Origin: an uncultured Nitrososphaerota archaeon
GTDB lineage: Archaea > Korarchaeota > Korarchaeia > Korarchaeales > Korarchaeaceae
Length of the DNA stretch: 64,000 bases
Assembly: GCA_964594835.1 (NCBI GenBank)
Contig: CAZQNA010000001.1
Coordinates: 160,001-224,000, forward strand
Reading direction: 5' to 3'
Shown: positions 1 to 64,000 of the stretch, piece by piece
Layout: each line of letters opens with the position of its first letter
Numbering within the stretch: the stretch's first letter is position 1
Notes under the pieces: model-generated
What the model saw: only the letters and a program-made list of their open reading frames with translations
Databases searched by the model: none
What the model was told of the DNA's origin: nothing
Made by a program: the position numbers and the translations under genes

Positions 1-192
1 CGTTCTGGCCCCTCTTCCGGCGGCTGCAACGCTCTCTAAGGCATCGTGAAGCTGAAGGGCAATGTTTCTTGCCTGAACAAAACTCGCCTCCCTCTGTCTC
101 TCCTCAATCATCGGAAAGAAGAGAGTGTACGCCACCAGGATTATTGTCAAGCCGAGAAGAATCCCCACAGCGGTCTCTATTGAGGCCTCCAC
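1..192 (-). CDS. Pilin-like (minor pilin) protein, N-terminal part, truncated by window edge
   Basis: Not in the ORF track. GTG at 192 opens a frame open to position 1: (M)EASIETAVGILLGLTIILVAYTLFFPMIEERQREASFVQARNIALQLHDALESVAAAGRGART. It has an xxSIE motif followed by a hydrophobic helix and lies in the pilin cluster. Confidence 0.6.
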   Translation of the reverse strand, partial: MEASIETAVGILLGLTIILVAYTLFFPMIEERQREASFVQARNIALQLHDALESVAAAGRGART

Positions 193-299
193 CGCCGATC
201 ATTCTTTGGTCCTGCGGGGAGTAGTTATAATGGCTGCGATCTTGGGCGATTCGCGGCCACCCAAGGTGGGTGGAGGCCTCGCCTTTGAGTAATCTTTTA

Positions 300-327
300 G
301 GGGAAAAAGGAAAAGGTAAGGAAAAGT
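300..327 (-). terminator. Pyrimidine/oligo-T tract downstream of pilin gene
   Basis: Plus-strand GGAAAAAGGAAAAGGTAAGGAAAAG reads as T-rich tracts on the minus strand, about 30 nt after the stop at 357. Confidence 0.5.
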
Positions 328-356
328 GAGGGGACAATCTTAGAGAGGCCTAGGAT

Positions 357-821
357 CTAGGGCCTGTATATATACTCGGCCCTCGTTCCCTCTGGGCCGT
401 ACACGATTACAGTAAAGGTATCGGTCTGGCTCGCATCTGAAGGCCAGCTGGATACCTGCAGGACTACCGTCTCTCCTGGATCAAAGTTGTCGTCACCATT
501 TCCTGAGTGTTCTTGAGCAGTGGCAGAGGTCGTGTTCTCACCAGACTTGGTCTTGAAGGTCACAGTCCACCCGGTCGCGTTCGTGCCAACAGCACTCGTT
601 AGGGTGTTCGGGCCCTGATTCTTTACGTAGATCTGGTGACCGCTGGTATCGACGCTGATGATCTCCAGCGTGGTGGTTCCACCCACGAGCTGGGTCCTCC
701 CAAGGGCGCTGAAGATGAAGCTGCCCACGGGAGAGAATATCAGCAGCGCGAGGGCCACCGCCAGGACGAGCAGTATGACTTCTACAGCCACCCTTGATAT
801 GCCTGCCCTCAAGGGTTTCAC
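357..821 (-). CDS. Archaeal type IV pilin (probable major pilin)
   Basis: Class III signal peptide MKPLRAG|ISRVAVEVILLVLAVALALLIF, beta-rich C-domain (YVKNQGP...FDPGETVVL) and N-glycosylation sequons NAT and NTT. Confidence 0.85.
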   Translation of the reverse strand: MKPLRAGISRVAVEVILLVLAVALALLIFSPVGSFIFSALGRTQLVGGTTTLEIISVDTSGHQIYVKNQGPNTLTSAVGTNATGWTVTFKTKSGENTTSATAQEHSGNGDDNFDPGETVVLQVSSWPSDASQTDTFTVIVYGPEGTRAEYIYRP

Positions 822-1097
822 CCAGTAGGATGAGTTCGCGCAAGCTCAAATAAAAACTTCCCCGGGGTTTGACGGGTTAAGTCAGCCTGAGATTTCTCCC
901 TCAAGCCATTTACAGGAAATTCTTCCGGAGGGTTCGATGAATCATCCACCTCTGCCGCCCTGCTCTGCGTTAAAATGGCGGCGCTTGAAAGCCCCAAGCA
1001 GCATAGGCTTTGTCAAAAAGAGGGCAAGCAAACGCAGTTTACATCACAGAGCTGCGCGTCCTTCACCCTCTCCGCCGAGAAAAATGGTTGGGGGAGT

Positions 1098-2147
1098 CTA
1101 GGACCACTCCCTCTCTCCTACTCTGACGTAGGTCGCCTTGCCCTGCGCCAGGAGGGCCCCTCCCTGCGCAGGGTGTCCCGCCATTCCTATGAATCCCCTC
1201 GCTATCCCGTCGATCTCGATCTCCAGCCTGATCCTCCCGAACTTGAAGTCCTTCCAGTCCTCGACCTCCACGTAGAGGACTCCCCTCTTGATGTAGTAGT
1301 AGAGGCTGAGGTCTGCGTTAACGGTTCCATCTTCGGCCTCCGCGGCCAGCAGGATGAGGCTCGGGCCGTGGACCACCTCGTTCCCGTTGACCTTTATGGA
1401 GGTGACCTCGACCGGCTTGCCGGCCTGGCCCACTATGACCCAGCAGTCCCTCACCTCCACCAGCGAGGCCCCTATGTTCTGGCCGATGTTCACCTCCACG
1501 GAGGCCCCCGCGGGTATCTGGTAGATCGGATCGCCGCTGGGCGCCGAGAGTATCCAGGCGAAGTCGGCGGCCACGAAGGATATGGTTCCGCTGAGTTCGA
1601 ACTGGGATCTCCCCGCACCGGCTACCAGGAAGTCGTAGTAGTTAACCTGCGGCGGATTCGTATCGTTTCCGCCTCCTCCACCTCCGCCGCCTCCTCCACC
1701 TCCGCCGCCTCCTCCACCTCCGCCGCCTCCTCCACCGCTCTCATTTCCACCTCCGCCGCCTCCTCCACCGCCTGAGGTCACGTTGACCTCAATTATGTAC
1801 GGGACCTTTCCGAGGGCCGTGTTGTTCCCGTGGACCATGAAGTAGGTGATCTCGCCAGTGGAGTCGTCGACGGAGAACAAGACCGTGACTCCCCTATCCT
1901 CCGCCTCCTGAGAGTAGGAGTTGAGCCTCTCCCTCACGAAGTCGGCCCTCTGGTCGGAGGGCAGGGTCTGGGCCTCGGCCACGACCCCTGCCACGTAGTC
2001 TCTGAGGTCGTAGAACTCGTCGTGGTAGGTCTCGTCGACTACTATGGGATTAGCCGTCATCAGCTCGGCGGAGAGCACCACTATTAAAGCGAGTGCGAAG
2101 GCCACAAGGGCGACGCCTCCGGCCGCCCTCCTCTTGGTGATTCTCAC
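1098..2147 (-). CDS. Pilin-like/adhesin protein with poly-Gly linker
   Basis: Basic leader MRITKRRAAG plus hydrophobic helix, helical domain, G9-NES-G23 linker, then a beta-rich C-terminal domain. Confidence 0.7.
   Translation of the reverse strand: MRITKRRAAGGVALVAFALALIVVLSAELMTANPIVVDETYHDEFYDLRDYVAGVVAEAQTLPSDQRADFVRERLNSYSQEAEDRGVTVLFSVDDSTGEITYFMVHGNNTALGKVPYIIEVNVTSGGGGGGGGGNESGGGGGGGGGGGGGGGGGGGGGGGNDTNPPQVNYYDFLVAGAGRSQFELSGTISFVAADFAWILSAPSGDPIYQIPAGASVEVNIGQNIGASLVEVRDCWVIVGQAGKPVEVTSIKVNGNEVVHGPSLILLAAEAEDGTVNADLSLYYYIKRGVLYVEVEDWKDFKFGRIRLEIEIDGIARGFIGMAGHPAQGGALLAQGKATYVRVGEREWS
1668..1773. repeat. 18-bp tandem repeat (CCTCCGCCGCCTCCTCCA)n encoding poly-glycine
   Basis: About 4 consecutive copies plus about 1.5 copies after a 9-nt interruption, read directly from the sequence. 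Confidence 0.9.
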
Positions 2148-2285
2148 GGCTTATCCCCGCTAATAGGGGGCCACTCCCCAATAATAAAACATTTCCCCCA
2201 GGCGGCCCCGTTAAATACCCTTCATTTTATGTCCGAGGGGCGCGAAGGTCAATTCTGCTCGCCCCCAAGGCCCGGAGGGGTTCAC

Positions 2286-2789
2286 TCAAGGCGAGTAACC
2301 GGCCCTCGCCCTGGTTGAGTAGGGCCCGTAGACGGCCACGTCGTGGGGCTCCCCCAGGTCCACGGTCGTCCCTAGGGCCAGCCTAAACACCTGGCCGACG
2401 GCTATCTCGTCGGAGCTCGAGAACGCAACCCCGTTGAGGTCCTCTATACTCGTCACCGACACGACGGAGCCGTCTATGACGACCGTCCAGACGTCGGTCC
2501 CCTCGACGGGCAGGGGGTCTGGCCCCAGGTTCCTCAGAAAGACGTAGGTAGTCCCGCCTGAGTTGTTCAGGCCCGGCGGGACGATCTCTATGTTCGAACG
2601 GGGGGTCCGGCTCTCAGCCAGACCTACGAAATGCAGCAGGGCGCCCCTGGTGAGCACGAAGACCATCCCCGCCGCAGCGACCCCCAGGACAAGGAGTACG
2701 GCGGTGATGGCCACCCTGGAGATGCCAGCCCTGGTCCTCAGCTTCGACCCCCCTCGGATCTCCCTCGCGGACGAGAAGCGCCCCTCCAC
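2286..2789 (-). CDS. Archaeal type IV pilin (paralogue of 357..821)
   Basis: KLRTRAG|ISRVAITAVLLVLGVAAAG class III signal. FLRNLGP and VYGPxxTRA motifs are shared with the first pilin. Start uncertain. Confidence 0.8.
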   Translation of the reverse strand: MEGRFSSAREIRGGSKLRTRAGISRVAITAVLLVLGVAAAGMVFVLTRGALLHFVGLAESRTPRSNIEIVPPGLNNSGGTTYVFLRNLGPDPLPVEGTDVWTVVIDGSVVSVTSIEDLNGVAFSSSDEIAVGQVFRLALGTTVDLGEPHDVAVYGPYSTRARAGYSP

Positions 2790-2820
2790 GTTAAAAATGT
2801 GATACGTCGGCGGGCCTCAC

Positions 2821-3510
2821 GTGCCGACCTGCGCGCTCAACTCAGCCGTCTTGATCGCCACCCTGGCCGCGGCGGCCGCGCAGGACGTCAGGCGACGGCT
2901 GGTGGACGACTGGACCTGGCTGGGAGGGGTGGCCGCCGGCCTCCCGGCCCTGGCCTACTCGCTCTGGAAGTGCGGACTCCCCCAGAACCTGGGCCAGCAG
3001 GTCGCCGCGGGCGCTATCTTGGCGGTCATCCTGGTCGCCTCTTGGAGGCTGAGGCTCATGGGGGAGGCCGACATCCTGGCCTACGCCTCAGTCGAGCTGA
3101 TACACCCCGTGGGACCCGGTTACCTCCCCCCCTCGTTCTCGACGTTCCTCTACTCCAAGGCCCTCCTCCTCTTCGCCCCTCCTGTTCAGCTGGCGGTGAA
3201 CCTCGTGAGGGTCGCCAGAGATCCCTCCCTCCTGGAGGGGTTTGACGAGCCGGTCTGGAGGATTCTCCTCGCGCTTGCCCTCCTCACCCCTCGGCCCGGC
3301 CTTGGGGCGGTCCCGGCGGAGGAGCTCAGGCCCGGCGTGAGGAGGTTTAGGCTGTCCAGGGTTCTGGCCCCGGTCGAGGCGAAGGAGCCGGAGGGGGGGC
3401 CTTGCAGGTGGTACGTCCCGGCGTACCCCCTGCTCCCCCTGATAGCCGCCGGGTACCTCGTCTACCTGGTCGCAGGCGACCCGCTCGCGCTGGTGGCCGG
3501 GGCGCTCTGA
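2821..3510 (+). CDS. Prepilin/preflagellin peptidase (A24, PibD/FlaK-like)
   Basis: Multi-TM protein with QDVRRRLVDD (first Asp) and MGEAD (GxGD-like second Asp). Divergent from the pilin genes. Confidence 0.8.
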   Translation: MPTCALNSAVLIATLAAAAAQDVRRRLVDDWTWLGGVAAGLPALAYSLWKCGLPQNLGQQVAAGAILAVILVASWRLRLMGEADILAYASVELIHPVGPGYLPPSFSTFLYSKALLLFAPPVQLAVNLVRVARDPSLLEGFDEPVWRILLALALLTPRPGLGAVPAEELRPGVRRFRLSRVLAPVEAKEPEGGPCRWYVPAYPLLPLIAAGYLVYLVAGDPLALVAGAL

Positions 3511-3561
3511 CTCAAGCGTTATAAGCGGAGTCCCACGAGGGCGGTGCGAAGGTGATACCGC

Positions 3562-3825
3562 CTGGAGTACAGACTGCGGGAGGGCGCCTACGTCGAGGGG
3601 AGCTTCCTGGTGGACGAGGAGAGCGGGAACATCTACGAGCTGAACGATGAGGCGGCGGTGGTCCTTAGCCTCATCTCCGGGGAGTGGCTCTCTCCGGAGG
3701 GGATAGTCGAGCTGCTCTCGAGTGAGTGGGAGTTCGACGGTGAGGAGCAGGCAGCCAGGGATATAGAGGCGTTTCTAGAGAGCCTCTGCAGGGAGGGCGT
3801 GGTCCTCAAGAGGGAGCCCGCGTGA
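3562..3825 (+). CDS. PqqD-family / RiPP recognition element (RRE) protein
   Basis: SGNIYELNDEAAVVLSLISG...IVELLSSEW...AARDIEAFLESLCREGVV fits the PqqD pattern. The frame extends to a CTG at 3562 preceded by an AGGTGA RBS, with TTATAA at about 3519. Confidence 0.75.
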   Translation: MEYRLREGAYVEGSFLVDEESGNIYELNDEAAVVLSLISGEWLSPEGIVELLSSEWEFDGEEQAARDIEAFLESLCREGVVLKREPA

Positions 3826-3868
3826 GCCCGGGTCGACCTGAGAGTCGGGCGGGGCGAGGTGAGGGGGT

Positions 3869-4708
3869 TTGTCCCAGCCTCCCGAGGATGTTCCCAGGCC
3901 CATCCAAGAGCACATCGTTGAGCTCCTGGTGAGGCTCAGGAGGGTCCTGTTCGCCGTAATCGGGGCCTCAATAGCCGTGACGGCGATCCCCTCCTCCCTG
4001 ATACTCGGGGGGAATCCGGGGGGCGGGGGGTACACGCCCCTGGTGCTGAGCATATTCTTCTACATGAGGGATCACCTCCTCGAGTCCACCAACCGGTTTG
4101 CCAACAGGTTCGGGGCCCTCCTCGGATCTCAGGAGGTCAACATCAAGCTGATAGCGTACGGATGGCTCGACGGGATAGAGGTGATGATCTACCTCGCCAT
4201 CCTGCTCGGGCTCCTGATCACCTCCCCCTACGTGGGCTACGAGATCTACGCCTACCTCAGGCCCGCCCTCTTCCCGAAGGAGAAGAAGCTCCTGGTGGGG
4301 TTCTCTCTTGCCTTCGCCGTCCTGTTCCTGATGGGCGCCTTCTACGCTTACTACCTCATTGTCCCCGCCACCTTCGCCATCCTGGCCTGGATCAACCTGG
4401 GATCGGGAGTGGAGCTCACGTTCTCCGTCAAGCAGTTCTTCAACTTCGTCCTCCTCGGCATGGTCTCCTCCGGGCTATTCTTCACCTTCCCCCTGGCCGT
4501 CGCCCTGGCGGCGAAGATGGGGTTCATAAGGTCTGAGACTCTCAGGAGGAAGTGGAGGATGGTGTTCTTCATCATCTCAGCGGTCGCGGCGATAATAACG
4601 CCGGACCCGACCCCGGTGAGCATGATCATGCTGACCGTTCCATTCTTCCTCCTCTACGGCTTGGCCACGCTGCTGGCGGCCAGGCTGGAGCCTAAGAGGA
4701 CCCCGTGA
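3869..4708 (+). CDS. tatC: Twin-arginine translocase subunit TatC
   Basis: EHIVELLVRL, YLRPALFPKE and AIITPDPTPVSM motifs, about 6 TM helices. Confidence 0.92.
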   Translation: MSQPPEDVPRPIQEHIVELLVRLRRVLFAVIGASIAVTAIPSSLILGGNPGGGGYTPLVLSIFFYMRDHLLESTNRFANRFGALLGSQEVNIKLIAYGWLDGIEVMIYLAILLGLLITSPYVGYEIYAYLRPALFPKEKKLLVGFSLAFAVLFLMGAFYAYYLIVPATFAILAWINLGSGVELTFSVKQFFNFVLLGMVSSGLFFTFPLAVALAAKMGFIRSETLRRKWRMVFFIISAVAAIITPDPTPVSMIMLTVPFFLLYGLATLLAARLEPKRTP

Positions 4709-4982
4709 TCATCTTCCTGACGATCTCCTCCAGCTCCTCGTCGGTCCTGCCCTCCGTGTCTATCCCCAAATCTCTCGCCAGGTCCCTGACGGTCTTCGCT
4801 CCCCCCGCGGAGGGGACCCGGACCCCCTGGGCGGGAGGGGGGGACCTCCCCTGAGAGGCCTCTCTGAACTCCCTCAGAGCCTCCCCAAGGCTCCTCCCGA
4901 GCTCCGGGAGCTTGCCCGGGCCGAAAAGAATCAGGGCGAGTATCATCAGCAGGAGAATCTCCGAGGGGCCCAAGTCGATCAA
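4692..4982 (-). CDS. tatA: Twin-arginine translocase subunit TatA/E
   Basis: LGPSEILLLMILALILFGPGKLPELGRSLGEALREFREA. Start re-assigned to TTG 4982 after a GGGAGG RBS. Confidence 0.9.
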   Translation of the reverse strand: MIDLGPSEILLLMILALILFGPGKLPELGRSLGEALREFREASQGRSPPPAQGVRVPSAGGAKTVRDLARDLGIDTEGRTDEELEEIVRKMITGSS

Positions 4983-5103
4983 CGCGATCAGCCCTCCCCT
5001 ACCCCGGGCCGCGTTCGGCCACCGAGTCAGGCACCGACCCCGGCGCACGTTTAAATTTCATCCGAAGCTTGGGAGCCCAACGAACCGAGGAAGTGCGAAC
5101 GAG

Positions 5104-5544
5104 ATGGAGAAGAAGATATCCGATCTCAGGCCCGGGGAGGACGGCGTGGACGTCAAGGGCCGGGTCCTGGAGGTCGGCGAGACGAGAGATGTTGAGACCA
5201 GGTCTGGTTTTAGAACCTTGTCCGAGGCCGTCATCGGCGACGAGACCGGCCGGATAAAGCTCACCCTGTGGGGGGAGCACGCCGGGTCGGTCTCCGAGGG
5301 CCAGGTGATCGAGGTCCAGAACGGCTTCACGACAGCCTTCAGGGGCAAGGTTCAGTTGAACGTCGGGCAGAGGGGCTCGATCAGGGTCCTAGAGGACTCC
5401 GAGGTCGTGCCCGCGGATCAGATCCCGGAGGAGTCCCCCGACGCTCCAGAGGGCTGGCGCCCGAGGAGGAGAGGGGGCAGGGGCTACGGCAGGAGCGGAG
5501 GCTACTATCAGGGCGGAAGCTCCTACCGGAGGCCTCGCTGGTAG
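5104..5544 (+). CDS. ssb: Single-stranded DNA-binding protein, single OB fold (crenarchaeal type)
   Basis: MEKKISDLRPG...GDETGRIKLTLWG...FRGKVQLNVG with an Arg/Gly-rich tail. ATG at 5104. Confidence 0.9.
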   Translation: MEKKISDLRPGEDGVDVKGRVLEVGETRDVETRSGFRTLSEAVIGDETGRIKLTLWGEHAGSVSEGQVIEVQNGFTTAFRGKVQLNVGQRGSIRVLEDSEVVPADQIPEESPDAPEGWRPRRRGGRGYGRSGGYYQGGSSYRRPRW

Positions 5545-5546
5545 GC

Positions 5547-5573
5547 GGGGCCGGGGCCCCCTTCAACTTTTTT
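5547..5573 (+). terminator. GC-rich segment plus T6 after ssb
   Basis: GGGGCCGGGGCCCCCTTCAACTTTTTT immediately after the stop. Confidence 0.55.
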
Positions 5574-5682
5574 GGAGGATTGGCGATCCACGCGGGCCCG
5601 CGGCCCGAGGGAGGCCGAACGGCGGCGCGTTGCCCCATAGATAGGGTTTAAATTATTAACAGTATAGTTGGCCGCCTGACGG

Positions 5683-6996
5683 GTGTCAGTTTTGGCTGGC
5701 GAAGAGCTGCCGGTAGCCTTCGATTTCGCCACCTGGACCCGCCTGATACCTGAGTCCGAGATAAGGAGGCTCCTCAGGGTCAAGGTCCGCTACTACTTTG
5801 CCGGAGGCAAGCCGGGGGTCCTCCCGACGGGGGTGTTCCCGCGGCTGCTGGTCGAGCTGGGCTTGGAGGAGATGGACCTCCTGCTGCGCGGCCAGCACAA
5901 GGAGATAATAGAGCACTTCAACTACGGCCCCTCAGAGGGACTGCCGGAGCTGAGGGAGCTCCTGGCGAGGAAGATGCTGAGGGCCAGGGACGGCCTGGAG
6001 ATAGACCCCGAGGAGGGGTGGAGGGAGGTCATCATAACAACGGGATCTCAGCAGGCCCTGTACGCGATCTTGGACTCTCTGATCGATCCGGGCGATGTCA
6101 TCATCACGCAGAGACCCGCCTACCTCGGGTTCGTGAACGTGGCGGCGAAGTTCCAGGCCAGGATAGTCACCGTGCCCGCCGACGCGGACGGGCTCGTCCC
6201 CGAGTACGTGGAGTCCGCCATAAGGCTGGCCGAGAGGGAGCTAGGGTCAAAGCCCAAGCTCATCTACCTCGTCCCCGACTCCGACAACCCGACCGGCACG
6301 ACCATGCCGGAGGCGCGGAGGAGGGAGTTCTTCGACATGGCGGCGAGCATAGGGACCTTCATACTCGAGGACGCCGCCTACAGGGAGATACAGTTCAGGG
6401 GGGAGCCCAACAGGCCCATAAAGTACTTCGACAGGGACAACGAGTACGTCATCTACCAGAGGAGCACCAGCAAGGAGGTTGCGGTGTTCAGGATCGGGTA
6501 CAGCTACATGCCCCCCAAGCTGAGGGAGCAGGTGGTCAAGGCGAAGGGCTACATGGACCTCTGCACCCCCACGCTCATGCAGAAGCTGGCGCTCATGTAC
6601 TACGAGAAGTACTTCGACGAGCACATCCTGAAGGTGAGGGATGGGTACAGGGAGAGGTGCGTGGCCATGGAGGAGTCCATGGACGAGAGCTTCCCGCCCG
6701 GCCACAGGACCACCCCGACCGGCGGGTTCTTCATCTGGTGGTCCTCCGACGAGAGAGACTTCGACTCCGACTGGTTCCTCAACGAGGTTGCCCTCAAGAA
6801 CGACCTCTCCTACGTTCCCGGCTCAGCCTTCTACCCGCCCTTCGGCTACTCCTACGAGCCTGAGACCAACCGCCTGGAGACTCTTAGGCCTAGGAAGCAC
6901 GGGATGAGGCTGGGCTACAGCTACCTGACGCCGGAGGAGATAAGGCAGGGGATCACTAAGCTGGGCAGGCTGCTGGCGTCTCACCTCTCGGGGTGA
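5683..6996 (+). CDS. PLP-dependent class I/II aminotransferase (LysN/Aro8-like)
   Basis: YGPSEGLPELRE, ITTGSQQAL, NPTG, ILEDAAY and STSK (PLP lysine) motifs. Confidence 0.9.
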   Translation: MSVLAGEELPVAFDFATWTRLIPESEIRRLLRVKVRYYFAGGKPGVLPTGVFPRLLVELGLEEMDLLLRGQHKEIIEHFNYGPSEGLPELRELLARKMLRARDGLEIDPEEGWREVIITTGSQQALYAILDSLIDPGDVIITQRPAYLGFVNVAAKFQARIVTVPADADGLVPEYVESAIRLAERELGSKPKLIYLVPDSDNPTGTTMPEARRREFFDMAASIGTFILEDAAYREIQFRGEPNRPIKYFDRDNEYVIYQRSTSKEVAVFRIGYSYMPPKLREQVVKAKGYMDLCTPTLMQKLALMYYEKYFDEHILKVRDGYRERCVAMEESMDESFPPGHRTTPTGGFFIWWSSDERDFDSDWFLNEVALKNDLSYVPGSAFYPPFGYSYEPETNRLETLRPRKHGMRLGYSYLTPEEIRQGITKLGRLLASHLSG

Positions 6997-7002
6997 GGGC
7001 TC

Positions 7003-7872
7003 CTGCTGGCCGACGCCGTCGAGGAGGGCATCTACAGGGCGATCAGCAGGGCGGCGGTCAGGCTCCCGGAAGACGTGGAGACCGCCCTCAGGGCCGCTCT
7101 CGACAGGGAAACGTCGCCGATGGCCAGGTCAATCCTGGAGGCCATTCTCAGGAACCTGAGGGCGGCGGAGGAGAGGGGCCTGCCCATCTGTCAGGACACC
7201 GGCACCCCCACCTTCTACCTCGAGGTGGGCGAGGACTTCCCGCTCAGGGCCAGCCTCAGGGAGGCCATCCTGTCGGCGGTCAGGAGGGCCACCGAGGAGG
7301 TTCCCCTCCGGCCGAACGCCGTGAACCCCTGGACCAACCGGAACTCCGGCGACAACACCGGGAGGGGCGTCCCCATCATACACTGGGAGGTCGTCGAGGG
7401 GGACGGACTCATGGTGAGGTACCTGGCCAAGGGGGGAGGCAGCGAGAACGTGTCAGCCCTCTACATGCTCAGCCCCTCCAAGGGAGTGGCCGGAATTGAG
7501 AGGGCCGTCATAGACGCCGCGCTCAGGGCCGGCCCGAAGCCCTGCCCCCCGGTGATAGTCGGGGTCGGGGTGGGGGGCGGGGCGGACGCGGCCCTGGCGG
7601 CTGCCAAGAGGGCCACTATGAGACCCGTCGGCGTCAGAAGTTCTGACCAGGAGGCATCCAAGCTGGAGGAGAGGCTGTTGGATGCGATAAACTCGCTCGG
7701 AATGGGCCCGATGGGTCTCGGAGGAAGGACCTACGCCCTGGACGTCCACGTCGAGTGGCTGCACAGGCACCCGGCGAGCCTCCCGGTAGGCGTCTCCATG
7801 ATATGCTGGGCTGCCAGGAGGGCGACCGTCGAGTTCAGGCCGGACGGATCCTACGAGATCCTCGAGCCGTGA
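7003..7872 (+). CDS. Fe-S hydro-lyase (class I fumarate hydratase/tartrate dehydratase) alpha subunit
   Basis: PICQDTG, KGGGSEN, PCPP and GPMGLGG motifs. The frame extends to CTG 7003/7006 (LLADAVEEGIYRAISRAAVRLPEDV) after a GGTGAGG RBS. Confidence 0.9.
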   Translation: MLADAVEEGIYRAISRAAVRLPEDVETALRAALDRETSPMARSILEAILRNLRAAEERGLPICQDTGTPTFYLEVGEDFPLRASLREAILSAVRRATEEVPLRPNAVNPWTNRNSGDNTGRGVPIIHWEVVEGDGLMVRYLAKGGGSENVSALYMLSPSKGVAGIERAVIDAALRAGPKPCPPVIVGVGVGGGADAALAAAKRATMRPVGVRSSDQEASKLEERLLDAINSLGMGPMGLGGRTYALDVHVEWLHRHPASLPVGVSMICWAARRATVEFRPDGSYEILEP

Positions 7873-7888
7873 GAGGAGGGAGTGGGAG

Positions 7889-8479
7889 ATGGTGGAGCAT
7901 CGCCTGAAGACCCCGATATCGGAGGGAGAGGCCCGGAGGCTCAGGGCGGGAGACGTGCTGTACATCTCCGGGATCATAGTCACCGCCAGGGATCAGGCCC
8001 ACAGGAGGGCGCTCGAGCTCGCCCGCAGGGGGGAGGAACTCCCCGTCGACCTCCAGGGCGGCGTGGTGTACCACTGCGGTCCAATAGTCAGGCGAGAGGG
8101 GGAGGAGTGGAGGATCTACGGGTTCGGCCCCACGACCAGCGCCCGCATGGAGGACCTGGAGGCCGAGTTCATCGAGAGGTTCGGCGTCAGGGTCGTGGTG
8201 GGGAAGGGCGGGATGTTCGAGAGGACCACCGAGGCCCTGAGGAGGTTCGGGGCGGTCTACGCCCAGCACCCGGGCGGCGTCAGCGCCCTGGCCGTCTCCA
8301 CGGTTAGGAGGGTGGTTGACGTCCACTGGCTTGACCTCGGCGTCCCCGAGGCCATGTGGGTGGTGGAGGTCGAGGACTTCGGGCCGCTCACGGTCACGAT
8401 AGACTCGACGGGCCGCAACCTCTATCAGGAGGTCCTCGAGGAGGCCAAGAGAAGGGCCGGGCGCCTGACGCTCGGCTGA
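7889..8479 (+). CDS. Fe-S hydro-lyase (class I fumarate hydratase) beta subunit
   Basis: TARDQAH, YHCGP, GPTTSARM and GKGG motifs. Confidence 0.92.
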   Translation: MVEHRLKTPISEGEARRLRAGDVLYISGIIVTARDQAHRRALELARRGEELPVDLQGGVVYHCGPIVRREGEEWRIYGFGPTTSARMEDLEAEFIERFGVRVVVGKGGMFERTTEALRRFGAVYAQHPGGVSALAVSTVRRVVDVHWLDLGVPEAMWVVEVEDFGPLTVTIDSTGRNLYQEVLEEAKRRAGRLTLG

Positions 8480-8494
8480 GGGGGACCCCAGGAG

Positions 8495-9166
8495 ATGATC
8501 GAGACCCTGCTGGAGCGAGCCGTGGAGGCGATAGTGGGCGCCGTCTCGGCCGGCTCGTACCCGGCCGTGGTGGCGCTCATGGCGCTCGAGAGCGCCCTCA
8601 TGCCGGTGCCCAGCGAGGTCGTCATGCCCTTCGCGGGATTCCTCGTGGCCAGGGGGGAGATGACCTTCTGGGGGGCGGTGTCCGCCGGCGTGATCGGGAA
8701 CCTGCTGGGGTCCTCGGCCGCCTACTGCGCCGGGAGGAGGTGGGGGAGGAGGGCAGTCCAGAGGCTCCCCTGGGTCGACGAGGGGCACCTCCAGCTCGCG
8801 GAGGGGTTCTTCCAGAGGAGGGGCGCCCTGGCCCTGCTCCTCGGCAGGATGGCCCCGGTGATCAGGACCGTGATATCGCTCCCCGCGGGCGCGGCCGGGG
8901 TGAGCCCCGCCACGCTCGTCCTCACCACCCTGGCGGGATCGATACCTTGGAACGCGGCCCTGGTGTGGGCGGGAATAATCCTGGAGGAGAACTGGGGGAT
9001 GGTGAGGACACTCCTGGAGCCCGTCTCGATCGCCCTGGTGGTCGCCGTCATCGCATACGTTCTCCTGAAGGTGAGGTCCCTGACCTCGGGGGGTCAGAGT
9101 CCAAGTCCCAGTAGGACCGCCGCCCAGTACACCCCCGCCGCCAGAGTGACGGCCACTAAGAGCTGA
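8495..9166 (+). CDS. DedA family membrane protein
   Basis: LESALMPVPSEVVMPFAG and GRMAPVIRTVISLPAG motifs. Confidence 0.9.
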   Translation: MIETLLERAVEAIVGAVSAGSYPAVVALMALESALMPVPSEVVMPFAGFLVARGEMTFWGAVSAGVIGNLLGSSAAYCAGRRWGRRAVQRLPWVDEGHLQLAEGFFQRRGALALLLGRMAPVIRTVISLPAGAAGVSPATLVLTTLAGSIPWNAALVWAGIILEENWGMVRTLLEPVSIALVVAVIAYVLLKVRSLTSGGQSPSPSRTAAQYTPAARVTATKS

Positions 9167-11238
9167 TAGACGAGCTGCTTGAGGACCAGGCTGGTGAGCC
9201 TCACTTCCTGCTTTATCACGGCCAGGGTGGCCGCGCACGGCGTGTACGCCATGCTGAGGATTGCGAGGGAGAGGGCCTGAGCGGGCGAGAGGCCCAGGGC
9301 GGCGACGGCCTCCAGCGGATCCGCAACGCCCGTGATAGCGGCCAGGGTGGTCAGGACTGCCTCCCTGGCTATGAACCCCGAGATCAGGGCTAGGACGATC
9401 CTCCAGTCCCCTAGGCCTATCGCCGCCGCGATGGGCTCGAGGGCCCGCCCGAAGAGCGCCCCGAGACTGCGGGTGGAGATTTCCGCCCCGGTCACGAATC
9501 CGGATGGGCTGAGGTGCAGGAGCGCCCAGAACGTGAGGTTGGCGGCGAAGATTATGGTTCCGGCCTTTCTCAGGAAGTGGAGCGAGTTTGTCCTCGCGTA
9601 CCACCAGGCGACCTTGATGCTCGGGGTGTGGTACGGCGGGACCTCCAGGAGCAGGTCCGGCGCGGCGGAGGTCCTGAACAGGAGCCTGTTCATCACGAGG
9701 GCCGTCAGGAGGTAGAGAGCTATCTGCGTGACGTAGAGGGCCACAAGCACGGCTGCCTGCCCGGCCGGGGTCTCAGCGATCGAGGCCGCCAGGGCGACGG
9801 TCACGATGAGCCTGGCCTGGCAGGGTATCATGGGCGCGGCCAGCGCGGTGACCACCCTCTCCCTGTCGTCGTCCATGGCCCTCGTGGCCAGGATGGCCGG
9901 GACGTTGCACCCGAACCCGAGGACCGCCGGAAAAACGGCCCTCCCGCTGACGCCGAACCTCCTGAAGAACCTATCCAGGCTCACGGCAATCCTGGACATG
10001 ATACCGCTGTCCTGGAGGACCCCGAGGAGGAGAAAGACCGTGAATACCAGCGGCAGGAAGCTCAGCACGAGGCCGAGCCCGGAGACGACCCCCTCCGCGA
10101 GGAGCGAGGTTAGCCAGTCCGGGGCCCCGGCCGCCGAGAGGGCGGACCCGAGGGCCTCGGCCAGGGAGTCGAAGGCCCCCCCTATCATGGAGACGAGGCT
10201 GTACTCGGCGACGATCTCGGCCGCGCGGTGCAGGCCCATGTGGTCCAGCAGCATGTCCACGGGGCTCCCGGTGTTGAGCGCGAAGACGGCTACGAAGGCC
10301 GAGAAGAGTACCGCCAGAGAGAAGACGGGTCCGACGATCGGGTGGAGGGCTATCCTGTCGAGTCGCTCCGCCAGCCCGAGGGAGGCGAGCCTCGTGACCT
10401 TGACCTTCCCCTCCAGGATCTTGGAGACCAGGGCGTACCTCGCCTGGACCATCAGCTCCTCGGGTGGCGACCTGAGTTCCCTCTCGGCGCGCTCCCTCAC
10501 CCGCAGCGCCCGGTCTAGGAGCTCGGGGTCTGCCTTGGAGAGGGCCTCGAGGACCCCCTCGTCCCCCTCCAGCAGCTTGACGGCCACCCACCTGGTGGGG
10601 TAGCCCGACAGCGCCAGACACCCGCGGACGAGCCTCTCCACCTCGGCCAGGTACGGCTCGAGCGGGCCGTAGTCCACCCTGAGGGGCTTCCTCACCGTCC
10701 TGCCCTCCGCCACGTCGAGCACCCTGTCGAGGAGGACGCCAAGTCCGATCCCCTTCAGCGCCGAGATCCCCACTACCGGCACGCCCAGCTCTCCCTCCAG
10801 CCCGTCCAGGTCCACGTGTATTGCCCTCTTCTGGGCAACGTCCATCATGTTGACGGCCAGAACCACCCTGCCGGTGAGTTCGAGCACCAAGACCGCCATG
10901 TAGAGGGTCCTCTCCAGGGCCGTGGCGTCGGCCAGCACCACCACGACGTCCGGGCTGTGCCTGACGATGAACTCCCCGGTGATCGCCTCAGCCACTTGCT
11001 TCGCCCCGGCGGAGAGGCCGTAGGTCCCCGGGAGATCTACGACCTTGAGCCGAAGTCCGTGGTGTCTCACGTATCCCTGATTGACCGCCACCGTCACGCC
11101 CGGCCAGTTTGCCACGTGCGCCGTCTCCCCGGTCAGGGAGTTGAAGAGGGTGCTCTTTCCCACGTTCGGATTCGCCACGAGGGCGACCACGATCTCTCCT
11201 CTGCCCTCAGACCCACCTTCGATCGAGCTGGATCCCAA
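9094..11238 (-). CDS. feoB: Ferrous iron transporter FeoB
   Basis: NPNVGKSTLFN, NWPGVTV and DLPGTY GTPase motifs plus a TM domain with GFGCNVP and YTPC. Confidence 0.95.
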   Translation of the reverse strand: MGSSSIEGGSEGRGEIVVALVANPNVGKSTLFNSLTGETAHVANWPGVTVAVNQGYVRHHGLRLKVVDLPGTYGLSAGAKQVAEAITGEFIVRHSPDVVVVLADATALERTLYMAVLVLELTGRVVLAVNMMDVAQKRAIHVDLDGLEGELGVPVVGISALKGIGLGVLLDRVLDVAEGRTVRKPLRVDYGPLEPYLAEVERLVRGCLALSGYPTRWVAVKLLEGDEGVLEALSKADPELLDRALRVRERAERELRSPPEELMVQARYALVSKILEGKVKVTRLASLGLAERLDRIALHPIVGPVFSLAVLFSAFVAVFALNTGSPVDMLLDHMGLHRAAEIVAEYSLVSMIGGAFDSLAEALGSALSAAGAPDWLTSLLAEGVVSGLGLVLSFLPLVFTVFLLLGVLQDSGIMSRIAVSLDRFFRRFGVSGRAVFPAVLGFGCNVPAILATRAMDDDRERVVTALAAPMIPCQARLIVTVALAASIAETPAGQAAVLVALYVTQIALYLLTALVMNRLLFRTSAAPDLLLEVPPYHTPSIKVAWWYARTNSLHFLRKAGTIIFAANLTFWALLHLSPSGFVTGAEISTRSLGALFGRALEPIAAAIGLGDWRIVLALISGFIAREAVLTTLAAITGVADPLEAVAALGLSPAQALSLAILSMAYTPCAATLAVIKQEVRLTSLVLKQLVYQLLVAVTLAAGVYWAAVLLGLGL

Positions 11239-11249
11239 GCGGAGCCCCC

Positions 11250-11471
11250 CTAGGCGGGCTGGACGAAGACCTTGGAGGCTATTCCCCGGCCGAGGGAGAG
11301 GGTGACCCCCCGAACGGAGACCAGGAGGGGGCCCGCGGAGTTGAAGAGGACCGTGACCTCGCTGCCGGGCAGGAGGCCCATCTCCATGAGGCGCCTCGTC
11401 AGCCCCCTGCCCGCCCTTATCTCCCTGACTATGCCCCGGGCGCCCGGAGGCAGGCTGGATAGGGGGATCAT
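11250..11471 (-). CDS. feoA: FeoA family protein
   Basis: RRLMEMGLLPGSEV...LSLGRGIA. ATG 11471 chosen; TTG 11570 is a possible leaderless alternative. Confidence 0.9.
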   Translation of the reverse strand: MIPLSSLPPGARGIVREIRAGRGLTRRLMEMGLLPGSEVTVLFNSAGPLLVSVRGVTLSLGRGIASKVFVQPA

Positions 11472-11578
11472 CGGCCGCGTCGACAAGCCCTCCACCTCTC
11501 TGAGAGTTTCGGCGGGATACTCGACGGCCTCGAGATAACCCTTGCCCCGGAGCCCCCTCCCCACCCTCAACTCACCGT

Positions 11579-11605
11579 TTTAGGTCAGCCTAAATTGTAT
11601 TTATA
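11579..11605 (-). promoter_or_regulatory. DtxR/IdeR-type operator TTTAGG-N4-CCTAAA plus TATA box of feoAB
   Basis: Perfect 6-bp inverted repeat at 11579-11594 and TATAAATA on the minus strand at 11605-11598. It resembles DtxR-family TTAGG...CCTAA boxes. Confidence 0.75.
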
Positions 11606-12096
11606 CTTGCCCCTGGGGCGCCGGGCGGGTCCTGCCCCCGCCTCTCCTCGCACTCCTCCGGGCACTCTCCGGTCTCCACAAACACCTGAAAGTGCTTCAG
11701 GAAGTTGGGCTGATCTCTGGGGCACCTCGATATGAACTCCAGGAAGAGCAGTATCCTCTCGAGAGTCTCAGCGTGTATTCCGTGCTCGAGGTAGCAGGCG
11801 TCCCTCTCAGCCACCTCCTCACTGATCCCGAGGACCTCGACGAAGAACCTCTTGAGGATCCTGTGGCGGTGGGCGATCTCCCTGGCCATCCTGAGCCCGG
11901 TCTCCGTGAGCGAGATCTCCTCCCTCTTCCTGTACTCCACCAGCCCCTTCTCGGCGAGCCTCTCAAGCGCGTCGACCACGCTGGCGGGTCTGACTCCGAG
12001 CTCCCTCGCGAGGTCGCACACCCTGATGGCCCCCTTCCTCTCGACGAGGAAGAGCATCGCCTCCAGGTACTCCTGATCCCTGACCGTCAGATCCAT
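11590..12096 (-). CDS. DtxR/MntR/IdeR metal-dependent repressor
   Basis: EYLEAM...DLARELGVRPASV HTH and RHRILKRFF...DACYLEH metal site. Confidence 0.92.
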   Translation of the reverse strand: MDLTVRDQEYLEAMLFLVERKGAIRVCDLARELGVRPASVVDALERLAEKGLVEYRKREEISLTETGLRMAREIAHRHRILKRFFVEVLGISEEVAERDACYLEHGIHAETLERILLFLEFISRCPRDQPNFLKHFQVFVETGECPEECEERRGQDPPGAPGASINTI

Positions 12097-12197
12097 CTGG
12101 GCCGACGACCCCGGCCGTTGGTTGGATAAGGTCTTTTTCCGTTGACGGCCGAGGTCCGATCTTTTAATAGGGCCACCGGGCCCGGGGCCGCGGCTGA

Positions 12198-12866
12198 GTG
12201 AGCGAGATGGACGCCTCAGACCCCGCCCTTCTGGCCTCCAGGGCCACGGCCTACTCGGTCATATCCCTGGCGCTCCAGTACCCGGAGGAGGAGGTCGCGG
12301 AACTCCTGCTCGGGGGATGGGCCAGGGAGGCGCTGTCGAGCTGCCTACCCGGGCTGAGAGAGCTGGGATACGGCTCGGTCGAGGAGTTCGGGAGGCTGGT
12401 TGAAGCCCTCTCCTCCGACTGGGACGCCTCGGACCTGCGGAGGGAGTACACCAGGCTGTTCATCTCCTCCCACCCGAAGCTCCCCTGCCCCCCGTACGAG
12501 TCAGTTTACGTGTCAGGGGAGAGGGAGGTCATGTCTGATCAGGTCTCGGAGGTCCTCGGGATCCTTCGCGGGTGGGGACTCGGGCTCTCGGACAGCTTCA
12601 GGGATCTCCCGGAGCACATAGCCGTCGAGCTCGAGCTGGCGGCCTACCTCCTGGAGCAGATGAAGCTGGCCATACAGGAGGGAGACCCGGATGAGGCCGA
12701 GAGGGCGGAGAGAGACCTCCAAAGGCTGGTCTCCCACCTGACCAGGTGGGTGCCCGAGTTCGCGGACTGCGTCAGGACCGAGTCCAGGGTGGAGTTCTAC
12801 AGGGTGGTCGTATCCTCTATGGAGGCATTTGTTAGGGACGAGTCGGCCTCCCTCGGGGTGGAGTGA
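12198..12866 (+). CDS. TorD/DmsD-family molybdoenzyme chaperone
   Basis: YTRLF, PPYESVY and PEHIAVELE motifs. Confidence 0.9.
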   Translation: MSEMDASDPALLASRATAYSVISLALQYPEEEVAELLLGGWAREALSSCLPGLRELGYGSVEEFGRLVEALSSDWDASDLRREYTRLFISSHPKLPCPPYESVYVSGEREVMSDQVSEVLGILRGWGLGLSDSFRDLPEHIAVELELAAYLLEQMKLAIQEGDPDEAERAERDLQRLVSHLTRWVPEFADCVRTESRVEFYRVVVSSMEAFVRDESASLGVE

Positions 12867-12957
12867 GCACGGAGAGGAGCGAGGCCGACGAACTGGTGGG
12901 TAGAATTGGGGAGAAGAGAAGAAAGAGGGGGAGAAAAGAGAGGGGAGGGGGAGGGGT

Positions 12958-13896
12958 TCACGGCATGAACTGGGTCATGACCCCAGCCTCGAGTATCGTC
13001 CTCCTGAGTAGGAGCCCTCCGACTATGATCAGGATGGCCCCCAAGAGCGGGAGTATGCAGCTCTTCACGACGCTCTGGTCTCTCCCCGCGATGAGGTCCG
13101 CCTTCCTGACGTGATACAGCATGGAGAGCAGGGCGGCTCCCAAGAGCACGAAGTCTAGGTAGGCCACGAAGGACCTCCTGAGTTCTCCGAAGAGCATCAT
13201 CGCCACGGCGGCAGAGGCCTCCGCTGGCCCGTACATGTTGACGTAGTAGTACAGCGCCAGGATGAACATCTCCGCGCCCACGACTATGGCCGCCCACTTG
13301 GAGAGCGTGGTGCAGTAGCTGACGAACCTGGTCCTCTCCTCAACCGGCCTCCTGAGTCCCTGGAACGCGTTGATTATGCCCATGGCCGCTATCCCGGTGG
13401 CGAGCCCGCTCGCGACGAACAGCGCCGGCAGCGCGGGGGAGTGCCAGAAGGGCACGGCCTTGAGCACGCCGAGGAGTATTCCCGTGTAGGTCGTCACCAG
13501 GAGCCCGAAGGCGGAGGCGATCAGCCCCAGGATGTCCATCGCCCTCTCGCTCTTGGACCACGGGACCCACTGGAACCAGGGGAGCAGGCCTGCGGCGTAT
13601 AGGGCGCCGAAGAGGATGAACCCGCTGAGGATCATGGTCCCCCTGAAGACCCAAGAGGACGTCTGGAACTTGATCACCGCCAGGTAGAACTTCTCCGGCT
13701 TCTCTAGATCTAAGATCAGGAACAGGGCGCCCAGAATCACCATGACCAGCGAGGCGACCGCCCCGGGTGCCGCGAGGGACTTCTCCCTCCTGCTGGCGTA
13801 GAAGTAGTGGGCCACTATCATGATGGCTCCGCCCATACCTCCCAGGAACAGGTAGAGGGCTATCAGCCAGCCCCAAACGTGCTGGACCAGAGGCAT
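12958..13896 (-). CDS. NrfD/PsrC-type membrane anchor
   Basis: WGWLIALYLFLGG, LILDL..P and YTGILL...PFW motifs, about 8 TM helices. Confidence 0.9.
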   Translation of the reverse strand: MPLVQHVWGWLIALYLFLGGMGGAIMIVAHYFYASRREKSLAAPGAVASLVMVILGALFLILDLEKPEKFYLAVIKFQTSSWVFRGTMILSGFILFGALYAAGLLPWFQWVPWSKSERAMDILGLIASAFGLLVTTYTGILLGVLKAVPFWHSPALPALFVASGLATGIAAMGIINAFQGLRRPVEERTRFVSYCTTLSKWAAIVVGAEMFILALYYYVNMYGPAEASAAVAMMLFGELRRSFVAYLDFVLLGAALLSMLYHVRKADLIAGRDQSVVKSCILPLLGAILIIVGGLLLRRTILEAGVMTQFMP

Positions 13897-13917
13897 ACAA
13901 CATCACCTCACATCACA

Positions 13918-14481
13918 CTACAGGGACTTCACCTTGGGTATGTAGAGCACCTTGGGCTTGGTCCCGAGCTCTGGCCTCAGAGGCTTGGCGAGCCCGCTGG
14001 CCGCGATCCTCCCGGCCTCGCTGTTGGGGTCGTCGAGGTCTCCGAATATCCTGACCCTGCCGGGGCAGGTGGCGTCGCAGGCGGGGACGTCTCCCTTGAG
14101 CACCCTGTTGGTGTAGCAGAAGGTGCACTTGTCGACGGAGCGTATCCTCTCGTCCACGTACCTGGCGTCGTAGGGGCACGCGACGACGCAGTACTTGCAC
14201 CCTATGCACAGGTCGTGCTCCACTAGGACCACGCCGTCGGCGGTGACGTGACTGGCCCCAGTCGGGCAGACCGACACGCAGGGCGGGTTCTCGCAGTGCA
14301 TGCAGAGCCTGGGCATGTAGACGACGGTGACGTTGGGGAAGCTCCCGAAGGTGAACCTCGGCACGTGCGTCCTGCGCTTGCCCTCCTCCCACGGGGTCTC
14401 GTTCTCCATGTCGCACGCGGCTATGCAGGCTCCGCAGCCTATGCAGCTGCGGAGGTCTATAATCATCCCGTACCTCGCCAT
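13918..14481 (-). CDS. 4Fe-4S electron-transfer subunit (PsrB/DmsB-like)
   Basis: CIGCGACIAAC, CMHCENPPCVSVCP, CIGCKYCVVACP and KCTFC motifs. Confidence 0.93.
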   Translation of the reverse strand: MARYGMIIDLRSCIGCGACIAACDMENETPWEEGKRRTHVPRFTFGSFPNVTVVYMPRLCMHCENPPCVSVCPTGASHVTADGVVLVEHDLCIGCKYCVVACPYDARYVDERIRSVDKCTFCYTNRVLKGDVPACDATCPGRVRIFGDLDDPNSEAGRIAASGLAKPLRPELGTKPKVLYIPKVKSL

Positions 14482-14491
14482 ATCCACCACC

Positions 14492-17011
14492 TCACGCCCT
14501 CTCCACCTTAACAAGGACCTCCTGAGTCATTGCGTTGGGCAGCAGCGTGAACAGGTCCTCGTGCATCGGCCACAGCTTGTTCAGGGGAACTCCACCGATC
14601 CTCTTTGCCACCTCGAGCCTGTCGCTCTCCGCGCCCCAGGCGGACACCGTGAACACCGTGTCCGGCCTGACGCCGTCGGTGACGAAGGCCCTGGCCACCA
14701 CAGACTCGCCGGTGGCGAGGCTTGTGATCCTCACAGTGCCTCCGTCTCTTATGCCGAGTTCCGCGGCCTTGGCCGAGTTTATCCAGACGCCGAAGTGCTC
14801 CGGCCTGCCTATGCTTGCGAGGAGGTCGTTGTCGGCCGTGTGGGTGTGGCTGTTCACGGGGCTCCTTCCGTAGGTGAGGTAGAACACGTTTCCGCCGACG
14901 CCGTCCAGGACCCTCGGCGGTATCCAGACGGGGATCGGGTCCCAGTGCTCGTTGTATCCCTTCTTCCCCATGATGCCGGCCATCTTCAGGCTGTAGATCT
15001 CCACCTTCCCGCTCGGGGTTCCGAGGGGCTTCTTGTAGGGCATCGTCCCGACGAGCTGATCCCTGGTCTTGAGGACCAGGCTGCCCTTCGCCACGAGGTC
15101 GTCGTAGCTGACGCCCTTGGCCTCCACCTGAACCCTCCTTATTCCGGCAATGCCCTCGGACTCGTACGCGGACTTGAGGGCCGCCCCGTCGACGCCCAGC
15201 ATGGCCCCAAGGTTCTGGAAGTAGGCGTCCCTCTTGCCCAGCCTGTCCGCCAGCTGCACGAGGATGTCGATCATTGGCCTGCAGTCGTAGATCGGGTCGA
15301 TGGCCCTGACGCTGGTGGCCACGGCGGCGTCCGGCGAGAACCCGACGCCGAACATGGGGTCGTCCCTCTCGGGATACATGGTGTCCGGCAGGATGATGTC
15401 CGCGTAGGAGACCGTGTCGTTGGGCATGACGTCTATGGCTATGACGTCCTCCAGCTTCTTGAACGCCTCCTTCCACTTCCTGTCCTCTGGGAGGGTCCTT
15501 ATCCAGTTGCCCCCGGTCAGCACGGCGGCCTTGATCGGGTAGGGGTCGCCGTTGACTATGGCGTCGTAGTAGGCCAGGATCATCGGCTGGGCCGTGGACA
15601 CAATGATCCCCTTCTTCTTCATCCACTGGACGTCTGCCCTGGCGTCCGGCAGGGCGGATGACTTCAGGCTCCTGCCCGCGGCGTTGAATATCAGGCCTCC
15701 GGGCTTGTCGATGTTGCCCACGAGGGCGTTGAGTATGGCGACCATCCTCCAGGTCTGCACCGAGTTCTGGTACTTGGGGTCGTGCCAGCCTGGGTCTATC
15801 ACGGCGGGCTTTATCGTCCCGAACTCCCTGGCCACCTGCACGATGGTCTCGGTGGGCACGTCGCAGATCTGCGAGGCCCACTCCGGCGTGTACTGCTCCA
15901 GCCTCTCCGCGAGGGCCTGGAAGGCCGTCTTCACCCTCACGGTCTCCCCGTCGATCTCCGCGTCGTACTCTCCGAGGAGCGCGGGCCTAACGGCGTCATC
16001 GTGAGGCTTCGCCTCTCCGGTCGCCTCGTCGTACACGAGGTACTTCCTCTTGCCGGTGTCGGGGTCGTCCCACGCCTTGGCGGGGGCGTTAGTGTCGGCC
16101 TTGAGGAGCATGGGGGCGTTGGTGTACCTCCTCAGGAACTCCTCGTCGTAGAGGCCCTCCCTCACGATCACGTGGCCCATGGCTAGGAGGAAGGCCAGGT
16201 CGGTTCCGGGCTTGATGGGAACCCACAGGTCGGCCAGCGCCGCGCTCTCGCTCATCCTGGGGTCAAGCACCACGATCTTGGCGCCCCGCTTCTTGGCCCT
16301 GGCGAACTGCCAGGCGTACGGCACGCCTATGCTGCCCGCCAGGTTCCTCCTGAGGACCACGATGTAGTTGGCGTACTCGTGGTCGGCCCTGATGTGCGGG
16401 TGCCCTCCGGCCCCTATCGTTACTGTCCAGGCGAATGCCTTCGGGAAGAAGCACATGGGCGGGGGGCTGCCGACGAAGTTGGGCGTCCCGATGGCCTTGG
16501 CGAACGCCACCACGTACGGCTTGTAGACACCGCAGGGGAGCCAGCCTCCCCCGATCATGATGGACTTCGCCTCCCCGGCGTCGATGTACTTCTTCAGCAC
16601 ACCGGCGGCCTCGTCCAGCGCAGTGTCCCAGTCGGCGGCCTCGAAGCCATCCCACGTTCCCCTGAGGGACTTGTCCCTCCTGATGAGGGGTCTCTTCAGC
16701 CTGTCTGGGTTGTAGACCCTCCTGACGCCGGACTGTCCCCTGGCGCACAGGTTCCCGGCGCTGGCCGGGTTGTTGGGGTTGGGGTCGATCTTGCAGAGCT
16801 TCCCGTCCCTCACTCGGAAGAAGGTTCCGCAGCTGTTGACGCACATCCTGCAGAGCCCTGGGACTGAGTACTCCTGAGGCTCAAGCGCCTTGGCCTCTGC
16901 CCTCTTTAGAGTCCTTATCACCACATCTTCCGGTCCAGAGAGCGTGGCCAGCGCACCCGTGACGGCCGCAACCTTCAGGAAGTCCCTTCTCGCGATCTTC
17001 ACTGAGGCCAT
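14492..17011 (-). CDS. Tat-exported molybdopterin oxidoreductase catalytic subunit (polysulfide/thiosulfate/sulfur reductase family)
   Basis: ARRDFLK Tat motif, CRMCVNSC...LCARG FeS0 cluster, DRLKRPL and PGTDLA motifs, and a candidate Cys ligand in PMCF. Substrate not determinable by eye. Confidence 0.88.
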   Translation of the reverse strand: MASVKIARRDFLKVAAVTGALATLSGPEDVVIRTLKRAEAKALEPQEYSVPGLCRMCVNSCGTFFRVRDGKLCKIDPNPNNPASAGNLCARGQSGVRRVYNPDRLKRPLIRRDKSLRGTWDGFEAADWDTALDEAAGVLKKYIDAGEAKSIMIGGGWLPCGVYKPYVVAFAKAIGTPNFVGSPPPMCFFPKAFAWTVTIGAGGHPHIRADHEYANYIVVLRRNLAGSIGVPYAWQFARAKKRGAKIVVLDPRMSESAALADLWVPIKPGTDLAFLLAMGHVIVREGLYDEEFLRRYTNAPMLLKADTNAPAKAWDDPDTGKRKYLVYDEATGEAKPHDDAVRPALLGEYDAEIDGETVRVKTAFQALAERLEQYTPEWASQICDVPTETIVQVAREFGTIKPAVIDPGWHDPKYQNSVQTWRMVAILNALVGNIDKPGGLIFNAAGRSLKSSALPDARADVQWMKKKGIIVSTAQPMILAYYDAIVNGDPYPIKAAVLTGGNWIRTLPEDRKWKEAFKKLEDVIAIDVMPNDTVSYADIILPDTMYPERDDPMFGVGFSPDAAVATSVRAIDPIYDCRPMIDILVQLADRLGKRDAYFQNLGAMLGVDGAALKSAYESEGIAGIRRVQVEAKGVSYDDLVAKGSLVLKTRDQLVGTMPYKKPLGTPSGKVEIYSLKMAGIMGKKGYNEHWDPIPVWIPPRVLDGVGGNVFYLTYGRSPVNSHTHTADNDLLASIGRPEHFGVWINSAKAAELGIRDGGTVRITSLATGESVVARAFVTDGVRPDTVFTVSAWGAESDRLEVAKRIGGVPLNKLWPMHEDLFTLLPNAMTQEVLVKVERA

Positions 17012-17039
17012 GGCCACACCTGAACCTCTGCCTCTATAG

Positions 17040-17103
17040 CCATTGATATAAATTTGAAGGATATTACAGATGTTAAATATAACATGCGTTGTGTTCTACA
17101 ACG
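17040..17103. promoter_or_regulatory. AT-rich divergent promoter with two adjacent inverted repeats
   Basis: TTTATAT on the minus strand at about 17053-17047, ATGTTA-N4-TAACAT at 17070-17085 and CGTTGT-N5-ACAACG at 17087-17103. Confidence 0.6.
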
Positions 17104-17173
17104 ATATTCTCATAGTGGAATAACCATGGTGTCGACCGCGGGCTTTTTCTACACCCCGGCCGAGAGAGGCCGG

Positions 17174-18679
17174 ATGGGCGATAGACCGCCTAGAGCGATC
17201 ATCGTGACGCCGACTGAGGAGTGGATCGAGGGTTTAGTTTCGGAGTTCTTCGACTCCATCGCCCTGTCCCCCTCAGACCTGCTTGGAGACCTGAGGAGGT
17301 ACCTCTCGGGTACCACCATCCTGATAGTGAGTTCCTCTGGGGAGCCCGACCTGGAGGAGCTGAGGCGCAGGATGGCGAGTTCGGATGTCAACCCGCTGAG
17401 CCTCATCCCACTCTCGCTCTCTCACCTGGCCGGAGAGGGGAGAGAGGAGGCCGCGAGGGCTGCGCTGAGCTACGCCCTCAGCTGGGCTCGGGAGGCCCCG
17501 AGGCTCACCCGTCACGTGAAGAGGGTGGTGAGGCCCCCTCCGAGGAGGATCTCAAGGAGGGAGCTCCTTCGCCTCCCGAGAACGGTCTGGGCCTATCCCG
17601 AGGCCCCCAAGCTTGTCGGCAGCTGCGCCGGCCCACTCGCGTCCAGCTGCAGGAGGTGCGAGGAGGCCTGCCCCCACGAAGCCCTCACGGTGACGGACGC
17701 GGGCCCGGCCATATCCGAGGTCTCCTGCCTGGACTGCGGCCTCTGTGCGGCCGTGTGCCCCACCGGAGCCCTTCAGATCCCAACCTTCACAGACTGGCAG
17801 GCGTCCCACCTACAGCTCCTCTCGCCGGAGGGGGAGAGGACCCTGCCCTGGATCGCCCTATTCACCTGCGACGCCGGACTGTCTGAGCTGGCGAGGTTGA
17901 GGGTGGAGTCGACTCACATCCTCCCGATCAGGGTCCCATGCGTAGGCGCAGCTGGGTGGTTCGCGATCCTGAGGGCCGCTGAGTCTGGCGTAGATGCCGT
18001 GGCCCTGTACTGCCCTCAGCCGGACTGCGAGAGGAGGGGGGCCCTCGACGGGATCTCCAGGGAGGGCTCCAAGCTGGCTCTACTGCTCAGACAGGCCGGA
18101 GTTGAGCTCTTTTTCCTGGAGGGCGGCCCTCAGTCCATCCTTAGGGCAGCAGACGCCGTCAAAGTCCGGGAGGGCGGGGCGAGGGTCAACCCCAGCGAGC
18201 TCACGCTACAGAGGAGGAGGGACCTCGTGGCGATGGCCCTCAACCTGTGCACCAGCCCGGTGACCGTCGAGGGGTTGATCTACGGGATCGACGTCGACGA
18301 GAGATGCACGCTCTGCGGCGTGTGCGCGGAGAAGTGTCCCCTGGGCTCGCTCCGCATGGAGGAATCGGGGGATCAGGTGAGCCTGACGTTCAGGCCGGAC
18401 CTCTGCATAGGCTGTGGTCGCTGCCTGGAGGTGTGCCCGGAGTCCGCCATGACGCTCCGACCGGCGGAGCTCGACCCCGGGGAGGACCCGTCCGCGCCCC
18501 GCGTCCTCCGCTCGGACGAGATCGCCAGGTGCGCAGAGTGCGGGGCCCCAATCGGACCCAAGAGTCTGGTGATGGCCGTGTACTCCAGGCTCAGGGACCA
18601 GGGTATGGAGAAGGCTGCGGAGGCGGTCCTCCTCTGCCAGCGGTGCAGGGCCAGGAAAATGCTCGAGGGGCTGGCGTGA
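17174..18679 (+). CDS. Polyferredoxin with MvhD-like internal domain (SreD-like accessory)
   Basis: Four CxxCxxxCP-type motifs, IRVPCVG motif and C-terminal CAECG...CQRC. ATG 17174. Confidence 0.8.
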   Translation: MGDRPPRAIIVTPTEEWIEGLVSEFFDSIALSPSDLLGDLRRYLSGTTILIVSSSGEPDLEELRRRMASSDVNPLSLIPLSLSHLAGEGREEAARAALSYALSWAREAPRLTRHVKRVVRPPPRRISRRELLRLPRTVWAYPEAPKLVGSCAGPLASSCRRCEEACPHEALTVTDAGPAISEVSCLDCGLCAAVCPTGALQIPTFTDWQASHLQLLSPEGERTLPWIALFTCDAGLSELARLRVESTHILPIRVPCVGAAGWFAILRAAESGVDAVALYCPQPDCERRGALDGISREGSKLALLLRQAGVELFFLEGGPQSILRAADAVKVREGGARVNPSELTLQRRRDLVAMALNLCTSPVTVEGLIYGIDVDERCTLCGVCAEKCPLGSLRMEESGDQVSLTFRPDLCIGCGRCLEVCPESAMTLRPAELDPGEDPSAPRVLRSDEIARCAECGAPIGPKSLVMAVYSRLRDQGMEKAAEAVLLCQRCRARKMLEGLA

Positions 18680-18697
18680 TGGCCGGGTGATGGGCCC

Positions 18698-19339
18698 TTG
18701 GGAGAGGCGGGACTGTCCGGCGTGGTCCTGGCGGGAGGGAGGTCTAGGAGGATGAACGGCGTCTACAAGCCCCTAGTCGAGGTCGGGGGGCGGCCGATGA
18801 TCTCCTACTCTCTGGAGGCCCTCCGTCCCTCGGTGGACGAGCTCTTGGTGGTCGTCAGGGGGAGCGACAGGGCGGCAGAGCTGTCGAGGGCGGTCGTTCC
18901 GAGTGTGAGAGTGGTCGAGGAGCCCGACTCCGCCCCCCGGGCACCGCTCACCGGCCTCGTCTGGGGAGCACGATCGGCGAGGGGCTCCGCGATACTCGTC
19001 GCCCCTGCGGACACCCCCTTCCTCCCCCCAGAAGTCTACGAGAGGCTGGCGTCTGAGCTGGCCGCCGACGTGGACGCGGCGGTCCCAGTGTGGCCCAACG
19101 GGTACATAGAGCCCCTGGTGGCGGCCTACAGAAGGAGGCCGCTGATAGAGGCGGCCGGGGAGGTGGCCGCGGGCGGCGAACTGAGGATCTCCTCGGTCCT
19201 GTCGAGGATGAGGGTCAGGCTGGTCCCGGTGGAGGCTCTCTCGGATGACCCCCGAGTCACCTTCCTGAACGTGAACACATTCGAGGACCTGAGCCTGGCC
19301 CGGAGGATCCTGGTCCGCCTAAGGGCCCGGCGAACCTAG
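18698..19339 (+). CDS. mobA: Molybdenum cofactor guanylyltransferase
   Basis: VVLAGGRSRRM..K, DTPF, EPL and FLNVNT motifs. Confidence 0.92.
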   Translation: MGEAGLSGVVLAGGRSRRMNGVYKPLVEVGGRPMISYSLEALRPSVDELLVVVRGSDRAAELSRAVVPSVRVVEEPDSAPRAPLTGLVWGARSARGSAILVAPADTPFLPPEVYERLASELAADVDAAVPVWPNGYIEPLVAAYRRRPLIEAAGEVAAGGELRISSVLSRMRVRLVPVEALSDDPRVTFLNVNTFEDLSLARRILVRLRARRT

Positions 19340-19353
19340 CCTAGCCTACCTAT

Positions 19354-20226
19354 CTACTCCCCTCCCATGCCCTCCAGTATCTCAACGAGCTTCTTGGCCA
19401 GATCCTCAAACGCCCTCGCGGTCTCAGACTCGGGGGCGCAGAGGGGGACGGGCCTTCCCTCGTCGAGGCACCTTGCGACCTCCGGATCCAGCGGGAGGCG
19501 GCCCAGAAGCCTAGTTCCCTCCTCCTCCGCTATCCTCTCACCCGCCCCGCTGCCGAAGATCTCCGTGACGGTACCGCAGTGCGGGCACCTGAAGTAGCTC
19601 ATGTTCTCTATCACCCCAAGGAGCGGGACGTTGAGCTGCTTGCAGAACTCGGCGGACTTCTCCACAGCCACCTGGGAGACGACGCTCGGTATCGTGACGA
19701 CCACGGCCCCCGTTATCTCGGGTATGTTCTGGGCTATGTTCAGCGCCTCGTCCCCGGTCCCTGGGGGGAGGTCGAACAGGAGAAAGTCCAGCTGCCCCCA
19801 GATGACGTTGCTCATCAGCTCCTGAAGGGCCTTGTTCTTCAGGGGCCCCCTCCATATAACCGGCGTCTTCTCGTCCGGCAGGAGGAAGGCCAGCGAGATC
19901 ACCTTGACGCCGGCCGCGCCCGTGATCGGGAAGATTCCCATGGGGAACGCCTGAAGCTGGGCGCCGAGGACCCCCAGCATCCTGGCCATGGCTGGCCCGT
20001 GGAAGTCGTAGTCGAACACGCCGACGGAGTAGCCCATCTTGGCCAGCGTGGCCGCGAGGTTCGCCGTGACCGTTGACTTGCCCACTCCGCCCTTCCCGCT
20101 CAGGACTATGACCTTGTACCTGACCCCGCTGAGCTTCTCCCTTATCTGCTGGTTCATCCCCACCTGGGCCGGCGGGGTCAGCGCCGGCGGAGGGGGAGCC
20201 GGCCTGCCTCCTTGACTTTCTGCCAA
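19354..20226 (-). CDS. mrp: Mrp/Nbp35/ApbC Fe-S carrier ATPase
   Basis: SGKGGVGKST, WRGP, DLPPGTGD and ENMSYFRCPHC motifs. Start re-assigned to TTG 20226 after GAGGTGA. Confidence 0.92.
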   Translation of the reverse strand: MAESQGGRPAPPPPALTPPAQVGMNQQIREKLSGVRYKVIVLSGKGGVGKSTVTANLAATLAKMGYSVGVFDYDFHGPAMARMLGVLGAQLQAFPMGIFPITGAAGVKVISLAFLLPDEKTPVIWRGPLKNKALQELMSNVIWGQLDFLLFDLPPGTGDEALNIAQNIPEITGAVVVTIPSVVSQVAVEKSAEFCKQLNVPLLGVIENMSYFRCPHCGTVTEIFGSGAGERIAEEEGTRLLGRLPLDPEVARCLDEGRPVPLCAPESETARAFEDLAKKLVEILEGMGGE

Positions 20227-20331
20227 TTCTGACTCACCTCGCGACGCCCGATACAACGACGTTAAAATCGCTTCGACCGCGGCGGGACCTCCCTCCACAT
20301 CCTTAATTAGGGCAGGCGCCAGAGACGAGGG

Positions 20332-22254
20332 ATGCTCGACCCTCGAGATCCTCTCGGCTCCCTGAAGGAGAGCATAGCCAGGGAGATTGCGGAGGCCGCC
20401 TCCAGGCTTGGGGTCGGTGTTGATCCGGGGGACGTTCCGGTTCAGAGGACTCCGAGCAGGGAGGTCGGCCACCTGGGCTCTCCAATAGGATTTAAGCTGG
20501 CTGGAAGGCTGAGTGTGAGTCCGGAGGAGGCCTCAAGGGCCCTCGTGGAGGGGCTCAACCTCGCCTCACTCCCCATCGCGGCCTCCGCCTCCCCCTCCCG
20601 GGGGTTCGTGAACTTCAGGTTCGACGAGCCGACCCTGATCCGCTCGGTGGTGGACGCCGCCTCCTCTCCCGACTTCGGCAGGGGGGAGCGGAGAGAGGGC
20701 CTGGTCATGGTCGAACACACCAGCGCCAACCCGGCGCATCCGCTCCACGTGGGCAGCGGTAGGAACGCGGTCATCGGAGACTCCTTCGCGAGGATGCTGA
20801 GACACTCCGGGTGGGAGGTGGAGACCCACTACCTCGTGAACGACTCCGGAAACCAGACGATCCTGATGTCCTACGGGTTCTCCAAGGTGCCCGGCGAGAG
20901 GCCCAGGGGCAAGGTGGACCACTGGTTCGGGGCCGTATACGCGGCGACCAACATAGCAATCGAGCTCAGGGGGGCCGAGGGGGAGGAGAGGGAGAGGCTG
21001 GAGCGGGCCCTTGAGAGGCTGAGGTCCACGCACGGGGAGATAGTCGACAGGGTGCTCAGGGCCGTCCAGGAGGACCCTGACCCCGAGGGAGGGATCAGGA
21101 ACCTCCTCTCCGCCTACCAGGCGGGGGAGACCTGGGCCAGGGAGCTGGTTAGGACGGCCGTGGAGTCCGTCATGGAGGGATTCGTCGAGACGCTTGGACG
21201 CCTCGGGATCGGGCACGACGCCTACGACTGGGAGAGCGACCTTATCTGGAACGGCTGGACCTCCGAGATGCTGGAGAGGCTGAGGTCCTCCGGGTACGTG
21301 GGGTTCGAGGAGGGCGCGGCCTACGTGGACGTGGCCAGGGCGGTGAAGGAGAGGGAGGACGTGGCCAGGGTCTTCGGACTCACCCCGGATAGGGCCAGGG
21401 AGCTTGAGGCTGAGGGGAGGCTGGAGGAGGTCATTCCCCCGAGGTTCTACCTCACCAGGTCAGACGGCACCTGGCTGTACACCGCCACCGACGTCGCGTA
21501 CTCGCTCTACAAGATCGAGGGGGTGGGCGTGAGGGTCTGCTACAACGTGATAGGCGCGGAGCAGAGGCTGGAGCAGCTCGAGGTGAGGGCGAGCGTGGCG
21601 CTCGCCGGGGAGGACCCCGACAGGATACAGCACTTCAGCTACGAGATGGTCAACCTTGTGGGCGTAGCCATGTCTGGGAGGCTGGGGATCTACGTCACGC
21701 TGGACGAACTCATGGACGAGGCCAGGAGAAAGGTCATGGAACTCCTCAGGGAGAGGGAGGGGCTCTCTCGGGAGGAGGTGGAGGAGATAGCCGAGAAGGT
21801 CGCGGTCGGGGCCATAAGATATGCCCTGGTGTCCGTGGACCCGTCGAAGCCTGTGGTCTTCTCGTGGGACAGGGTGCTCAACCTGGAGGCGAACAGCGGG
21901 CCATTCATCCAGTACGCCTACACCCGCGCCTCGGGGATACTGAGGAAGGCGGGAGGTCCTCCTGGAGAGTACCAGGCCGCGGCCCTCGGGACAGACGCCG
22001 AGTACGACCTGGTGATGCACCTGGCCGAGTTCCCGGAGGTCCTGAGGTCGGCGGTCTCTCTGAGGAGGCCGGACGTCGTCGCCCAGTACGCGGGCGATCT
22101 TGCCTCCAGGTTCAACAAGTTCTACGAGACTCACCCCGTCCTACCGACGGAGGAGCCCACCAGGTCCGCCAGGCTGGCGCTCGTCTCAGCGGTGAGGAAC
22201 ACCCTCGGCCTGGCCATGGATCTGATAGGCGTTCCAAGGCTGGAGAAGATGTGA
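20332..22254 (+). CDS. argS: Arginyl-tRNA synthetase
   Basis: EHTSANPAHPLHVGSGRN (HIGH-like), MSGRLG, QYAYTRA motifs and an EKM C-terminus. Confidence 0.95.
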   Translation: MLDPRDPLGSLKESIAREIAEAASRLGVGVDPGDVPVQRTPSREVGHLGSPIGFKLAGRLSVSPEEASRALVEGLNLASLPIAASASPSRGFVNFRFDEPTLIRSVVDAASSPDFGRGERREGLVMVEHTSANPAHPLHVGSGRNAVIGDSFARMLRHSGWEVETHYLVNDSGNQTILMSYGFSKVPGERPRGKVDHWFGAVYAATNIAIELRGAEGEERERLERALERLRSTHGEIVDRVLRAVQEDPDPEGGIRNLLSAYQAGETWARELVRTAVESVMEGFVETLGRLGIGHDAYDWESDLIWNGWTSEMLERLRSSGYVGFEEGAAYVDVARAVKEREDVARVFGLTPDRARELEAEGRLEEVIPPRFYLTRSDGTWLYTATDVAYSLYKIEGVGVRVCYNVIGAEQRLEQLEVRASVALAGEDPDRIQHFSYEMVNLVGVAMSGRLGIYVTLDELMDEARRKVMELLREREGLSREEVEEIAEKVAVGAIRYALVSVDPSKPVVFSWDRVLNLEANSGPFIQYAYTRASGILRKAGGPPGEYQAAALGTDAEYDLVMHLAEFPEVLRSAVSLRRPDVVAQYAGDLASRFNKFYETHPVLPTEEPTRSARLALVSAVRNTLGLAMDLIGVPRLEKM

Positions 22255-22279
22255 GGAGGCCCGGGCGGCCCGGCCCGGC

Positions 22280-23494
22280 TCAGAGTCCGGCGGCCGCCAT
22301 GGATATGGCCATCTCTATCTGCCGCCTCAGCGCCTCCGGTATACCCTCTATCTTGACCTCCATGAACCCCCTGACGAGCATGCTCGTGGCCTCCTCCTCC
22401 GAGAACCCCCTCGACATCAGGTAGAAGATCTGGTCCTCGCTAAGCCTTCCCACGGCGGCCTCGTGGGAGAGCTGGACGTCGCTGTGTCTGGCGTCTAGGG
22501 CCGGCAGTGTCAGTATCCGGGACCGGTCCGATAGCAGGAGGCCGTCGCACTCTATGTGCCCCCTCACCCCCGGCGCCTCAGCCGATATGAGGGACCTCGC
22601 CGTCATCTCAGCCTCATCCTTGGTGACGGCCCTGGAGACTATCTCGGAGGAGGTGTTGGGAGCCTGCAGGTAGACCGTCCCCCCGACGTCCATGACCGAC
22701 CTTCCCTTGGCCACTATGACAGACGAGAGGTGGGCCCTGGCCCCCTCGCCCACCAGCCACACCCTCGGGTCGGTCTGGAGGGTCGCGGTCGGGGTCATGT
22801 TGACGTAGTGGCTTATGAACTGGCCCCCCTCCTCCACGATCACCCCCGTCCTCGGCCTCACGTGGGTCTGCTCGTCCCAGGCGTGTATCATTGTGTATGT
22901 GAGCTTCCCGCCCCCCTTGACGTAGAACTCCGACACGCCAGCGTGAAGGCCCGCCCGCTCCATCATGGTGAGGCAGCCGGTCACTACGTGAAGCTCGGCC
23001 CCCTCCTCCACCACGACCACGTTGTGAGGCGCCTGTATCGCCCCTGGCGCGGACATGAGGAGGCAGGTCTGGACGGGGGTCTCGATCCTGGCGCCCTCCT
23101 CGGCTATCACCACGTACCCCTGCCTCCGACCGAAGAGCTCCGCGGCCGCGGTGTACTTGTCGGAGTCCACCGGCACGGCCCTCCAGAGGTAGTCGTCCAC
23201 GACCCCCTCCTCTATGGCCTGCTGGAGGTTCATGACCCTGAGCCCCGGAGCCCTCACCTCGACCTCCAGGGCCTCCTCGTCCACCTGAAGGTAGGTCCCG
23301 GCGGCCCCCCTCCCCGTCGGGTCGATCCCAACGCTTGCCAGGAGGTGGGAGCTGGCCCTCAGGACCTCCTCGTAGGAGGCTGGAGCCGGGGGGATGGAGA
23401 ACCTGGTGACGTCGACGTCGGGGCCGTACCTGGCCGGCTTGTCCAAGGCTAGCTCCGCCCTCCTCCTGAGCTCCTCCAGTCTCGCCTCATTCAA
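22280..23494 (-). CDS. sufB: SufB/SufD-family Fe-S scaffold (SmsB type)
   Basis: GHIECDGLL, LSHEAAVG and FYLMSRG motifs. TTG 23494 overlaps the sufC stop. Confidence 0.9.
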   Translation of the reverse strand: MNEARLEELRRRAELALDKPARYGPDVDVTRFSIPPAPASYEEVLRASSHLLASVGIDPTGRGAAGTYLQVDEEALEVEVRAPGLRVMNLQQAIEEGVVDDYLWRAVPVDSDKYTAAAELFGRRQGYVVIAEEGARIETPVQTCLLMSAPGAIQAPHNVVVVEEGAELHVVTGCLTMMERAGLHAGVSEFYVKGGGKLTYTMIHAWDEQTHVRPRTGVIVEEGGQFISHYVNMTPTATLQTDPRVWLVGEGARAHLSSVIVAKGRSVMDVGGTVYLQAPNTSSEIVSRAVTKDEAEMTARSLISAEAPGVRGHIECDGLLLSDRSRILTLPALDARHSDVQLSHEAAVGRLSEDQIFYLMSRGFSEEEATSMLVRGFMEVKIEGIPEALRRQIEMAISMAAAGL

Positions 23495-24246
23495 AGCCTC
23501 CTCACCCCCGTGAAGATGCAGTTGATGCACCCGTCGAACCCGTACCTCTCAATGTCCCTCAGGATGGCCTGGGCGTCTCCGTAACACTTGATGACCCCGT
23601 CGACCATGATGAAGGCCCTGGAGGCCTGGAGGTACTTTGCTATGTGCCCGGTGTGCGTCACGACGAGGGCGGACCTCCTCTCTTGGGCCCTGTCCCCGTC
23701 CTCCGATACCACGCTCATTATGGATCTCCCGAGCACGGGGAGGCTGTCCAGGTCCACCCCAGAGTCGGGCTCGTCCAGGAGGGCCACCTTGGGCCTCTGA
23801 GCGGCGAGGAGCAGAACCTCGGCACGCTTCACCTCCCCTCCGCTGAAACCGGCGTGGAGGTCCCTGTCGAGCAGGTGCGCCGCGCCCATATCCTCCGCCA
23901 TCCTCACGAGTCGCTGGTAGTCGGTCCCGCTCCTCTCCGCGAGCCTCTTGAGCAGGTCCCTGAGCCTGATCCCCCTGAGCCTTGAGGGCATCTGAAACAC
24001 GGCCCCAAGACCGAGGGACGCCCTCTCGTTCGCCGGCAGGTCGGTTATGTCCCTGCCGTCCAGCAGGATCCTGCCAGACCTGACCACATACCTCGGGTTC
24101 CCCAGGAGCGTCTGGATGAGCGAGGACTTCCCGGAGCCGTTGGGTCCCAGTAGGAGGGCCACCTCGCTGGCCCCGAGCTCGAGGTCCACCCCCTTCAGGA
24201 CCTCCCTGCCTTCCACCTCGACCCTGAGGTTCTCGACCCTTAGCAT
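23491..24246 (-). CDS. sufC: SufC-like Fe-S assembly ATPase (SmsC type)
   Basis: GPNGSGKS, FSGGEVKR, LDEPDSGVD motifs and C-terminal CINC. ATG 24246. Confidence 0.9.
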   Translation of the reverse strand: MLRVENLRVEVEGREVLKGVDLELGASEVALLLGPNGSGKSSLIQTLLGNPRYVVRSGRILLDGRDITDLPANERASLGLGAVFQMPSRLRGIRLRDLLKRLAERSGTDYQRLVRMAEDMGAAHLLDRDLHAGFSGGEVKRAEVLLLAAQRPKVALLDEPDSGVDLDSLPVLGRSIMSVVSEDGDRAQERRSALVVTHTGHIAKYLQASRAFIMVDGVIKCYGDAQAILRDIERYGFDGCINCIFTGVRRL

Positions 24247-24337
24247 CTGGGCCTCACCCGCTGTCCCGCTGATTAACTCAGCCCCGAATTTAACGGCGTT
24301 ATAAAAAGTTATGACCCCCCGACCGGAGGGAGGGGGA

Positions 24338-25174
24338 GTGCGAGAACTCAGGCTGGGGAGGAGGGCCTTCATCCTGGGTGCCCTGGGGGCCGCGGCCGCG
24401 GCCACGGTCTCCTACGCGAGGTTCTCCGAGCTGAACGACGTCACGGTCGAGAGGCTCGAGGTGAGACTGGGCTCGTCTGGGGCCTCGCTGAGGATCGCTC
24501 ACCTCTCGGACCTGCACCTCCACGGCGTTGGGCCGAAGGAGGAGGCCGCGCTAAGGGCCGTTGAGGCCGCCTCCCCCGGCCTGATAGCGGTTACCGGGGA
24601 TCACGTGGACGCACCGGACGGGTGGGAGCCCCTCAAGGAGTTCTACTCTGAGCTGTGCGGCATCGGCCCGGTGTACGCCGTTTTGGGGAACTGGGACCAC
24701 TGGGCCGCGGGGAGGGGTGGGCCCTCTGCCAGGCAGATCGCGGGGGCGATAGAGGCGGCGGGGGGAGTCGTGCTCACGAATCGCGGGATCCGCATCGAGT
24801 CAGAGGAGGCCTCCCTGTGGCTCGCTGGCGTAGACGACCCCCACACGGGGAGGCACGATGTCAGATCCGCCCTGGCCGAGATCGAAGGGTCCAAGGAGGA
24901 GCCAGTGGTGCTGCTGGCCCACTCCCCAGAGGTAGCGCCGGACCTCACGGGGCGTGAGGGGCTCGTACTCTGCGGGCACACCCACGGGGGACAGGTCAGG
25001 TTCCCGCTGCTGGGTCCCATCCACGTCCCATCTCGGCTCGGCAGGAGGTACGTGGCCGGACTCTATCGAGTGGGAGGGGCGTGGATGTACGTCAACAGGG
25101 GCCTTGGATGGTCGTTCGCCCCGCTCAGGCTGAACTGTCCGCCGGAGGTGACGGTCATCGACGTGAGCCTGTGA
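24338..25174 (+). CDS. Tat-exported calcineurin-like metallophosphoesterase (YkuE-like)
   Basis: GRRAFIL twin-arginine signal with SDLH, TGD, GNWD and GHTHGGQ motifs. Confidence 0.88.
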   Translation: MRELRLGRRAFILGALGAAAAATVSYARFSELNDVTVERLEVRLGSSGASLRIAHLSDLHLHGVGPKEEAALRAVEAASPGLIAVTGDHVDAPDGWEPLKEFYSELCGIGPVYAVLGNWDHWAAGRGGPSARQIAGAIEAAGGVVLTNRGIRIESEEASLWLAGVDDPHTGRHDVRSALAEIEGSKEEPVVLLAHSPEVAPDLTGREGLVLCGHTHGGQVRFPLLGPIHVPSRLGRRYVAGLYRVGGAWMYVNRGLGWSFAPLRLNCPPEVTVIDVSL

Positions 25175-25180
25175 GGCCAG

Positions 25181-26227
25181 TCACCGCCGGGAGACCCTCA
25201 CGCTCCCGACGATGGGCACGGCGGATCCGCAGCCCGGGCACCTCCCGTCCCTCAGCCTTACCTCCAGGACCCTGGGCCCGAACCTCCTGATCAGGAGCTC
25301 GCCGCAGTCCGGGCAGTAGGTGCTCTCGAGTCTGTGACCGGGCACGTTTCCCACGTATGCGAACCTCACGCCCTCCTCTCTGGCAACCTCGCAGGCCAGC
25401 TCCAGCTTGCTGACGGGCGTCGGGGGCGCGCTGTGGCGGTGGGCCGGGAAGTACCTGGTGAAGTGGATGGGCGTGTCTCCGTCCCTCAGACGCGCCGCGA
25501 GCCTGGCGGCGGCCCTGAGGTCCTCCACGCGGTCGTTCACCCCGGGGATGACGAGGTAGACGAGTTCTACGTGGACCCCCATCTCGACGGCCAGATCGGC
25601 GTTCCTCCACGGGACCCTCCAGTCCGCCCCTGGCGCGTAGACGGCGTAGGCCCGCTCTCCCCCCTTGATGTCTATCTTCAGCCCGTTCAAACCGGCCTCA
25701 ACTAGGCGCTCCAGGGCCTCGGAGGTCATGTACCCGTTGGAGACGTACGTGCAGTACAGCCCCCTCTCCCTCGCGAGCCTGAACAGGTCGAGGGAGTACT
25801 CGAAGAGCATGGTGGGCTCGTTGAAGCTGACGCAAACCCCCTCATCCCCCAGGGCGAAGGCAGTCTTTACTACGTCCTCCGGGGGGACGTACCTGGGGTT
25901 CTCTGGCGGATCGACCTGGCTGAGGTGCCAGTTCTGGCACCACGGGCACCTGAAGTTGCAGCCCCAGGTCGAGATCGTGGTGGCGCTCGAGCCCGGCCAG
26001 AAGTGGTAGAAGGGCTTGATCTCGATTGGCCTGCTCTCCAGGGCGCTCAGCGCGCCGTAGACCCTCGTGTACAAGGCGCCCTCCCGATTGAGCCTGGTTT
26101 GGCAGAGCCCCACCTGGCCCGGCCGAAGGACGCACCTCCTCTCGCAGACCAAGCACCTGACCGCGCCGCCCGAGAGCCGCTCGTATAGGGGCGACTCCCT
26201 CAGGGTCGGGCGGCCGACCTCACTCAT
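25181..26227 (-). CDS. amrS: AmmeMemoRadiSam-type radical SAM enzyme (PflA family)
   Basis: CLVCERRC...GLCQTR, PIEIKPFYHFWPG, CNFRCPWCQN and YVGNVPGH..TYCPDCG motifs. Confidence 0.88.
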   Translation of the reverse strand: MSEVGRPTLRESPLYERLSGGAVRCLVCERRCVLRPGQVGLCQTRLNREGALYTRVYGALSALESRPIEIKPFYHFWPGSSATTISTWGCNFRCPWCQNWHLSQVDPPENPRYVPPEDVVKTAFALGDEGVCVSFNEPTMLFEYSLDLFRLARERGLYCTYVSNGYMTSEALERLVEAGLNGLKIDIKGGERAYAVYAPGADWRVPWRNADLAVEMGVHVELVYLVIPGVNDRVEDLRAAARLAARLRDGDTPIHFTRYFPAHRHSAPPTPVSKLELACEVAREEGVRFAYVGNVPGHRLESTYCPDCGELLIRRFGPRVLEVRLRDGRCPGCGSAVPIVGSVRVSRR

Positions 26228-26897
26228 CGCCGGTCAGGGAGATGCGGAGCTCCACCTTCTTAATGTCCCTCGGGACGCCCTTGAGGGTCCTGAGGTAGGC
26301 CAGCGCCAGCTCCCGCAGCTGGCGCTCCACGAACCTCACGAGCCCGACGGGCCTGTCGTTGACCCTCAGGACGGTGGGCTTGGGCTCCCCCGGGGGGCAG
26401 AAGACGTCCTCACCCCCGGCGGCGGCCCTGAGGTAGTCGAAGCAGGTCTCGAAGCCGCACTCCCCGCAGTTGAGCCAGGCGGGGTAGATGGGCAGGTCCG
26501 CTATGAAGGCGCCCAGCTCCCCCATGGGCACGAACCTGAGGCCTTCGACGTCTATCTTCCTCCTCGAGGTGACAGCCACCGTCAGCTCGTCGGCCAGCCC
26601 CCAGGCCTCGCCCTCTCCCTCGACGGCGAGTATCCTGAGGGCCAGCGGCGAGGTGAGCCCCACGAGGATCGCGTGGTCGCAGGCCTCGGATCCCGCGATC
26701 AGGGTGAGCGGGTCGACCTCCGCCGCCCTGTGCTCGAGCACCGCCCCGCGCTGCAGGACCATCCTCTTCACGACGCCCCTCGGCAGAGGCTCGAGATCCC
26801 CGCCCTCCACCAGGCACGTGGAGCCCAGCTGGGCCGCGGCCTCGAGGGCGGCCTCCTCGGCCAGGGACCCGACGATCGAGACCACTCTGGTGGGCAT
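26220..26897 (-). CDS. MobB-like protein with C-terminal FeS (CxxCxxxxC...C) domain and degenerate P-loop
   Basis: LNCGECGFETC...C and VNDRPVGLVRFV..LRELALAYLRTLKGVP resemble the archaeal MobB C-terminus. No GxxxxGKT motif. Confidence 0.65.
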   Translation of the reverse strand: MPTRVVSIVGSLAEEAALEAAAQLGSTCLVEGGDLEPLPRGVVKRMVLQRGAVLEHRAAEVDPLTLIAGSEACDHAILVGLTSPLALRILAVEGEGEAWGLADELTVAVTSRRKIDVEGLRFVPMGELGAFIADLPIYPAWLNCGECGFETCFDYLRAAAGGEDVFCPPGEPKPTVLRVNDRPVGLVRFVERQLRELALAYLRTLKGVPRDIKKVELRISLTGDE

Positions 26898-27006
26898 CTC
26901 CCCGGCCTGCAGGGTGTCGGTAATTATGGTTCGGGAGTGGGGCTTCACCACCCGGCCTCTCGTTAACGTTTATCCCATGTCCCCGACCGCAGCCAGGGGT
27001 GCCCGA

Positions 27007-28326
27007 TTGGATCCTAAGATGGCTTACGAGAGGATATTCTCCCTCCTGGAGGAGCATCACGCCTGGTTTGACTCCTCGATCCCCCTCATAGCCAGCGAGA
27101 ACGTGACCAGCTACGCGGTGCGGGAGGCGCTGCTGTCGGACTTCGGCCACAGATACGCCGAGGGCTGGGTGGGCGAGCGCGTCTACGCCGGCTGCAGGTA
27201 CATCGACCAGGTGGAGCAGCTGGCCATGGACCTGATGAAGGACATCTTCAGGGTCAGACACGCGGACGTCAGGCCGATCAGCGGCGTCATGGCGAACCTT
27301 GCCGTGTACACCGCCTTCACCCAGCCGGGAGACGTTATGATGGCCCTCCCCATCACGAAGGGCGGCCACATAAGCATGGGCCCGCTATACGGGAAGAAGG
27401 GGACAAGGATAGGCGGGACCGCAGGGGCGGTCCACGGCCTGAGGGTGGAGTACATCGCGTTCAACGACGAGGAGTTCAACATCGACGTCGACAGGACCAT
27501 CAAGAGGGTCGAGAAGTACAAGCCCAAGCTGGTCATGTTCGGCGCCTCCGAGATCCTGTTCCCGCAGCCCGTTCGGGAGATAGCGGAGGTGGCCCACTCC
27601 CTCGGGGCCCACGTGAACTACGACGCCGCCCACGTGGCCGGCCTCATCGGTGCCGGGAGGTTCCAGGACCCCATCCGGGAGGGCGCCGACACCATGACCA
27701 TGAGCACCCACAAGACGCTGCCTGGGCCCCAGCACGGGGCCGTGGTGACCAACGACGACGAGAAGTTCGAGCTGATCAAGCAGGCCTGCTTCCCCGGCCT
27801 GCTCAGCAACCACCACCTGAACGCCGTCGCCGCCCTTGCCGTGGCGCTGGCGGAGCTGAAGGCCTTCGGGGAGGCCTACGTGGATCAGATCCTCAGGAAC
27901 GCCAAGGCCCTGGCCCAGGCCCTCTACGACCAGGGATTCAAGGTGCTGGGCGAGAAGAGGGGCTTCACCGAGAGCCACCAGGTGATGGTGGAGGTCGCAG
28001 ACCTGGGAGGCGGGATGTGGGCCGAGAAGACGCTGGAGGAGGCGAACATCATCGTCAACCGGAACCTCCTGCCCTGGGACATCAAGATGGGCAGGAGCTT
28101 CATAGACCCCGGCGGAATCCGCCTGGGGACGTCGGAGGTCACGAGGCTCGGGATGAAGGAGGGTGACATGGAGGAGATAGCCAAGTTCTTCAAGAGGGCC
28201 CTGATAGACAAGGAAGATCCCAAGAAGGTCGCCAAGGACGTGGCGGAGTTCAGGAGGAACTTCAGGCACATACACTACGCCTTTGAGAGCGCGAAGGAGG
28301 CCTACGCCTACATCAGGCTGAGGTGA
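27007..28326 (+). CDS. glyA: Serine hydroxymethyltransferase
   Basis: LIASEN, RYAEG, GGHISM, DAAH, STHKTLPGPQ and GIRLGT motifs. TTG 27007 or ATG 27019. Confidence 0.96.
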   Translation: MDPKMAYERIFSLLEEHHAWFDSSIPLIASENVTSYAVREALLSDFGHRYAEGWVGERVYAGCRYIDQVEQLAMDLMKDIFRVRHADVRPISGVMANLAVYTAFTQPGDVMMALPITKGGHISMGPLYGKKGTRIGGTAGAVHGLRVEYIAFNDEEFNIDVDRTIKRVEKYKPKLVMFGASEILFPQPVREIAEVAHSLGAHVNYDAAHVAGLIGAGRFQDPIREGADTMTMSTHKTLPGPQHGAVVTNDDEKFELIKQACFPGLLSNHHLNAVAALAVALAELKAFGEAYVDQILRNAKALAQALYDQGFKVLGEKRGFTESHQVMVEVADLGGGMWAEKTLEEANIIVNRNLLPWDIKMGRSFIDPGGIRLGTSEVTRLGMKEGDMEEIAKFFKRALIDKEDPKKVAKDVAEFRRNFRHIHYAFESAKEAYAYIRLR

Positions 28327-28344
28327 GGGCTCGGCCGGTCTTCG

Positions 28345-28545
28345 CTATCCCTCCCTCTCCTCTTTCTTCGCCCCATCGTCCCCGACCTCCACCTCTATCT
28401 CCCCGTATATCTGCCCCCTGTACCCACAGTCCGGGCACACCCAGATCTCAGGCGTGAGCCATCCCGAGAGGGGGGACTCCTTCCTCAACTTCGTGCTGCC
28501 ACAGATGGGGCAAACCCTAACCCTCTGCGTCTTTCGCTTGCCCAT
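28345..28545 (-). CDS. Small CPxCG zinc-ribbon protein
   Basis: CPICGS...WVCPDCGY. Confidence 0.8.
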   Translation of the reverse strand: MGKRKTQRVRVCPICGSTKLRKESPLSGWLTPEIWVCPDCGYRGQIYGEIEVEVGDDGAKKEEREG

Positions 28546-28551
28546 CTATCG

Positions 28552-29334
28552 TCACCACAGCGGCGGACCCCTCTTCTCCTTCGTTGGCTCGAATCGAGGC
28601 AGCCTCGGAGATATGGGCAGTGGAACCTCCTTGACGCCCTCGGGCAGGGTCACCACGAGGTAGGTCTCCGTTCCAAACCTTATCCCGCCGAAGTCGGCGG
28701 AGAAGGTGTAGGGGTAGAAGAAGAACAGGTCCTTGGGGACGGTGGGGTCGTGCGGCAGCTCGACCCTGATCGCCGTCTCCCCGGCGAGCGTGCCGGAGTC
28801 GCCCGGGGCGAGGGTCCAGGTGTACTCCCTCCTCTCGCCGTCCACCTCGAGCCACTCCTTCACCACCAGCTCGGCCGTCACGTCCTCGGGGGCCACGCCC
28901 TCGACCTTGATTCTGCCGAGGAGTTCGTCGTCGGGGTGGAACCTCCGACTGTTCAGGATCAGCCAGCCCAGGTCAGCCTCTACCTCATCCGGAATCGGGG
29001 GGAGGACCTTTATCCGCAGGGTCGACCTCGGGAACAGGATCTTCCCACCCAGCCGGGGGACCCCAAAGGTTATCGACCACCTCACCTTGTGCGCCCTTGT
29101 GGAGATGGTGGGCGGAAGCCCTTCTGGGTAGCGTATCTCGAACCTCCCGGGCTCGAGCCAGAAGGACTCCTTGTAGAGCAGCCTCGCGCTGGGGATCGCC
29201 TCCCCCCTCGTCAGGAGGGTCGACGCCATCCACACCGAAAACACGGCGTAGACCCTGTCGCCTTCGACCACCCCGGTTATGGGCTCGCCCAGTCTGATGA
29301 CGCTCCTCTCCACCCTAACGCTGGCCCGCGGCAT
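28552..29334 (-). CDS. Arrestin/Spo0M-fold two-domain protein
   Basis: IRLGEPITGVV...RYPEGLPPTIST..KVRWSI, repeated as RFHPDDELLGRI...ELPHDP..PYTF... Confidence 0.55.
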   Translation of the reverse strand: MPRASVRVERSVIRLGEPITGVVEGDRVYAVFSVWMASTLLTRGEAIPSARLLYKESFWLEPGRFEIRYPEGLPPTISTRAHKVRWSITFGVPRLGGKILFPRSTLRIKVLPPIPDEVEADLGWLILNSRRFHPDDELLGRIKVEGVAPEDVTAELVVKEWLEVDGERREYTWTLAPGDSGTLAGETAIRVELPHDPTVPKDLFFFYPYTFSADFGGIRFGTETYLVVTLPEGVKEVPLPISPRLPRFEPTKEKRGPPLW

Positions 29335-29992
29335 CCAGCAGCACCTCCACCACGTACGTGTCCCTCAGGATGTTGGGCTTCTTGATCACGCGGATCCCCT
29401 CGTAGTCCGTCTTGAAGAGATGGAGCTTGTGCTTCTTGGGATTGAGATCGTGCTCCTTGATAACCTGGGCCAGCTTCCTGATCAGGCGGTTCACGGTCTC
29501 CCGGAGGATCTTGTCGCGACCGGGCCTCTTGGCGAACTCCTGGATGTAGAACTCCTCGAGCTTGACGAGGCTGTACCACCTCAGGAAGAAGACGACGTAG
29601 AGTATGCCGGTTGAGGTGTAAAGGAGCCAGGGGGCCCAGTCCTTTCCGAGCGTCACCACGATCAGGCTGACCATGAATCCGAGCAGGGCGATCCTGAGGA
29701 GGAACCTGACCACCAGGAACACGGCCGACCATTTTCTGGCTACTGGGTCAATAGCGGGAAGATTGATCACGTAATCCGCGGTCTTCTCAAACTTCTTCCT
29801 CAAACCCCCCGCGAAGACGTCGGTCAACTCCTTTGCCCGGCGGTCCATAACGTCTCTTATCCTGCGTAGGTCAGTATTTCGGCCAACTCTATAACCGTCT
29901 GCCGCCTCTATTAGCAAAGCAATGTCCTCAGCAAGCTCCTTGTGCGGTTTCTTTGCACGCAGCTTCAACCCATCACCACCGCTCTCCAGCAC
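29315..29992 (-). CDS. Hypothetical protein with two TM helices
   Basis: Lys/Arg-rich soluble ends around two hydrophobic segments. Overlaps the next gene. Confidence 0.7.
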   Translation of the reverse strand: MLESGGDGLKLRAKKPHKELAEDIALLIEAADGYRVGRNTDLRRIRDVMDRRAKELTDVFAGGLRKKFEKTADYVINLPAIDPVARKWSAVFLVVRFLLRIALLGFMVSLIVVTLGKDWAPWLLYTSTGILYVVFFLRWYSLVKLEEFYIQEFAKRPGRDKILRETVNRLIRKLAQVIKEHDLNPKKHKLHLFKTDYEGIRVIKKPNILRDTYVVEVLLDAAGQR

Positions 29993-30134
29993 CCGTCAGC
30001 GGCTCACTAAAACGTTTCATGGAGGCTGGGCGGGTCATCTTGTCGAAAGAGTTTTAATATAGACTTTCGTTGAGGGATTCAGCCGTATCTTACGGCATAA
30101 GTCGAACATAGGGGTTGTAGGGGGGTGTATTGCG

Positions 30135-31841
30135 ATGTCTGAGACCCCGACCCTGTTCGTAAGGAGGGCTTCAGGGCTGGTCAGGACAGTGGGTCCCTTC
30201 ACGGCCTTCATGATAGTCTTCACGCACACCGTCGGCGGAGGCATCCACAAGCTGGCGATCATCGCGGCCTACGCTCACCCCGACGCCTTCGTGCCCTTCT
30301 CGTTCCTGGTTACGGGCATCCTCGCCATGATCCCGACCGCCCTCGTCTACACCATGCTGGGCTCCATGATGCCCAGGACCGGCGGCGACTACATCTTCAT
30401 CACCAGGGGTCTGAGCCCCGCCCTGGGCTTCCTAGCCTCCTGGGGATTCTGGTTCACTGAGGTGCTGAGCTACGGAATTATAGCGTGGTACAGCATCGAC
30501 TTCTTCGTCAGCGCCGCCACGGCGGCCGGTATCGCCCTGAAGAGCGAGGCCTGGCTCGCGAGGGCCCAGTGGATGGCCAGCACCGAGGGACACTGGGTGC
30601 TGGGCCTGCTGTTCGTCATAGTGTTCGGAGCCATAGCCCTCTTCGGAATGAAGATCTACGGCTGGATCATCAACGTCCTGGGAGTCATCGCGATCATAGG
30701 TTGTCTCAGCAACCTGCTCATCCTCGGCGCCTGGGGCGGCAACACCGTCGCTGGGTGGAACTCCATCTACGGCTCTGGGGCCTATGAGAAGATAGTCGAA
30801 GAGGCCTTCAGGCTCGGCATTCAGAACGGAGACCTGCCCGTCGCCGCATTCACCTGGGGCGGCACGATGAAGGCCAGCATAGGCGCCATCTGGGCCTACA
30901 TCGGCATCGTGTCCGCCGTGTTCGTCGGCGGTGAGCTGAAGTCCCCGGCCCTGTCCCTGCTCGTGGCTCAGGTTGTCGGCACCCTCATCATCATGGCCTA
31001 CTACATCGCCCTGCCGTTCCTCGTCTACGGCGCCTGGAGGGTGCCTGAGTCCGTAATCCCGGCCGACGGCCTCGCCTACCTCAGGGCCAACGGCATACCC
31101 ACCGATAGGGTGTACTTCACCGCGCTCTACGCGTACCTGATGGACAAGCTGGGAGCCGACGGGGTGGCTCAGCTGCTCGGCGTGCCGTCCAGCTGGCTGC
31201 TGCCCCACAAGGTCATCACCAGCTTCACAATCCCGCTCGTCCCGAAGGGCATGGAGTGGCTCCAGGTGCTCAACGGCACCATAGTCGGCATCATCCTGCT
31301 GAAGGACATCCCGGCGTTCTTCGTCGTCGCCAGCAGGATGGTCTTCGCCTGGGCGTTCGACAGGTTCTTCCCGGAGGTCTTCGCCTCGGTCAACGAGAGG
31401 TTCCACAGCCCGCACTGGGCCATCATCCTCACGATGATAGGAGGCATCGTGGGCGTCTGGCTCACCGCCCAGGGTGACTGGGCCGCCGCCGCGGACACGA
31501 CCAACCTGTACCAGTTCGCCGTCATGATGGCCTCGTTGGCAGCCGCGGTCCTGCCGTTCCTCAGGTCTGACCTCTACGAGAAGGCTCCGTACAAGTGGGA
31601 GATCGGCGGGATCCCGATCCTCAGCATCATAGGCGCCTACGCGTTCGCTGTGAACTTCTTCTTCTTCTTCGTCGCCACCCACGAGATCTTCTACTACTTC
31701 GGCGGCTTCAGGCTGATGATCGCTCTGCACCAGGCCTTCTGGATGGGTCTCGGCGCCTTCATCTTCATGGGCTTCCTGGCGTACAACCAGAGGCGTGGAA
31801 TCGACGTGAGAACCATCTACACCGAGATCCCGCCCGCCTGA
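30135..31841 (+). CDS. APC-family amino acid/polyamine permease
   Basis: LFVRRASGLVR, MPRTGGDY, AWAFDRFFP and IYTEIPPA C-terminus, more than 12 hydrophobic segments. Confidence 0.9.
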   Translation: MSETPTLFVRRASGLVRTVGPFTAFMIVFTHTVGGGIHKLAIIAAYAHPDAFVPFSFLVTGILAMIPTALVYTMLGSMMPRTGGDYIFITRGLSPALGFLASWGFWFTEVLSYGIIAWYSIDFFVSAATAAGIALKSEAWLARAQWMASTEGHWVLGLLFVIVFGAIALFGMKIYGWIINVLGVIAIIGCLSNLLILGAWGGNTVAGWNSIYGSGAYEKIVEEAFRLGIQNGDLPVAAFTWGGTMKASIGAIWAYIGIVSAVFVGGELKSPALSLLVAQVVGTLIIMAYYIALPFLVYGAWRVPESVIPADGLAYLRANGIPTDRVYFTALYAYLMDKLGADGVAQLLGVPSSWLLPHKVITSFTIPLVPKGMEWLQVLNGTIVGIILLKDIPAFFVVASRMVFAWAFDRFFPEVFASVNERFHSPHWAIILTMIGGIVGVWLTAQGDWAAAADTTNLYQFAVMMASLAAAVLPFLRSDLYEKAPYKWEIGGIPILSIIGAYAFAVNFFFFFVATHEIFYYFGGFRLMIALHQAFWMGLGAFIFMGFLAYNQRRGIDVRTIYTEIPPA

Positions 31842-31855
31842 GGGATCTCCCCCCT

Positions 31856-31870
31856 CCTTTTTCCCTTTTT
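31856..31870 (+). terminator. Oligo-T tract after permease
   Basis: CCTTTTTCCCTTTTT about 15 nt after the stop. Confidence 0.55.
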
Positions 31871-31987
31871 GGCTGCTTTCATCCCCTGGAGTGTCTTGTC
31901 TGACATCCGAATTGCCCCCTCACACACTTCAACCTTTATTTGGGTCGGAGTTGGTTTAGCGGCCCCGACGATAGGGAGAGGTGGGTT

Positions 31988-32962
31988 GTGTTGGAGAGTT
32001 TCAGGATATTCTTCTCGGCGGACACCCACGGGAACACCGTGGTGTGGAGGAAGTGGCTCAGCGCCGTCCAGGTGTACAAGGCTGACGTCCTGATCTTCGC
32101 GGGAGACCTGACCGGCAAGGCCATAGTCCCGGTGTACGACTACGGGGACCACTATGAGACTGAGGTGCTGGGCCAGAAGAGGAAGGCCAAGGGCAAGGAG
32201 GAGCTCCAGAAGCTCCTGGACTTCATCGAGGGGCTGAGCTACTACTACATCGTTGCGACGCCCGAGGAGATCCAAGAGATAGCGGCGGACCCCAAGAAGC
32301 AGGCCGAGCTCTTTGAGAGGCTGATGAAGGAGAGGATGAAGAAGTGGCTGGACCTCATCATCGAGAAGCTGAACCTGAACGAGGTCCTCCCCATAGTGAT
32401 GCCTGGGAACGACGACGAGCAGTACATCGACGAGGTCATCAAGTCCTACGAGGACAGGGGCATCGTCTACCCCCTCGACAAGGTGGTGGAGGTCCCCCTG
32501 GGGTACGCGATTGTAAGCCACGAGTACGTGAACCCGACCCCCTGGAACACTCCGAGGGAGGCCCCCGAGCCCAAGCTGAAGAAGATGCTCGATCAGAAGA
32601 TCAAGTGGGCGATGGACAAGGGCTACACCGACTTCGACAAGATCATCTTCAACTTCCACTGCCCGCCTTGGAACACGAAGCTCGACCTGGCGCCCAAGCT
32701 GACCAAGGACCTCAAGCCCGTCTACATCGGCGGAAAGCCCGTGCTGGTTCACGTGGGCTCGAAGGCCGTCAGGGAGGTCATAGAGAAGTATCAGCCCATC
32801 CTGGGACTTCACGGCCACATCCACGAGAGCTACGCCAGCGACAAGATCGGCAGGACGGTTGTGCTCAACCCCGGCAGCGAGTACAGCGAGGGCATCCTCA
32901 GGGGCTTCGTCGTGGAGCTCACGGAGGAGGGCCTCAAGAACTGGTGGAAGATCGAGGGCTGA
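31988..32962 (+). CDS. Icc-related metallophosphoesterase
   Basis: ADTHG, GDLTGK, PGNDD, HCPP, HGHIHES and NPGS motifs. Start 31988 or 31991. Confidence 0.88.
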   Translation: MLESFRIFFSADTHGNTVVWRKWLSAVQVYKADVLIFAGDLTGKAIVPVYDYGDHYETEVLGQKRKAKGKEELQKLLDFIEGLSYYYIVATPEEIQEIAADPKKQAELFERLMKERMKKWLDLIIEKLNLNEVLPIVMPGNDDEQYIDEVIKSYEDRGIVYPLDKVVEVPLGYAIVSHEYVNPTPWNTPREAPEPKLKKMLDQKIKWAMDKGYTDFDKIIFNFHCPPWNTKLDLAPKLTKDLKPVYIGGKPVLVHVGSKAVREVIEKYQPILGLHGHIHESYASDKIGRTVVLNPGSEYSEGILRGFVVELTEEGLKNWWKIEG

Positions 32963-32980
32963 GTACCAAGGGGTGCCCGC

Positions 32981-33823
32981 ATGGCTGAGGGTCACGAGAG
33001 GATACACTTCGTCGAGCTTGATCCCGAGAAGTTCGTCCAGGAGTGCGTGGACATTGTGAGGAGGGCCCAGGATAAGGGGATAGTGATCAGGATACTGGGG
33101 GCCATGGCCGTCTACGTCCACACCCAGGACAACCCAAGGGCCCGGGAGATCCACCAGACGAGGTTCGGGGCTGGCGTCCCAATGTTCACCGACCTGGACG
33201 TGATGGCCTACAAGAAGCAGAAGAAGAAGATCAAGGAGTTCTTCGAGAAGGAGCTGAAGTTCCTGCCCGACAAAATGATCAACGCCCTCTTCGGTGACAG
33301 GAGGCTCATCTACTACCACCCCCAGGGGAAGTACCACGTGGACGTGTTCTTCGACAAGCTGGAGTTCAGCCACGACGTTCCCTTCGGGAGCAAGCCCGGT
33401 GAGGGGAGGCTCGAGCTCAGCTTCCCCGCTATCTCTCCGACCGACGTGGTTCTCGAGAAGCTCCAGATCCACGAGATCAATCCAAAGGATTTGGTGGACC
33501 TTATAGTGCTCTTCCTGACCCACGAGATCGCCGAGGAGGAGGGAGACGGCAGGATCAACGCCGGGTACATCGCACGGCTCCTGTCAGAGGACTGGGGCTT
33601 CTGGTACGACGCTGTTAACAACCTGAACTTGGTCAAGAAGTACGCGGATCAGATGGTCGAGGAGGGCAGGCTCAAGGCGGAGGAGCGAGACGTGGTCCAC
33701 CAGAAGGTTGACCTTCTGCTGAAGAGGATCGAAGAGGAGCCGAAGTCCAAGAAGTGGCAGAAGAGGGCGAAGGCCGGGACCAAGAAGAAGTGGTGGAGGG
33801 ACGTTGAGGAGGTCGTGAGATAG
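32981..33823 (+). CDS. Uncharacterised Pol-beta-superfamily nucleotidyltransferase-like protein
   Basis: RILGAMAV, TDLDV (DxD), HVDVF and C-terminal KL...KD..D helices. Confidence 0.65.
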   Translation: MAEGHERIHFVELDPEKFVQECVDIVRRAQDKGIVIRILGAMAVYVHTQDNPRAREIHQTRFGAGVPMFTDLDVMAYKKQKKKIKEFFEKELKFLPDKMINALFGDRRLIYYHPQGKYHVDVFFDKLEFSHDVPFGSKPGEGRLELSFPAISPTDVVLEKLQIHEINPKDLVDLIVLFLTHEIAEEEGDGRINAGYIARLLSEDWGFWYDAVNNLNLVKKYADQMVEEGRLKAEERDVVHQKVDLLLKRIEEEPKSKKWQKRAKAGTKKKWWRDVEEVVR

Positions 33824-33872
33824 ACCTCCTCAACTGCAAACTATTTGAGGGGTCTCCCAGCGGGCGCGGTCG

Positions 33873-35258
33873 ATGCCCGACCTTGAGAGGCTTGTTGAGA
33901 GGGCCGAGTCCCTCGGCGCCGAGTTCGCCGAGGTCAGGTGGCAGAGGGTCGAGAGCACCCGCCTCGTCGTGGTGGATGGCACCCTGAGGGAGCTCAACAC
34001 CGGGGTTCGCGAGGGCTTCGGCATAAGGGCGTTCGTTGGCGGCGCCTGGGGCTTCTCGACCGTCCACGGCGGAGACGAGTCAGCTGCCCTCGGGGCCGTC
34101 GAGGAGGCGGTTAAGCTGGCAAAGGCCGCCTCCAAGCTGAAGTCCGAGAGGTTCAACATCTCGGGAGAGCCCACCACCGGCTCCTGGGAGACCTCGGCGA
34201 GGGTGGACCCCAGAGAGGTAGACGTCTCTCGGAAGATCGAGTTCACGATGGGGATCAACGACTCGGCCAGGGCCGTGGACCAGAGGGTCAAGAACGTGAA
34301 CGTCGCCTACGTCGACACGGTCTCGCGTGAGAGCGTGGCCAACACGATCGGGACGAGGGTGACCCAGGAGGTGATGAGGACCCGGGCCGCCGTCCAGGTG
34401 TTCGCCCACGAGGCCGGGACGACCGAGAGGGCGTTCGAGAGCGTCGGAGGGCTCGGGGGCTTCGAGGTGGTCCAGACGGACAAGGCACTCGGCATGGGCG
34501 AGGAATCCGCCAGGCGCGCCGTGGATCTCCTCTCTGCCAAGTCGGCCCCCGCCGGGCCGTTCCAGGCGATACTCGATCCGAGGCTCGCGGGGGTCTTCAT
34601 ACACGAGGCGTTCGGCCACGCCTGTGAGGCAGACGAGGTCCTGGCCAAGATGAGCATACTAGAGGGGAGGGTCGGGGAGAGGGTCGGGAGGGAGATCGTG
34701 AACGTCGCCGACGATCCGACCCTCCCAGGCCTCTACGGGTCATACGCCTTCGACTCGGAGGGGTCGAGGGCCGTGAAGAAGTACCTCGTCAGGGGGGGCG
34801 TCCTGACCTCCTTCATGCACAACCTCGAGACGGCCAGCCGAATGGGGACGTCGAGCACCGGCAACGGCAGGGCGACGGACTACTCCAGCCCGCCCATCGT
34901 CCGCATGAGCAACACGTTCATCGAGCCGGGGGACTGGACCGTGGACGAGATGTTCTCGGAGGTGAGGGATGGGATATACGCGGTCGGCAGCCTCTACGGG
35001 TACACGGATCCCGCGAAGGGGGAGTTCGTGTTCAAGGCGGAGGGCGGCTGGCGCGTCAAGAACGGGGAGCGCGTCGAGAGGCTCAGGGAGGTCGCCATCA
35101 CGGGGACGATCCTCGAGATACTCCACAACATCTCCGCCGTGGGTAGGAATCTCGAGTACGACCCTGGGCACTGCGGGAAGTTCGGACAGTGGGTGCCCGT
35201 GACGACAGGGTCCCCCCACATCCTGGTTGACCGGGTCGTGTTCGGGGGCATGAGGTGA
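33873..35258 (+). CDS. tldD: TldD metalloprotease
   Basis: FIHEAFGHACEAD, FDSEG, RMSNT and CGKFGQ motifs. Confidence 0.93.
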   Translation: MPDLERLVERAESLGAEFAEVRWQRVESTRLVVVDGTLRELNTGVREGFGIRAFVGGAWGFSTVHGGDESAALGAVEEAVKLAKAASKLKSERFNISGEPTTGSWETSARVDPREVDVSRKIEFTMGINDSARAVDQRVKNVNVAYVDTVSRESVANTIGTRVTQEVMRTRAAVQVFAHEAGTTERAFESVGGLGGFEVVQTDKALGMGEESARRAVDLLSAKSAPAGPFQAILDPRLAGVFIHEAFGHACEADEVLAKMSILEGRVGERVGREIVNVADDPTLPGLYGSYAFDSEGSRAVKKYLVRGGVLTSFMHNLETASRMGTSSTGNGRATDYSSPPIVRMSNTFIEPGDWTVDEMFSEVRDGIYAVGSLYGYTDPAKGEFVFKAEGGWRVKNGERVERLREVAITGTILEILHNISAVGRNLEYDPGHCGKFGQWVPVTTGSPHILVDRVVFGGMR

Positions 35259-36598
35259 TCGGGATGGTCGATCTGCTTGGCCTGGGGGAGGATGCCGTCA
35301 GGAGGGCGACCTCCGCGGGCGCCGAGGAGGCTGAGGCCTTCCTGGTGTCCGGCAGGAGGATCACCGTCGAGGTGGAGAAGGGAGAGGTGAAGACCGCGAG
35401 GTCCGAGGTCGTCTCGGGAGTCGGGGTCAGGTCCGTCGTGGGGGGTAAGGTGGGGTTCGCCTACGCCACCAGCCTGGCCGACGCGCTCGAGGTGGCCGAG
35501 AAGTCGGTCAGGAACGCCGTGGCCAGCAGGCCAGACCCCCACTTCAGGGGTCTCCCGGACCCGGGTCGGCCGACCCGGGTGGAGGGTCTCTTCGACCCAA
35601 GGGTGGCCGAGCTAGACGTCGCTGAGGCCGTGGAGTACACCGGAGAGATGATATCCGCGGCGAGCTCAAAGCGGGGGGTGGTCTCGGTCGGCGGGGCCAT
35701 GAGCGCCTCGGCCCAGGAGGTGGCCGTGGTCAGCAGCCGCGGCGTGGGCGTGTCGGAGAGGAGGACCTCCACGTCCCTCTACGCGTTCGTCGCGGCGAGG
35801 GACGGAGACAGGAGCAGCTCTGGCTTTGAGGTCAACTCCGGCCGGTTCCTGAGGGAGATCAACCCCACCTGGGTGGGGTCTCAGGCCGGAGAGCTGGCGT
35901 CCGCCCTCCTCGACGCCGTCAGGGTCGAGACGGGCACCTACCCGATGGTGCTGGACCCCCTCACCATGGGGCCCTTCATCGGCTTCGTCGTCTCGTCGGC
36001 CGCGAACGGCGAGAACGTGGTCTACGGCAGGAGCTTTCTCACGGGGAAGCTCGGCCAGAGGATAGCCTCCGAGGCCGTGACGCTGCTGGACGACGGGACG
36101 CTCGCCGGGGGAGAGGCCAGCGCCAGCTTCGACGGCGAGGGGGTCCCCACAAGGAGGACGCCGGTGGTTGAGGGGGGAGTCCTGACCAACTACATCCACA
36201 ACTCTTACACGGCCGGGAGGATGGGGGCAGAGTCCACCGGAAACGCGACAAGGTCATTCGACTCGCTCCCCGGCGTGGGATCGCACAACGTCGTCCTCGA
36301 GGCCCCGAAACTTGAGGTCTCGGAGGAGGACCTGTTGGACGTGAGGAGGGGGATACTGCTGAAGCTGACCGAGGACAGGCCCAACCTGGCCAACGGGGAA
36401 TTCAGCGGTATGGTGTACATGGGGTTCCTGATCGAGGACGGCGAGGTTAAGACTGGAGTCAAGGAGGCCAGCTTTGGGATACGCCTCGTGGACCTGATGA
36501 AGGGGATAGAGGCCGTGGGCAGGGAGAAGAGGTCCGTGATGGGCGTGATCTCTCCGCTGGTGAGGGTGGCGTCGGTGAGGGTCGCTGGGCCCTCCTGA
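35255..36598 (+). CDS. pmbA: TldE/PmbA
   Basis: FDGEG and STGNA motifs, no HExxH, coupled to tldD. Confidence 0.9.
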   Translation: MIGMVDLLGLGEDAVRRATSAGAEEAEAFLVSGRRITVEVEKGEVKTARSEVVSGVGVRSVVGGKVGFAYATSLADALEVAEKSVRNAVASRPDPHFRGLPDPGRPTRVEGLFDPRVAELDVAEAVEYTGEMISAASSKRGVVSVGGAMSASAQEVAVVSSRGVGVSERRTSTSLYAFVAARDGDRSSSGFEVNSGRFLREINPTWVGSQAGELASALLDAVRVETGTYPMVLDPLTMGPFIGFVVSSAANGENVVYGRSFLTGKLGQRIASEAVTLLDDGTLAGGEASASFDGEGVPTRRTPVVEGGVLTNYIHNSYTAGRMGAESTGNATRSFDSLPGVGSHNVVLEAPKLEVSEEDLLDVRRGILLKLTEDRPNLANGEFSGMVYMGFLIEDGEVKTGVKEASFGIRLVDLMKGIEAVGREKRSVMGVISPLVRVASVRVAGPS

Positions 36599-36661
36599 CC
36601 GCCCCCTCATATAACCTCCGTTGAGTTTTAATCTGGCTGGTGGATAACACCGTGATAGGAT

Positions 36662-36895
36662 ATGTTGCTGGAGTCCCACATTCGGATGCTTAGAGAGGTC
36701 GCGGAGGCGGGAGACGAGGGTGTGCCAGCCAGCGAGCTGATCCCCAAGAGGGAGTACAGGGACTTCGTCCTGAAGTTCCTCTCCCGCAAGGGGTACATTA
36801 GGGTGAAGAGGCAGGGAGCCGGCGGGAGGGTCTACATAACCCCCAAGGGCCTGAGGCTCATAAGGGCCCGGGCGAGATCGGAGAAGAGGGCCTGA
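36662..36895 (+). CDS. Small winged-helix protein
   Basis: LKFLSRKGYI...VYITPKGLRLI wing motif with TTTAAT upstream. Confidence 0.7.
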   Translation: MLLESHIRMLREVAEAGDEGVPASELIPKREYRDFVLKFLSRKGYIRVKRQGAGGRVYITPKGLRLIRARARSEKRA

Positions 36896-36907
36896 GGACG
36901 GGCTGGA

Positions 36908-37357
36908 TCACACGGTTCCCCTCTCTTTCTCGAGCACCTCAATCCGCTCAATCCTGGTGTAGGGGTACTGTCCACGCTCGTCCTTCTCGTACCGCTTTAC
37001 CATGTCCCACACCGCAAGGAGAGCGGCCGACACCCCCGCGAGGGCCTCCATCTCTACGCCCGTCTTCCCGACGCTCTTGACCGTCACCTCGATTTCTACC
37101 CCCTCTTCCAGGGTCCTGAACTCGACCTCGACCCCCGTTATGGGAATGGGGTGGCAGAGGGGCACGAGCTCAGGGGTCCTCTTGACCGCCATTATGGCGG
37201 CCACCCTTGCAACAGAGGATACGTCTCCCTTCTCCACCCTGCCCTCCCTTATCCTCCTCAGGCTCTCCTCGGTCAGCCTGATGAATCCACGGGCCCTGGC
37301 GATCCGGAAGACGTCCCCCTTCCCCGTTATGTCGACCATCCTAACGTCCAACGGCAC
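36908..37357 (-). CDS. moaC: Cyclic pyranopterin monophosphate synthase MoaC
   Basis: MVDITGK, PLCHPI, TGVEMEAL and WDMVK motifs. Confidence 0.95.
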   Translation of the reverse strand: MPLDVRMVDITGKGDVFRIARARGFIRLTEESLRRIREGRVEKGDVSSVARVAAIMAVKRTPELVPLCHPIPITGVEVEFRTLEEGVEIEVTVKSVGKTGVEMEALAGVSAALLAVWDMVKRYEKDERGQYPYTRIERIEVLEKERGTV

Positions 37358-38318
37358 CTCCCCCCGCGGCGGCCTCCGCCCTCGCCACCGGGATGACCCA
37401 CCCGAAGTACGGCTTCCTCAGGGACACGGCCCTGAGGTATATCAGGGTTAGCTCTTCGTCGCTGGCCCCGGCCCTCATGGGCCCCAGGAAGTCCACCGTG
37501 TTGTCCTCCAAGAACAGGCACGGCTTGAATCGGCCGTCGCTCGTTATCCTGATCCTCGTGCACCTGGCGCAGAAGTCTGGGTTCCCCATGGGGCCCACGA
37601 GTTCCACCTCGACCCCGCCCACGTCGAAAACGAGCCGGTTCTGCATGTCGTGCCTGATGTGGACGAGCCGACCCCCGAGTCCCCTGACGGTCTCCACCAG
37701 CTGGTCCAGGGAGATCCCGTACCTCCTCATGAGGGGGGAGTCAGGATCCGCGTCCTCCAGCTGTATGAGCTGGACAACGGCCCCCACGCGCCTGGCGAAC
37801 TCGATCAGATCGGGCGTCTCGTCGTCGTTGACTCCCCTCAGGAGGACCCTGTTCAGCTTCAGCTGCCTGAACCCCTCGGCCGAGGCGGCCTCTATCCCCC
37901 TCACGACGTCTCTGAGGGCGTCCACCCTGGTTATCTCCCTGAACCTTTCCGGCCGCAGGCTGGGCAGGCTCACGTTCACCCTGTCCAGCCCGGCCTCCCT
38001 CAGCTCGGAGGCCAGCCCTGCCAGCCTAGATCCGTTGGTCACCATGCTCAGGTCGGTTATCCCTCCGACCTCGGAGATCCTCCGCACGACCTCGGCTATG
38101 TCGTCCCTCACGGTCGGCTCGCCCCCGGTGAGCTTCACCTTGTGCACCCCGTGGCGCGCCAGGACCCCCACTATCCTGCCTATCTCGTCCGGGGTCATCT
38201 CTCTTCCCCTCGGGACGTAGCCCTCCCTGTGACAGTAGAAGCAGGAGAAGTTGCAGGCGCTGGTTACGGATATCCTGACGTTGTAGACCGGCCGATCGAA
38301 CGGGTCGACAACCCTCAA
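37341..38318 (-). CDS. moaA: GTP 3',8-cyclase MoaA
   Basis: RISVTSACNFSCFYC, LTGGEP and FCARCTRIRITSDG..KPCL motifs. Confidence 0.95.
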   Translation of the reverse strand: MRVVDPFDRPVYNVRISVTSACNFSCFYCHREGYVPRGREMTPDEIGRIVGVLARHGVHKVKLTGGEPTVRDDIAEVVRRISEVGGITDLSMVTNGSRLAGLASELREAGLDRVNVSLPSLRPERFREITRVDALRDVVRGIEAASAEGFRQLKLNRVLLRGVNDDETPDLIEFARRVGAVVQLIQLEDADPDSPLMRRYGISLDQLVETVRGLGGRLVHIRHDMQNRLVFDVGGVEVELVGPMGNPDFCARCTRIRITSDGRFKPCLFLEDNTVDFLGPMRAGASDEELTLIYLRAVSLRKPYFGWVIPVARAEAAAGGGAVGR

Positions 38319-38358
38319 TCCGATCGGAGGCCCGGTGATCCTAGAGGTAAAAAACCCC

Positions 38359-39039
38359 CTACCCCCAGGGGGTCCCCTCCTCGACCCAGCGGCCTCCCCC
38401 CTCCGTGACCTCCTTCTTCCATATGGTGACCCTTCTCTTGACAGAGTCGACGATCCCGGCCAGGGTCTCGAAGGCCTCCTGCCGGTGCTCCGACGCCACG
38501 GCCACGAGCATCACCCGCTCCCCCGGCTCCCTGGCTCCGACGGTGTGGTAGATCACCACCTCCTTCACCCCGGCCCTCTTGAGCGCCTCTTCTCGTATGG
38601 CCTCCATCTCCCTGAGGGCCATCTCCTCGTAGGCCTCGTACTCCAGCCTGAGCACCCTCTCGCCGGCCGAGCTCCCCCGGACGACCCCCACGAATATGAC
38701 CACCGCCCCGGCCTCTCCCGCCCCCGGAGAGACCTCCGAGAACAGCTCTTCCAGGGAGGGAAGCTCTCGAAACAGCCCCACCTTCGGACCACCGCCCGAC
38801 ACGGGGGGGAAGACCGCGACCGAGTCCCCTTCCCTCAGCGGGTCTCCAGGCCTGGCGAAGCGTCCGTTGACCGCCACTATCGCGCGCCCCTCCCTAAGCC
38901 TCTCGGATATCCCGGGAACCAGGCCGTCGAGCTTCCTCACGAGGTCCTCCACCTTCGAGCCCTCTCCCAGCTCCAACTCGAGCTGGGACCGACCCGCCGC
39001 CTCCCTGAACGAGGCGAAGAGCTTCACGCTGACGCGCAC
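38359..39039 (-). CDS. moaE: MoaD(SAMP)-MoaE fusion, molybdopterin synthase
   Basis: KLFASFRE...FPPVSGG followed by GAVVIFVGVVR, LEYEAY, HRQEAF and IWKKE. Confidence 0.9.
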   Translation of the reverse strand: MRVSVKLFASFREAAGRSQLELELGEGSKVEDLVRKLDGLVPGISERLREGRAIVAVNGRFARPGDPLREGDSVAVFPPVSGGGPKVGLFRELPSLEELFSEVSPGAGEAGAVVIFVGVVRGSSAGERVLRLEYEAYEEMALREMEAIREEALKRAGVKEVVIYHTVGAREPGERVMLVAVASEHRQEAFETLAGIVDSVKRRVTIWKKEVTEGGGRWVEEGTPWG

Positions 39040-39111
39040 GCGGATCGCGCGTCCGGGTGGGAAATAAAGCCGAGGTTCCACCTTATAGCCACCACCACCG
39101 TCGGCCGCCAG

Positions 39112-40068
39112 GTGCCGCTCCGCCCAGGGCCCGTCTACATGGAGATCCTGAGGGCCGCGGAGTCGGTCCCCAGGGGGAGGCTGACCACCTTCGTAGAGAT
39201 AGCCAGGGCCTTAGGAGATTTCAGGGCCGCCAAGGCCGTAGCTGAGGTCATTTCCGTCATGGGTGGGCCCTACGGGGTCCCGTGGCACCGGGTCGTGTCC
39301 TCCAGGGGGGAGGTGCTGAGGGGGGCCGAGGCCGCCCTGAGGGCCGAGGGGGTGGAGGTCAGGGACGGCAGGGTGGTAGACCTCTCCCGCAGGCTGGTCC
39401 CGGCAGACGAGCTCGAGGCGAGCCCAGTCCTGGCCGAGATGAGGAGGGCCCAGCGCATCCTCGCCGAGAGGGTGATACTGGAGGGCGAGCTCGAGGAGGC
39501 CTCCCTCGTGGCGGGGGCAGACGTGGCGTATCGCTGGGAGCGCGGCGAGGGGGGCCTCCCGATCGAGGTGGCCAGGGGGGCCGTCGTGGTGGTCGACGAG
39601 GAGCTCAGGGTGGTGGACGGCTCTATAAACGTCTCCCCGGCTCAGATGCCCTACGTGCCGACGTATCTGGCCTTCCGAGAGTTCCCGGCCGTCGCGAGGG
39701 TGCTGTCCAGGCTGGAGTTCGACGCCGTAATGGTCGACGGGCACGGCATCGCCCACCCGACGTTCTTCGGAGAGGCGAGCCACCTGGGCGTCTGCCTGGA
39801 CGTCCCGTCTGTCGGCGTCGCCAAGAGGAGGCTGGTCGGCAGGCCGAGGGGGGAGGAGCTGATCTACATGACCCGGCAGGTGGGGTGGGCGGTCCCCATC
39901 AGGCCCGGCGGCAAGCCCGTGTACGTGTCTCCAGGCCACAAGATCTCCCTTGAGGGAGCTTTAAGACTCTTCAAGAGATTCCGGGGAGGAACCAGGGTCC
40001 CCGCCCCTGTGAGGCTCGCTCACAGGCTCGCGGAGTTTCCCAAGGGCGGGGGGACGTCCCTGCCCTGA
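39112..40068 (+). CDS. nfi: Alkyltransferase-like (ATL) domain fused to endonuclease V
   Basis: VPRGRLTTF.EIA...PWHRVV, then GADVAY, PYVPTYLAFRE, VDGHG.AHP, GVAK and YVSPGH. Start 39112 or 39139. Confidence 0.9.
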   Translation: MPLRPGPVYMEILRAAESVPRGRLTTFVEIARALGDFRAAKAVAEVISVMGGPYGVPWHRVVSSRGEVLRGAEAALRAEGVEVRDGRVVDLSRRLVPADELEASPVLAEMRRAQRILAERVILEGELEEASLVAGADVAYRWERGEGGLPIEVARGAVVVVDEELRVVDGSINVSPAQMPYVPTYLAFREFPAVARVLSRLEFDAVMVDGHGIAHPTFFGEASHLGVCLDVPSVGVAKRRLVGRPRGEELIYMTRQVGWAVPIRPGGKPVYVSPGHKISLEGALRLFKRFRGGTRVPAPVRLAHRLAEFPKGGGTSLP

Positions 40069-40115
40069 CTTGAAGTCTTTTACGTTTCTACTCGCGGAGC
40101 CCCCCACGATCCGAT

Positions 40116-41561
40116 TTGCCGCGGAGGCTGGTCTCACACCCAATACTCGAGTTCGAGAGGGGTAGAGAGGTCGAGTTCACCTTTGAGGGGAGGAGGATAA
40201 GGGCCTTCGAGTTCGAGAGCGTCGCGGCCGCGCTGGTCGCGGAGGGGATAATGACGCTGGGCTGGAGCCCGAGGAGGCTGAGGCCCAGGGGATTCTTCTG
40301 CGGAATCGGAAAGTGCTCCTCGTGCCTCATGACGGTCGACGGAGTCCCGAACGTGAGGACCTGCATCACCCCGGTCAGGGAGGGGATGGAGGTGTGGAGG
40401 CAGAGGCCCCTCGGGGAGCTCCCGAGGGCCCCGCCGCCGGCGGCCAAGGCGGGAGAGCTGGACGTCGACCTCCTGATCGTGGGCGGGGGGCCGGCGGGGC
40501 TCTCGGCCGCCATAGAGGCGGCCAGGCTGGGGGCGAGGGTGGCCATAGCCGACGAGAACCTCAGGCCGGGGGGCCAGCTGATCAAGCAGACCCACAAGTT
40601 CTTCGGCTCGAGGGAGAACTACGCCGGCGTGAGGGGGGTGGAGATAGCCAGGATCCTCCTGAGGGAGCTGAGGGAGATCGGGGAGAGGGTCACCTGGCTG
40701 ACTAGGGCGACGGTGGTCGCCGATTACGTGGGATCCGCCCACGACGTCGTGATAAGCACGCCCGAGGGGCCCTGGAGGGTCAGGGCCGACGCGGTCGTCG
40801 CGGCCACCGGCGCCATGGAGAACATGATCCCCTTCCCGAACAACGACCTCCCCGGGGTGATGGGGGCCGGGGGCCTGCAGACCCTCATGCACGTCTTCGG
40901 GGTCGTGCCTGGGGAGAGCGCGCTGGTGGTCGGGGCCGGGAACGTGGGGCTCATACTGGCCTACCAGCTCCTCCAGGCTGGCGTGAGGGTGGAGGCGATC
41001 GTGGAGATCATGCCCAAGATCGGCGGGTACGCGGTGCACGCCGCCAAGGTCAGGAGGATGGGGGTCCCGATCCTCCTGAGGCACACCCTCAGCAGGGCGA
41101 TCGGCCGGGAGAGGGTCGAGGCCGCTGAGGTGGTCCGGGTGGACGAGAACTTCAGGCCCATGGAGGGCACAGAGGAGCAGTTCGACGTCGACATGATCGT
41201 GCTGGCAGTGGGGCTGACCCCCTCGACCGAGATCCCGAGACAGGCCGGCGCGGAGTGGGATTACGTCCCGGAGCTTGGAGGGCCCGTCCCCGTGCACGAC
41301 GTACTCCTGAGGACCACCGTCGAGGGGATGTACGTGGCCGGGGACTCCTCGGGTATAGAGGAGGCCACCACGGCCATGCTCGAGGGGCGGGTGGCGGGCG
41401 CCGACGCGGCCGCCGAACTCGGGATTGGCTCGGACAGGGCCCGGGAGGTCATAGAAGAGGCCCTTCACCAGCTCGAGGAGTTCCGGAGGGGTCCCTTCAG
41501 CGAGAGGGTCGTGAGGGGAAAGCGGAGGATATGGGAGAGGGCAAGGGAGGTGATCGGATGA
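40116..41561 (+). CDS. Proline dehydrogenase/sarcosine oxidase-type alpha subunit with N-terminal 2Fe-2S domain
   Basis: FCGIGKCSSC...RTC, GGGPAG, ATGAME and AGD motifs. Confidence 0.87.
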   Translation: MPRRLVSHPILEFERGREVEFTFEGRRIRAFEFESVAAALVAEGIMTLGWSPRRLRPRGFFCGIGKCSSCLMTVDGVPNVRTCITPVREGMEVWRQRPLGELPRAPPPAAKAGELDVDLLIVGGGPAGLSAAIEAARLGARVAIADENLRPGGQLIKQTHKFFGSRENYAGVRGVEIARILLRELREIGERVTWLTRATVVADYVGSAHDVVISTPEGPWRVRADAVVAATGAMENMIPFPNNDLPGVMGAGGLQTLMHVFGVVPGESALVVGAGNVGLILAYQLLQAGVRVEAIVEIMPKIGGYAVHAAKVRRMGVPILLRHTLSRAIGRERVEAAEVVRVDENFRPMEGTEEQFDVDMIVLAVGLTPSTEIPRQAGAEWDYVPELGGPVPVHDVLLRTTVEGMYVAGDSSGIEEATTAMLEGRVAGADAAAELGIGSDRAREVIEEALHQLEEFRRGPFSERVVRGKRRIWERAREVIG

Positions 41562-42040
41562 GCGAGCCCGGCGTTATCCCTGAGGACGTGCTGTCCAGCC
41601 TCCTGCCGCCGGACGAGAAGGCAGAGGGGAGGGCCGTCGCGGTCATAGAGTGCCACGAGGAGATACCCTGCGACACCTGCCGTTGGGTCTGCCCCGTCAA
41701 GGCCGTCATCAAGCCTTCCGTCACGACCCCGCCTAGGTGCAACTGGGACGCGTGCATAGGGTGCGGGACCTGCGTCCTGGCCTGTCCGGGTCTGGCGATC
41801 TTCATGGTGAAGCTCGACGGGGAGTGGGCCGAGGTGTCAGTCCCGTACGAGTTCCTGCCCGTGCCCGAGAGGGGGGAGGTTGTCTGGGCCCTGGACAGGG
41901 TGGGGAGGAGGGTGGCCAGGGCCGAGGTGGTGAGGGCCGTGACGTCGAAGGACAGGACCTCCATGGTGACGGTCAGGGTGCCGAGGGAGCTGGCTCACAC
42001 CGTGAGGGCCATTCTCCCGCCGGAGAGGGGGGAGGGGTGA
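41558..42040 (+). CDS. Ferredoxin subunit of the dehydrogenase complex
   Basis: ECHEEIPCDTCRWVCP and CIGCGTCVLACPGLAIF. ATG 41558. Confidence 0.87.
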   Translation: MSEPGVIPEDVLSSLLPPDEKAEGRAVAVIECHEEIPCDTCRWVCPVKAVIKPSVTTPPRCNWDACIGCGTCVLACPGLAIFMVKLDGEWAEVSVPYEFLPVPERGEVVWALDRVGRRVARAEVVRAVTSKDRTSMVTVRVPRELAHTVRAILPPERGEG

Positions 42041-42043
42041 GGC

Positions 42044-42367
42044 ATGGCGCGCGAGGACGAGATCACGATCTGCAGGTGCGAGGACGTCACGGCCGCCGAG
42101 GTCGTGGAGGCGATAAGGGTCTACGGGGCGAGGACCCTCGAGGAGCTCAAGAGGATTCTGAGGATAGGGATGGGGCCCTGCCAGGGTAGGACCTGCCTCA
42201 GGCTGGCGGCGGGGATACTCGCGAGGGAGCTCGGGGTCCCCACGGCGGAGGTGATGAGGGGGCTCCCGCGCGTGAGGCCCCCCATCGTCCCGGTGCCCGT
42301 AGGTCACCTCGCCCTGATCGAGTCGACGGAGGGCGAGTCGGAGTCTGGGGGAGGGGGGGAGGATTGA
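42044..42367 (+). CDS. BFD-like (2Fe-2S) subunit
   Basis: ICRCEDVT...GMGPCQGRTC and RPP motifs. Confidence 0.87.
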   Translation: MAREDEITICRCEDVTAAEVVEAIRVYGARTLEELKRILRIGMGPCQGRTCLRLAAGILARELGVPTAEVMRGLPRVRPPIVPVPVGHLALIESTEGESESGGGGED

Positions 42368-43521
42368 GGCGGCCTAGGGAGAGATACGACGTCGTGGTGA
42401 TAGGCGCGGGGATAGTGGGCTGCGCCACGGCCTACTACCTCTCCGCGAGGGGGCTGAGCGTGGCGGTCTTCGACCGCTCCTACATAGCCTCCGGCTCGAC
42501 GGGGCGGTGTCCCGGTGGGATAAGGCAGCAGTGGGCCACGGAGGACCACGTCAGGCTTGCCATGAAGAGCGTCGAGATCTACAAGAACCTGGACCAGGAG
42601 CTGGGGGTGGACACGGGGTACAGGCAGGGGGGCTACCTGATCATCGCCAAGACCGAGGAGGAGGTGAGGCAGTTCCAGAGGAACATGAGGATTCAGAGGT
42701 CCCTGGGCCTCCCCGTGAGGTGGCTCGAGCCTGGGGAGATCAGGGAAGTGGTGCCTGAGCTGGACGTCGAGGGGATAGGGGCCATCGGCGCGGCCTGGAA
42801 TCCAACGGACGGGTACGCCGATCCCTTCAAGGTGACGTACGGCTACGCCAGGGCTGCCGAGAGGCTGGGGGCCGAGATATTCACGTTCAACGAGGTGAGG
42901 AGGGTCGTGGTCGAGGACGGCCAGGTCAGGGGGGTGGAGACCCCCCGGGGGGTGGTCAGGGCCGACTGGGTCGTCAACGCGGCCGGGGCGTGGTCGAGGC
43001 CCATCGCAGAGACGGCCGGGGTGAGGCTTCCGAACAGGCCGTACAGGCACGAGATACTCGTGACAGAGCCTGTGAAGCCCTTCCTCCGCCCAATGGTGAT
43101 ATCCTTCCACGACAACGTCTACTTCAGGCAGTCCTCCAGGGGCGGCATAATCGGGGGTTGGGGCGACCCCAACGAGAGGCCTGGGTACAACTTCAGGTCC
43201 AGCCTCAGGTTCCTCGTCACGATGACCAGGCTCCTCTCAACGTACCTCCCCTCCCTGAGGGGGATCAGGGTGGTCAGGCAGTGGGCGGGCCTCTACGACG
43301 TGACGCCCGACGCCCACCAGATAACGGGTCCGGTTAGGGGGGTCGAGGGCTTCGTCCAGGCCAACGGCTTCAGCGGCCACGGCTTCATGATGGGACCGGC
43401 CACCGCCCACCTGGTGGCCCAGCTGATATCGGGCGAGACTCCAGACCTCCCGCTGGACCCCTTCCTTCCGGAGAGGTTCGAGAGGGGAGTCTCAGCCGGA
43501 GAGACCGCCGTCGTGGGCTAA
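42364..43521 (+). CDS. FAD-dependent dye-linked proline dehydrogenase/sarcosine oxidase beta subunit
   Basis: GAGIVG, STGRCPGGIRQ, WAGLYDVTPD and GFSGHGFMMGP motifs. Confidence 0.9.
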   Translation: MRRPRERYDVVVIGAGIVGCATAYYLSARGLSVAVFDRSYIASGSTGRCPGGIRQQWATEDHVRLAMKSVEIYKNLDQELGVDTGYRQGGYLIIAKTEEEVRQFQRNMRIQRSLGLPVRWLEPGEIREVVPELDVEGIGAIGAAWNPTDGYADPFKVTYGYARAAERLGAEIFTFNEVRRVVVEDGQVRGVETPRGVVRADWVVNAAGAWSRPIAETAGVRLPNRPYRHEILVTEPVKPFLRPMVISFHDNVYFRQSSRGGIIGGWGDPNERPGYNFRSSLRFLVTMTRLLSTYLPSLRGIRVVRQWAGLYDVTPDAHQITGPVRGVEGFVQANGFSGHGFMMGPATAHLVAQLISGETPDLPLDPFLPERFERGVSAGETAVVG

Positions 43522-43536
43522 GCACGCGCCGCGGGG

Positions 43537-44367
43537 CTACTCCAGGTGCCTGGCTATGGCCCTCAGGAGATCCATCTCCGTGACTATCCCGACCAGCCTG
43601 CCGGCCGTGACCACGGGCAGGGCCCCCACCCCCGCCTCGGTGGTCCTCCTCACGGCGGCCATGACGCCGAACTGAGGGTTGACTTTCAGAGGACTCTCGG
43701 TCATCACCCTCCTCACTGGACCGAAGAAGGCGTCGGAGGCGGACGGGTCCTCCTCACAGCCCGAGGCCAGGGCGACGAGGTCCCTGGCCGTCACTATCCC
43801 GACGAGCTTGCCGACCTCATCCACCACTGGGTACCTCCTGAACCCCCCCTCCACCATCCCCCTGACTGCCTTGTGGACCGGATCCTCCGGGCGCAGCGTC
43901 CTGACCTCGCGGGTCATTATCTCCCTGACGCTCTCGCGAACCTCTACGGCATCCTTGAGCGCGTTGAGGAGGTCCCGCTCGGTCACTATGCCAAGGAGCC
44001 TCCCCCTCTCGTCCACCACGAGGGCGGCCCCCGCGTCCGTCGAGAGCACGGCGTTCAGGACCTCTCTGATCGGCGCGAATGGATCAACGATGGCCGGTGG
44101 AGAGTGGAGGACGCTTCTAAGAGGCTTCCTAAGGGCCTCTATGACGCAGGCCCTTCCCGCATCTGGAGAGATGGCCTCTGAGATGGCCTTGAGGACGTCC
44201 CTGGCCGTCACTATCCCCACGACCTCTCCGTCCTGGAGGACGGGGAGGCGCCTGAACCAGCCCCTGGTCATGACCTTCGCGGCCTTGAGAATGGCGTCCT
44301 CCGGTCGGGCGGTGACCACAGACAGTGTTGAGATCTCTATGGCCTTCTTCTCCAGCCCCTGACCCAC
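43537..44367 (-). CDS. Protein with four CBS domains
   Basis: Repeated (L/Y)PV...VGIVTxxD motifs. Confidence 0.9.
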   Translation of the reverse strand: MGQGLEKKAIEISTLSVVTARPEDAILKAAKVMTRGWFRRLPVLQDGEVVGIVTARDVLKAISEAISPDAGRACVIEALRKPLRSVLHSPPAIVDPFAPIREVLNAVLSTDAGAALVVDERGRLLGIVTERDLLNALKDAVEVRESVREIMTREVRTLRPEDPVHKAVRGMVEGGFRRYPVVDEVGKLVGIVTARDLVALASGCEEDPSASDAFFGPVRRVMTESPLKVNPQFGVMAAVRRTTEAGVGALPVVTAGRLVGIVTEMDLLRAIARHLE

Positions 44368-44443
44368 GTGGAGAGGCTGTGGACCAATTTGTTTAAAACA
44401 TTTACTTAATGGCCGGAGAATCTACCTGAGGACGCGCAGACCC

Positions 44444-44743
44444 TCAGGGGAACATGGGCTCCGCCCTCTCTGAGTTCGGGTTCCAAACCATCAACCTCTC
44501 GCCCTTCTTCTCCTTCGGGATCACCAGCAGACGTCTGTGAGACTGCCTCAGCGGCAGCACGAAGTACTCCTCCACGGTGCCGTCGTCTCCCAGAAGCACA
44601 AGCTTGTACTTGTCCTCCGTCCTCTCCATCGTGTCCGGGTCTCGATACTCGATCAGGGCAAACCTCCCCCTCCTGACCAGCGTTCTGACCTCGACCTTTC
44701 CCTTCTTCGATACGGTCAGGACCTCCTCTGGGACCTCCCCCAT
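44444..44743 (-). CDS. Hypothetical protein
   Basis: 99-aa ORF from ATG 44743 with genome-typical composition, co-oriented with adk. Confidence 0.6.
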   Translation of the reverse strand: MGEVPEEVLTVSKKGKVEVRTLVRRGRFALIEYRDPDTMERTEDKYKLVLLGDDGTVEEYFVLPLRQSHRRLLVIPKEKKGERLMVWNPNSERAEPMFP

Positions 44744-44790
44744 CTGGGATCGGGGCGAGATGCCGCCGGGAGTCAAAAACGCTTTTCCAC

Positions 44791-45465
44791 TCAGCAGTCT
44801 CCCTGGGCAGCTATCGGATCCAGGGCCCTCTGGATGTCCTCCCAAACCTGATCTATCTCTTTGCACCCGTCCACCTCGATGAGGATGCCTCTCTGCCTGT
44901 AATACCCCACGAGGGGCTCGGTCTGCCTGTGATAGACCCTGAGCCTCTCCCTCACGACCTCCTCCCTGTCGTCGTCCCTCTGGACGAGCCTCCCCCCGCA
45001 GCGGTCGCAGACGCCAGGCACCCTGGGGGGGCTGTAGTCCAGGTGGTAGATGGCCCCGCAGCTCTCGCAGACCCTCCTCCTGGAGAGCCTCCTGACGACG
45101 GCCTCCTCCGACACCCTCAGGTAGAGCACGGCGTCGAGATCCTTGTTGGCCTCCCTGAGCATCCTGTCCAGCGCCTCGGCCTGGGACAGGGTCCGCGGGA
45201 ACCCGTCGAGGATGAACCCCCTCTCGCAGTCAGGCCTGCATATCCTGTCCCTGACCATCTCCACCACGAGCTCGTCCGGCACGAGTTCGCCCGACTCCAC
45301 GTACCTCCTCACCCTGCTTGCCAGCTCGTCCTCCCTCCTGAGGATCTCGCGGAACATGTCTCCCGTGGACACGTGGGGTATCCCATACTTGGACGAGATC
45401 CGGGCCGACTGGGTTCCCTTTCCGGCCCCCGGGGGGCCCACTATGACGAGCCTCAAGGGGATCAC
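44791..45465 (-). CDS. adk: Adenylate kinase (bacterial type, Zn lid)
   Basis: GPPGAGKGTQ, STGDMFR, LDGFPRT, CESCG...CDRCG and RDDD motifs. GTG 45465 overlaps the upstream stop. Confidence 0.95.
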   Translation of the reverse strand: MIPLRLVIVGPPGAGKGTQSARISSKYGIPHVSTGDMFREILRREDELASRVRRYVESGELVPDELVVEMVRDRICRPDCERGFILDGFPRTLSQAEALDRMLREANKDLDAVLYLRVSEEAVVRRLSRRRVCESCGAIYHLDYSPPRVPGVCDRCGGRLVQRDDDREEVVRERLRVYHRQTEPLVGYYRQRGILIEVDGCKEIDQVWEDIQRALDPIAAQGDC

Positions 45466-46136
45466 CCGATCGAGGCCGCAACCAGCCTGCCGAGGGGGGT
45501 GAGCTCCACCGCGGTCTTTCGACCGATCCTCGTCACCTTCACGAAGCCCATGGCCTCCAGGCCCGGGGTCCTCTCTGACCCCCTGATGTGGTAGCTCAGG
45601 AGGGCCCGGCTCATGGCGGTCTTCTGGGACAGGTTGTCGAGCCCCTCCACCCTCCCCCCCTCGGACCAGAGTGCGGCGAGGATGCTGAGCTTCTCCTCGC
45701 TGAGCCCGACCCTGAGGCCGTTGGGCGGGGTGGGGAGGCTGATTATCCTCCCGTTTACGACGTCGAAGCAGGGGAGGCCGTGGGCCATGGCCGCAAGGAG
45801 GCCGGCGACGGCCTGGCTCTTGTCCGCCGCCCCTATGTTGACCTCGATGGAGGTGTACTCCTCGCACAGCTCCCTCATGGCCTCTCTCATGATGGTGGCC
45901 ATCTCCTCGGGGCTTTTGGAGTCCTGGTAGGGAACCAGCTTTATTGGGAGGCTCAGCAGGGCGCTGAGGACATCGGACTGGGCTGTCACTGCCTCCATCT
46001 CCTCCCGCCGAAATATCAGGACGAGACCGTGGACCTGTCTCTCCCTAAGCGCGGCCGTGAGTGCGTCGGTGAAGCTGCCAGAAACCAGCGCGAGCTGGCA
46101 GACTCGCTCCTCCTGCAATGGAACCCCTCTGGGCAC
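45462..46136 (-). CDS. CARF-like Rossmann domain plus wHTH transcription regulator (Csa3/DUF6293-like)
   Basis: N-terminal alpha/beta domain with IEVNIGAADK...LP and C-terminal wHTH LSYHI...LEAMGFV...ELTPLG. Confidence 0.65.
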   Translation of the reverse strand: MPRGVPLQEERVCQLALVSGSFTDALTAALRERQVHGLVLIFRREEMEAVTAQSDVLSALLSLPIKLVPYQDSKSPEEMATIMREAMRELCEEYTSIEVNIGAADKSQAVAGLLAAMAHGLPCFDVVNGRIISLPTPPNGLRVGLSEEKLSILAALWSEGGRVEGLDNLSQKTAMSRALLSYHIRGSERTPGLEAMGFVKVTRIGRKTAVELTPLGRLVAASIG

Positions 46137-46253
46137 GCGGAGACAATTTATAAGCTCTCCGCACGACAGTCAAGCGCGATACTGCCAGAGGTCCGACGGG
46201 GCGCTGGGAAGGGGTAAATAGGCGGGGAGAGATCTCCCCTCTGGTGCGGAGAT

Positions 46254-46694
46254 TTGAGCCAGGTGGAGACCAGGGGTGAGTTGGTCTTCAGGGATCCAGA
46301 GTCCCTGTCAGCGGTTCTGAGGAGGCTGCCTGGGGGCGAGTCTGCGGCGTCCTGGCTGGAGGGCCTGAGGTCCGAGGGCAGGGCGGGCCGCCTAGAGCTT
46401 CAATCGGTCTCCCTGGAGGAGGCGATCGTGGACGAGACGGGGCTGGTCCACGTTAGGTTCTCGGGGAGGGAGGACTGGCCCGCGCCCGCCGCCCCCGCCG
46501 ACGAGAACCCGGTGGACTGGATCAGGTCACAGACCGTGGCTGGCGTGTGGGAGTCGGAGGTCTCGAAGTCCATAGACAGCTGGGGGGACCCGTCCTCCTT
46601 GGCGTACTACACGGAGGAGCAGATCGAGCAGCGGAGGAAGGAACTCCTGAACTGGTGGATGGACGCCCTGGGGGACGTGATGGGGGGCCTGTGA
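46254..46694 (+). CDS. Hypothetical protein
   Basis: 146-aa ORF ending 1 nt before the protease start. Confidence 0.6.
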   Translation: MSQVETRGELVFRDPESLSAVLRRLPGGESAASWLEGLRSEGRAGRLELQSVSLEEAIVDETGLVHVRFSGREDWPAPAAPADENPVDWIRSQTVAGVWESEVSKSIDSWGDPSSLAYYTEEQIEQRRKELLNWWMDALGDVMGGL

Positions 46695-46695
46695 G

Positions 46696-48699
46696 TTGGC
46701 GGAGCGGAGGGCGTCGCTGGCCGGGGCCCTCCTGCTCATCTCGATCTGCTCTTCTGCGGCTGCGGCCCTCAGCTCGGCCGGGCCGGCGGCCTACCCCGGG
46801 CAGGCATCTCTCTCGGTCCCGGCCGTCACCACGGGCGGAGAGGGGGTGCTCAGCAGGCTAAGCGTTAGGGTCGAGCCCGGGCACGGCAGGGTATACTTCT
46901 CGGCCGACCCGCTCACCCAGCTCGACACCCAGTCGGCGGCCAGGACCGCCGCCCTGGTCGCCTGCTCCCTCCTGGGGGTCGACCCGTCGGACTACGACTT
47001 CTACGTCTCCATGGAGTCCGACAGCCTCATAGTGGGCGGCCCGAGCGCGGGGGCCGCCATGGCCGTGGCCATGGCCGCGGCCATCGCCAACCTGAGCCTG
47101 AGGGGCGACGTCGTCATAACGGGAATGGTGAATCCGGACGGCACCATAGGCCCCGTGGGAGGGGTGCCCGAGAAGCTCCGGGCGGCCGCCGAGGGGGGAG
47201 CTCACGTCTTCCTGGTCCCGGCCGGTCAGAGCGTCGTGGTGGAGAGCAGGGTGGTGGAGGAGAAGGGGCCGTTCTGGGTCACCAGGAGGGTCGTTAGGGA
47301 GCAGGTCAACGTCACCCAGCTCGGCCTCGAGCTGGGCGTTGAGGTCAGGGAGGTCCTCACCGTCAGGGAGGCGCTGTCCGTCTTCACGGGGTTGGAGTCG
47401 ACCGTCGAGACCCCGAAGTCGATTGACCTCCCCGAGGAGGTGAGGACGGAGATATCGAGGTGGCTCGAATCCTACTTGGAGGCCTACAGCTCGTCCAGGG
47501 ATGAGGCCGCCTCCGTGCTGGACGGTATATCCAGCAGACCGCTTAGAAGGTACGTCTCCGACGCCCTCTCGCTTGCCGACGGGGAGGCGGCGGCCGCCCG
47601 GGATCTGGCCTCCCGGGGGAGGGTGTACTCAGCCGTCAGCGCGGCGTTCAGGGCCGCCATGGAGGCGGACAGATCCATGCTGGTGGCTCGTATGGCGACT
47701 TCCAAGTCGCCGGACGAGGTCCTTCTCTCGTACGCTTCACAGGCCAACGCCTCCATCTCGTCCGCCGAGTCCCTCCTCTCATCGGAGTCACCGGGATCTC
47801 TGAGTGAGCTTGAGATCCTAGTGGGGGCCTGGGAGAGGTTGTACGACGCCAAGAAGGCCATGAGCAGGGCCGACTCGGCGTACAGGTCCGGAGATCTGAT
47901 CTCGGCGGCGGAGTGGCTGTGCTACGCCAGGTGGAGGGCGCGAACCGCTGAGGACTGGGCGTCCCTGGAGGTCTCCGGCGGGCCGGCCCCGCCGCCCGAG
48001 TCGGTCTCTGGGGTCGCCTCCACTATGATGTACGAGGCTGAGAGCGTCGTGGGGTACGCCACCACCCTGCTGGAGGAGGTGGGGGCGGGAGGCGACCTCC
48101 TGGAGAGGGCCACCTCTAGCCTGGAGATGGCCAGGGAGGCCGAGGCGGAGGGGAGGATCTACGCCGTGATAGGGCTCTCGGCCGAGGCCATAGCGTACTC
48201 CACCATGGCCGTACACGGGGTGTTCTCGACCGCAGATCTCGAGTCCCTCATCATGGCGATATCCAACGAGTCTAGGGGGCTGGTGTGGAGGGCCATGTCA
48301 TCCGGGGCCGTTCCGGTCCTGGCCCTCAGCTACATGGAGCACGCGGAGGTCTCCGAGTCCGGGGGCGACCTGAAAACCGCCCTCCTGTTCTACGAGCTGG
48401 CGGCGACGTACGCTAACCTCGACTGCCTCCTGGCGCGCGCCAGGCCGCCGCGCCTGATCCCGACCGAGACCCCTGAGGCCCGCCCCGCGCCTCGACAGCC
48501 CAGGGAGACCCCGGCCCCAGAGCTACCCGGGGGTTTCGGGTGGGGGGCCGTCGCCGTCGCCGGCCTGGTCGGCTTCGCGGCCGGGTCCGTCGCGGCGCTG
48601 GCGCTGTCACGCCGTAGAGAGGATCAGAGAAGCGGCGGATCGAGCCTGATCAGTACCACGCCTCCGCCCTCCGGCCGGCGAGGAACCTCCAGCCCATGA
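46696..48699 (+). CDS. Secreted, membrane-anchored Lon-like (S16) serine protease, ATP-independent
   Basis: Signal peptide, VGGPSAG (Ser), ITGMVNPDGTIGPVGGVPEKL (Lys), helical region and C-terminal TM plus RRR. Confidence 0.85.
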   Translation: MAERRASLAGALLLISICSSAAAALSSAGPAAYPGQASLSVPAVTTGGEGVLSRLSVRVEPGHGRVYFSADPLTQLDTQSAARTAALVACSLLGVDPSDYDFYVSMESDSLIVGGPSAGAAMAVAMAAAIANLSLRGDVVITGMVNPDGTIGPVGGVPEKLRAAAEGGAHVFLVPAGQSVVVESRVVEEKGPFWVTRRVVREQVNVTQLGLELGVEVREVLTVREALSVFTGLESTVETPKSIDLPEEVRTEISRWLESYLEAYSSSRDEAASVLDGISSRPLRRYVSDALSLADGEAAAARDLASRGRVYSAVSAAFRAAMEADRSMLVARMATSKSPDEVLLSYASQANASISSAESLLSSESPGSLSELEILVGAWERLYDAKKAMSRADSAYRSGDLISAAEWLCYARWRARTAEDWASLEVSGGPAPPPESVSGVASTMMYEAESVVGYATTLLEEVGAGGDLLERATSSLEMAREAEAEGRIYAVIGLSAEAIAYSTMAVHGVFSTADLESLIMAISNESRGLVWRAMSSGAVPVLALSYMEHAEVSESGGDLKTALLFYELAATYANLDCLLARARPPRLIPTETPEARPAPRQPRETPAPELPGGFGWGAVAVAGLVGFAAGSVAALALSRRREDQRSGGSSLISTTPPPSGRRGTSSP

Positions 48700-49288
48700 C
48701 GGCCCCGACCAGAAGGCCCAGGGCGTGGGCGACGACATCGACGCCCTCGAGGAATCCGCCTCCGACCACCAGGAGCGCCACGATCACGGTGCTTGAGGAG
48801 ATCCGGCCGAATCTGACCCACTCGAGCACCATGGCGACCCCGAAGAGCCCCAGTATCCCGCCGGAGGCGCCCACCGACACCCCCCATGGGGTCAGGATCG
48901 CCGACCCGAGACCGCCGACCAGCGCGGCAGAGAAGAAGGTGGTCAGCATGCGGGTCGACCCCAGGACGCTCTCGGTGATGGGCCCCAACACGTAGAGGGC
49001 GTACAGGTTGAACGCCAGGTGTACTAACCCCGCGTGGAGGAAGATAGACGTCAGCAGGGTGTAGGGGCGACCGGAGACCATCGCCTCAAGGGAGGAGCCC
49101 CATCGGTAGAGGATCTCCTTGGACGGAAAGGGTGGCGACCCCATAGAGGCCACGTAGCCAGCCACCATGAGGGCCAGGAGCGACGATGTGGCCCACGGAA
49201 CCCTGGCCTGTCTCCTGAGGATGACCGCGCTCAAGGCGCCAGCCAAGACCGAAGCTGCGAGCCTCAGCACCCAAGTCAAGTCGATCAC
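48650..49288 (-). CDS. Rhomboid intramembrane protease
   Basis: TSIFLH..HL.FN, GASGG and AHALG motifs. Confidence 0.9.
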   Translation of the reverse strand: MIDLTWVLRLAASVLAGALSAVILRRQARVPWATSSLLALMVAGYVASMGSPPFPSKEILYRWGSSLEAMVSGRPYTLLTSIFLHAGLVHLAFNLYALYVLGPITESVLGSTRMLTTFFSAALVGGLGSAILTPWGVSVGASGGILGLFGVAMVLEWVRFGRISSSTVIVALLVVGGGFLEGVDVVAHALGLLVGAVMGWRFLAGRRAEAWY

Positions 49289-50448
49289 CGCCCAGCGACC
49301 TCGACCAGCAGCCTCGCAATGGCCCCGGCCGCGGCCCGGGGTGAGATGGCCGCGGCCCGGGCTGCAGCCCAGGGGCTCAAAATCTTGAGCGCCGACCTCC
49401 CCTGTAGGTCCACGTCAAACTCCCTCCGCAGAACGTCCTCCCTCTCTTTGAGTAACCTGAACAGCTCATCCAACTCGTCGGGCCGAACCCTCTCTAGGTA
49501 CTCCCTGGCCGCCAGGGAAATGGCCACTTCCCTCCCAAAGAGCTTCCACCACCCTCCCCCGTAGTCCGGCGATCGCGCGCCCCCCTCGGAGTGCCTGAGG
49601 ATCGACTCGGCGGCCATCCTAGCCGCCGATACCCCCCAGTAGATGCCGCCCCTGCTTAGGGGCTTCACCTGCCCGGCTGAGTCGCCGACGAATACTATCC
49701 AGGACCTTCCAAACCTGAAAGTCGTCCGCCTCATCGGCTTCCTCGGAATCAGACCTCCCCTCACGTCTCTTGGGCTGCAGGGGGACTGAGACAGGGCCCA
49801 CCTCAGGACCTCGACCCCCCTCCGCCCGAGGGCTCCGGCCATGACCCCTCCCTCCGCGGGATGCACCCAGGAGAAGCTAGAGCCCCCCCTAAGGCGGACG
49901 ACGTAGCCGTCGATATCCCCCCCAGGACACCTCGCGTTGACTCCCACCTCGAGATCCTGCCTCCCGATCCCCAGAACCCTCCTCACGCTTGAGTCAGCCC
50001 CGTCGGAGGCGATCAGGTACCTGAAGCAGACGGCCAGCTTCTCCCCAGATCTCCTGGCCGTCGCGGTTCCTGGGGATAGCCCGACGAGCCTGGCCGAAGT
50101 GATCAGGGTGGCTCCCTCCGACTTGGCGCACTCCGCCATGTCGAGGTCCATAGACTCCCTCCTCACAACCCGCGCCAGACCCCGGCGGCGGACGAGGAGC
50201 TCCTCCCCACCAGGAGAGACGAACCTGGCCCAGTTCACCTGCCCGACAACCCAGTCCTCGCGCCTCAGGGGGAGGGCCTTCCACGCCAGTCCCCCGAGTA
50301 TCCCCGAGCAGGCCCTCCTCAGGCCCGGCCTCGACCTGGCCTCCAGCACAACGACCCTCATCCCTGCCCTGGCGAGCGTGAGCGCCGCAGTCGATCCGGC
50401 GGGACCAGCCCCAACTACGAGCGCATCAGCCCTCAGCTCGCTCGACAA
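49285..50448 (-). CDS. Geranylgeranyl reductase-family flavoprotein
   Basis: VGAGPAG, CSG, SDGADS and VGDSAGQVKPLSRGGI motifs. Confidence 0.85.
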   Translation of the reverse strand: MSSELRADALVVGAGPAGSTAALTLARAGMRVVVLEARSRPGLRRACSGILGGLAWKALPLRREDWVVGQVNWARFVSPGGEELLVRRRGLARVVRRESMDLDMAECAKSEGATLITSARLVGLSPGTATARRSGEKLAVCFRYLIASDGADSSVRRVLGIGRQDLEVGVNARCPGGDIDGYVVRLRGGSSFSWVHPAEGGVMAGALGRRGVEVLRWALSQSPCSPRDVRGGLIPRKPMRRTTFRFGRSWIVFVGDSAGQVKPLSRGGIYWGVSAARMAAESILRHSEGGARSPDYGGGWWKLFGREVAISLAAREYLERVRPDELDELFRLLKEREDVLRREFDVDLQGRSALKILSPWAAARAAAISPRAAAGAIARLLVEVAGR

Positions 50449-50677
50449 TTCGAAGCAGCTCCTCCTCGGTCAGGGGGCCCTGGTGGACCAGCCTCCCGTC
50501 TACTAGCAGAGCCGGCAGGAGCTTGACCCCGGCGCTCAGGGCCAGCCTCTGGCCCTCCATGGTTCTCACGGATACCTCCTCGTACTCCAGCCCCCTATCC
50601 CGGCAGAACCTCCTCACCAGCCTGGCCGCGTCCAGGGAGGGATCGCAGAGGGGGGAGACGAGGATGGTGATCTTCAC
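50426..50677 (-). CDS. Thioredoxin/glutaredoxin-like protein (CxxS variant)
   Basis: SPLCDPS...GVKLLPALLVDG..HQG. Confidence 0.7.
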   Translation of the reverse strand: MKITILVSPLCDPSLDAARLVRRFCRDRGLEYEEVSVRTMEGQRLALSAGVKLLPALLVDGRLVHQGPLTEEELLRIVERAEG

Positions 50678-50720
50678 CCGCGACCACCCGAAGGAATTCT
50701 CCCCGGCGTCCTGCGGTCCC

Positions 50721-51392
50721 TCAGCCCTGGCTCCAGGGCGCCCTGACGAACTTGTACCTTATCGGCCGGCCCTCTATCCTCTCAACGTACCCCTGGGCCT
50801 CCAGCCTCTTCAGGTAGTCCCTCGCCGTGGGGTCTGCCACCCTCAGGTAGCTCGCCACCTCGACGCTTGTCTTGGGCCCCTGAAGCTCCAAGAACCTGAG
50901 GGCCCTCAGGCCCTTGTCCCTCTTCGTAAGCTCCGCGATGAGCTTCTGGATGATCTCCGACTCGACCTCCACCCCGACCCTCTTCCTGGCCTCCAGCTCG
51001 GCGGCCATGGATATCAGCTCCTCCATCCTGCCGACGAGTTCCTCCACGACCTCCCCGCCCGTCCACCTGAACATGCCCTCCACCAGCTCCGGTATCAGCT
51101 TGACTAGGTCGGTCAGCAGAGTGCTGTATGTATCGTCGAATACGGCCGAGACGTTCTCCTCCAGGTCGTCTCCGCAGCCGCCGAGCGCCAGCTTGAGCCC
51201 ATTCAGGAGAATCTCCCTGTAGTGGCCCTTCTTCAGGTTCATATGCTCTATGACCTTCCTAGAGAGGACTCCACTCAGCTCCGAGGCGAAGTCCCTCCTT
51301 AGCCTGTCGAGGTCCCCCAGGTATCTCTGCCTGAACTCCCTTTCAACCTCTTCCTTGATCTCGCCGAAGGAGTCCTCTTCCGGGTGATCCAT
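50721..51392 (-). CDS. Coiled-coil plus C-terminal wHTH (TrmB-like) regulator
   Basis: GPKTSVEVASYL...ARDYLKRLEAQGYVERIEGRPIRY. Confidence 0.75.
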   Translation of the reverse strand: MDHPEEDSFGEIKEEVEREFRQRYLGDLDRLRRDFASELSGVLSRKVIEHMNLKKGHYREILLNGLKLALGGCGDDLEENVSAVFDDTYSTLLTDLVKLIPELVEGMFRWTGGEVVEELVGRMEELISMAAELEARKRVGVEVESEIIQKLIAELTKRDKGLRALRFLELQGPKTSVEVASYLRVADPTARDYLKRLEAQGYVERIEGRPIRYKFVRAPWSQG

Positions 51393-51460
51393 AGCCTATC
51401 CTCCTCTCTTTTGACGTGAATAGGCCGGGAGGGCCCGCAACTCATGGGCGGACCCAATTA

Positions 51461-52336
51461 CTATAAACTTGGGTCGCCGCGGCCCCGCCCCACGGGCCGC
51501 GCCTCCACATCCACCCTGAACTTCCACCTTCGCGGAGAGTAGCTCCCGACCTTCCTCCAGCCGAGAACCCTGGTCTTCAGGCCAAGCTTGCCCGCTGCCT
51601 CTCTGATCAGCTCTGCTGCCCTCCGTGGGGCGTCCTCTCCCCCCCAGTAGTAGAAGTGGATCACCCCGCCCTCGGGTCGGAGGCACCTCAGGGCTAGGTC
51701 AAGGAATGCGTAGGCCCCCTTCGGGAGGGGCATCACGACCCTGTCGAACCGGCCGAACAGGGAGGGGCACACTTCTCTGACGTCCCCCAGGATCGCCCTG
51801 ACCTTCCCCTCCAGCCTGTTGAGCCTTATGTTCTCCTCGAAGTACCTCACGGCGTCGGGATTTATCTCGACCCCTACAACCTTGGCCACCCGCGGCTGGG
51901 CCCTAGCTATGGCGACCGCGTACGGGCCGACGCCAGCGAACATCACGAGGACGCGCTCGCCCGGACCGACCATGGCCGCCACCTCGGCCCTGTCCGTGGC
52001 CTCCCTTGGGGAGAAGTAGACCCTCCTCGGGTCGAGCTTGAGCCTGTACCCGTGCTCCCTGTGGATTACCTCGGTGTTCTCGTCTCCCCAGGCTAGCTCG
52101 TATCGTCTGAGCCTCTCCTCACCCTCCCTGGGTCCGAGCTTTATGAGGACGGACTTAACGTGCTTGTGCCTCCTCGCGACCTCCCTGGCCGCCTCCTCGG
52201 GGTCCACCCCCGCGGGGACCTCCACGATGGCGACTGCCCCGGTCTCACGGGATCCCACCAGATCGTACGCTATCCTCCCGGGCCTGCCCTCCCCCCTCGG
52301 AGCACCCTCGGGCCGCTGCCCTGGCGCCAGGAACAC
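51461..52336 (-). CDS. Trm5/Taw2-family SAM-dependent tRNA methyltransferase
   Basis: YDLVG, HREHG, VYFSPR, MFAGVGPY, EINP and DRVVMPLP motifs. Confidence 0.85.
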   Translation of the reverse strand: MFLAPGQRPEGAPRGEGRPGRIAYDLVGSRETGAVAIVEVPAGVDPEEAAREVARRHKHVKSVLIKLGPREGEERLRRYELAWGDENTEVIHREHGYRLKLDPRRVYFSPREATDRAEVAAMVGPGERVLVMFAGVGPYAVAIARAQPRVAKVVGVEINPDAVRYFEENIRLNRLEGKVRAILGDVREVCPSLFGRFDRVVMPLPKGAYAFLDLALRCLRPEGGVIHFYYWGGEDAPRRAAELIREAAGKLGLKTRVLGWRKVGSYSPRRWKFRVDVEARPVGRGRGDPSL

Positions 52337-52351
52337 CCCCCGGCCGCCGGC

Positions 52352-53134
52352 TCACCTTAGGCCGTACACCTCAAGGGCGTTGGAGGTCGTGATCTCCGCC
52401 AGCTCCTCCGGCTTCATCCCCTTGGCCTTGGCCAGGAATCTCACGGACTTCACTATGTTCGCCGGCTCGTTTCTGCCCTTCGAGTCTGGGCTCAGGACGG
52501 GTGAATCGCTCTCCAGCACCATGTAATCGACTGGGGTAGCCTCGGCCACCTTCTGGACGTTCGAGCTCTTCACGACGTTGGTGGCGATGCTCACGTACCA
52601 CCCCCTCTCCACCGCGGTCTTCACGTCCTTCTGAGATCCTCCAAAGGCGTGGAGCACGACTCTGGTGGCCCCCTCATCCTCCAGCACCCTGAGGACGGGC
52701 CTCTGGGCCCACAGGCTGTGGACGACGATGGGCTTGTCTATCTCCTCGGCCAGCCTGATGAACCTCCTGAAGACCTCCTCCTGCCTCTTCCTGACGGACT
52801 CCTGCTTGGCTATCCTGTAGTCCATGCCCACCTCGCCCACTGCGACTATGTCCCTCTCGTTCTCCAGGATCAGCCTCTCCACCGCCTTTATCTCGGACTC
52901 ATCGTCCGCGTCCCTCGGGTCAAGCCCAAGGGAGACGTGAACCACGGTGGACGGGAGGAAGAGCCTGAGCGCCCTCTCCCCCTCCTCGCTGTCGAGGGAG
53001 GAGGAGACCATCCCGACGACGCCGGCCCTCACCGCCCTGTCTATGACCTCCCACCTGTCGTCGTCGAAGGCGGGATCCTCTAGGTGGCAGTGGGCGTCGA
53101 ACAGCCTCAGCGGCGGCATCTCAGTTTCGCGCAC
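52352..53134 (-). CDS. tatD: TatD-family nuclease
   Basis: DAHCHL, GEVGMDY, VVHS, LHAF and LESDSP motifs. Confidence 0.92.
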   Translation of the reverse strand: MRETEMPPLRLFDAHCHLEDPAFDDDRWEVIDRAVRAGVVGMVSSSLDSEEGERALRLFLPSTVVHVSLGLDPRDADDESEIKAVERLILENERDIVAVGEVGMDYRIAKQESVRKRQEEVFRRFIRLAEEIDKPIVVHSLWAQRPVLRVLEDEGATRVVLHAFGGSQKDVKTAVERGWYVSIATNVVKSSNVQKVAEATPVDYMVLESDSPVLSPDSKGRNEPANIVKSVRFLAKAKGMKPEELAEITTSNALEVYGLR

Positions 53135-53195
53135 ATGAGGGGTAAATATGTTGTTCCATCGTGGCCCTGCGGCTCCTCAAGCTGCACGCTTGAAC

Positions 53196-54245
53196 TCAGG
53201 CCAGGCTGAGCCCCCTCGTCGGCAGGGGAACCACCTCCCCTCCCCTGAGGACCACGAGGTGGGTCACCTTCGACTCGTGGCAGTCCACGACCGCGAGGCC
53301 CGAGTCCCCCGGCCACCCCTCCACCCTCAGCTCTGCCCAGGGGCCCGGGACGCCGGAGGTCCACAGAGCGACGGGATCGCTCAGGTCGTCGAGTGGCGCC
53401 TCTCCAATAACCCTCGCCCTTCCCCCGTGGGCCTCTACCATGTAGGCCCTCCCCCCCGACACGAGCCAGGCCTCCCAGCCGGGAGGAGTTGCGAGCGCCG
53501 CCGAGACCCCAGACGGGAGGGCCTTAGAGGCGTCGTGGATGAAGTCCGGCAGGCGGGCCAGCCTGTGCTTCATCAGCTTCACGGCGTGCGACACTGGGGC
53601 CAGTATGGCCCCGGTGAGCCTGGGCTCCCTCACCGCGAGGACTCGCCCGCCCTCCCCCAAGAGGACGGCAGCCCTGCCGACCTCTAGGGCCAGGTGCCCG
53701 TCGCTCCCGGCCGTCCAGGGGAGGCCGAGCTCCAGGGCCAGGGACCGAGCCCTCCTGTTTGACTCCCGCGGGGACCGAGAGTTGGCCCCCTCGACGGCGT
53801 CGATCGCCTGAGCGATCTCCCTAACCCCCTCGAGCCTCATGGCGTTCTTCCGGGTCCAGTCGCCGGGGTGGGGAACGGTGACGAGGCCGCCCTGCTCTCT
53901 GATCTCCTCCACGGTCTCCAGGGGGTCCCTGTTCTGCCGTACCCAGTCTGAGAGGTTGAGCCCGATGACCTCCCCGCCGGAGGTCTTGATCTCCTCCCCG
54001 GGGATCACCGCGATGCCGAACCTCTCGGCCGCCCGCCTCAGGTCTCGGAATGCCAGGGTCTCACCGTGGTCGGTCACCGCCAGCCCGGAGAGGCCCCTCC
54101 TGCTCGCCCACCTCGCCACCGACGAGGGCCTGGAGGGGGAGTCCCTCGACCACATGGTGTGCAGGTGGAGGTCGTACCAGCCTGGGGGGACGTCCAGCTT
54201 GAGCCTCATACCATCGGGAGCCTCTATCACCGGCAGAGGAACCAC
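53196..54245 (-). CDS. PHP-domain phosphoesterase with extra C-terminal domain
   Basis: DLHLHT..S.DS, AVTDH, PHP and GSDGH motifs. Confidence 0.85.
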   Translation of the reverse strand: MVPLPVIEAPDGMRLKLDVPPGWYDLHLHTMWSRDSPSRPSSVARWASRRGLSGLAVTDHGETLAFRDLRRAAERFGIAVIPGEEIKTSGGEVIGLNLSDWVRQNRDPLETVEEIREQGGLVTVPHPGDWTRKNAMRLEGVREIAQAIDAVEGANSRSPRESNRRARSLALELGLPWTAGSDGHLALEVGRAAVLLGEGGRVLAVREPRLTGAILAPVSHAVKLMKHRLARLPDFIHDASKALPSGVSAALATPPGWEAWLVSGGRAYMVEAHGGRARVIGEAPLDDLSDPVALWTSGVPGPWAELRVEGWPGDSGLAVVDCHESKVTHLVVLRGGEVVPLPTRGLSLA

Positions 54246-54290
54246 CTTCCCCCGGACGCCTGATCTCTCTTGGGGCCGGGCGCGGGCAGA

Positions 54291-54584
54291 TCAGAGGTCC
54301 TCCAGCCCGTCGTCCAGGGGCTCGAACTCCTCCAGCTCAACCTCCTCCAGCTCAAAGTCCACGTCCTCCAGCTCTATCTCCTCCATCCCCTCCAGCTCGG
54401 CCAGGTCGAAGTCCTCCTCCTCGAACTCGAGTTCCTCCTCCCTCAGCTCCACCAGCTGGACCGAGCCTCCCTTGATCGCGGCGAACATCCTCGCGCCGCA
54501 GTCGGGGCACTCCACCTCCCCCTGGAAGTCGGGGGATTCCACGGCGATCCGAGCCCCGCAGATGGGACACTCCACCTCGGGCAT
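54291..54584 (-). CDS. LysW-like zinc-finger protein with long acidic tail
   Basis: VECPICG...GEVECPDCGA plus a 52-residue tail containing 29 Asp/Glu. TATA (TTTTATA) lies 25 nt upstream of the ATG. Confidence 0.75.
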   Translation of the reverse strand: MPEVECPICGARIAVESPDFQGEVECPDCGARMFAAIKGGSVQLVELREEELEFEEEDFDLAELEGMEEIELEDVDFELEEVELEEFEPLDDGLEDL

Positions 54585-54631
54585 TTCCGGGCCCGCGGAC
54601 TGCGGCGGTATAAAATTAACCCTCCGCGGGC

Positions 54632-55552
54632 CTAAGCCAGCCTCTCCGGGACCCTGCCGCCGAGCCTCTCCACGAGCCTGCAGAAGGAGCACACCTCGGT
54701 CCTGCTCGGATATCCGCACCTGGAACACTCCCTGAACCCCTCCATCCTCTCGCCCAGCAGGCCAGCCCGCCTCGCAAGCTCCCTCACCGAGTCCACGAAG
54801 TTCACGGTGCTCGTGGGCCAGAGCGAGCGGAGGTCGTTCAGGAGGGGCTTGATGATCGCCTGCTTGTCCTGGCCCTCGTGCGGGCACTTGGTCGAGCACC
54901 GGGTGGCGCCGACGATCCTCACGTAGGTCTCGGCGTCGGAGTCGCTCAGCCAGAAGAGGGGCCTCACCCTACCGACCAGCTTCAGCTCCGGGATGGGCGG
55001 GGTCACCGAGTCGAGGGAGCGGAGGTAGGCGATGTTGTGGGTGATCATGTTGTTGAGGGCGAAGTAGGCCATGTCGTCCAGGTTGTGCCCCGTCGCGACG
55101 TAGTCGTAGCCCGCCTCGTGGGCCACCCTGTTCAGGATGTACCTCGTCACCGTCCCGCAGACCACGCACGCGAAGGACGGGTCATCCGGCACCCGGATGC
55201 CGAGGTCGTCCCTCAGCGAGACGTAGTGCCTCCTGGCCCCCGTCTCGGAGACCGCCCTCTCAAACACCTCGACGCAGGCCTCGTTGCCCGACACGCCCAC
55301 GTCTATCATCAGGGCCCCCAGGTCTAGGCGAAACTCCTCGGCCAGCTCGGAAAGGGAGTAGAGCGCGGCTATTGAGTCCTTACCGCCGGAGACCCCCACG
55401 AGAACCCTTCTCCCCTTACCCATCTTCCTGAGGACCCTGATCACCCTCTTCCTGAAGTAGCGGAGGAAGTGCTCCGTGCAGACCCTCCCCCCGAGGTTCG
55501 GAACGAAGTGCTCCCCGGGGTTCCGGCAGTAGAGGCAGCGCTCGACGGCCAT
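54632..55552 (-). CDS. ttuA: TtuA/Ncs6-family tRNA 2-thiolation enzyme
   Basis: CLYC..CTEH, SGGKDS, CVVC, GHNLDD, CP and CSRCG...CSFC motifs. Confidence 0.85.
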   Translation of the reverse strand: MAVERCLYCRNPGEHFVPNLGGRVCTEHFLRYFRKRVIRVLRKMGKGRRVLVGVSGGKDSIAALYSLSELAEEFRLDLGALMIDVGVSGNEACVEVFERAVSETGARRHYVSLRDDLGIRVPDDPSFACVVCGTVTRYILNRVAHEAGYDYVATGHNLDDMAYFALNNMITHNIAYLRSLDSVTPPIPELKLVGRVRPLFWLSDSDAETYVRIVGATRCSTKCPHEGQDKQAIIKPLLNDLRSLWPTSTVNFVDSVRELARRAGLLGERMEGFRECSRCGYPSRTEVCSFCRLVERLGGRVPERLA

Positions 55553-55598
55553 CGCCCGAGCGCGGCCTCTCACCAAAATAACCGAACCGATTCCCCTA

Positions 55599-56513
55599 TC
55601 AGGCGAGTCTCAGCAGCTTGGCGATCATCGTCTTGAGGGCTCCCAAGAGGATCACCCTCGTTACCGCGCCGCCTGGGGCCTCCCAAACCTCGGAGCTGGC
55701 CTCCTCGCTGAACTCCACGTTCACCCCCTTGAAGAGCACCGCCGGGATCCCCTCGTCGGCCTGCCCCATGATGAGGGCAGCCGCTGCCGCCAGCTCGTCG
55801 GCGACGGAGTCGTCCCCGCCGAACTTCGGCCTCCCGAAGTAATCCCTGGCCCCGAAGCGCCTGCGCACCGGGAACACGTTTGCCACGCCCACCGCGACGT
55901 CGATGGAGCCTATCTTCATGGGCTGGAACTCCGTGTCGGAGAGGATCACCCCGACCCTGGCCCCCGTGAGCTCCCGAATTCGGTCGGCTATCTCCCTCGC
56001 CTCCGCGTCTGGATCCGGCGGCAGGAGGCAGACGTGCCCCTCCGGGCAGTTGGAGTAGTCCATGCCCGCGTCGAGGAGGGTGAGCCCCCTGACCCGCATC
56101 AGCATCACGTCCCCAGCGGATTCCACCATTCGCCTCGCCTCCTCCGGGTCCTCCGAGAACCTCTCCGGGAACCCGGTCCCCCGGGTGGCCCTGGAGAATG
56201 GCATTATGAAGACGAGGCTCCCGCCCCTCCTTATGACTTCGGCCTCCCAGGGCTCTCTGCTTGAGAGTTTGGCCAGCAACCTGCTCCTGAACCCAGCGTC
56301 AACGCTCTCCGGCTTGGCGACGTATCCCTTGGCCCTCGATACCACCTTGCTGGCCACCACAACGACGTCTCCGTCCTCGATCCTCTCCCCAACATCCTCG
56401 GCGGCCCTCACGATGAGTTCTCCGAGGTCATCTCCCTTCCCAACCGTCGGGAGCCTGAGACCTATCATCCGGACGATCGGAGGGGCGGCGGGTCGAGGCG
56501 AGTCGTCGTTCAT
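55599..56513 (-). CDS. cofE: CofE-like (F420-0:gamma-glutamyl ligase family) protein
   Basis: GDDLGELI, ASKVVS, AGMDYSN, LPPDPD, ILSDT, DELAAAAALIMGQ.DEG.P motifs. Confidence 0.8.
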   Translation of the reverse strand: MNDDSPRPAAPPIVRMIGLRLPTVGKGDDLGELIVRAAEDVGERIEDGDVVVVASKVVSRAKGYVAKPESVDAGFRSRLLAKLSSREPWEAEVIRRGGSLVFIMPFSRATRGTGFPERFSEDPEEARRMVESAGDVMLMRVRGLTLLDAGMDYSNCPEGHVCLLPPDPDAEAREIADRIRELTGARVGVILSDTEFQPMKIGSIDVAVGVANVFPVRRRFGARDYFGRPKFGGDDSVADELAAAAALIMGQADEGIPAVLFKGVNVEFSEEASSEVWEAPGGAVTRVILLGALKTMIAKLLRLA

Positions 56514-56670
56514 TTGACGCCGCTTCCCCAGCTGGGCTTTTAAGCAGACCGCGACGATTTTTCCGGATGGGGCCCCCTACCGGAACTCGCTGGTGGTTCG
56601 AGAGTAGAACCCGCCTTCCATCACTTATATGGGGGCGGGCGGGAGGGCGGGCCGAGGAGCCTGGCCGGGT

Positions 56671-58083
56671 GTGAGTGCGTTGGGCGCGGAAGCCAGAGGC
56701 CTTCGACTCACGATTCAGGAGGTCGTCGCGGCCGCCTGGATCGTGGTGGGTGTCGTCGTCGTGGCCTTCACGTCTCACCAGTGGAGCTTCAGCCCCCTGA
56801 CCCAGGCGGAGTTCCTCCTGCGCTTCACGGGACTCCTGGGGGCGATGGTGTTCACCGCCCTGCTCTACACGGCCTGGAGGTCGAGGGTGGAGGCCCTGCT
56901 CTCCGGGCACTGGAGGGGGGTCCTGGCGGGCCTGACGGTCATGGTGATGTTCGGCTGGCTGGACGTGGTGGAGACGGTCTTCGAGGTACCATCCGCCGTT
57001 CACTTCTACAAGCTCGGATGCACCGTCCTCGCCACCGTCGTTGCCGGGTGGAGCCTCGTCAGCTACCTCAGCGACCTCACCAGGGGGATCACGGCGACAA
57101 GGGCGGCTCCGAAGGTTGACCCCCTGATGGCCCTGATCGGTTGGCTGGCCCTGGTCATTGGAATGGTTCTCGCCCTGAGGCCGTGGGACTGGCCCGTAAT
57201 GGCGAGCCCCCACGTCAGGGAGGTCCCGTTCGATCTGATCAACCTGGTCTTCGACGCCTCGCTGGGAACGAAGCTCCTCCTAGAGTCGAGGAGGTCGGAC
57301 TACCCGGCCAGGTGGCTCCTGAGGTGCGGGTCCTCGGCGTTGTACCTTGGGGCCACCGCCAGCGTTTTCACCACGCTGGACGACACCCTGGTGATTCCTC
57401 ACGTCGTCAGACTGGTGGGAGTGAGCGGGAGCGCATCCCTCGCCCTCCTGCTGGCCGTGTCTCTTTTGACCTACTACCTGCTAGGGACCACGGCCCTCCG
57501 GCCCCCAGAGCGCATCCCCGAGATCCCCTCCGCCGAGGCGCCGAGCGGCCCGACGAGGACCCCGCCCCCCAGGGAGTGGGGGGTCCTGGGCAGGCTCTCG
57601 GGGAGGGTCATACTCTTCGAGGTCCCGACCCAGAGGGGCTACGCGGAGGCCCTGGAGGGCCTCGTCGAGCACATCAAGGCGGAGGGTTACAGGGTCGTCC
57701 TCATAGGCAGGAGGTCCTCGCCCGCGGCCCCCAGGGTGGCCAGGCACGCCTCGCTGACCCTCTACATCTCGGCCGGGCGGGCGGGTCCGCCCAGGCAGGT
57801 GGGGGTCGGGGAGTTCGAGATAGGCGCGGACCCTGCCATGATACTGGGGATGATATCGAGGGCCCGTGAGGAGGGGGACAGGCTTGCGGTGGTGGTGGAG
57901 GACACGTCTGGCCTCCTGGTCCTCCTGGGCGGGGAGAGCACCTACAGGCTGCTCAGGGCGCTGATCGATCAGCTGGCCGAGCACGACTCGGTAGTCGTGA
58001 TGGTCCTCCCGCCGGAGGCCCACGATCCCAGGCTGGTCAACCTGCTCAGGAGCCTAGCCACCAACATAATCGACATGACCTGA
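56671..58083 (+). CDS. Multi-pass membrane protein with C-terminal DUF835-like (inactive KaiC/RecA-fold) domain
   Basis: About 7-8 hydrophobic helices, Pro-rich linker, then VVVEDTSGLLVLLG..STYRLLRALIDQL...PEAHDPRLVNLL. Start re-assigned downstream of a TATA at about 56626. Confidence 0.65.
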   Translation: MSALGAEARGLRLTIQEVVAAAWIVVGVVVVAFTSHQWSFSPLTQAEFLLRFTGLLGAMVFTALLYTAWRSRVEALLSGHWRGVLAGLTVMVMFGWLDVVETVFEVPSAVHFYKLGCTVLATVVAGWSLVSYLSDLTRGITATRAAPKVDPLMALIGWLALVIGMVLALRPWDWPVMASPHVREVPFDLINLVFDASLGTKLLLESRRSDYPARWLLRCGSSALYLGATASVFTTLDDTLVIPHVVRLVGVSGSASLALLLAVSLLTYYLLGTTALRPPERIPEIPSAEAPSGPTRTPPPREWGVLGRLSGRVILFEVPTQRGYAEALEGLVEHIKAEGYRVVLIGRRSSPAAPRVARHASLTLYISAGRAGPPRQVGVGEFEIGADPAMILGMISRAREEGDRLAVVVEDTSGLLVLLGGESTYRLLRALIDQLAEHDSVVVMVLPPEAHDPRLVNLLRSLATNIIDMT

Positions 58084-58240
58084 CCGGTCGGGCTGGCTGT
58101 CGCCTCAGCGGTGCACGGCACGACGGACGGTCGTCCAGCTTTCGGTCCCCTGGACCGATGGGCCTCAGAGTTTCGTCAGCGCCCTCGAATCCAGCACTGA
58201 ATCCGGGCAAGGGCTTGGCCTCTTGAGGGAAGAGGGGGAG

Positions 58241-58246
58241 AAAAAA
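58241..58246 (-). terminator. T6 terminator of tRNA-Trp
   Basis: A6 on the plus strand about 12 nt past the encoded CCA. Confidence 0.55.
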
Positions 58247-58257
58247 GGTTTGAGTAG

Positions 58258-58424
58258 TGGTGGGGCCGGTGGGAGTTCCGCCGGGCCCATGTCTTGGCCC
58301 GGATTCGAACCCACGACCTACGGGTCTCCCCCTCAGTGCTCCACTGACTGGAGCCCGCCGCCCTGCCTTTCTAGGGCGGCCTCGCCCCTATCATCGGGAG
58401 GCCACCTGGCTAGGCCACGGCCCC
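58258..58424 (-). tRNA. trnW: tRNA-Trp(CCA) with three introns (17/17a, 37/38, 59/60) and encoded CCA end
   Basis: Removing 58407-58369 (39 nt), 58347-58326 (22 nt) and 58303-58275 (29 nt) yields a 77-nt cloverleaf GGGGCCGUGGCCUAGCCAGGCAGGGCGGCGGGCUCCAGACCCGUAGGUCGUGGGUUCGAAUCCCACCGGCCCCACCA. Each junction folds as a bulge-helix-bulge. Confidence 0.9.
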
Positions 58425-58450
58425 ACCGCGGGTCCTCTCTGACCGGGCAG

Positions 58451-58457
58451 TATATAA
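58451..58457 (-). promoter_or_regulatory. TATA box of tRNA-Trp
   Basis: TTATATA on the minus strand, 27 nt upstream of tRNA position 1. Confidence 0.7.
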
Positions 58458-58613
58458 CAGTTGCGAGGACCCCCTCCAACCGAACGGGGCGTGGGAGCGT
58501 CCCTTTTCCCGCAGCTTCACCCGTGAGCGACCGAAGTCCCGGCGAGGTCGATCGCCTCGGCCTCCACGCCGCCGACCCTCCTCACCGGCCCGGCCGGGCG
58601 CCGGAGCGCATCA

Positions 58614-58647
58614 TTTATATATGCATTACATTTGTATTGCATTTGTA
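58614..58647 (+). promoter_or_regulatory. TATA box plus candidate operator (inverted and direct repeats)
   Basis: TTTATATA at 58614-58621, ATGCATTACA-TT-TGTATTGCAT (9 of 10 pairs) and CATTTGTA twice at 11-bp spacing. Confidence 0.6.
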
Positions 58648-58653
58648 ATCAAA

Positions 58654-59157
58654 TTGCAAAGCGCGGGAAACGGGGAGGGCCGCAGGGAGAGGAAGTTCGG
58701 GCAGATCACCGTGCGGGGCGTGGATCGCTCCCTCTACAGGCGGCTGAGCCGGATGGCCAGGAGGATGGGGGTGAACGTCGGCACGCTCCTCAACCAGTCC
58801 ATGGAACTCTTCCTCTCGATGTTTCCCCACGACGGGGAGTCCCCCCTCCCCGGACGGGCGCTCGGCATCTCGGCCGAGTTCATGAGGGGCTTCCTAGAGG
58901 GGCTTGGGCACGTCGTAGAGGACATAGACGAGCTCACCCTCACGAGGAGAGACCTGTTGGAGGCGGACAGGGAGCTGGTCCTCCTCCGGATCAAGAGGCT
59001 CGAGTTCGCGGACGACGTCGACGAGGAGACCTTCAGGTCTAGGGTGAGGGGAATCTATCGCTGCGGGGAGGTCGTGATCCCCGAGGGTCTCCCCAAGGTC
59101 CTGGTCCTGTCGGTCTGCCGCGGGGTCGGGAAGGTGACGGTGAGAGGCAGGAGGTGA
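58654..59157 (+). CDS. Ribbon-helix-helix regulator with C-terminal domain
   Basis: ITVRGVDRSLYRRLSRMARRMGVNVGTLLNQSM is an RHH pattern. Start uncertain (TTG 58654). Confidence 0.65.
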   Translation: MQSAGNGEGRRERKFGQITVRGVDRSLYRRLSRMARRMGVNVGTLLNQSMELFLSMFPHDGESPLPGRALGISAEFMRGFLEGLGHVVEDIDELTLTRRDLLEADRELVLLRIKRLEFADDVDEETFRSRVRGIYRCGEVVIPEGLPKVLVLSVCRGVGKVTVRGRR

Positions 59158-59163
59158 TCGGCG

Positions 59164-61152
59164 GTGCCGGCGGGGCGATCGGGCGTGGGCGTCGCAGTCA
59201 GGACTCTCGCGATATGGCTAACGGTTGCTCTGGTGATCTCGCTTATCCCTCTCTCCCAGCCTGCGGCCCAGCGGGCGGAGGGAGACGTCCAGATAGCCGC
59301 GGTCAGGTGGGGCTGGGAGTGGGGGTGCGGGGTCTATCCGGGCGACAGGCAGGTTCCCCTCGAGGTCACCTTCGTCAACGGGGAGCAGGCAGTGGGGGCC
59401 ATCTCCGTCGTGGCGCACCTGGAGGGACTCCCGTTCCGCGGCGGGGGAGGTGAGGACGATCCGAGGGCCGTCGTTTCGCCGATAGTCGTATTGCCGGGCG
59501 GGGCGTTCGAGGCCACGTTCCTCTTGGATGTCCTGGGGAACGCCACCCCGGGGGTGTACCGGATCCCGCTGACGCTCACCTACCGCACCATCGAGGTCGA
59601 TAGCAGCTCTCCGATCTCGATCAGCTGGGTGAGCAACGACACGTTCGACTCCACCGGAAGGGCCGCGGCGACCCTGCCGGTGCTGACCTACGGGCCGGAG
59701 GTCGAGCAGGAGTCCGTGATCGAGGTGGTCGTCGGCAGGCCCTGCGGGATTCTGTCCTTGGGAGTGACCCAGTATCCGTCCGTGCTCAGGGCGGGCGACG
59801 CCGGCGCCCTGATTATCTCCCTCAGGAACCTGGGCAGGGAGGCCCTCAGGGACGTGCTGGTGGAGGTGGAGCCCGTCGGAATCGGGGCCAGCTTCCAGGC
59901 TGCCGGCGGCTCACCCGGGTTCGACCTCCGGGGCCTGACGACCGGTGGCTCCTCCCTCCAGTCGTCGGGGGTGACCGTGGAGGGGAGGAGGGAGTTCTTC
60001 TTCGAGAGCATACCCCCGATGGGCTCGGCCCGCTTCACCGTGAGCGTGAGGGTGAGCGAGGGCTGCCCCAGGGGCATCTACCAGCTCCCCGTCAGGGTCT
60101 CGTACAGGAGGGTCGACGGGACCCACGTGGAGGAGTTGACCGTGGCGCAGGTCGTCGTCTCCACTCCCCTCAGCAGGCCTGCGTCGATAGAGCCGGACAG
60201 GCCGCACATCAACATAGTCTCCGCGCTGACATCGCCAGACCCCCTGCCGGTGGGCGGATCAGGCAGCCTGACGATAGTCCTCCTCAACGCGGGACCCGGG
60301 GACGCTTACGGCCTGTCACTGGACCTCCTCCCAGCCGGCGAGGAGGCGCAGCAGGCGTCGCTGGCCGGACTGATGGGAATGGCGGGTGGCATGCCGTACA
60401 TGGGGGCCCCACAGTCCTCGCAGGCTGGGGGCGCCGAGTCTCCGCTGAGGATCCTGAGGGGGGCCAACAGGGTCTTCCTCGGAGACCTGAAGGCCGGGGA
60501 GAACGTCACGGTGAGCTTCGAGGTCGGCGTCGACCCCACTGCGGAGTCGGGCTTCCTGGAGGTTCCCCTCCTGCTGAGGTACCGGGACGAACTCGGGAAC
60601 AGGTACGAGGAGTCCCTCAGGATCGCGATCCCCGTTGCGAGGCGGGCGGAGCTCGCCCTCACCCTCGAGGACTCGCCGGCCCGCCCCGGTGAGGACGTAA
60701 CCCTCAGGGGAGACCTCGTGAACCTTGGGGAGGGGGATGCCGAGGGGGTCGTGGTAGAGCTCGTCGACGGCGGCGGGTACTTCAGGCAGCTCGCCCCGGC
60801 CGTGGTGTCGAGAATCCCCGGCGGGGACAGGGAGGATGTCGGCGTACGACTGCTGGTGAGCGACGCGACTCCACCCGGGACTTACGAGCTGCCTCTCCGC
60901 GTATCCTACAGGAGCGGGCTCTCCCAGACAGTTTCCGTCGGGTTCACCGCAGTCGTGGTGGTGGAGTCTCCTTCCCAGACCTCCGGAGGGGTGAGCTTGA
61001 GGTCGCTGGCCCCTTGGATCGCCCTCGCGGCGGGATCCGGGGCGGCGGGCGTCCTCGGCCTCGCGACCGCGAGGAGGAAGCGGGAAGGGCCGCACTACGA
61101 GCCAGAGAACTTTTCCCCGGTTCCTGCCGCGGCTGGGGGTGATGGGGCGTGA
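59164..61152 (+). CDS. Secreted Ig-like repeat (COG1361 S-layer-domain-like) protein with C-terminal TM anchor
   Basis: Signal peptide, repeated (L/V)xNxG...PGxYxLP(L/V)xVSY modules, TM plus RRKR. Typical partner of MacB-like ABC genes in archaea. Confidence 0.75.
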   Translation: MPAGRSGVGVAVRTLAIWLTVALVISLIPLSQPAAQRAEGDVQIAAVRWGWEWGCGVYPGDRQVPLEVTFVNGEQAVGAISVVAHLEGLPFRGGGGEDDPRAVVSPIVVLPGGAFEATFLLDVLGNATPGVYRIPLTLTYRTIEVDSSSPISISWVSNDTFDSTGRAAATLPVLTYGPEVEQESVIEVVVGRPCGILSLGVTQYPSVLRAGDAGALIISLRNLGREALRDVLVEVEPVGIGASFQAAGGSPGFDLRGLTTGGSSLQSSGVTVEGRREFFFESIPPMGSARFTVSVRVSEGCPRGIYQLPVRVSYRRVDGTHVEELTVAQVVVSTPLSRPASIEPDRPHINIVSALTSPDPLPVGGSGSLTIVLLNAGPGDAYGLSLDLLPAGEEAQQASLAGLMGMAGGMPYMGAPQSSQAGGAESPLRILRGANRVFLGDLKAGENVTVSFEVGVDPTAESGFLEVPLLLRYRDELGNRYEESLRIAIPVARRAELALTLEDSPARPGEDVTLRGDLVNLGEGDAEGVVVELVDGGGYFRQLAPAVVSRIPGGDREDVGVRLLVSDATPPGTYELPLRVSYRSGLSQTVSVGFTAVVVVESPSQTSGGVSLRSLAPWIALAAGSGAAGVLGLATARRKREGPHYEPENFSPVPAAAGGDGA

Positions 61153-62321
61153 CTCTCTACAGGATAGTCCTGGCGGACCTCAACCCCCGGAACCTACGGA
61201 CCGTGCTCACGGCGCTGGGGATAGTCATCGGGGTGGCCTCGCTGGTCTCCCTCCTGGCGATAGGCTACGGGATGAGGGCGGCCGTGAGGGAGAACTTGGA
61301 GGGCCTGGTGAACATGGGCTTCATCCTTATGCCCTCCGGGGGGAGTTCCTCCGGTGGGTTCGGCCTGGGGTCTATGTCCCCCATGGGGGTCATCCCGGAG
61401 GGAGAGATCGAGGGCATCGACGAGATCTACGGCGTCAGCCTCGTGACGCCCGTACTGACTCAGGTCGGGTTCACCAGGCAGACGGGGGACTCTGCCCTGC
61501 TCGTGATAGGCACCCCGCTCAGTGGGCTGGAGAAGGGGCTGCCGGGCCTCGTCGATGGGTCCTACTGGACGGGCGACAGGGAGGCCGTGTTGGGGGCCAC
61601 GGCGGCCAAGATGCTGTCGGCTAAGCCTGGAGACAGGATAGAGATCCTGAAGAGGCCCTACGACGAGGAGGGGCTCTCTGTGAGGGTGGTAGGGATCCTG
61701 TCCTCAACGGGGACTTTCCTGCAGGATCAGGCGATCTACCTGCCGCTTGAGACCGTCCAAGAGTTCTACGGCCAGGAGGGCGCCGTGAACCTGGTCTTCG
61801 TGAGGGTCGACGACCCTGAGGCGGCAGAGGCCGTGAGAGAGGTCTTGGTGGAGAGGTACCCAGACCTCATGATAGTGGAGACCGACCAGGTGATGCAGAA
61901 CGTCGGCTCGATACTCAGCATACTGGACGCGGTCCTGCTGGGCATAGGGAGCATATCCATGCTGATCGCGGGTCTGAGCATAACGAACTCAGTCATGATG
62001 AGCGTTAACGAGAAGGTCAGGGAGATCGGCATACTGAAGGCCCTCGGCTACACGAGGGGCGAGATCCTGCGCATGTTTGTCGTCGAGGGGCTGGCGTACT
62101 CGGCGGTTGGGGGGCCTATCGGCGTTGCCGCGGGCGTGCTGGTGGCCAAGTTCGTGTCCTCGGCCCTGTCCGTCAGGGGCTACGCGCTCCCCCTTGAGTT
62201 CGGCCCGCAGTCCGTGGTGGCTGGACTTGCGGTCTCGCTCGCCGTAAGCCTGGTCGCCTCCATCCCACCCGCCAGGAGGGCGGCGAGCATGAGGGTCGTG
62301 GAGGCGCTGTCCCATGAGTGA
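61149..62321 (+). CDS. MacB/FtsX-family ABC transporter permease
   Basis: RTVLTALGIVIGVAS, REIGILKALG and PARRAA...EAL motifs. Confidence 0.92.
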   Translation: MTLYRIVLADLNPRNLRTVLTALGIVIGVASLVSLLAIGYGMRAAVRENLEGLVNMGFILMPSGGSSSGGFGLGSMSPMGVIPEGEIEGIDEIYGVSLVTPVLTQVGFTRQTGDSALLVIGTPLSGLEKGLPGLVDGSYWTGDREAVLGATAAKMLSAKPGDRIEILKRPYDEEGLSVRVVGILSSTGTFLQDQAIYLPLETVQEFYGQEGAVNLVFVRVDDPEAAEAVREVLVERYPDLMIVETDQVMQNVGSILSILDAVLLGIGSISMLIAGLSITNSVMMSVNEKVREIGILKALGYTRGEILRMFVVEGLAYSAVGGPIGVAAGVLVAKFVSSALSVRGYALPLEFGPQSVVAGLAVSLAVSLVASIPPARRAASMRVVEALSHE

Positions 62322-63054
62322 GCCGATGGTGAGGCTGGTCGACGTCTACAAGGCATACAGGATCGGCAGGAGGTACTTGGTCGTGCTGAGGGGCGTGAGC
62401 CTGGAGGTCGGGAGGGGAGAGTCCGTCGCCATCCTGGGGAAGAGCGGCTCGGGTAAGACAACCCTCCTCAACATCATTGCTGGCCTGGACAGACCCTCCT
62501 ACGGGCACGTCTACGTCGACGGGGTGGACCTTGTCTACCTGAGCGAGGACGAGTTGACAAGGTTCAGGAGGTCGAGGGTGAGCTTCATCTTCCAGAGCTA
62601 CAACCTCATATCGGAGCTCACGGCTCTGGAGAACGTCATGCTGGCCCAGAGGGCGAGGTTCGGAAAGACTGACAAGGAGAAGGCCATGCAGATCCTGAAC
62701 CTCGTAGGCTTGGAGGGGCATGCTAACCATAAGCCCCACGAACTCAGCGGGGGACAGCAGCAGAGAGTCGCCATAGCAATGGCCCTCGCGAAATCTCCGA
62801 AGCTGATAATCGCGGATGAGCCAACCGGGGCCTTGGACAGCAGGACAAGAGAGCAGGTGCTGAACCTTCTGCTGGAGGCCAAGGAAAAGCTCGGTACGAC
62901 GCTCTTGGTGGTGACTCACGACGAGGATGTGGCTGAGAGGATGGAGAGAGTAGTTCGAATCAAGGACGGGGAGATAGTCGAGGTAGGAACGAGGCGACCT
63001 CACCCCGCCGCTCTAGACCAGCCAGTTCTCCTCTCAGCGGGGGTGAGGCGTTGA
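62314..63054 (+). CDS. LolD/MacB-type ABC ATP-binding protein
   Basis: GKSGSGKTT, LSGGQQQRVAIA, ADEPTGALD and VTHD motifs. Confidence 0.95.
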   Translation: MSEPMVRLVDVYKAYRIGRRYLVVLRGVSLEVGRGESVAILGKSGSGKTTLLNIIAGLDRPSYGHVYVDGVDLVYLSEDELTRFRRSRVSFIFQSYNLISELTALENVMLAQRARFGKTDKEKAMQILNLVGLEGHANHKPHELSGGQQQRVAIAMALAKSPKLIIADEPTGALDSRTREQVLNLLLEAKEKLGTTLLVVTHDEDVAERMERVVRIKDGEIVEVGTRRPHPAALDQPVLLSAGVRR

Positions 63055-64000
63055 TCGGTGTGGTGCGCGCTGTGACCGTATTCTCCTCTCTAATCTCCCT
63101 CGTCTCTGCTGCCTTGTCTACGCTAAAGCCGGAGCTAGCTGAGTTACCCTCTGAGCTCCCACTAGTGTCCGTAATAATACCAGCTCGTGATGAGGAGAGG
63201 AACATAGGATCGTGCGTGGGAAGCGTTCTACGTCAGGATTACCCCAGGAAGGAGATCATAGTCGTGGCAAACGGTTGCAGGGACCGCACCGCGGAGATAG
63301 CGAGATCGCTTGGCGTCGAGGTCCTAGAGCTAGAGGAGGCAAGCAAGCCCAAGGCGCTGAACATAGGGGCTTCTTATGCAAAGGGAAGCTTGTATCTGTT
63401 TCTTGACGCGGACACAGTTCTCCCGCGTGGGGCAATAAGGAGTTTACTTAGACACATCTACTCGGCCGATGATATCGGCGCTGTAGTCGCTGCCAAGGAC
63501 TTCGTTGGCGAAGAACTTCACTCGCTGCTCGCGAGGATAGAATACTCGATCATAGATGTGGTGAGCCGGGTTCAAGGGCTCTTCGGGACTACGTTCATCT
63601 ACTCGGGCGCCTGCAGCCTAGTAAGGAGGGAGGCCTTCTGGGCTGTCGGCGGGTTTAGCAACGTGTACCCGTCTGAGGACGGGGATTTTGGTCTGAAATT
63701 GATGGAGGCGGGGTTTAAGGTAAGATACGCTCCCGACGTCGTGGTGACGCAAAGACTAAGGTATGGCTTTGGTCGGTGGGTGAGGTACAGGTACGAGATC
63801 TCGAGGAGCCACTTTATGAGAATGGCTGAGCACTATAAGTGCCTGCTCCGAAAGAACTCTGTGACCATACTGGCCCTTGTGGTGCCGTCCTATCTCTACT
63901 CAATCCTAATGTTGGGTCTCCTCCTATACAAGCTGCTGTCCAACCTCCTAACACTCGAGCTGGCCGGTTCTCTGAAATATGTGACGATAACGCTGGTGTT
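63051..64000 (+). CDS. Family 2 glycosyltransferase with TM segments, truncated by window edge
   Basis: Not in the ORF track. TTG overlaps the upstream stop. LVSVIIPARDEE, KPKALNIG, FLDADT, SGACSLVRR..GGF and SED motifs. Confidence 0.88.
   Translation, partial: MIGVVRAVTVFSSLISLVSAALSTLKPELAELPSELPLVSVIIPARDEERNIGSCVGSVLRQDYPRKEIIVVANGCRDRTAEIARSLGVEVLELEEASKPKALNIGASYAKGSLYLFLDADTVLPRGAIRSLLRHIYSADDIGAVVAAKDFVGEELHSLLARIEYSIIDVVSRVQGLFGTTFIYSGACSLVRREAFWAVGGFSNVYPSEDGDFGLKLMEAGFKVRYAPDVVVTQRLRYGFGRWVRYRYEISRSHFMRMAEHYKCLLRKNSVTILALVVPSYLYSILMLGLLLYKLLSNLLTLELAGSLKYVTITLV

Follow-up and report, generated by a model that had tools for sequence, protein, structure and literature searches.

A tRNA-Trp gene with three introns in a korarchaeal genome, and candidate guide motifs in two of them

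How does a stretch of DNA that tRNA finders pass over come to yield a complete tRNA-Trp, and do the introns that interrupt it carry anything beyond the signals for their own removal? We address these questions for a locus in a 64,000-nt window (the whole stretch of DNA analysed here) from the genome of an uncultured archaeon of the Korarchaeaceae. Archaeal tRNAs have been reported to contain up to three introns, and Caldiarchaeum subterraneum has 13 intron-containing tRNAs, of which 3 are multi-intron (PMC4090602, PMC3293823, PMC3082918). Three-intron tRNAs are already known, and the gene by itself is one more example.

The gene, its detection and its splicing enzymes

The tRNA-Trp(CCA) gene occupies positions 58424-58258 of the minus strand, 167 nt including the encoded CCA. 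Direct reading places a TATA box (TTATATA, 58457-58451, minus) 27 nt upstream of tRNA position 1 and a T6 run, a likely terminator, 11 nt past the CCA (58246-58241, minus). The TTATATA core is also present in same-genus loci L002-L005 (...CAACCGTTATATA...), and genus g3 loci have TTTATATAA at the equivalent position. An initial annotation, made from the letters alone, described a tRNA-Trp split by three introns of the bulge-helix-bulge (BHB) type at 17/17a, 37/38 and 59/60, and every helix, bulge and stem that it named is present, as are the TATA box and T6 run. Intron 1 (39 nt, 58407-58369, minus, D-loop site 17/17a) has a CUAG/CUAG central helix, CCA and AAA bulges and a 9-bp intron-side stem (GGUGGCCUC/GAGGCCGCC); despite these, its exon-side helix is just 1 bp, read by eye, and its cut may sit up to 3 nt further 3′ with the product unchanged. 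Intron 2 (22 nt, 58347-58326, minus, canonical site 37/38) combines a CUCC/GGGG helix and AGU and AGA bulges with the 5-bp anticodon stem outside and a weak stem inside. Intron 3 (29 nt, 58303-58275, minus, T-loop site 59/60) has the T-stem, a UUCG/CGGA helix, AAU and ACU bulges and a 7-bp intron-side stem, CCGGGCC/GGCCCGG. It is the only strict hBHBh′ motif of the three, introns 1 and 2 being relaxed BHB.

The archaeal BHB rule prescribes a cut after the second base of the 3-nt bulge (PMC4090602). Applying it to each bulge and joining the four exons by script (58424-58408, 58368-58348, 58325-58304 and 58274-58258, minus) removes 39 + 22 + 29 nt and leaves a 77-nt product that ARAGORN calls as tRNA-Trp(cca) with a standard cloverleaf. 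The cloverleaf is complete, with acceptor, D, anticodon and T stems of 7, 4, 5 and 5 bp, and has U8, A14, GG, TTCRA and the encoded CCA. The T-loop junction is supported because the 3′ 32 nt of the spliced product are identical to an uninterrupted tRNA-Pro(UGG) of the same genome (G000:C13:3832-3863, BLAST); in that gene (G000:C13:3787-3863) the shared 32 nt comprise the T-arm, acceptor strand and CCA. Intron coordinates were confirmed when the introns were compared by BLAST with the genome. The minimum fold of the precursor (-94.6 kcal/mol, z -3.4) shows an hBHBh′ motif at intron 3, a relaxed motif at intron 2 and a long hairpin at intron 1. DNA contigs from 4 runs of 2 samples carry all three introns, and an intron-less form is absent from them. 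We have hardly any doubt that this is a genuine gene interrupted by three introns. Past its 3′ end, at a distance of ~1.7 kb, follows an open reading frame with a full F420-0:gamma-glutamyl ligase domain (E 1e-53; 55599-56513, minus).

The initial annotation held that standard finders may miss such a gene, and they do. Unspliced, it receives no ARAGORN tRNA call in the window, no Rfam match at gathering thresholds and no tRNA match around the locus up to E 10. Across the host genome (G000; 1.82 Mb, 24 contigs, 64.9% G+C, 97.4% complete), ARAGORN with introns enabled makes 61 calls, none of them Trp, and Infernal gives 45 tRNA matches, none at 58424-58258. The Rfam tRNA model finds the two-intron orthologues L002 (45.5 bits) and L010 (29.1 bits) and not the window's gene: the third intron pushes the tRNA below detection by this model and by ARAGORN, and tRNA-Trp may therefore be wrongly reported missing in genomes of the group.

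As a chance control, we took BHB-like segments of 10-120 nt from both strands of the whole genome, removed them singly, doubly or triply, and ran ARAGORN on each construct (318,672 single, 584,940 double and 1,042,820 triple). Eleven constructs had a CCA anticodon, five at the tRNA-Trp locus and six at five other loci, and among these only the annotated triple removal has U8, A14, GG and TTCRA together. The other five loci lack several invariant features, and 4/5 lie in stretches mostly or fully covered by an open frame. No second Trp-type anticodon arm was found in the genome by BLAST of the spliced sequence or by an exon-2 pattern search. Across ARAGORN with introns, Infernal, BLAST, the exon-2 pattern and in-silico splicing, this tRNA-Trp(CCA) is the only credible one found in the 97.4%-complete genome.

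Other tRNAs of this genome were touched on by the same searches. tRNA-Tyr(GUA) was not found by ARAGORN with introns or by Infernal, and CAU tRNAs number just two; for these reasons more hidden multi-intron tRNA genes are probable here. The removal of segment pairs gives a candidate Tyr(gta) construct near C1:129040-129172. False tRNAs abound in the output of the splicing screen (54 double, 74 triple clusters), and it was used for the Trp question alone. In the window, ARAGORN with introns also calls tRNA-Arg(cct), interrupted at position 30 by 43 nt of intron (36265-36399, minus; G000:C1:196265-196399); this call receives no support from Infernal or the BHB screen and is probably false.

Three introns of this kind were thought to need a splicing endonuclease of broad specificity, and the genome encodes a candidate. 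Outside the window, at G000:C4:14018-15106 (L182:1462-2553, minus), lies a 363-aa EndA in which two endonuclease units are fused in one frame. Its C-terminal unit matches the catalytic alpha subunit of Aeropyrum pernix (E 6e-39), residues 74-346 match the two-unit Archaeoglobus enzyme (1R0V, 2GJW), and the N-terminal half shows weak matches to structural subunits. K220 and R222 line up with two residues of the Crenarchaea-specific loop, K44 and R46; this loop is reported to confer cleavage of D-loop and relaxed motifs in A. pernix and also when grafted into the Archaeoglobus enzyme (PMC3241643). The match to the alpha subunit and the loop residues support broad specificity at the level of sequence. 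The catalytic unit and K44/R46 loop are thus like those of the A. pernix enzyme, whereas here structural-type and catalytic units form one chain, and the protein amounts to a naturally occurring equivalent of the engineered AFU-CSL chimera (PDB 3P1Z, 3P1Y), as that construct is described in PMC3241643. The fused form is full-length in 41/43 genomes of the group; the C. subterraneum enzyme has been described as heterotetrameric (PMC3082918), and given this the fused form may merit description. The genome also encodes RtcB, as well as fibrillarin, Nop5 and L7Ae.

Age and distribution of the three introns

To place the introns in time we compared 43 species-level genomes, all in the phylum and 40 of them in the class, with 36 in the window's family including the window's own genome. 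Introns 1 and 2 are both present in 29/29 parsed family loci. The intron-2 signature occurs in 33/36 family genomes (the three without it are 91%, 70% and 71% complete) and in 0/7 genomes outside the family. In-silico splicing gives introns of 36 + 22 nt in genus g3 and 35 + 47 nt in genus g2, a single canonical intron of 57 nt in family f2, and an 18-nt D-loop intron plus a 13-nt T-loop intron in family f3, where the anticodon intron is absent. Intron 3 has a different distribution. Its 22-nt core is found in 1/43 genomes with up to 3 mismatches allowed, and the T-loop is intact in 3/4 other genomes of the genus and in three metagenome loci of that type covering the T-loop. BLAST within the genome found no paralogue or donor for the introns. 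Judged from these sequences, introns 1 and 2 are old, inherited from the family ancestor, and intron 3 was gained recently in this species. Since two introns are common to the family and one is specific to the species, the initial picture of three introns side by side was incomplete. It had also placed triple-intron tRNAs mainly in Thermoproteales; the lineage here is a small group of 43 genomes outside Thermoproteales.

Sequence change within the family follows the structure of the introns. Across 32 distinct relatives, pairing in intron 1 is 100% for the central helix and 83% for the intron stem, and 5 pairs carry changes in both partners; in intron 2 it is 95% for the central helix and just 67.5% of cells for the inner stem. 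Exons are nearly invariant over five genera, and introns change in a compensatory way. Further loci came from a scan of genome contigs with a 16-base pattern, which returned at least 120 stretches, dominated by GC-rich bacteria; useful among the matches listed were L075, identical in sequence to L030, and L088, from Methanothrix. In genus g4 (G007) tRNA-Trp was not found, four pattern matches there lying in coding-like sequence. Locus L188, whose anticodon by eye is UUU, was set aside as a different, intron-containing tRNA.

The sister species G002 (L005) has an unrelated 46-nt intron at 59/60, so that its tRNA-Trp is also a triple-intron gene. Site 59/60 of tRNA-Trp thereby holds three unrelated introns in three lineages, of 29 nt in the window, 46 nt in G002 and 13 nt in family f3 (L151/L152), and each carries its own complement to the local T-loop sequence. 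On these sequences it has the look of a place where introns are gained repeatedly, a hot spot, and with unrelated introns in two sister species and a distant family it is a good case for the study of that process.

Multi-intron tRNAs of other archaea, known from the SPLITS studies of Sugahara and colleagues in Thermoproteales and C. subterraneum, are alike in their BHB introns, in their use of canonical and D- and T-arm sites and in a broad-specificity endonuclease. The present case differs in its lineage, a different and small one, and in having two introns that are family-wide and have motifs beyond BHB. In the passages cited above, the three tRNAs named for C. subterraneum as multi-intron do not include tRNA-Trp. 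A eukaryotic nuclear tRNA gene with three introns is interrupted in the same three arms, but involves another enzyme set, and the abstract on it proposes no guide (PMC9602550).

A candidate C34 guide in introns 1 and 2

Intron 2 reads U-CAG-UGGAGC-A-CUGA-GGGGG-AG. The element UGGAGC (58343-58338, minus), of which GGAGC is invariant in 32/32 sequences, is the complement of GCUCCA at tRNA positions 31-36 (58354-58349, minus; C34 at 58351). It is followed after one base by a box D, CUGA (58336-58333, minus), and the fifth base upstream of this box pairs with C34. The GA of the box is invariant in 32/32 and its first two bases vary (CUGA, AUGA, UUGA, UCGA, UAGA). Over the 32 sequences, 99% of cells in the target-antisense pairs are paired, the hairpin loop that separates target from antisense varies, RNAalifold picks the hairpin unprompted, and the predicted pair probability is high in most sequences. 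The long tRNA-Trp intron of Methanothrix (L088) has an identical UGGAGCA-CUGA string, placed after a C′ box. C34 (Cm34) and Um39 are the reported targets of the tRNA-Trp intron guide (PMC4090602, PMC7994747, PMC7714728), and Cm34 in tRNA-Trp has been reported in Haloferax, Thermococcus and Sulfolobus (PMC7668247).

The initial annotation judged a 22-nt intron too short to hold a box C/D guide. Intron 2 does lack a box C, only 5 bases preceding the antisense element, but it is far from empty: it keeps the UGGAGCA-CUGA antisense and box D with C34 at N+5. From these resemblances we infer that intron 2 descends, in miniaturised form, from the methylation guide of archaeal tRNA-Trp introns, and its antisense element is probably functional. 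Compared with the euryarchaeal pre-tRNA-Trp guide (the 103-nt intron of Haloferax volcanii, Pyrococcus sR50), it is alike in the order of antisense, one base and box D, with C34 at N+5. The known guide holds C, D′, C′ and D in one intron of ~65-105 nt and has two targets, whereas here 22 nt hold box D and one antisense. By eye in the aligned relatives, neither intron 1 nor intron 2 contains a conserved GA-GA for a second C′/D′ pair, or, by eye, an antisense to positions 38-46 as a second guide for position 39. The 57-nt intron of family f2 (L153/L154) has AUGAAGA and, beyond 11 nt that take in the antisense element, CGGA or UGGA. This intron may represent a guide in a degenerate or an intermediate state; a convincing K-turn could not be fitted to it.

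A possible box C lies in the other old intron. The apical loop of intron 1 contains AUGAU (58394-58390, minus), conserved in the family as RUGAU: its U-G-A never varies, an A or a G always comes before it, U follows in 31/32, and the surrounding stem varies. Upstream of it, CUCCC (58400-58396, minus) can pair with the GGGGG that follows box D in intron 2 (58332-58328, minus), the two being the proposed 5′ and 3′ strands of a K-turn C-stem, with a 3-nt bulge (G-A-U) between CUCCC and the GA of box C. The resulting arrangement of stem, 3-nt bulge, tandem G-A pairs and U-U pair is that of a box C/D K-turn, and the 3-nt spacing from stem to GA holds in 21/21 distinct combinations. Whereas the euryarchaeal guide keeps its box C in the same intron, the box C-like motif here would sit in a second intron ~55 nt upstream, across an exon.

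The proposed inter-intron stem is 5-8 bp long, and in alignment A1 its five box-proximal pairs are standard in every lettered cell. Both sides change at 4/8 pairs (CG26/UA6, CG20/UG11/UA1, UA19/GC2 and CG10/GC7), and 89% of cells are paired, compared with 46-58% when the partner is slid by 1-3 columns. The covariation score was reached by 0/500 shuffles, and contiguous pairing averages 6.3 within a lineage, a level matched in 0/10,000 permutations, and 4.6 across lineages. Both counts ignore kinship; because the sequences are related, the covariation amounts to ~3-4 independent events and the shuffle counts overstate the support. Of the positions that covary, two fall within the 3′ BHB bulge and are free of splicing constraint, and in genus g2 the G-rich flank is apart from the BHB helix and still matches intron 1. 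In the window's genus the stem is just 5 bp with one G-U, box C is just RUGAU (5/7 consensus bases, the last two not conserved), and all comparative support comes from one family.

On this covariation and geometry we tentatively propose, at chances that we put a little under even, that a C34 guide is split between the two introns, with box C and one stem strand in intron 1 and antisense, box D and the other strand in intron 2. A full-text literature search returned no description of a box C/D motif divided between two tRNA introns. Two arrangements confined to intron 1 were rejected: a K-turn within it, which has no conserved GA on the 3′ strand, and a second guide to G26, whose 7 bp of complementarity occur in the window's genus only and decay elsewhere.

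Competing folds, rival explanations and implications

Any such guide would have to coexist with splicing in one RNA. Four of the GGGGG bases also pair with CUCC (positions 32-35) as the BHB central helix, and intron 1 forms its own hairpin (-21.5 kcal/mol at 37 °C), which hides RUGAU in its loop. The inter-intron stem would draw on bases of the intron-1 hairpin and also of the BHB helix in intron 2, which makes guide and splicing folds mutually exclusive. At 37 °C the constrained guide fold lies ~9 kcal/mol above the minimum. At 75 °C, a temperature assumed from the G+C-rich genome and the vent-metagenome labels of matching DNA, the unconstrained minimum of the full precursor contains the inter-intron helix and the guide hairpin. 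For 32 shortened precursors, prediction strongly favours the guide hairpin, and the BHB helix of intron 2 has a probability near zero in nearly all; the predicted ground state is for that reason not the cleavable fold. At 75 °C the inter-intron stem is given a probability of 0.13-0.94 in genus g3 and a low one elsewhere, including the window's genus, g2 and g5. Since the guide fold excludes both BHB motifs, methylation would have to precede splicing, and an ordered pathway of methylation followed by refolding and splicing fits these fold predictions. In Methanopyrus, modifications have been reported to precede intron removal (PMC3695527).

The explanation that we consider very probably right overall is a single functional tRNA-Trp(CCA) gene with three protein-spliced introns, of which introns 1 and 2 carry what we infer to be parts of a guide. 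Its own TATA promoter would drive a precursor of ~170 nt with all three introns. UGGAGC of intron 2 would pair with anticodon-loop positions 31-36, so that C34 faces the fifth base upstream of box D. Intron 1 would supply RUGAU and the second strand of the terminal stem, which is why one K-turn would be possible; it would form only while both introns remain in the RNA, or between the two once they are excised. Either the precursor or the excised pair of introns would thus offer a single K-turn to L7Ae, Nop5 and fibrillarin, leading to Cm34. After Cm34 formation the RNA would refold into a splicing-competent form, the fused EndA with its crenarchaeal-type loop would cut the three BHB sites, and RtcB would join the exons.

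That the locus is a decaying pseudogene, while a tRNA-Trp missing from the assembly reads UGG, is very improbable. The assembly of 24 contigs at 97.4% completeness does leave a small part unseen, but the cloverleaf is perfect with all the invariant bases checked, promoter and terminator are kept, the exons hardly vary over five genera whereas changes in the introns are compensatory, and the same locus is the sole Trp candidate found in relatives. The 4 runs from 2 samples, all with three introns and none with an intron-less form, also argue against decay. A stronger contender, which we find somewhat doubtful and yet worth real weight, keeps the same gene and introns and dispenses with the guide: motifs and complementarity would serve the folding of the precursor (anticodon masking, cleavage order) or reflect weakly constrained inheritance. 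The G-run must pair with CUCC for the BHB motif anyway, box C is incomplete with no C′/D′ found, the covariation comes from one family of related sequences, and the inter-intron stem is predicted at low probability in the window's genus, g2 and g5. A strict regular expression, too strict to interpret, found 0 canonical C/D sRNAs in the genome, which leaves no model for the organism's own boxes. Folding or inheritance, however, sits poorly with a U-G-A and a box D GA invariant in 32/32 while intron loops and stems otherwise vary freely, or with an antisense and box D string equal to that of a long guide intron in the distant Methanothrix. The base at N+5 is exactly C34, the reported target (PMC4090602, PMC7994747), and the G-rich flank of genus g2 matches intron 1 despite lying apart from the BHB helix.

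Intron 2 could instead be a working half-guide whose box D finds its partner elsewhere, in a separate box C RNA, in a second precursor molecule or in L7Ae bound to a looser motif, so that the match to intron 1 would be incidental. We regard this as unlikely. The stable hairpin of intron 1, with RUGAU hidden in its loop, speaks for it, but no other partner was found, and at the sole guide-like element elsewhere in the genome the box context is poor. The constant 3-nt spacing in 21/21 combinations and a complementarity higher within lineages than across them point to intron 1 as the partner.

If the split guide shared by introns 1 and 2 is true, it would be the first case found of a functional RNA-protein binding site built from two separate introns, and it would provide a simple natural system in which the order of modification and splicing is set by mutually exclusive folds. 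It would also explain why these two introns have been retained jointly through the whole family.
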